Below are positions 1 through 32,478 of a DNA stretch of 32,478 nt, in pieces. Positions within the stretch are counted from its first letter, which is position 1, and every line of letters starts with the position of its first letter. The translations under genes and the position numbers were made by a program. The notes beneath the pieces are model-generated. The model was not told where the DNA came from, searched no databases, and saw only the letters and a list, made by a program, of their open reading frames with translations. Origin of the DNA: Craspedostauros australis (lineage: Eukaryota); assembly GCA_030167865.1 (NCBI GenBank), contig JALAGF010004938.1, positions 1-32,478 on the forward strand, in the 5' to 3' direction.

Positions 1-603
1 TGTCAGCAACAGAATCCTGTCAGAGCAGGAGAGAACACACAGTTTCGAGGACCACAGCTCGAAACAGCAACAACAACAACAACAGCCACTAACGCTAGAT
101 AGGATCGTCTTCTGTGTGTCTTGAGGTCTCTCCTTTGCAGCACTTACCAGCTTGCAAGCATCAGAATTCATTCTGTGGTCTTTAATCGCTACGTAGTTGC
201 ACGTCATCACTGCTAGTGGCTATTGGCGAATGGCCTTGATAACCGATAGTAGCATCTGCGTCTCCTTGCAGTCACGAACCAGTCCTGTGCAGTCACGCTG
301 CTCGAGAGTTCATGTGGGTTCTGTGACCTGACACAACCACAGATTCGCCGAAACGGCTTGCTGTTTCCCGAACAAGCCATGGGCACACTCCCCCTCCTTG
401 TCTGTCGGTCGGAGCAACAATAGCAACAGCAATAACAGCAAACACAGCAACAGTAATTGAATAATAACAATGGTGGAGTAGCCAACTTGAAGAGATCCGA
501 CGCTACGTTGCGCCACAATTACTGTCATCGTTGCGATTAGTACCATACCGCTGTCGTGATTACTCGGGCTGCGACTGTCATCCACACCATCCACAGAATC
601 AAC

Positions 604-2418
604 ATGGGTTCGAAAAGCGGAAGCAGACGAAAGCGATCGACAGCTTCGCGGGCATCCAAAGCAACAAAACCACCACCAACAAGCAATCGAAATGCATGGA
701 TTGTCATCACCTGGATCCTGGTGTTCCTCACCGCCAACCTCCGCTTGTCCGTTATGTTTTTGTGTGGTTTTGGAGAGTGGAATGATGACTCGGTGGCCTT
801 CGCCGTTGACAACGGGACCAGCACCATGACTGCAAGCACGGCTGCATCGGGAGAAGCAACACAGGATGATGCGGGATCCCGGCCACAATCCATCGCTGCG
901 ACAGGCATCGGACCTCATCCAACAGCATCTCAGAACACAGACGCTGTGGCAGCACTTCTTCCACCTGCATTGGAGGTGGGTGGAACTAACACAGCCAATC
1001 AAGCGGAGCATGCTTGTGTCACCAAAAACAACATCCCATGCCAGAAGTACAGAACCAAGGTGCAAGTTGCCATAGATCTATCTCAACGACTTGATGCCCA
1101 ATGCGCTGCAGCTTCCAACACCGATCCTGGATTTGCCACATTGATAAACCCGGCGCTCGATTGTCTCAAGAAAAGCACACTGAACATGACGCGAGAAACC
1201 TTGGTGTATCCCATCGCAGACGCCCATGCGCATTTCAACGAAATCCGACTGGCCGTCTCACAGTGGGCACAGTATGAAGGTCAGAATTACAGAGCAGGAC
1301 CTCTATATGCAGGTCCATGGCTGGAGAACTACTTCATCTCTCACTTCGAGAACAAATACGACGACCGAATCCACAACATCTCAGAGGCAGCAGCAGAAGC
1401 AACAGGGACATCATCGCCATCGTCGTCGTCTCAGTCAACAACACCATTCTGCACGTATGATTTGTTCGGGCCATACATCCCGATCTTGGTTCCCTGGACC
1501 AATCATCAGTACGTTCGTCATCATGAGTATGTTCAGGAATTGTGGTCAATGCTACAGTCTTTGCTCCGCCCCGATGTACCATACATCGTCATCGAGCATC
1601 ACGACGGAGGCGTTCTGGCACCTGGTAACGACCTTGCCATCACCGACTTCCCGAACATCCTTGTGATGTCAGCGGGTGGATACGGCCACGTTCCTGTGCC
1701 ACTGCTCAAGCAACCCGAAGATCCCTTGATACCTCCTCCACCGCCAGGACAAGAGAAGCAACCCACTAAACGTAAGAAATTCCCTACTCCACATCGAATA
1801 CCTGTGGAGAATCGCACGATCGTAGCCTCATACGTGGGTAGCCACAAGAACGCACCACGCCGTCAGAGACAACGCCTCGTTCAAAAATTGTCGAGAATCA
1901 ACGCAGACCCCAACTTTCGGGCGATGAATAGCCGCAACCTCACGATGTTCAAACACTTCAAGGGCTTCGCCTGGCAGAATATCATGGCGAAGTCATGTTT
2001 CTCGCTCTGTCCCCGTGGTACTGGCCGAACAGCCTACCATGTCATGGAGGCAATGCAGATGGGGTTGGTCCCCGTTCATATCTACACGGACATCCCGTGG
2101 CTTCCATACATCGACTTTCTGCGACGCGAAAAGCTCATCATCGTGAAACGGTTCGATGAGGTGTTCCTCTGGCTTCGCGACGAAGTGCTGCCGTGTTTTT
2201 TGGCGCCAACACCGAACTCCACCTGGACATTCGACAAGATCCACGACATGGAACAGCGCATCCTGTCGTTTCGAGACAGCCACTTCTCGTACGAAGGTGC
2301 CATGAAACAAATCGAGGCATTCATTATGGATCCAAGCACGTCAGATTTGAAATGCCAGGCGTTGCCAGCGACACCTTTTGGCGATCAATTGGATGTACCA
2401 CCACCCGTTAGCTTCTGA
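604..2418 (+). CDS. Exostosin-family (GT47) glycosyltransferase, type II membrane protein
   Basis: Single-exon ORF from ATG 604. Basic N-tail, one TM helix (WIVITWILVFLTANLRLSVMFLCGF), low-complexity stem, then an exostosin-like C-terminal signature SCFSLCPRGTGRTAYHVMEAMQMGLVPVHIYTDIPWLPY. Confidence 0.8.
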   Translation: MGSKSGSRRKRSTASRASKATKPPPTSNRNAWIVITWILVFLTANLRLSVMFLCGFGEWNDDSVAFAVDNGTSTMTASTAASGEATQDDAGSRPQSIAATGIGPHPTASQNTDAVAALLPPALEVGGTNTANQAEHACVTKNNIPCQKYRTKVQVAIDLSQRLDAQCAAASNTDPGFATLINPALDCLKKSTLNMTRETLVYPIADAHAHFNEIRLAVSQWAQYEGQNYRAGPLYAGPWLENYFISHFENKYDDRIHNISEAAAEATGTSSPSSSSQSTTPFCTYDLFGPYIPILVPWTNHQYVRHHEYVQELWSMLQSLLRPDVPYIVIEHHDGGVLAPGNDLAITDFPNILVMSAGGYGHVPVPLLKQPEDPLIPPPPPGQEKQPTKRKKFPTPHRIPVENRTIVASYVGSHKNAPRRQRQRLVQKLSRINADPNFRAMNSRNLTMFKHFKGFAWQNIMAKSCFSLCPRGTGRTAYHVMEAMQMGLVPVHIYTDIPWLPYIDFLRREKLIIVKRFDEVFLWLRDEVLPCFLAPTPNSTWTFDKIHDMEQRILSFRDSHFSYEGAMKQIEAFIMDPSTSDLKCQALPATPFGDQLDVPPPVSF

Positions 2419-3048
2419 AAATCTTGAATGCCGCTGCTCAGTACGGCTGTGCTACTTAGAAATTCGATTATGATATGAAGAATATGATGTCCATGACCAC
2501 CGATTACTCTTCCATCAAATCCCTTGTCTCAACATGGTTCAGCGGTGTGATGCGTGGAAGTGTCGCAGCATGAGAGTCATAGGATCTGAAGTGAAGGACT
2601 GCAATTGCAAGCATGGGGCGGTCCAGATGGGCTTCCTGTGTCAAGTGAACAGTGCCGATTTTCCTCCCAGGTTGTGACCATGGAAGACGAACTACATCAT
2701 ATTCATGTTGATTCCGTATTCATGTTAATTGAATAGTTGTGGAGCGCCATAAGACTAGGATATTGTACCACATCATACCATACCATAGGCCGTATCATTC
2801 CGGTAGGTCGCGCTTACTCATGACTAAACGTTTCGTGACGTCTAATGGCCAATCAGATCCAACATCGTCTGGTGTCCAACCAATCCGTCACAGCGAAGAA
2901 TTCAAACAGGAAAACGCGCAATGGATTTCGCCAACACCACTCGCCCTCACCGTCCACCCATCACCATCATCAACCTCTCCCTTGCTCCTGCAGAAAACAG
3001 CCCAGGTCACATCACCCGCACGGGTACTTTGGAGTATCGTACACACAC

Positions 3049-3094
3049 CATCACATCACATCACATACCATCACATCACATCACATCACATCAC
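3049..3094 (+). repeat. (CATCA)n pentanucleotide microsatellite
   Basis: About 9 near-perfect CATCA units read directly, ~270 bp upstream of the ATG at 3363. Confidence 0.9.
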
Positions 3095-3362
3095 TTACCA
3101 TACCAATACCGAGCACATCACGACGTGGAAGAGCGGACTTGTCGGTCATCACAAGCCATCAATTGCATTCGTTCTTTCATACTTCCATCCATCCATCCAG
3201 CCTCCCGATCACGACCATCCAAGTTCGTCCGGGGCGGAGGAACTGCGCAAGAGCACTTCTCTTTCCACAACACATCAACTATCTCTGCCTTCGTCGTCAG
3301 CAGAAAGATAGAAAACAAAGCACTCGTTGAGAAGCAGACGCTGACACCAAATAGAGACAACC

Positions 3363-4871
3363 ATGATGCCGTCAACAACACTCTTGGCATCATCACAGCG
3401 ACGAACACCGTCGGTCTTCGTCACAATAGCACTGGCGTGGTTGATATCTTTTGGAGAATCCTTTCTGCCAGAAGCTCATCGACATGCTGTGCCGAGCATC
3501 AACCGCGTCCCGTCCTGCAGCCGACGATTTGCCGATACCGTCGCCATGGTGGATGACAATTCGAGCAACGACTTGGAGCGCCCGCAGACATTCCTGGACG
3601 AAGAAGAGTACGAGGTGGATGGTGTGAAGATCACCTTCTTGAACGAAGACGACGGCGATGACGAGGAGGATGGCAGCTACGAACAAGAGGTGGCAAAGCC
3701 CAAGCCACGCGCAGGAGCAGGTAGAGAGCGCTGGGACAAACTGAATCCTAAAATCAAACAACGCTTGGTTGAGAAAGGGCAGCGCAAGGCCATTGCGAAC
3801 AAGAAGAAGCGCGAGCCAGCGCATGACAAGAAACGACGTGAGTGTAGAGTGTGCGAAAGTGTGGAGATGGGTTCCTTGCGTGATCGGCGGAAGTTGGGTT
3901 TTTATGACAAGCTCTTGTGTGCATTTCTCCTTTGCCCATAGTGGGACTATGGCTGCGCTGTAGCGATTGAGGAGGCATGGATAGAGAGTACATTGTATTT
4001 TGCGTGCTCTCCCTCTCGCGCATTGGCTACTGGCGCCATACCCGACAGAACTGCTGGCGATTGCGATCGCATGCCCTCTTTCTTTCTGTCCATGGCGTTC
4101 CTGTATAATCATGGCAGCATCAAACGACACTCAACGTTACATTCTCGCTCACTCACACAACCAACCAACAATTGACTTTGCCATTCACGCACTCATCGTG
4201 CAGGCGCCTTGATGTTCTTCAAGGAAAAGCAGAGGGAACGCAAGCTGGCGTCCCGCGTGCAACGTCCATTGGGATTCGATGAACGAACGCCATTGACGGC
4301 CTACTTCCCTGGCATGGAGGTCACCGGTGTTGTCATCTCCTTGACAAAGTACGGTGCCTATGTCGATGTTGGCACCGAATGCGATGGATTGCTGCACATT
4401 TCGCAGCTCACGCGCGAGTTCTTCGTGGAGCACCCGCGCCAGCTGCTCTCGCCGGGAGACGAGGTCTCCGTCAAGGTCCGATCGACGAGTCCGGAATTGA
4501 AGAAGATGCATCTCACGATGCTGGGCATGGATGACGCGAACGGTGGTGTCGTGGACGAAGATGACGACGACGACGACGAATACGAGAAGATCCCGCTGTT
4601 GGACATCGAGCAGGACGACGAGCTGTGGGGCATTCTGAAACGCGTGACGGATTACGGTGCCTACGTCGAGGTGGGAGCGGAAGTCGATGGCTTCCTCCAC
4701 TTCATGGATCATCCTTCCTGGGATCCAGGTGCCCACCCAATGGACTTCATGAAGCTTGGCGACAGAGTGCGGGTTTGGGTGTCGGATGTCAACAGAGAAC
4801 AGAACCGATTGAAGCTCACGGCGAACCGTCCCACGCACATCCCAGGACCGAGGCTAGAGTTGGGGCTTTGA
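3363..4871 (+). CDS. Plastid-targeted tandem S1-domain RNA-binding protein (2 exons)
   Basis: Exons 3363-3837 and 4204-4871; phase-1 intron GTGAGT...CAG joins DKKR|R-ALMFF in frame. Two S1 repeats (GVVISLTKYGAYVDVGTECDGLLHISQL; GILKRVTDYGAYVEVGAEVDGFLHFMD). Signal peptide ends at GES-FLP. Confidence 0.88.
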
Positions 4872-5416
4872 AACAGACAGGATGATTTGAGATAGTCTTA
4901 GTTCATTATCGTACTGACGCTGCAGGTGGTGTGTTGGAGTGGCTTGTACTGCATTGCATTACTTTCATTTCATAGTTCTTGGTTGAACATACTAATACGA
5001 TATCGACGATGTGCCATTCCCTGAATGCAGTGATGCCTCGCGGTCCTTGCTTCCGTGCAAGATAGTTAGGATAACTTCGCCGCCGTTACGTCCCAAATTC
5101 ATCCGGGGCATGCGAATGGGACCACGGTGCTCCTCTACGGCTTCGGCAGCTTATTCTAAACGCTTCGCGACTGGTTGCTCTTGCAACAAGTAGAGTGTGA
5201 CTGAGAAATTTATGACGTTATGCGAGAAAACTTATCATCACGAGACTTGTTCGTCGCAGCGTTGCGTTCATCGATGAACGTGGACTTTCACCAAGTATTG
5301 CACAAAATATCGTGCCATGCTCCATCGTGGTCATAATCTGCGTCCATCTTGTTGATGATAGCAATGCTCGACACATTCCCCAACGCTATCGCGCAGTTGG
5401 CGAAAGGAGACGCAAT

Positions 5417-6469
5417 CTAATGGTGGTCGCCGCCTCCGTGCTTCTCGTAGTACTCCTCCATGGCCTTGGCCTTGATGGCGCGTCGCTCCATCTGCTCTGG
5501 GTCTGCGTGGTTTATGAAGAGCGATGTTGTTGATGTTGTTCACATTGGTTGTTGTTGTTGGTGATGCACAATCAGAAGGCATTGGAAGAGTGTGATGGGT
5601 ACGGATTGCAGCGAAGATCGTAGGACGGAGGCATGATAGCCAGTGTGAGACTCAAGGTCTGTACGAGTTGATCATGTGATGGCACCATGTCATATCGCAG
5701 ACTTGAAGCAGGACAGAAGCAGCCGTGAAATTGGTAGAGCAGGGGGAGCAAGTCACACCCTGTCGAGAGAATAGATGAATCAACAGACCAATCATCGGAA
5801 GGGCAACTGCGCTGATGGTGCAGCGCGCTCATATTGCACGCAAGCACGCGCAATTGAGATCTTTGGTGCATGCCCATGCTCATGCTCATAGTCCTGTTCG
5901 TGCGCATGTGTTTTTGTGCGGATTGAGATTCACTTACAGACACGAGCGGTGTAAGTTCCAGTGTACATGATGGCGGAGATGCCGACCATAGCGTGGAACA
6001 ACACAGTGGCCCTGCGATGAGCAACGGACGAAAGGGAGCATGTGCGTCATGTGTTGGTTTACCAACAAGATGGTAAGGAGACACGGAGGCGTGTTGGTAG
6101 GCAGGTGAGTAAGCGAGCGCATTGAAGGGTTGAATTGGATGGTTGCATCGATGGCAGCAAGAAAGAACGCTACACGGACGATGATGCCTTTCTCGGTCCA
6201 GAATCAAGATGACGACAACCGCCACAACACGCTGGAAACACTACTGAGTCGATTCATTCGACCGCTTCGTCCAACCGCGAAACAATGCCGAAGTCAACGA
6301 CGATCATGATGATTATCGATGACGGTTGCAGCCAAAAGGCATCTTGGCATGCGAGAACGTACTTGTTCTTGCGGATGAGAGGGTGGTAGTAGTTGTGGGC
6401 TCTCACGGCCACGAAGTTGGCCATGCCAGTGTAGAACTTGGGGTCGAACAGCTTTCCGATAGACGCCAT
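5417..6469 (-). CDS. 88-aa single-pass membrane protein, probable mitochondrial ATP synthase subunit f (3 exons)
   Basis: Exons 6469-6363, 6011-5938, 5502-5417 with GTACGT/GTAAGT donors and CAG acceptors, all in frame: MASIGKLFDPKFYTGMANFVAVRAHNYYHPLIRKNKATVLFHAMVGISAIMYTGTYTARVYPEQMERRAIKAKAMEEYYEKHGGGDHH. The gene model is solid. The product call rests on recalled resemblance to plant-type subunit f (size, LFH at TM start, HGGH-like tail). Confidence 0.7.
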
Positions 6470-6944
6470 GGTGATGCAGATTTGATTGTCTGTGTGTGTG
6501 CGTGTGGGTGTGTTGTGTGTGCACTTGTGGCGATGCGAAGGTGGACGTTGTTGGCGTTGCTGCGAAGTTCGTGCCACGAAGACTCGTGTGTGACGAAATT
6601 CGTCTCGTTTTTGCGTTGTGTGTTGTTGCTGCGCGCGTTGGTTTGTGCTGTGTGTGTTTGCTGCTTCGCGCCGCGATGGCGTCGACGATTAGTACGATCA
6701 AATTTTATTCGTGATTCGATGAATATGGACTGACTTGATGTGCCGTTTCGCGGCAAAGGAATTTGAATCCAAACGGAAGAAAGTGGTGATGGATGACCAA
6801 TCTCGGCTCGACAAACAAGCGCGAGCGCGGACGACCCCACGCGATCGGTGCGAGCAGCACCTGCATCCCAAACTCAGCAGGTGTTGTCAAACTCTCATCA
6901 TAGCTCGTGTGATGCCGTACTCGGACATCGAATCATTATCGATC

Positions 6945-8026
6945 ATGAATAGAGGCTACCGTGATAATCGTGCTCGCAATGGAAGGCAAGGGGAAAGGAT
7001 GGCACCGGTGAATGTGGATGGCAGAGGAAGAAATGATGCAAGTCGATCGCAGCGCGGCTGTGGACACGGTCGTGACACGACAAGTACTGTCGTTGGTGCC
7101 GACACGATGGCATCATCCAAGCGCGATTATTCGTCGTTGTCATCTGCAGCTCCATCCTCTCGTCACCAGCAGACACCACAGCAGCAGCAGCAGCAGCAAC
7201 AAGGCAACCAACATCGAACGAAACGGCTGAAGTTCAGCATGAGCGCCGGTCAATCCGAGACCAAGGAGCCCGAATTCCGCAAGCTGGATCGTTCTGACTC
7301 GGCACACGCCAACAAGATGCAGAAACGGCATCGTGAAATACTGAAGGGCAAAAATACGATCGGTTACGAAGAATATCTGCGACAGGTACCAAAGGAGCGA
7401 CGACGAGCGCGATCGATGAAGACTCCGTCAACTCCGGATCATACGTTGGATATCTCCAACAAGCGATGGCTTGGCATGGTTCGGGCGTGGTGAGTGTGTC
7501 GTTATCGATGCGAGGGTGGCTGCGCGTGCATGCACTTTCATCCATTTTTCCTTCGGCCAGATTCCATGTCTCTTTTGCATATCCTTTGATCTGCTGCCTG
7601 CTCATCTATGCTCATCTATTCTTTGCGCAACCTATGAACAAAACAAAAAGGCGTCGGGCCTTGCACGAGTATGATCCGCCAGATGTCAAGACGCTGAGTC
7701 AAGAAGGGACGAACGATAGTGCATCTTCCACACCAAAGCGTGATATATTCCAAGCTGGTGCCTCAAACAGCAAGGCGGACAATAGCGATGGGGTTGTTGA
7801 GGGCAAACGACCACATCGCTCAGAAGATAAAGGTGTCACAAGTATAGCACTTGGCCAAGCATCAAACAGCCAAGCAGATGGAACACAGCATGGACAGAGT
7901 GGTGATGGCCGAGAAATCAGCAACGAAGATGGCATGGAGCAGCCGAATCAATGGGATGGTGGTCTACCTCCGGAGGGTGCCGCCTTGGATTGGGCTGAGG
8001 TTGACAGTGACGACGATCTCATCTGA
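6945..8026 (+). CDS. SLBP: Histone RNA stem-loop (hairpin)-binding protein (2 exons)
   Basis: Intron 7490-7650 (GTGAGT...AAG, phase 2) completes the SLBP RNA-binding domain RHREILKGKNTIGYEEYLRQVPKERR...TPSTPD...SNKRWLGMVRAW|RRALHEYDPP. Start codon uncertain (6912, 6945, 6999 and 7107 are in frame). Confidence 0.88.
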
Positions 8027-8484
8027 GTTTGATACGGCCAGCTTGTAGGGGAGGATAACAACAAAACACCCTACTCTACAAGTATTCACATGCTGTATTT
8101 CATCTTCTGATATTCTTGTATGCATGTCTAAAGAGGATGAACAAGTCTATCCTTTCTCAACACGCAAGGCACGCACCTGTATGGTACACACGCACACGCA
8201 GGTATCTCCATCGGATCTTGGCAGCGTCCGCTCTTGGACAAAGTCATTGAGCGCGTGCGTGCAAAGCGCTAGCTTTGACCAATTCGACTAAACGAAACAA
8301 CCGAACAAAACATCAGACACATCACCAACATCCGACAGAACCCGCCTCGTCGCAAAGATCGCAACCCCACGCACCTCTCGTTGATGTGTCCAGACACACT
8401 CCAATCCATCGCATCACACTCCGCTCCAGCATATCATCAACCCCATGTGCTTGTGCGTGTGCCATTCAGATTGATTTCTACACG

Positions 8485-9726
8485 ATGTTGCAACAACGGA
8501 ACGCCGCCATTTCAGCCATTGCGGCCATTCTCAGCATCTCCATTGCGAGCATGCGGCCATGCGTGGCATGGTTCCCGTCTATGGCTGCGCCAGCAACAAG
8601 AACCTTCGGCGCACCAGGATGTGCGAGTTCGCACATGCATCAGCATCAACGGCAGCAGCTGCACAGGAAGCAGCGGGACAGCATCTCTGAAAAGCGCATG
8701 GTGGCAAGCGAGAGCACGATTCCGGACACGTCCACACCGCTGTCACCCAACACCTTTGCTGGGATGGTGGAGCGGGGGCTGTTGGAACGGTTCGATGAGA
8801 AGGACATCCAGCGTGTGCTGGCCTCCTGGCGTCTTCTCGACAAAGGCTACGAGCACACGGAGTACGTGGGAGAGGCCGGGAAGGAGGCCAGCAGCAACAT
8901 GGTGCAGGAGTGCCATTCGTACGTCCCGGGCCTCAGCATCACGCCCTTTTGGAATCCGGAAGACTTCGAATGGGCAAAGTACCTGGAGTCGCACTACGCG
9001 ACGATGTACAAGGAATTCAAGGATGTCACCAGGGACATGCAAAAGCTGCAGAAGCAGGGCAACAACATCTGGGCAGGTGCGCTCACGGAGGATGCATCGG
9101 CGTACGGGCTGGGTTGGAAGACGCTGGTGCTCATGGATCGTGGAAGGTGGGATCCCGACAACGTCAATCTCTTCCCCACCATCTCCCAGACAGTGCGCGA
9201 CAGCGGCGTCCCGGCGACGGAGGTCTTCTTCGCCAGCATGGACGGACCATCCGCCATCAAGCAGCACACGGACTTCACGAACTTCGTCCTCACTTCGCAT
9301 CTGCCGCTCGAAGTTCCGTGCAACGGAGACAACAAGTGCCGCTTATCCGTCGGCGACGAGACGAATCAATGGCTGAATGGAAACGTCATGATCTTCGACA
9401 CGTCCCTGTTGCACGATGCCATCAACGAGAGCGACGAGACGCGGTACATCCTCATGATGCGGTTGTGGCATCCAGATCTGACGTCGGCCGAACGCGAAGC
9501 CTTGCAATTCACCTATGATTGCTTGGAATTGCCCGGCCTGGTCAGCGATGACGCCTCCGAAAAGTTCATGGCGGAGAACATGGCGTCCACCATCAAGGCC
9601 TTTCCTGAAATCAAATCCAAGACCCCCGCTGCCAGCGAAGGCTTTGGTTCGGGTAGCAGCAATGGTGGCAAGAAGAAGAACAAGAAGAGCAAGAAGGGTG
9701 GAAAATCCAAAGGTTTTGGATCATAG
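8485..9726 (+). CDS. Aspartyl/asparaginyl beta-hydroxylase-domain 2OG-Fe(II) oxygenase, probably plastid-targeted
   Basis: HxD...H motifs IKQHTDFTNFVLTSHLPL and WLNGNVMIFDTSLLHDAINESDETRYILMMRLWHPDL. Signal peptide ends at CVA-WFP. Lys-rich C-terminal tail. Confidence 0.88.
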   Translation: MLQQRNAAISAIAAILSISIASMRPCVAWFPSMAAPATRTFGAPGCASSHMHQHQRQQLHRKQRDSISEKRMVASESTIPDTSTPLSPNTFAGMVERGLLERFDEKDIQRVLASWRLLDKGYEHTEYVGEAGKEASSNMVQECHSYVPGLSITPFWNPEDFEWAKYLESHYATMYKEFKDVTRDMQKLQKQGNNIWAGALTEDASAYGLGWKTLVLMDRGRWDPDNVNLFPTISQTVRDSGVPATEVFFASMDGPSAIKQHTDFTNFVLTSHLPLEVPCNGDNKCRLSVGDETNQWLNGNVMIFDTSLLHDAINESDETRYILMMRLWHPDLTSAEREALQFTYDCLELPGLVSDDASEKFMAENMASTIKAFPEIKSKTPAASEGFGSGSSNGGKKKNKKSKKGGKSKGFGS

Positions 9727-10123
9727 GGTTGGTACCATACGAACTACGCTTGCACCGGTACTTGCACAGATACGCTGGGGGGTTCTACGAGTATGTAGCA
9801 CAAACATGACTGAACATGGGAGGCCAACGCAAAGTCGGATTCAGCGACCAACGCTCCACACACGAAATCATGCTGAAGTCCAACACTCCACTCGAATGTA
9901 CAGTATAATGACATACATACACGGACGCCGCTGAAGTGCATTCCGTGCATATAATGTGATACCTTCCGTAGATAGCTCGTACAGTAATTGATTGCTTGCG
10001 TCTGCGTGATTCTCTAGAAATAATAGCGGTTTTAGTTCGGTCAACGGCAAGAAGTTACTCTACCTAGTCGCATCATACTCCTAGCGTGCGTATTGTCCTC
10101 GTATGATGGTGAGTATGCTCCTA

Positions 10124-13100
10124 CTATCTGGATCTTCTGGAAAATGAAATGTCCTTCTCTGCCGCCAACACGACCGAAACGTCCTTGGGCGCAATTCGGA
10201 CCTGCAGGCACGGCAAGGCTTCGGGCGACGCCAGACTTGACTTGTACTCATCGTACGAATCCAGCAGCTCTTCCCACGTGATCGCCGAGCAGGTCTCCCT
10301 GTCTACTTCGTCTGACAGAATCAGCGAGGACGGGGATGCCACGGTGTCGCCTGCCGTGCGTGCTACCACGATCAAGGAGGAGATCTTGCGCGGCAGGGCA
10401 CGCAGCTGTGTGCCGTATCGCAAAATTGCGGCATACAAGGGACCTTCGCACGGGATGTTGCGTTGGCCGACCGAGTCCAGCACGAAAAGGAGGAATCGGA
10501 ATTTGTCGGAAGCTTCAGGATCGACCTGTCCGGAAATCTCACCACGCAGCATCATTCGCTTGCGTGGGAACAGATTCATGGCTTCGAACATGTCACGGTA
10601 CATGGCCTTGGATGGGATATTGCCTTTCTCAAAGAGGTCCGTGGCAGCGCGTCGGGCCATGTCGTAGTCACCTTGTCGCAACGATGTTTCGATGATGACA
10701 CCATAGACTCGCATCAGGTGCTTGCCCTTCAGCACCGAAGATCGTCGCGGTAAAGCGGCGACGATGTCGAATGCTTCCTGCATGGATCCCTCCATGCAGA
10801 GAGCTCGCACGCCTTGCGCCATGGCGTGTCCATCCGGTTCCTCCATGCGTCTGTAGATATCGGCGGCCATGTCTGGTTTGCCAGACGACAAGCAGGCACC
10901 CATGAGCGCGGTCAATGTCTTCAAATTCGGTTTCAATCCCAACGCATTCATCCTCGTGAGCAAATCGAATGCGCGCTCGTGATCTCCCAATGCAGATGCT
11001 GCCGTGATGGCGGTGGTGTAGAGGTATACGTTCTCCATCAGTCCCACAGTGCGGGTATCGGCGCAGGCCGATTCAAACAAAGTCACGCATCCTGCCGGAT
11101 TGCCCTGTCGCAGCAGTCCCGACATGAGGAGGCCGTACGTGATGGAATTGGGCGCCACGCCGTCCAGCTCCATTTCATTGATGATGAGCTTCGCAGCGAT
11201 CACCTTGTGTCGCTCGCAAAGAACCTTGACGATTTCGTTGTAAGTGACTACGTCCACTTCGATTCCACGGTCCTTCATGTCGTAGAGCATCTCCTGGATG
11301 TCGCTGTCCTCGTGTGCGATGATGGGACGGATCATGGCGGTGTAGGTGAATTTGTCTGGCTTGACGCCGGTTCGTTCCATCTCGGCAAAGAGGTCCAGTG
11401 CGCGGTTGTACAGACCAGCACGCGCAAGGGCGTTCATGATGGTGTTGTAGGACACGATGTCACGGTTGGGCGTGCCGATCTCGATGTTCTTGTTGCTGGG
11501 TAGGTTCATGCTCTGGAAGAGCTTGAAGGCTGCCTTCAATCCTTCCTTGGTCTGCGTGGTGGAGGCTGCCGAGATGGCGATATTGTAGCACTGAGTGTCT
11601 GCACGCAGGGTGCCATCGGGGCCAGAGTTGGGCCACACGATGGAGTCCAACCCGTCAATGGTGGTCGCGCTCTGTCCTTCGACGGCCGCGAGGACGCGGC
11701 GGATTGTGTCAAAATCTCCCCGCTGGGCATGCGCCTTGAGCAGGGAGCTGACGATGTACACATCCAGCGAGTCCGTGGTCGCAACAATATGCTTGCCACC
11801 CTTGCCAACCACGATATTGTTGGGGATGGCGTTGGAACCGTTGGAGGATAGGCCCACGCACGATTCGAAGGCGCGGATGGCACCATCTGGCTTATTGCAA
11901 GAGAGGTAGGCATTCATGATCATCGAGAGGGTGACGGCATCGACGGTGGCTTCGGCACTGGCAAGCGCATCCATCACCTTATCTGCCACCAGAGCTCTGA
12001 CTGCATACTTGTCCACGAATTTGGCCCTGCCCATGAGCTGCTTCCGCTGTTGCTTTTCCTCGTTGGAATACCGATTCAGAATTTCGCGGCATCTGCGGAT
12101 GAGCTCCGAGGGTGATGGCTTTGTGGATGGTTCTGTCGTAATTGTGCCCGTCGTGGCGCTCCCGTTTGTTCGGCTTCCACTGTTGATGGCAGTCTCTGAA
12201 GTTGCAGGCGCGGCAACAACGACAGGGGTAGCATTACTACCGTCATCGTCGGCAAGGTTGAGGTTTGGTCGCTGGAATCGCAAAGTGATCTGCTGACCCG
12301 GCAAACGCGCCGTGACGGCCGAGATAACTCCCTCGACAGTGGAGACAGGCCAGAGCTTGTCACCGATCGACGCGTCCACGGCGAGGATGCGATCACCTGG
12401 TTTGACAGCATAACGCACCAACGTTGGGGCGTTCTCTGTGAATCCTGTGACCTGGACAAAACCATCCCCAGTTTCTGCGGTGGTGTAAATAGTGTGTTAT
12501 GTTGTGTAGGATATGTGTGTGTGTTTTTGTTGGAAGGTGCGATAAGGGCAAATTGCGATGGAAAGAAGATGTGAGGAAGAGACGCGGTAACAACAGAGAT
12601 GGATATCCCTTCATTCATTCATTGGATGGGGTTCATTCGCGAACACAACAAAGCAGCACCGCAAGGCACCACCACAATGATACAATTTGAGTATTCGCAC
12701 GTACCGGCCAATTCCAAACCCAAGGGCTTGGTGAGCGTGAGTTCGAATTGATTGTCGACAACGGCGTCGCCATCGAGTCGTTGGAATTCCAGCTTGATGG
12801 ATGACGCACGACGCGAGGAGACCGCCGAACGAACTCCCTCCAGGGTGCTCTTTGGCCACTGGGCATCGCCCAACGTGGCGGAGGTGGATCGGACGATATC
12901 GCCCACTCGCACACCTGCCTTCCACGAAGCGCTGTTGGGTTCCACGGCCACGACGACGACGCCTTGGAAGTTGTAATCGACTCGTCTCAGGATCGCAGCT
13001 TTGTCCATGATGCTGTCGTCGTCACCATCTGTTGTTGTTGTGGTCGATTGATTGTCGATGTCTGCATTCTTAACCTGCTCAATCTGCTCGATCCGCAGCG

Positions 13101-13728
13101 TATCCAAGGACATCTGCTGTGGCGCAAATTGTCGGCCCTTTTGGATCTGCCCCAACGTCAATCCAATCGTGAGGGCGTTGGTCTGCGTCAGACGGTTTTG
13201 GCCCTTCTGCAACGGCAACGTCACTGTGTAAGTCTTGATGCGCTGCTGCACTTTCTGGCTGCGTTCCGCGATCTCCAATTCGGTGGAGTCTGGCGCATCG
13301 TCCACGGCCTCGGACAGCGACTGCGAGACAGCATTGGCAGCGTTGACGACGGCGTCGCTGATGTCCTGCGGGTCGTTGGCATTGCTGCCGCTGCTGCTGT
13401 ATCCCGATGACGACATTGAGAGCTGAGAGGAAGTTGACCACGCGGATGATGACGCTGTCGCTGTTGCCCATGGGTGCTGTATTCTTCTGTGATTGTGATC
13501 GTTTGCGAATGGTGATCTCCTGGCTACGCGTGTGACTGTAGCTGCGCATGTGGATGAGGTGGTAGATTGGAGGGGATGATGGATGGAGTGGATGGAGAAC
13601 GCTGGGAGTTGGAATGCGTCTGCCATCATTGTGCCTGGCGATGATGACTGTGATGATGTCAATGTTGTTGTCATTGTCGTTGATGACATGGACAGCAAAG
13701 CCGCAAGGGCAATTCCGAAACGAGCCAT
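10124..13728 (-). CDS. Plastid-targeted tandem-PDZ + pentatricopeptide-repeat (PPR) protein, ~1124 aa (2 exons)
   Basis: Exons 13728-12705 and 12474-10124; phase-1 intron GTACGT...CAG joins KPLGLELA|E-TGDGFVQV. Two PDZ-like units, then ~35-aa PPR repeats (DIVSYNTIMNALARAGLYNRALDLFAEMERTGVKP; DKFTYTAMI; DVVTYNEIV; NSITYGLLM; NVYLYTTAI). N-terminus has ADA-FQL. Confidence 0.88.
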
Positions 13729-15086
13729 TGTGATTGTAAATCTGCGGGTGCAGGATAATGTGCAAACGAGTCTGGTCTGGTCTGATCTCTCTGTTGGCGG
13801 AGTGTGTGAGAAAGAGTATGGCTATTGCTCGATTGCTGTTCCGCTGTGTTACGCTGTGTTGCGTTGTGGAGTGGAGTGTTGCTCTGATGACTCTTCAAGT
13901 TGTGATCCTTTGAGGCATGCCAACGCGGGCGGGCGGTTGGGAGCGAAGATGAGTGGCACGAATGAAGCGCAAAGCGATCCTTCCGTGTCTTTCGTCTCGT
14001 CTTGTGTTGCTTTCGTTGTTGCTGCTGATGCAGATCGCAATCGTATCTGCGTCTGTTCCTGTACTGTCACTGAGCGACAACGATTGGCAATGAATGACGA
14101 TGGATTGTGCTCGTTGCAGCTGCTGCTATGGTGGCGTTGGAAGAGATGACGACAGCAGCCTTCCTCAACTTCTTCTCTGCTGTTCGTTCACCGTCACTCA
14201 CAATCCCTGCTCTCCTCTGCTGCACTACTCTCTTCTTGACTCAGCGGCTCAATCCTCCTTGTCCTTTGTCTTGTTCTTGTCCTCCCCTTGTGTGCGCGTC
14301 GTGACCTGTTGTCCTCACGAGTTGCTTCGCTCACCGTTGACGCTCCTTGTTGTGCTGTGTTGGCGGACGCCGCTGAGTTGTTTTGGTGACATGTCGTCGA
14401 TTCCACAAGAGCTTCAACAACGCTCCGACAATCGCATCACATCAACCGGCATTTTCGCTCTCACACACATACGCTCCGAATTCTCGCGTGTCTCATGGCC
14501 GGCTTCGTTGACCAATCACGTTGGCCGCGATCTTCTTCGTCACGCCTGACAAAGCAGATGGCCATCAGCGCCCACCGTTGTCTTTGTGCCGGAAAGACAG
14601 AAAGACAGAGAGAGAGAAATGAAGCGAAACACAAGCGGTTCTTCTCGACGCCCAGAACCGCTCTTCGACGATCCGAAACACGTCACTTCAACTACGACCC
14701 ATCGCAGCACAGACACAATCTTGGTTTGTTCGCATCAGTCATACAGTTCATTTTGATCGAAAATACGACCCGTTCGATTATATCCACTCTTGCCAAACTC
14801 GAGTTTTGGTTTGACACGGCGAGTCGCCAAAAGCGACATGTTCTGCCGCGAAGAAATCCCTCCGACACCCATCATCACCAACACCGACCATGGCACTCAA
14901 TCCGAAACGCAGTTGCCGCAGTGAGCGACCATGCCACCGCAGTCGCAGCGCAATCCGACCAGAAGTCTCGAAGCTGCAGCCAAGACAGGAACCCGAACGG
15001 CGTCCCGCATCAAACACATCAGGCCCATCTGCTTCATTGAAGACTTGCATTGGAGACGAACATCCCACACAAAGCATCAAGGCAGC

Positions 15087-18000
15087 ATGTCGGGACACTA
15101 CGGCCATGGCGGTGGCGGTGGCGGTTACAGTGGAGGACATGGCGGAGGACATGGTGGAGGAGGTGGAGGCTTCGGCAGACAGCAATGGCGCAGCGATGGC
15201 CCGTCACCCAAAAGATACCGCTCCGACGGTCAGCAACATGGGCGAGGATACGACAGAGGCGGCCGTGGTGGTCGTGGAAGGCAATCTGGTACCATCAATA
15301 GACCAGCGTAAGTACATACGATTACAATGCTGCGAGGCTACTCGTAGAGTGTGCATTATCCGTGCCGCGCTCAATCGCCAAAAGTGCCTACCGAATCAAG
15401 CGCCAGTCTCTTGCGAAAGCATCTTCGTTGCATCTGTACTGTGCGGGCACAAGTACAACACAACACCAACCGAACCTCACAATCCTGGACCTCCTTCTGC
15501 CACTTGACCATGCGTGGTGTCCGGACCGATCGCCCACACGCACCGCACATTGACATGCACGATAATTCTTCACAAACCGCGCCAACACAACCCAATCCAA
15601 CTCGCAGCACGGTGAGAGTACTGACCAACTTCTTCCCCATCGACTTCCAAGCGAAGAACGCGAGAGAAGTCTCGCAGTACCAAGTTACCATCGTGCCCGT
15701 TCGCCACTTCATCAAGAAGGATGAGAATGGAACGTTCATTCGCGATGAAGACAACAAGCCCATCAGGACCGTCGCACCTGGCGCCAAGTCACGGGTGACC
15801 GGATTCAACAAGAGCATCTCGCGCGGTTCCACGGAGCAAACCCGTGCAATTCTCTCCAAACTCGAAGATGAGCTGTTTGGCGGCGCCGGCGGCTCCGGCA
15901 GACATGGAGAGGTCATTGTTGTAAGTCCTTCGTTGCATTCCATCCTACGCGCACTATGCACGCGTGCTGATCCATTGCCGTCCAAGCCAAGCATCGTCCA
16001 TGAACAAATCCATGGTGTTCTCAGTCCTCAAGTCATCGTTCCTGGACTCGCCTCGCCTCACGATTCGCTGACTTGTTGTCTTCTCCTTCATCCTTTACAA
16101 CAACCCCAAACCATCATCCTGCACTCAAATTGAACACGATCAAAACAAATTCAATCAAACCAAACCATCGCTTTGCTTGCATTCCTCAGAATGATGGATT
16201 GTCCATCGTTTACAGCGACTCGAAACTCAACGACAGCTACCTCGTCAAGATCCAGAACCAATTCGAGGAAACTCGCTTTGATGGGTATGTGTTGTTCATC
16301 TGAACTGCGCTCCGATGCAAGTGCAAGCATACTCGCACGACAGATCCTCCGTCGAACTCGTAGACTGATGACATCTTCATGCTTCACTGTGTATCTCAAC
16401 TTCTACTCACATTGCGTTTTGCACAACTTTCTCTATCACGATGCGACGCACTCTGCACATGTTCTGGCCACACAATACGCACGATACGCATGATACGCAC
16501 GAGACAGATCACCCAAGCTGGAATCATTCCAGGTCTATCTGAAGGAGGTGGCAACTATCAGCCTGGACAATCTTGCCGATTGCGTCAGGATGGCGAGGGG
16601 GGAAGGGCCATTCAAAGCGTTGTCGGGTGGCGTGCTCGACACGGTCGACTTGAGCAAAGAAGCTGCCCTGGGTGCAATGCGAGCGACATCATTCGTCAAT
16701 ACCATCGTCGGGCATGCTGAGATGAAGAACCTTCTCGCGAGCGGCAGGGATCCGAAGAGATTCTACAGGGAACCGAACAGAAGGGAGATCGACAACAGCA
16801 GACTGCTGCAAAAATACTATGGAAGGGTAAGTTGATCGCTGATCAAGTGCGCCACCAAATGCAACGTGTGGCGACTACGTTCGATAATTCTGCCAAATCC
16901 CTCCATTGCCTCACGAACAAAGCACCTTTTCCGCGATCGCCACTGATCTTCTACATTGGTGTATACATCATCTTTTACCACAACTTTTTCGCCAACTTGT
17001 GTACATGCATCACATCACTACCATCAACATCCTTCCGCACCCCTGGCTGTGCGACGGCGTCTCTCACTCGATAGAACAAACATCAAACGCTCGCCCCGCT
17101 CATCGGGATTTCACAGTCCGTGCGTTTCACACAGTCAGGAAGCCTCGTCCTGACAGCAGACACGAACATCAGTCACTTCCATCGTTCCACATTCCACGAA
17201 AGCAATGAGCCAATCCCTGTCTACAATCCTTCAGCAGGGACATTGGCTGGGATTTCTATGGGCAGGGGTCCGTTGGGCAACGACCTCAAGCAAAAGATTT
17301 GCGACCGACTCTGGGCGATGGAGTTCAATGTCAAGCTAACAATCCCGAAGGGTTGCGCGTGGGAAAGAGGTGAGTGACGTACCATACTCATTGGCAGAAC
17401 CTGCGAAATGCTGTGCTCTCCATCTTCCAATGGCCATGGTTGTATGATACTCGCACACATGCCATACGGACATACGCACTCGTACATATCTCACATATCG
17501 ATGCATTCACCCAACGTGTACTAATACTGTTCCATACCTATGATGCCACGCCTCATTCGAGCAGAGCTGAGAGACCGTGGTAAGGAGAATGAATTCATTG
17601 AAGGGAAGAGGCGCCAGCTTGAGAACAGGTACAATCTACGCATGAAACGTGACCATGACGGACCAACGCGCATCGAAGAAAGAGGCATCCGCTTCGATCC
17701 CACATCTGTCTGCTTCATCATGTCTCCGCCGAGAAGAAAAGACGACAAAGTGAAAGGAGAAGACAGGACACAGCCAGAACCTACGGAAGTCCTCAGCAAG
17801 GCACCCGACGAAGAAACGCTGGAGCCGGAGGGAAAACAAGTCAGAGTCATCGACTACTTCTTTGAGAGATACGGAATCCGTATCAACCCCAACCTCCCCT
17901 TGATCAACACAGGCAAAGGCTGGTTCTCAGTTGAACATCTTTTCCAACGCACGACGGAAGTGCGTGGTGATGAGCTCACGAAGGACGACGTGCTGAGTTT

Positions 18001-21000
18001 CAACGATGAATTCGCGTCCACCAACCGCATCCATCACATCAAGGACACCCTCCAGTGGATACTGCATCAAGGCAATGAAAGGCAGACACTGAATGACTAC
18101 CTGCAGCACTATTCGCTGACTGTCAACACTGAACCGCTGAACCTGGAAGCCAAGGTGCTGGACGTCCCCACGCTACGGTTTTCGAACAACAACACTGTCA
18201 ACACTTCAAGGGGAACATGGAACCTCAAAGGTGTCGAATGGAGCGCGTAAGTCGTTGTTCGTTTACTGATGAAGGCTAAGATTCATGGGGCAGTCATTCT
18301 TCGTGCAGTTATCGATGTCATTTGCCTTGCCGCTACCACCACTCTCAACTATTATATCCCTTTGCTCCAAGCTTTCTCCTTCTTTTGTTGCATGGTCTAC
18401 CATACATCGCATACCGTGTGTCGCATGTCACATGTCGCCTATCGTCCATTTCGAATCAACAGTTCAGCAGACGTGGATTCATTTGCCGTCTTGAATGCCA
18501 GCGGTAACAGTTGCGAGGATTACATGAACAATCAGCTGAGGTCCATGAGTGCTCACGGGATGCGGGTCCCATCTGTGAATCTTGCCGACGTCACCGCTCA
18601 TTCTCGCTCATCTCATTTCAGCCTCGAAAAGCAAGATGTAAGTGGCAACCAGCTCGCAGGCTCATCTGAGTGCTTACGTGTGCTTTTGGCGGCTACATTG
18701 CTACGCTCTTTGAAAAACAACCGTGCATGGGCATGCTTGGCTTGTGCTGTCTCCGATTGCCTTGGATAGAGTCAACCAGAGCGAATCGAATTGAACTGAA
18801 TTCAATTGCAACTCCTTGACTTTCATTTATCCCTACTTGCACACCACCGAATTCGATCCCCCGCCTCTTGAATCGCATTCGCAGTTTGCAGCACTCTTTG
18901 ACGAGGCTATTGGTCGTGCTCGCAGCTACTTCTATGGATCTATTCGCGAGATGCAGGTGGGGCGCTTCCTCAATTATCGCACAGACACAGGAGAAGTGGT
19001 GCGGGCCGCAGTGCTGAGAGATCCGGAGCAAGGAATATTCCTCATCCCACAAAGCCGGACCAGAGAGGATGCAACGTGGGCAACCCACATTGTAGTGAAC
19101 AGGAAGAACTCCCTTGCGGATTTCGCGAAGATGATGTTCATCCAAAATGGCAAGCCATGTGATGTGTTCGATCTTCGCCAAAATCAGCGTGGTGAATATG
19201 AAGGTACGTCAATGGAAACAGTAGGAACAAGAGAAGTAATGGAGACAATTGTACAAAGCGCAGAATGCAGAGCGCATATCGCAGGCGGCGGGGCTTTGAT
19301 GCCATGCAAACAAATTGGTGACTGCTGTTCACACTTGTCATCAACTCTCTCACCAAATCTCTTCCTTCGTCGCTTTTGTCTCCTTACCAAATGTTTCGTA
19401 TGGACAACCACGTTTACCAAAACAACGACGACGATAATGACGTCAATGACGGAACGATCAATACTTCGCCTGCGACGGATGCAGTGTCTGGGGTTGTGTA
19501 CGAACTAAAGAGCATTCCATACCGTTACGTCAGCGCGGATGACATCAAAAGCAACCCCAAGTGCTTGTTCGCAGTGAGCGAGAAGCCAGGATTCGTCTCG
19601 GAAAATGAGCTCAGCTGTCCTGACGTGGTTTTCGTGTACTTTGCAGACCGCGCCAAGACGGAAGTGTACGATTTCCTCAAGAGTTTGACCCACGCAAAGT
19701 ATCCCAACACAGTCACCCAGTGTGTGTGTCACGCCAAATACAGTTCCCAGAGGGCCAAGCAACAGTAGTAAGTGATGGCGACGTTGACCAAGGCAACGCT
19801 CTCCTCCGCTTCGTTGGCATTCCTGAATCGACTTGCGTCGCCAGCGCAACTCCAGACTGACACAGTGCCTGCAAATTCTTTCCTCGATCTGTATTTGCCT
19901 CGATGAACCTGGACCTGCGCACTTTGGAAACGCTTGGATTTGTGGCTTAACGCTCCAGCTGTTCCAACATTTCTCTGAAGCTCAACACCAAGCTCTCATC
20001 AGCAACCAACCAAGCAAGAGCATGGTCCACATGCCACAACGCTACCAGCCAGCATGGGCAGGGGCGAATGCTCGAGGGGATCCCCTGGATTTCCGAAGTG
20101 CCTACCTTGGTGGTTGGATACACCTTCGTCCGCGGTAAGTGGCGATCATCGTGAAGCGTGTATTGTGCTGCCAGCTCTCTAGGGGATATGGAGTTGAGCC
20201 TGTGTTTCTCCCTTCGCACATTCATGTATACGTGTGTTGTGCAGCTGCTCCAGCCATCTGTCCATCCATTCGTGTGTCTGTCTATTCCATCACTCACTCG
20301 TCTGTGTGTGCGCTCACTTCTTCTTTCACATGATACCTTCAAAATCGCACGCCGATGCATGCCTCAATGCGACTGACATCCATTTTTCGTCTTCATTTGC
20401 AGGCATGGGGAGAGAAAGTCTCACTGTGGTTGGAGGGTCCGTCTGCCTTGACAAGTTTTGTGTGCAGATGGGACACGCTGTGGAAATTCAGCGCAAGGAG
20501 GGGGAGTGCGTCACAAGTACACGAATGAAAAGCATGTGCAAGGTCAGTGCAACATACTCTACGTACACTATGGAGTACTGGTTGGTTGTTTAATGATGCG
20601 GGTGCTACTTGCTGCAGCTGCGGACGGTGTTTGAACCATGCATATTGCGTGTTGCATGCTGTTCTCACCAGTCATCCGTGGCCCATTCCTGCCTTTGTCG
20701 TCATTTTGCCGTCATTCTCTCTATCATTTTCCCAACCTCTACTCCCTTACTCTCACCGGCACAGCATCTGCTGTTCCAGTACAAGGCGCACCAGCATGCT
20801 TCGAACGACGGAACGAAGCCTCTCGGTGTGAAGAGAATCGTGGTGTTCCGAAATGGAGGTGCAGATGGAAGCTTTCCCGAGATCTTGAGCAATGAGATTA
20901 CGGAAGGGATCCGCGAAGCCGTCGCAGAGGACAGCGCGTGCGGAGCGGACGGTCCCTGCAGGGACTCAAACTGCTTCGAATGTCGCCCACCAGTCACCTG

Positions 21001-21761
21001 CGTCGTCTCTCAAAAGGATCATAGTGTCCGCATCGTGCCAGACATGGGTGCGCAGCGGGGCAAGCCGGTCAATGTCGACAGCGGGACGGTTGTGGACGAC
21101 CCAAAGATCATGATGTTCGAGAATGGGTTGAAGTTGGCCACCAGCGCATCCGAAGCCGGAGACAATGGCTTTGATTTCTTTCTCACTGCACAAGCCGGAC
21201 TGAAGGGCACTTCGAAGCCGGTGCTCTACCGCGTTTTGGAGAATGAAAATTACACGAGGACCCCACCGGGCGGAACATCCTTGACACGCGACATCCTGGA
21301 ACAGATGTGTTACCACATGTCATTCCAGTATGGCACAGCAACAAAGTCAACGCGGCTGCTCCCGATTCTGAAGTATGCCGAACGAGCGGCAACCCACGCT
21401 CGCAACTACTTTGATCGTGAGTACGGCTGCAGTATCGTCTTGCTTGCTTGCTGACCATACTTGCTTGAATCAACGAATCTGATACTGCGGTGCCATCATG
21501 TGCCCTTGCATACCTCGTATCGCCTTCTCACATCCACATAATGTATCGTCCAACCCTCTTGCGGTGTATTACAAACACTCTGAACATCGGTCCGGCGTGA
21601 AACTTGAAGACCTTGCATATACCAAGCTGAACACAGAGGCAGATCTGTTGGTGGAGGAGACGCTTGCTCCCATGCTTCAGAGGTTGTGGACCGAGGGAAG
21701 GATCAACGAGCGGCCGGACTTTTTGCATGGCCTTCGGTGCCATCCACACACCACCGCATGA
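15087..21761 (+). CDS. AGO: Divergent Argonaute protein, ~1273 aa, predicted slicer-inactive (13 exons)
   Basis: Exons 15087-15307, 15608-15920, 16190-16284, 16508-16826, 17075-17369, 17565-18246, 18463-18637, 18885-19203, 19485-19767, 19959-20134, 20403-20542, 20765-21416, 21610-21761. All introns are GT-AG and phase-compatible, giving 3822 nt. Domains: Gly/RGG N-tail; N (VRVLTNFFPI, NDGLSIVYS); L1 (GISQSVRFTQSGSLVLTADT); PAZ (VIDYFFERYGIRINPNLPLI); L2 (LEAKVLDVPTLRF...GTWNL); MID (VYDFLK, VTQCV, NISLKLNTKL); PIWI (RIVVFRNG, NVDSGTVVD, FDFFLTAQAGLKGTSKPVLYRVL). An in-frame upstream ATG also exists at 14931. Confidence 0.93.
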
Positions 21762-22427
21762 TGGGCGAAGCAGCAGCGAGATGGTTCCTCTGCTGGTCGT
21801 TTCACATTTCCATCGACTGCAAGCCACAGCGATGCCCTTATACACGAGTCGCTGATCCGCCCGCCATCGTCCATGGTCCGGATCCCGATCCCGACAGCCC
21901 TACAGAAACAAGCTCAACACAAACACTACATATCAATACTTGCATGATAATACTCTGCTTGAGAGAGAAAGTAAGAGAGAAACAAATTGAAATCCGACTC
22001 CTACTTGTTCATCCAGCCCTGATCGGAGCTTTCGCAGAGAGAACGATCCCCAGTTGCAGGAACAGGTCGTGCGCGTATCAGTATTAGTAATAGATCGTCA
22101 GTCCACAGGCACTCCTTGTTCAATTGCCGGTAAAATACAGCGGCGCTGTGCATGGACAGGGCGAAATCGTAGTTGCAGGTGAACAAGTCCAAGAGAACTC
22201 GTCACAACCTGAAGTCAACGCTACTATACGTGTGGCACAACCACAAGCCGTTGAACCAATAACACACAACATAGAACCCGACTCCGAAAACTCCCCCTCA
22301 CACACCCTTGCGTCGTACTCGCACTAGCCCATTCGTACCTCACTGCGGAGCATACGAGCAGGCGCCACGCTCACGCAACATCCTGCCATCCAGTCAAGTT
22401 GGAAATGGACGACCAAAGGGCAGAGCG

Positions 22428-23255
22428 ATGATTCTCAATTTCAACGACGCCGTTCTGTACGAGAATGACGTCGCCATCCTGAAGAACAAGACCGAATGGC
22501 TGAACGATGCCATCGTCCATTTCTACTTCACGTATCTGCAGCACCAGCTGCAAGAGAAGAGCTCCGCGCCGAAGGTGACAATGCTGAAGTTCTTGGATCC
22601 GAGTGTTGTCAACTTCTTCATGCACCAATGCATCGATGACGATGACATCGAAGACTTTGCAGGCGGATTCGAGGTACCCGGAACCAAATCAGCGTCAACA
22701 ACGTCAGCAACCTCGGCAACGTCTGGCATGATCTTCATCCCCATCAACGACAGTCTTGGAAGTCCCACCGCATGGCAACGAGCCGGATCTGGATCACACT
22801 GGAGTCTACTCGTTATTGTGATTAGTTCGGATGATGCCATGGGCGCATCGTCGCCACCCCCACCAGTACCAGCTCAGCACCAGTGCTCGTTCTGGCACAT
22901 GGATTCAATGGCGCCCGGCAACGAACGCGTGGCTCGGATGGTTGCGCGCAAGTTTCAGAATCACATCATCCATCCCAAGCTCAAGACGGATTTCCGATTC
23001 CTGCAAGCCGCGGACGTTCCGCAACAGGAGAATTCGTACGATTGTGGGTTGCACACCTTGGTCGCTGCTGAGCTCGTCGCTCGTCGCTGTCTGGACCGCC
23101 AAGTATCGGGACCGTCGAGAATACCCCCGCTTCCGGACGCCATGCTCGATTTCGAATCCGCCCTGCGCACAGCATTCAAAGAAGAAGCGAGCATGTGTTC
23201 CAACCTCCGCAGAAGGATCCTGGACATCGTTGAGGATCTTGCCAATGCAGAATGA
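22428..23255 (+). CDS. SENP8: NEDD8-specific protease (Ulp1/C48 family, SENP8/NEDP1-like)
   Basis: ILNFNDAVLYENDVAIL...WLNDAIVHFYF; catalytic triad His (GSHWSLLV), Asp (HMDS), Cys (QQENSYDCGLH). Short protein consisting of the catalytic domain only. Confidence 0.85.
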   Translation: MILNFNDAVLYENDVAILKNKTEWLNDAIVHFYFTYLQHQLQEKSSAPKVTMLKFLDPSVVNFFMHQCIDDDDIEDFAGGFEVPGTKSASTTSATSATSGMIFIPINDSLGSPTAWQRAGSGSHWSLLVIVISSDDAMGASSPPPPVPAQHQCSFWHMDSMAPGNERVARMVARKFQNHIIHPKLKTDFRFLQAADVPQQENSYDCGLHTLVAAELVARRCLDRQVSGPSRIPPLPDAMLDFESALRTAFKEEASMCSNLRRRILDIVEDLANAE

Positions 23256-23415
23256 CGGTTTCACCCATCACGCCGATGATGAGGCAGCTTGGAGAAGCAT
23301 GTGCATTTCAATAGAGGACAGCAGAGCAGTGCAATGTAAATGCTGGTATAGTGGGAGGATAGACGAATGTAGTGATGCTAGTGATGCTTGCTGTAATGGT
23401 TATGACCGCCTTGGC

Positions 23416-25383
23416 TCATTCTGCTTCGGCTTTGGCCTTGTTGTTCGCCGCCTTCCGTGCGGCGGCCTCTCTCAGCTTGTCCTTCTTGCTCTTGCGACGA
23501 CCCTTGACGCCACCGTACATCTTGTCATGTGCGAGGCCCTTGTCAGAATGCTCCACACCAGGCACCTCCTGCGTCGAAGCCTTCGACCCGATGCTCCACC
23601 TGTCTTCGTTCGGTTCAAATCCCGGCAAATTCTCGCGATCCACCGATTGCGGAAGATGCCGCTTCTCGATGAGGTTGAGATGGGCTTCAGTCTCTGGCGT
23701 TACGAACGTGATCGCAGTGCCATGCTGGCCGGCTCGACCAACACGCCCGATGCGATGCACAAAGTCCGCGGTCGATCGTGGCAGATCGTAGTTCACCATG
23801 ACGGGCAAGTTGCTGATGTCGATACCACGGCTGGCAACGTCGGTGGCCAGCAGCACGCGGATCTTGCCACGCTTCAGATCCTTCAGCCGACGCGATCGCG
23901 CATCCTGGTCCAGCTTGCCATGCAGTTCGGCGCTGAGGATGCCAGCACGCTTCAGCTTCCGGCTCACATGCTCGGCGGAGTATCGCGTGGAGACGAAGAC
24001 AAGAACGCGATCCCAAGATGGGTTGTCCTCCAACAGCGTGCGCAGCGCCTGGGTGCGTGCTGGGCGTTCCAACCGGATCGTCCTCATGGCGATGGTCGAT
24101 GCGGGACCAACGCTTTGCAATTGCTGAAACGATGATGAGTTGACCGAGGATCGTTCCAGCTTCTTTTGCAGGCTCGAAGATACCTCTTCCTGCACCATTC
24201 GGTCTGAACTGGAACACGAAATACGAAGGATGGGAACGTCCTCATCATCGTTGCGGATCGAATAGATACGTCGCAGAACTTGATTGACGCGGGGTTCGAT
24301 TTGCTTGGGGAAGGTTGCCGAGAACAGCCACGATTGAACCTTCTTCTGGGTCGGCAGAAGCTTCAAGACTGCATCCAGCTCTGAATTGAAGGCGCGGCCA
24401 AGCAATCTGTCGGCCTCGTCCACGATGAAATAGTCCAAGTCTTCCAGCAGATTCAGCAGCTGCCCTCTGCCGTCGTCATCATCGCGATCCAGTTTCAACG
24501 ACTCGATCTGCTCCAGGCTCAGCGACGCATCGTTTTCATCATCACCAAACGCATCCAGCAATCGTCGTTCCAGCGCAGCATCCAGCGCCGATGAATCCCC
24601 CTTCTCTGTTGCGTAGTACGTCAAAACATCGACCAATCGACCAGGTGTCGCGATGAGCACATCCAATGTCTCATCATTCCTTGCCAAGTCGGCAAGCTTG
24701 GAAATTTGCGGTTCCAATGGGATGCCACCGTAGATGGAGAGAATGTTCCACCGTTGCTTGCGCTTGGTTGTGGAAACGTTGTTGGCCAAGTTGTAAACGA
24801 CGGAACCAATCTGTTCGGCCAATTCTCTCGTGGGGCACAGGATCAACGAGGAGATGCGCGCCATGGACTTTTGTTTTCGATGCTGTGGTCGCGGTTGCGT
24901 CAGGAGGTTGTTCAACAACGGCAACACGTATGCGGCTGTTTTACCGGATCCTGTGGGCGCCTCACACCACAATGCGTCGGCTGCGACTGCGGTCGCGCCA
25001 TTGCTGCTATCGGTATCGTCGTCGCTGCTCAGCGCGGTGCTGTAAAAGTCGTCTTCGTCTTCATTGCCGCCGGCTCTTCCTTCATATGCATGACGAAGAA
25101 GCTTTGGAATGGCCAACTGCTGCACTGGTGTGGGATGAATCCAGTTTGGCTGGGATCTGACTGATGACAGTACCTCCGGCGGCAATCCTAGATCAGCGAA
25201 CGTATCCAAGCTGGTGAAACTATCCTCTGCGTCTACGTTTGTGCTGCTGCGTAGCCATGACGGTGTTTGAAAGCGTGCATTCTGACGGTTGGACAGAGAC
25301 AGTGGCTGAAATGCATCAGCAGAGGATGGCCGACGCACTCCCTGTGCGATCAACAGCAGAAGCAGACTCGTCGCGAACATCAT
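23416..25383 (-). CDS. DEAD-box ATP-dependent RNA helicase (RhlE-like), probably plastid-targeted
   Basis: Q motif (FADLGL...PTPVQ), APTGSGKT, PTRELA, TPGRL, DEAD, SAT, ATDVASRGID, HRIGRVGRAG. Signal peptide followed by ADA-FQP. Single exon. Confidence 0.95.
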   Translation of the reverse strand: MMFATSLLLLLIAQGVRRPSSADAFQPLSLSNRQNARFQTPSWLRSSTNVDAEDSFTSLDTFADLGLPPEVLSSVRSQPNWIHPTPVQQLAIPKLLRHAYEGRAGGNEDEDDFYSTALSSDDDTDSSNGATAVAADALWCEAPTGSGKTAAYVLPLLNNLLTQPRPQHRKQKSMARISSLILCPTRELAEQIGSVVYNLANNVSTTKRKQRWNILSIYGGIPLEPQISKLADLARNDETLDVLIATPGRLVDVLTYYATEKGDSSALDAALERRLLDAFGDDENDASLSLEQIESLKLDRDDDDGRGQLLNLLEDLDYFIVDEADRLLGRAFNSELDAVLKLLPTQKKVQSWLFSATFPKQIEPRVNQVLRRIYSIRNDDEDVPILRISCSSSDRMVQEEVSSSLQKKLERSSVNSSSFQQLQSVGPASTIAMRTIRLERPARTQALRTLLEDNPSWDRVLVFVSTRYSAEHVSRKLKRAGILSAELHGKLDQDARSRRLKDLKRGKIRVLLATDVASRGIDISNLPVMVNYDLPRSTADFVHRIGRVGRAGQHGTAITFVTPETEAHLNLIEKRHLPQSVDRENLPGFEPNEDRWSIGSKASTQEVPGVEHSDKGLAHDKMYGGVKGRRKSKKDKLREAAARKAANNKAKAEAE

Positions 25384-25497
25384 GATTAGTCCCTCGGTCT
25401 CGCAATGACTCAGTCGTTATGAGCTTCTCCTTTCGTATGGGTGTTGGCGTGTCGATCGGAGTGATGCTACTCCAGAAAGGGGTAACTGTCACGCGAC

Positions 25498-25543
25498 GTG
25501 ATGTGATGTGATGTGATGTGATGTGAGATGAGATGAGGTGAGA
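25498..25543 (-). repeat. (CATCA)n/(CATCT)n pentanucleotide microsatellite
   Basis: GTGATGTGATGTGATG...GAGATGAGATGAG on the + strand, lying between the divergent helicase and aldolase genes. Confidence 0.9.
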
Positions 25544-25874
25544 GAAGAAGCGTCCTCCCGCAGCCCTTCCCCAGCGGGTGATGTGTGGGTATTCTCTCTT
25601 TTCCGACTGCAGAATTTTGGTGGCAACAAAGAAATCGCCAGCGTTTCGCCAAAACGAATGGTTGGCTTCCATTGTAGTCGAACGGGTCAAACGGCCGCGA
25701 CTTCGAAAAAGTATCTTCTGTTGGTCGGAGTTGTGGCGCATTTCTTCTGTTTGCGATCTTCGATGTGCGGTGTTCTTGGTGACTCGAAGCATCACTTCGC
25801 GGCATCAGGTCTCACCCATCCGGATCCATCGTCTGCTCCCTCCATGCAAAGTATGGTTGGATGAAAGGCAAGGG

Positions 25875-27071
25875 ATGAGGCAAGCACCGATTGCTCCTGG
25901 AGGCATCGTTTCATCGTTGTCGCTCTTGCTTTTGTTGGTGGCGTCGGAGGTGTTACTGCAGCAAACGGCGGTATTTGTGGATTGCTTTGTCGCCGTTCAG
26001 CACAGAGACAGCAAGCGCGGCTCAACAGAAGCAGCAGCAACACCAGCAGCAACACCAGCAGCAACGGCAACAGCAACGGCGTTTATAGCAGCAACAAAAC
26101 CATCCATAAGAACAAGATCAAGATCAAACGCTCCACTGAGAACATCACCAGTCTCATCATCATCAACTTGCATTGGAAGCCGCAGCTCCAGCGAAGGCGG
26201 CGAGAGTTCCACCTTCGCCATGTCGCACCACCGCAGCCTCAAGCAATTTCTGAAGCATGGCGGCAGAGCCTATGGCCCAGTCATCATGAGCGATTCGCCA
26301 GTTGTGGTGGAGATGCTGTCGCTGGTAGGATACGATCATTTGGTGATCGACTTTGAACACTCGCCGAGCGATTTGCATTCCAACAATGGCATATCATTGC
26401 TGCGTGCTGCAGATGCGTCGGCGAGCAACCGGCGAACGGAATGCATCGTACGGTTGGCAGGCCATGATGTGGTTGGGATGAAGAAGTTGCTGGACATCAT
26501 GAAGCTTCCGGGTGGCGTTCTCGTTCCGATGGTAGAGGATGCTGCGACTGCACGCGAAGTCGTGGCGTCGACACGATATCCAAAGCAGCTCAAGCGTGAC
26601 AGTGGCAATCCGAAACCTCAGAATAACATCGATGGCATCCGTGGTTGTGCCGCGCCATTCGTACGTGCGACTGGATGGGGCATGGCCGTATCCATGGACG
26701 AGTACATGGAACAAATTTGCAATGACCTGTTGGTCATGGTGCAGGTAGAAAGCGCGGAAGGCGTGGAGAGCATCGAGGAGATTGCCTCTGTGGATGGCAT
26801 CGACGGGATATTTCTCGGCCCATTTGATCTCTCCACATCAGTAGGGCGCATGGGGCAATTCGAGGACGAAGAAGTGCAACAGTTGATCAAAAACGCAGAA
26901 GACAAGGTGTTGCAGTCGGATTGCTTCTTGGCAGGATTCCGCCCTCCGACGATGACTCTGCACGGCATGTTCGACAGAGGCTACAGCCTTGTGTGCGGCT
27001 CATTAGACGTTGGCCTTTTGAAGGCTGCCGCTCAGCAGGACATCGAAGCTGCGAATGAAGCAAGGAATTGA
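25875..27071 (+). CDS. HpcH/HpaI-family class II aldolase, probably plastid-targeted
   Basis: EMLSLVGYDHLVIDFEHSP, GVLVPMVE, GIRGCA, VQVESAEGVESIEEIASVDGIDGIFLGPFDLSTSVG. Hydrophobic N-terminus ends near VDC-FVA and is followed by an Ala/Thr/Ser-rich transit-like region with AATP repeats. Confidence 0.9.
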   Translation: MRQAPIAPGGIVSSLSLLLLLVASEVLLQQTAVFVDCFVAVQHRDSKRGSTEAAATPAATPAATATATAFIAATKPSIRTRSRSNAPLRTSPVSSSSTCIGSRSSSEGGESSTFAMSHHRSLKQFLKHGGRAYGPVIMSDSPVVVEMLSLVGYDHLVIDFEHSPSDLHSNNGISLLRAADASASNRRTECIVRLAGHDVVGMKKLLDIMKLPGGVLVPMVEDAATAREVVASTRYPKQLKRDSGNPKPQNNIDGIRGCAAPFVRATGWGMAVSMDEYMEQICNDLLVMVQVESAEGVESIEEIASVDGIDGIFLGPFDLSTSVGRMGQFEDEEVQQLIKNAEDKVLQSDCFLAGFRPPTMTLHGMFDRGYSLVCGSLDVGLLKAAAQQDIEAANEARN

Positions 27072-27744
27072 TTCATCAGACTTCCCGAAATTCACCTCAA
27101 TACGTCGTCCCTTCATCCAATCAATACAGCCCCATTTGGTGGAGCGATCAGCGTACGAATACGAGTACGAGGTTGGAGATCGGAGACGGTTTGTTGAATA
27201 AACAAGCAACAAGCGAAACGCAGCAAATGGTCTCCACACGTGTTGCCAAATTGAAAGTGAAACATTGTCCAAACTATTGTGGATGTGTCGATCTCAACTC
27301 AATTCTTACGGTTTGGGCATTTCGAAACGAATCTGTCGGTCAAGGAAAAGACAGATTCGAAGGGAGTGTACCATTTTAGTGACCAGCGACCTGATGCTTG
27401 CTCTTATTACTTTGTGAAAGCGGTCAGACGACGATTAGGCGGGACGCACGAACGCTACCACAGAACAACTGGGACCAAAGTTGGTGCAGTCCCGTGTCAG
27501 ATTTGATCGTGGGCTCTTTCGATTTCTCTCGACACGACGCCACCAAACGGTCACATCGGTTGACGTGTCCCCTCTCCTGAGTCATTGGTGACCTGCGCAC
27601 CGACCATCACAACCACCCCTCCGTCTCCTTCTTTTGGTCTGCCAGCAGCTCATGTGGGGTTGCAGACGAGAGGCCACTTAATCGAACATCTCCATACACC
27701 TAGTCAGACACCAACAGCGGATCGCAGCGCATGTGATAACAGTG

Positions 27745-29427
27745 ATGCACAAATCCCGCACTTCATCCACACTATCCGATAGGACCGATGAAGACGGCGC
27801 TTCCCAATCACCGAGGGATCTCAATGACAACCATGACGAGCGCCATGAGAACCAAACTGAGGTACCAAAGCTCACTGAAAGTCAGTTCTGGCTCAGCATC
27901 TTTGCGATATGCGCGGTGTCCGCAACCCAGGCATGGCTGATCATCAGCATCTTTCCGTACAGCGGCTTCATGGCAATCGAACTCATCGACGGTGTCAACG
28001 AAGAAAATGCAGGATCCTACGCAGGGATGCTCGCTTCTGCCTTCATGGCTGGTCGGGCCCTGACGTCTGTTGCTTGGGGAAAGATTGCCGATACGTACGG
28101 ACGCCGATTTGTCCTCATCATCTCCTTGATCATCGGCTGCTTCTTGTCCGTGCTCTTCGGGACTGCCTCGTCGTTTCCTTTGGCCGTCTTTTGGCGCTTC
28201 ATGATGGGCCTTTGCAGTGGCCTGTCCGGTACGGCCAAGACCTGCATATCGGAGTTGGCGCAGGGCAACGGCGGATTGGAAACCACAGGCATGAGCTTGA
28301 TGGTGGGAATGTGGGCATGGTCTTTCCTCTTCAGCCCGGCGCTGAGCGGATTGCTATCGGAACCGGTCAAGGCGTATCCCCACTCTGCGATCGTGCAGCA
28401 ATTCCACGGATTCTTATCAGAGTATCCCTTCATCCTGCCCAACCTGGTGTCCGTGATAATGTGCATCTTCGCTCTCTTTGCCGTCAGCTCCTTCGTGCCA
28501 GAAACGCTGCCGCCACAACGAAAACGAAGTCCGAAATATATGGTGGGTGATATTGTTCGGAGCGTATGCGAGTTCTTCACATCTCGCCTTGCTTCTTCAA
28601 AGCGTCACAACAAAGAAGAAACGGGTGGTCTCATGAAGACAGAAAACGGGGCTTCAATTGCGTACGGAACAGCGCAAACAGAATCCAAACACGAATTGGA
28701 AAGTGCAAAAGCTACTTGCACACCCGCCGATATCCCGAAGGCAACAATCGCCCAGATTTGGTGTAACACCAACACCGGGACCCACCTCATCGTGTACTGG
28801 ATATTCTCCTTCGTCGTGGTGGCGGTCGATGAGGGGTTTCCGTTATTCTGCATCAGTCAACATGGAGGATTGAAATTATCTGAGGTTGGCATCGGCAAGA
28901 TCCTCTCAACGAGCGGCTTCATCTTCGCAGTGTGCCAATACTCCGTCTACAACAAGGTCGTGGACCGCGTTGGATTGAAAAGATCGGTCCAGATCGGAAG
29001 CATCGTCGCAGGGCCATTGCTGATGCTCATTCCGCTCTCACTTATATTGAATGCATCCGCCGGCAACAACGGCGACCAAGATGCGACCAGCGGCAGCAGT
29101 AGCAGGGACAATGACTTGTCCTGGTCGGCGTACCTGTTCCTGAGCATCGTCCTGGCGCTGTACAGAATCTTCAGCTCGATGTTCTTTTCGAGCATCACGG
29201 TGTTGACGAATCGTACCGTCTTACCCGAACAGCGTGGGACAATGAACGGCCTCAGCATGTTGGGAGGGAGTATCGCCAAGGGACTGGCACCGACGTTTGT
29301 AGGGTTGTTGGTGTCCTTTTGCATCTCATCCGGTGTGTTTGCGCCACGCATTGGTGGCAGCATGATATTCGCGGTGCTTTCATGCATGGGATGCGGTGTT
29401 GGTTACACAGCCTACAAGATCATGTGA
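27745..29427 (+). CDS. Major facilitator superfamily transporter (zinc-induced facilitator-like/DHA1)
   Basis: About 12 hydrophobic segments; SIFPYSGFMA, AGSYAGMLASAFMAGR, MFS motif A WGKIADTYGRR, YPFILPNL, QRGTMNGLSMLGGSIAKGLAP. Confidence 0.92.
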   Translation: MHKSRTSSTLSDRTDEDGASQSPRDLNDNHDERHENQTEVPKLTESQFWLSIFAICAVSATQAWLIISIFPYSGFMAIELIDGVNEENAGSYAGMLASAFMAGRALTSVAWGKIADTYGRRFVLIISLIIGCFLSVLFGTASSFPLAVFWRFMMGLCSGLSGTAKTCISELAQGNGGLETTGMSLMVGMWAWSFLFSPALSGLLSEPVKAYPHSAIVQQFHGFLSEYPFILPNLVSVIMCIFALFAVSSFVPETLPPQRKRSPKYMVGDIVRSVCEFFTSRLASSKRHNKEETGGLMKTENGASIAYGTAQTESKHELESAKATCTPADIPKATIAQIWCNTNTGTHLIVYWIFSFVVVAVDEGFPLFCISQHGGLKLSEVGIGKILSTSGFIFAVCQYSVYNKVVDRVGLKRSVQIGSIVAGPLLMLIPLSLILNASAGNNGDQDATSGSSSRDNDLSWSAYLFLSIVLALYRIFSSMFFSSITVLTNRTVLPEQRGTMNGLSMLGGSIAKGLAPTFVGLLVSFCISSGVFAPRIGGSMIFAVLSCMGCGVGYTAYKIM

Positions 29428-30856
29428 GAACAATGCGGGAGGCTGCAGTCATCGGCAGTTCGATGGCAGCAGCAGCAACATGAGTAGCTGGAGACTACGA
29501 CAGCGGAGAGAGCACAGATCCCAGATCGCGCCGCATATCTCAACGCAAGATGAAGGTAGAACAATCGTGTGCCAGCAAATAACTCGTAGAGTAGAGCAGC
29601 TACAACTTCGTTGAACATCGGTTTGAACATCGGACGCCCTGCCGAGCGTGTTCGTACTCGTATCTCGAACGGAATAGTTGCAGAGAGTCATGAGTGGTCC
29701 CAGAAACATGTTCCGCGCAACTCCAAGACACCAATCCCGGATCCCGAAGCGCTGGCGTGAGCGTTGATTGACAAGAGCAGCCAAAGTCCAACAAGCCGAA
29801 CGGGGAGCCCAAACGGCGGCGATTCGTAAGATGGGAGTCGTTGGAGCGAAGCTGACGTTCGATGGGATCGCCACTGTGTTTGCGATGCGATATTGATGAC
29901 GCCGGTATTGACGATGACAACGGTCTCGGTGTTCGATAGGGAGAAATCGAATGGGCTCCGTCCCCGATGGCCAGTATTCCTCCTAGCACAGTATGGAAGG
30001 AATCAACGTGACTCAGTGACCGATACTTTCGGAGCAGCATCTCAGAAAGCGAGGGCTTGGTTGGATGCGTCTGGTGTCGGTTTGTTGGGAACTTGTTCGC
30101 AAAATGAGTGACGATTTCTACCTCACACTTTCTTTCTTTCTTCAACGGCGAATCTTCGTCACGAACGAGAGATAGTATCTCCGAAATGATCAATCCACGC
30201 ACGACTTCGACTACTTTGTTTATCCGAAAAACGAAATCAGCGATTGTGTCGGCATCCACGGAACGAGATGGTTTTGGTGTCAGCGAAAGTCATTCTGGTT
30301 GTGTTCGTCACGTTGTTGCCGAAAAGGTCTTCTTCATGTAGCAACTACGGGTAACAACTGCTGCCGAACCTATTCTCTTGCTTTGGTTGCTCTTGAGGTT
30401 GCGGCACATCATCGCAACCACAATCAGGGACATCGTTATCGCCATGACCACCACCAACCGCAACATTCCTCCGGTGGCTTTCCGGCATCGTCATCGGCAT
30501 ATGTATTATCTAATGCAATGCTCAGCGACATGATGCGATCGCGGGAGCGGAGTTTGTTTCTGATCAACCCAACCACAACGATGGTGCCCGTGTCCTGTTG
30601 AACACCAACGCAGCAGGATCACCACCATCATCATGATCATCACCATCATGATCTGATGCAGCATCTTCAAAGGGCGACAGCCAACACTCGCCCCACATGC
30701 TTCATCACATGCATCATCGGATTACACCTTCTATTCTGATCATCCAACACTCATAAAAAGTTTGAGCTGACCAACGCAAACGCAAACAACACACAAGCAA
30801 CAACACATCGCAAGCGTCAAAATCAAACAACCAAGCCACTAAGCGCCCAAGCAACC

Positions 30857-32478
30857 ATGAAGCTTTCTGCAGCATCGTTGCTCGCCCTTCTCGGGGGTGC
30901 AGCGGTCGATGCCTCTCCCGAACGTGAGCCCATGGCGGTCTCCAAGCCAACCTGCGCCAAGCCGGCCAAGAGCGGCAGCTGCCATGCGGCCGGTCTCGTC
31001 AACGCCAAGGATGAGGCCGTCGTTCTGGCTCCGGAGCAACCGGAGGATCCAGAATCCGTCCGCGTCGTCATCAAGCAGAACTTCTTCGAAGGGCAGGATG
31101 TCGACTTTGCGGGTTTGGTGATCCCATCCGTCTACACCAACGGCGAACCGGTCTGCATCGAACACTTCGGGCCCGTGACGTTTGGTTCCAACCTCTACAC
31201 TGCGGAGGGTCAAGCCATGGACATCATGTGTGACCCGCTCACCAACACGGCGAAGATCGCGATCTACATCTCCGACCATCGTCTCGACGGAGAGAAGCTC
31301 GAGGATCTTGCCGAAGACTTCGACGGTCGCTTCCCTGACGAATGCGATCTTGGGGAGTTCGTTCCCACGGAGATGTGCACCGTGACCTACGAGATCAAGT
31401 GCGGCTGCTCCGAGGATTCCGCTGAAGAGGAAGTGGAGATTGATGCCGATGCTGATTCCGATTCGAATGATGTCGATGAAGATACCGAACCAGCCGAGAT
31501 CGACACCAACGTCCAACGCAAGCTGGATGCCCAGCTGCGCCCAACCCCCGCACCGACCGGCTCGCCGACTGCGCCACCAAAAAAGACCAACGCCCCCAGC
31601 GTCAGCTTCGAGCCAACCACCAGCGTGGCACCAACTGGCGAGCAGGGTCCCGGCTGTGACGGAATCACCCACCTTCCAGATGGATACATCGACAAACTTC
31701 CATTCTGCTACGATGGCAGCAACTACGATGGAGTGTACCGAGGCCGCGGACGTGGCCGCGGCAAGGCTGCCACCACCTGCTACGTCGTCAACGAATCCGA
31801 ATGCGGACTCGTCGATTTCATGATCGAAGGCGCCAACTCGATGGACAACTACCGCACTTCCGATGTGTTCGACTGGTACCAGCACTGTGTCACCTCTTAC
31901 GAGTGCGCTCCCGAGCATGACAACAACGTAGACTTCACCTACGGAGCTCCGAACGTCAGGAAGGTGAGCTGGATCAATTCCAAAGGAGACGTTCCAGGAT
32001 ACTACCGATTCACCCTCGATGGAAACGGCGTCTCAGGCGGCGCATACAAGTGGAAGTGCCCAACCAAGGAAGCCGCGCACGGCATGAAGCACTTCACTGA
32101 CGCCGTGTACAACACTAAGATCCTTGGAGACGGGCGCAGACTGTTCGAAACTCCCGTCGGAACCTGCGAAAGTGCCGCCCCCTCCGAGAGCATGGTCCCC
32201 ACCTCCAGTCCAGCCCCATCCCTTCCCGTCGCTCCTGATTGTACCAAGGATCTTGGCTACCACTTCCCGTACGCAAAGCCAAGGACCANNNACCATGCCA
32301 AGCGATCGTCCGACGGACCATCTGGAAAGACCACCGTGGTGGTCAACAAGCATTGCCAGTACTACCTGTACGGAGGCGGTGTCCAGGGTAACAAGTACGT
32401 GAACAACGCCGAGGAGCTGGTCGAAGCCTTCGCCGAAGCCTGGGGCGCAACTCTCATCGACAATGGTGCCAAGTTCGA
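30857..32478 (+). CDS. Secreted modular Cys-domain / Pro-Thr-Ser-rich (mucin-like) cell-surface protein, 3'-truncated by the window edge
   Basis: Not in the ORF track because it has no stop in the window. ATG 30857 gives signal peptide MKLSAASLLALLGGAAVDA. The frame stays open through the NNN at 32289-32291 to the end. Cys-containing domains are separated by acidic and PTPAPTGSPT / APSESMVPTSSPAPS linkers that follow RKL and RRL motifs. Confidence 0.82.
   Translation, partial: MKLSAASLLALLGGAAVDASPEREPMAVSKPTCAKPAKSGSCHAAGLVNAKDEAVVLAPEQPEDPESVRVVIKQNFFEGQDVDFAGLVIPSVYTNGEPVCIEHFGPVTFGSNLYTAEGQAMDIMCDPLTNTAKIAIYISDHRLDGEKLEDLAEDFDGRFPDECDLGEFVPTEMCTVTYEIKCGCSEDSAEEEVEIDADADSDSNDVDEDTEPAEIDTNVQRKLDAQLRPTPAPTGSPTAPPKKTNAPSVSFEPTTSVAPTGEQGPGCDGITHLPDGYIDKLPFCYDGSNYDGVYRGRGRGRGKAATTCYVVNESECGLVDFMIEGANSMDNYRTSDVFDWYQHCVTSYECAPEHDNNVDFTYGAPNVRKVSWINSKGDVPGYYRFTLDGNGVSGGAYKWKCPTKEAAHGMKHFTDAVYNTKILGDGRRLFETPVGTCESAAPSESMVPTSSPAPSLPVAPDCTKDLGYHFPYAKPRTXXHAKRSSDGPSGKTTVVVNKHCQYYLYGGGVQGNKYVNNAEELVEAFAEAWGATLIDNGAKF

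Follow-up and report, generated by a model that had tools for sequence, protein, structure and literature searches.

Can an Argonaute that lacks the residues with which eukaryotic slicers cut RNA still serve as a guide-binding silencing protein? The question is raised by a locus in Craspedostauros australis (contig JALAGF010004938.1 of assembly GCA_030167865.1), analysed here within a window comprising the whole 32,478-nucleotide stretch of DNA. The gene spans 15087..21761 on the forward strand, which carries all of its exons, and consists of 13 exons and 12 introns from ATG to stop, with every intron bounded by GT-AG and measuring 167–300 nt (mean 228). Its coding sequence of 3936 nt translates into 1311 aa with a sole, terminal stop (21759–21761), as expected from the initial annotation, which had proposed an open frame across 13 exons. 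The ATG at 15087 named there is likewise the start of the gene model, although an in-frame ATG upstream, at 14931, may instead be the start codon.

Support for splicing comes from a 437-aa database protein (P0001), which is 100% identical to aa 875–1311 of the model and confirms the last four of the 12 introns, and from spliced contigs of a sequencing run presumed, by guess, to be RNA (X1), which confirm three of those same four. The contig joints are 19767>19959, 20133>20402 (cut shifted by +1) and 21416>21610, each skipped stretch being bounded by GT..AG, while one contig keeps the last intron unspliced. These contigs give zero cover over 15000–17540 (exons 1–5) and some other bins, a gap that is uninformative on expression. 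The remaining eight introns rest on GT-AG boundaries, frame and homology, with exon borders chosen via a scan for strong donors and with the junctions within exons 1–9 being without transcript support; a search for longer protein records using exon 6 as query returned none at E ≤ 1e-5. The locus is best explained as a nuclear diatom gene, intact and spliced, for a 1311-aa Argonaute. Antisense and upstream open reading frames, at 15371–16027, 18693–19208, 19505–19981 and 14778–15203, all four on the reverse strand, and at 14390–15040 on the forward strand, matched no Pfam family, and Rfam, tRNA and tandem-repeat scans of the window returned nothing except two trivial short repeats.

The predicted order of domains is a Gly/Arg-rich N-terminus, a weak PAZ, MID and PIWI. 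Exon 1 (15087..15307) encodes 74 aa containing 30 Gly, 10 Arg, two RGG, four RG and five GR, and homologous Gly/Arg-rich N-termini occur in 6/9 long relatives. Exon 2 (15608..15920), placed by its GTAAGT donor, CAG acceptor and frame, corresponds to the N-domain region and is 73–95% aligned to seven of the nine, while exons 3 (16190..16284), 4 (16508..16826), 5 (17075..17369, the L1 region) and 7 (18463..18637, the start of MID) were placed by splice sites, frame and homology. PAZ and linker 2 lie in exon 6 (17565..18246; contigs at 17563–17796 and 17964–18222), where both fall below the Pfam cut-offs: PAZ at about 17801–17917 (23.3 bits versus 28.8) and ArgoL2 at about 18026–18181 (29 bits versus 33.3). 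Comparison of this exon with solved PAZ domains gave weak matches (E 0.04–0.3) to the PAZ/L2 of human AGO4 and AGO1, and the Pfam PAZ family is matched at E ≤ 1e-3 by 18/23 relatives from the same clade. Exon 12 (20765..21416; also covered by P0001 and contigs) scores 79.5 bits by itself against Pfam Piwi (PF02171; cut-off 28.9), a family matched by all 23 clade relatives, and carries a Cys-rich insert (C-x5-C-x4-C-x2-C, 20939–20983). Exon 13 (21610..21761; P0001 and the joint 21416>21610) encodes the C-terminal tail and stop, ending in HPHTTA, which fits the P-H-x-x-A motif conserved at the C-terminus of the clade. An AlphaFold2 model of MID-PIWI (pLDDT 81.8, pTM 0.85) adopts the fold typical of this part of Argonautes: the best Foldseek matches were human AGO2/1/3/4, AtAGO10 and KpAGO (E 6e-20 to 1.6e-17), and the top 50 were eukaryotic Argonautes throughout, with TM scores (query) of 0.58–0.65.

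The initial annotation had suggested that the gene might belong to a distinct diatom clade, and the alignment and tree bear this out. In a quick IQ-TREE analysis of 70 rows and 351 columns, with no PIWI-subfamily rows knowingly included and with the published diatom proteins Pt2_47611 and Tp3_1029 absent by name, 21 clade rows separated from 49 canonical rows with an SH-aLRT of 100, the branch between them being about 1.5 changes per site long. All seven named clade members are diatoms. The clade includes a Stephanocyclus protein (P0217, Thalassiosirales), and its members range from radial centrics to raphid pennates. The nearest relatives of the C. australis protein are at most 42% identical, and when P0001 was used to scan metagenomes, a single short match at 54% (L001) came up.

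RNase-H-type centres bind metal through two Asp, at catalytic positions 1 and 3. HMMER alignment of P0001 with KpAGO (4f1n) and QDE-2 (2yhb) pairs GYT with GSD/GYD, FRNG with FRDG and KYAE with YYAD, which assigns the three replacements to catalytic positions 1, 3 and 4. GYT occupies aa 992–994, with T994 encoded at 20122–20124 in exon 10 (19959..20134; P0001, contigs); RNG occupies aa 1073–1075, with N1074 at 20852–20854; and KYAE occupies aa 1247–1250, with E1250 at 21380–21382. In the model, T994 lies in strand 114–123, N1074 ends strand 194–200 and E1250 starts helix 370–393, as expected of these positions. The loop with the candidate Glu finger, QRKEGE (aa 1027–1032, 20489–20506), falls in exon 11 (20403..20542; P0001, contigs) and includes E1030 (20498–20500) and E1032 (20504–20506). 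The three replaced residues had been located exactly, to the base. The claim that three of the four catalytic residues are replaced stands for residue identity, whereas charge is lost at two positions only, E1250 being acidic; the proposed Glu finger is present, but its column is ambiguous, as HMMER aligns the Glu of the references with C1033, the residue that follows E1032, in a loop. With Thr, Asn and Glu at positions 1, 3 and 4 in place of the DEDH/DEDD tetrad residues, the protein is predicted to lack the residues required for RNA cutting and to be slicer-dead.

Much the same loss extends, in the alignment, through almost the whole clade. Position 1 is Asp in 0/21 long clade rows, being occupied by S, A, G, T, C, H or N, compared with an acidic residue in 97% of 110 canonical rows; position 3 is Asp in 13/21 (acidic in 96% of canonical rows); and position 4 is His in none, Asp in one, Glu in two and Lys in eight, with other residues in the rest. 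The loss is not universal, since one of 13 extra rows, the clade-type protein P0216, keeps Asp at both positions 1 and 3. The spread of the clade from radial centrics to raphid pennates suggests that the loss is old. Judged by sequence conservation, the measure used for alternative acidic side chains, there is no clade-conserved acidic column near the centre; the sole clade-specific one, E985, lies nine residues up the strand from T994.

The guide-binding part of MID, by comparison of the same rows, is intact. The initial annotation had listed three motifs, all of which are found: VYDFLK (19664–19681) and TQCV (19715–19726) in exon 9 (19485..19767; joint 19767>19959), and LKLNTKL (19975–19995) in exon 10. 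They contain the six residues of the 5′-phosphate pocket, Y906 (19667–19669), K910 (19679–19681), Q923 (19718–19720), K946 (19978–19980), N948 and K950 (19990–19992), all of which are present. Y906, K910, K946, N948 and K950 are found in 21/21 long clade rows and Q923 in 20/21, and the corresponding columns are 95–100% conserved among the 110 canonical rows. As clade-wide identity is only about 35–40%, a pocket this invariant would be difficult to account for unless 5′-phosphate binding were under selection. In canonical Argonautes a PIWI Arg also contacts the guide 5′ phosphate. Here that Arg aligns with His1255, in a column that is variable within the clade, and this counts against a guide-binding role.

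MID also contains a clade-specific, beta-rich insertion of roughly 120–180 aa between helix 2 and strand 3. In the C. australis protein it covers aa ~680–889 (18575..19618, a span that takes in two introns), and its core lies together with MID helix 2 in exon 8 (18885..19317; contig 18896–19119). The insertion comprises one helix followed by about seven beta strands, with the clade-conserved motifs wF.TR, CLVIP, TH, AR.MV and VDPF, and this protein follows the clade profile through it without a break. In places the protein diverges more than any other row of the alignment, and it has extra segments of its own in exons 8–9. In canonical rows (n = 115) the profile is interrupted: the skipped part has a median length of 152 positions, bridged by a median of 29 residues, which indicates that the insertion is absent from canonical Argonautes. 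Pfam found no family on exon 8, nor in the same region of the 23 relatives, and the ESM Atlas gave no usable match for the insertion. Its fold was searched with a model of 18885–19202 (pLDDT 70.3): Foldseek against the PDB returned nothing at E ≤ 0.001 (best 0.62), and among the 48,161 chains compared with VIA-align none reached Z ≥ 5, the highest Z being 2.4. As this model omits the last one or two strands, encoded in exon 9, the missing fold match is uninformative. The VIA-align list includes several small barrels (Tudor, chromo, Mfd-RID and CarD) at Z 2.0–2.4, which is noise level.

The nearest proteins of solved structure by sequence are KpAGO (4f1n, E 7e-12), QDE-2 (2yhb, 9e-12) and human AGO2 (4w5t, 3e-8). 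These have the MID pocket and the order of PIWI secondary structure in common with the diatom protein, but possess the full DEDD/DEDH tetrad and have neither the P-H-x-x-A C-terminus nor the MID insertion. Human AGO1 and AGO4 are loaded with guides and silence without cutting, via partner recruitment; most of their tetrad is retained, and a slicer is among their close paralogues, whereas the diatom clade is deeply separated and has lost position 1 almost throughout.

Among diatoms, the available text of De Riso et al. (2009; PMC2724275) describes Argonautes whose catalytic motifs are divergent, ‘presumably impair[ing]’ endonuclease function, and which group in a clade of their own, far from the AGO, PIWI and worm group-3 families. 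Pt2_47611 from Phaeodactylum tricornutum and Tp3_1029 from Thalassiosira pseudonana are described there as having PAZ, MID and PIWI with divergent catalytic motifs, like the present gene, a likeness that is by published description; the gene reported here has 12 introns and encodes 1311 aa. That text makes no mention of a MID insertion in either protein. Since the trait was already described in 2009, the C. australis gene is an ordinary addition to a known group, one more member of the diatom-type Argonaute clade, and the MID insertion is possibly its only new point. In the literature searched on diatom Argonaute slicing, MID and phylogeny, catalytic residues are treated only by De Riso et al. 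(2009), while Grypioti et al. (2024, New Phytol), who according to a review compared RNAi effectors across diatoms, may already cover this clade and its insertion. The first two diatom genomes were found to contain one AGO-like gene and no PIWI (PMC3145265); C. australis may hold a second, slicing Argonaute, the present analysis covering this locus. By analogy, the functional model best suited to a protist whose one Argonaute does not slice is Toxoplasma Tg-AGO, which, in the portion of the report available (PMC2877743), binds small RNAs and requires its RGG region for association with Tudor-SN and polysomes. Tg-AGO resembles the diatom protein in its Gly/Arg N-terminus, retained MID 5′-phosphate residues and lost PIWI triad. 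It differs in being apicomplexan, in that the same portion of the report does not mention a MID insertion, and in its RGG stretch, unlike the diatom N-terminus, which is mostly poly-Gly.

Taken together, the gene probably encodes a maintained, guide-binding, non-slicing diatom-type Argonaute that silences through partners. This is essentially what the initial annotation had proposed, and those of its steps that sequence can address hold: positions 1 and 3 are non-acidic, the pocket and the gene are intact, and a spliced form is public. Weighing against this reading are a PAZ below the Pfam cut-off and the acidic residues left at or next to the catalytic columns (E1250, and E1030/E1032 in a loop whose alignment is uncertain by one residue). 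The latter leave room for a protein that is still a nuclease, cutting RNA with such non-canonical residues, with the MID insertion or with the Cys-rich insert; position 4 is acidic, two Glu flank the Glu-finger column and the clade insertion has conserved polar motifs (TH, DPF) without an assigned fold. We consider this very unlikely, as the metal-binding positions 1 and 3 are Thr and Asn, and the variety of residues at position 1 and the mostly Lys position 4 across the 21 clade rows do not look like those of an alternative metal site that has been conserved. Nor is there a clade-conserved acidic column near the centre that could substitute, or a nuclease-fold match to the insertion (best Z 2.4, for a partial model).

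The weak PAZ, the variable PIWI Arg column and the large foreign insertion in MID would also suit a structural or scaffolding protein of Argonaute descent with no small-RNA work left, yet such a protein would hardly be expected to keep six (near-)invariant pocket residues at about 35–40% overall identity, a PAZ match in 18/23 clade proteins and a conserved C-terminal tail, and we judge this alternative unlikely. That the locus is a decaying paralogue, open by chance, is scarcely credible: its catalytic residues are gone, parts of it are the most divergent in the alignment with extra segments in exons 8–9, and one contig retains the last intron, but 1311 stop-free codons run over 12 correctly phased GT-AG introns, a spliced form exists in public data and every clade-conserved pocket and signature residue is kept.

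Under the preferred reading of a non-slicing, guide-binding effector, the protein would load 5′-monophosphate small RNAs, which in Phaeodactylum would be the Dicer-dependent, transposon-derived RNAs of 26–31 nt (P. tricornutum Dicer is known to produce transposon sRNAs of this size; PMC11910954). Once loaded, it would bind complementary transcripts and silence them without cutting. Partners would be recruited via its Gly/Arg-rich N-terminus, on the precedent of Toxoplasma AGO with PRMT1 and Tudor-SN, and the beta-rich domain inserted in MID may take part in this as well; transcriptional or translational repression would be the outcome. It is conceivable, if rather doubtful, that the insertion is an output module replacing slicing, which recognises a mark or offers a docking site to a chromatin or translation partner; if true, diatom Argonautes would make up a fifth class of Argonautes in eukaryotes, distinct in mechanism and with a built-in effector domain.

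Alone, the gene carries little weight, adding one more diatom to the 2009 picture of RNA silencing by a non-slicing Argonaute. Such an Argonaute is consistent with the report that mRNA persists when diatom genes are silenced (PMC11910954), and the clade-wide table, which shows position 1 lost in virtually every member beside an invariant guide pocket, is useful. The MID insertion and Gly/Arg N-terminus offer concrete handles for finding the silencing partner, which would help explain, and could help improve, the erratic knock-down seen in diatoms.

Both Asp residues of the Argonaute catalytic centre are generally regarded as indispensable. Slicing requires the catalytic tetrad (DEDH or DEDD; PMC6284064), and the initial annotation had described an Argonaute in the window with three of these four positions replaced and the guide-binding pocket apparently intact, naming seven motifs (GYT, RNG, KYAE, QRKEGE, VYDFLK, TQCV and LKLNTKL) that were all recovered in the spliced model at the coordinates it had given. 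When the C-terminal part of the protein was aligned by HMMER, using the database protein P0001, to the solved slicing Argonautes KpAGO (4f1n) and QDE-2 (2yhb), GYT paired with GSD/GYD, FRNG with FRDG and KYAE with YYAD, while VYDFLK and LKLNTKL paired with the references’ Y..K and K.N.K. An AF2 model of residues 875-1311 (pLDDT 81.8, pTM 0.85) placed T994 inside a strand, N1074 where a strand ends and E1250 at the start of a helix, with the loop carrying E1030 and E1032 joining a strand to the long helix; the order of elements in this model is the RNase-H order of the PIWI domain, and the best 50 Foldseek matches to it were eukaryotic Argonautes (50/50). From these alignments and element placements, positions 1, 3 and 4 are therefore Thr, Asn and Glu. 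The three proposed replacements thus stand, although position 4 is still acidic, and the proposed Glu finger (QRKEGE) lies where it was placed but its column is uncertain by one residue, with the references’ Glu falling opposite C1033.

The open frame pieces on the plus strand at 15087-21761 (ATG at 15087, stop at 21759-21761) splice into a single frame of 3936 nt and 1311 codons with 12 introns, all GT..AG and 167-300 nt long, in agreement with the 13 exons originally proposed. The last four introns are confirmed by P0001, a 437-aa protein from a public collection that is 100% identical to model residues 875-1311, and three of these four are bridged by contigs of X1 (19767>19959, 20133>20402 with the cut at +1, and 21416>21610), each skip being bounded by GT..AG. 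X1 is the only public run with this stretch and its RNA type is a guess; its contigs were read as cDNA-like because joints between exons are typical of cDNA. Two further X1 contigs start at 17563 and 20763, two bases upstream of the model acceptors 17565 and 20765, and the two bases before these acceptors are identical in the spliced and unspliced forms; such starts would fit graph branching where the two forms diverge, and appear to favour a CAG acceptor at 17564. The other eight introns were placed from the strength of their donors, from phase and from homology. Every exon but exon 1 had 44-100% of its length aligned to at least seven of nine long relatives, and exon 1 aligned to six of the nine. 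An alternative in-frame ATG at 14931, in a frame open from 14925, would lengthen the proposed protein by 52 codons at its N-terminal end, and these additional 52 residues resembled nothing in the relatives. One X1 contig (21427-21639) retains the last intron, with one base missing at 21530; read-through of this intron would end the protein at ...NYFDREYGCSIVLLAC*, removing the conserved C-terminal tail.

Ordinary nuclear genes surround the Argonaute gene, most of them long frames without interruption. They encode an S1-domain protein (4176-4871), an SLBP-like protein (6723-7493), a PPR protein (10124-12496, minus strand), a Ulp1/SENP-type C48 protease directly downstream of the Argonaute gene (22275-23255, plus strand) and, next after it, a DEAD-box helicase (23416-25416, minus strand), with a GT47 glycosyltransferase, an Asp/Asn hydroxylase, an HpcH aldolase and an MFS transporter also within the window. 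Within 6.7 kb the Argonaute gene is interrupted by 12 introns, and most neighbours consist of one long open frame of 400-790 codons; a Nitzschia relative, going by its record name, takes 3960 nt for 1092 aa. Scans of the window found no RNA families, tRNAs or notable repeats, and antisense frames over the Argonaute gene matched no family.

A profile built on five relatives was run against 1.84 billion representatives and returned 7083 proteins at E<=1e-3, and the ranking showed a clear step: about 30 proteins covered the full profile in a single stretch (1050 to about 256 bits), and below them were canonical Argonautes, which matched in two stretches. Among 153 rows, 145 aligned to the profile and 8 fell under the coverage filter. 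Across the 21 long rows of the diatom-type clade, the window protein included, Asp was absent from position 1 (0/21; S 9, A 4, G 4, and T, C, H and N one each), as it was from the seven clade fragments with a readable position 1 (0/7). Position 3 was Asp in 13 of the 21 (N 3, S 3, E 2) and position 4 was never His (0/21; K 8, E 2, D 1, others 10). Canonical rows (n = 110), in contrast, were acidic at position 1 in 97% and at position 3 in 96%. Conservation compared between clade and canonical rows revealed no clade-conserved acidic column near the catalytic centre, the sole clade-specific acidic column lying nine residues up the strand from position 1. The Glu finger is not maintained in the clade, since its column holds Glu/Asp in only about half of the rows. 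Thirteen further clade proteins were checked, being cluster mates and extra search matches and hence not independent. Among the 34 clade rows examined, the only one with Asp at positions 1 and 3 was P0216, a 636-aa database protein with the clade-type C-terminus PFRPHLSA and Arg at position 4, which may represent a less decayed lineage. Several exon 12 columns switch from canonical to clade residues (Q to K1191, R to K1195, D to N1204, R to T1235, R to K1238 and S to R1241), yielding the clade signatures GLKGTSKP, NEN and FQYGTATKS.R across residues 1191-1241; column 1204 is D in 92% of canonical and N in 95% of clade rows.

The clade also carries a specific, beta-rich insertion inside MID, encoded in the window gene at 18575-19618 in exons 7-9 (aa ~680-889). 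Clade rows fill profile positions of about 199-350, whereas in 115 canonical rows the median number of positions skipped there is 152, with a median of only 29 residues in their place. The insertion carries conserved clade motifs; it matched no Pfam family, and a model of its first 106 residues (a helix, then seven strands; pLDDT 70) gave no clear structural match. No mention of it was found in the searchable diatom AGO literature, and we do not claim it as undescribed. The N-terminus is Gly/Arg-rich (30 Gly and 10 Arg among 74 residues, with two RGG), as is common to relatives with complete N-termini, and the clade C-terminus ends P-H-x-x-A. A Cys-rich loop in PIWI, C-x5-C-x4-C-x2-C (20939-20983, aa 1103-1117), comes after the helix that follows N1074 and before the next strand, and may be a zinc knuckle; many relatives have related spacings (C..C/C..GC..C) at this site.

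In a maximum-likelihood tree of 351 columns and 70 rows (every one of the 21 long clade rows and 49 of 112 canonical rows, leaving out 63 unsampled canonical and 12 fragment rows), the clade split from canonical Argonautes on a long branch (SH-aLRT 100). This upheld the suggestion of a distinct diatom AGO clade, as did the named members, all seven of which are diatoms: Nitzschia sp. Nitz4, Thalassionema nitzschioides, Thalassiothrix antarctica, Ditylum brightwellii, Odontella aurita, Dactyliosolen fragilissimus and Stephanocyclus meneghinianus. As these span radial centric to raphid pennate forms, the clade appears to be old within diatoms, and the loss of Asp at position 1 is therefore probably old as well.

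The window protein combines an Argonaute fold and an intact 5'-phosphate pocket with a disabled RNase-H centre. The pocket motifs, described as apparently intact from the outset, align with KpAGO and QDE-2 and are fixed in the clade (Y, K, K, N and K in 21/21 long rows, Q in 20/21). Diatom AGO with divergent catalytic motifs is already published: the Fig. S5B legend of De Riso et al. 2009 states that the motifs ‘presumably impair their endonuclease activity’ (PMC2724275), so the window gene adds one member to a known group. The closest worked example is Toxoplasma AGO, which combines an RGG N-terminus and an intact MID pocket with loss of the triad, and which needs its RGG region to associate with Tudor-SN and polysomes (PMC2877743). 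The window protein is quite probably a guide-binding, non-slicing effector, which would load small RNAs and silence without slicing. For the first two diatom genomes, a single AGO-like gene and no PIWI were reported (PMC3145265), and PMC11910954, itself citing other work, describes persisting mRNA from silenced diatom genes and Dicer-dependent 26-31-nt RNAs derived from repressed transposons; small-RNA silencing of the non-slicing kind proposed here fits this literature.
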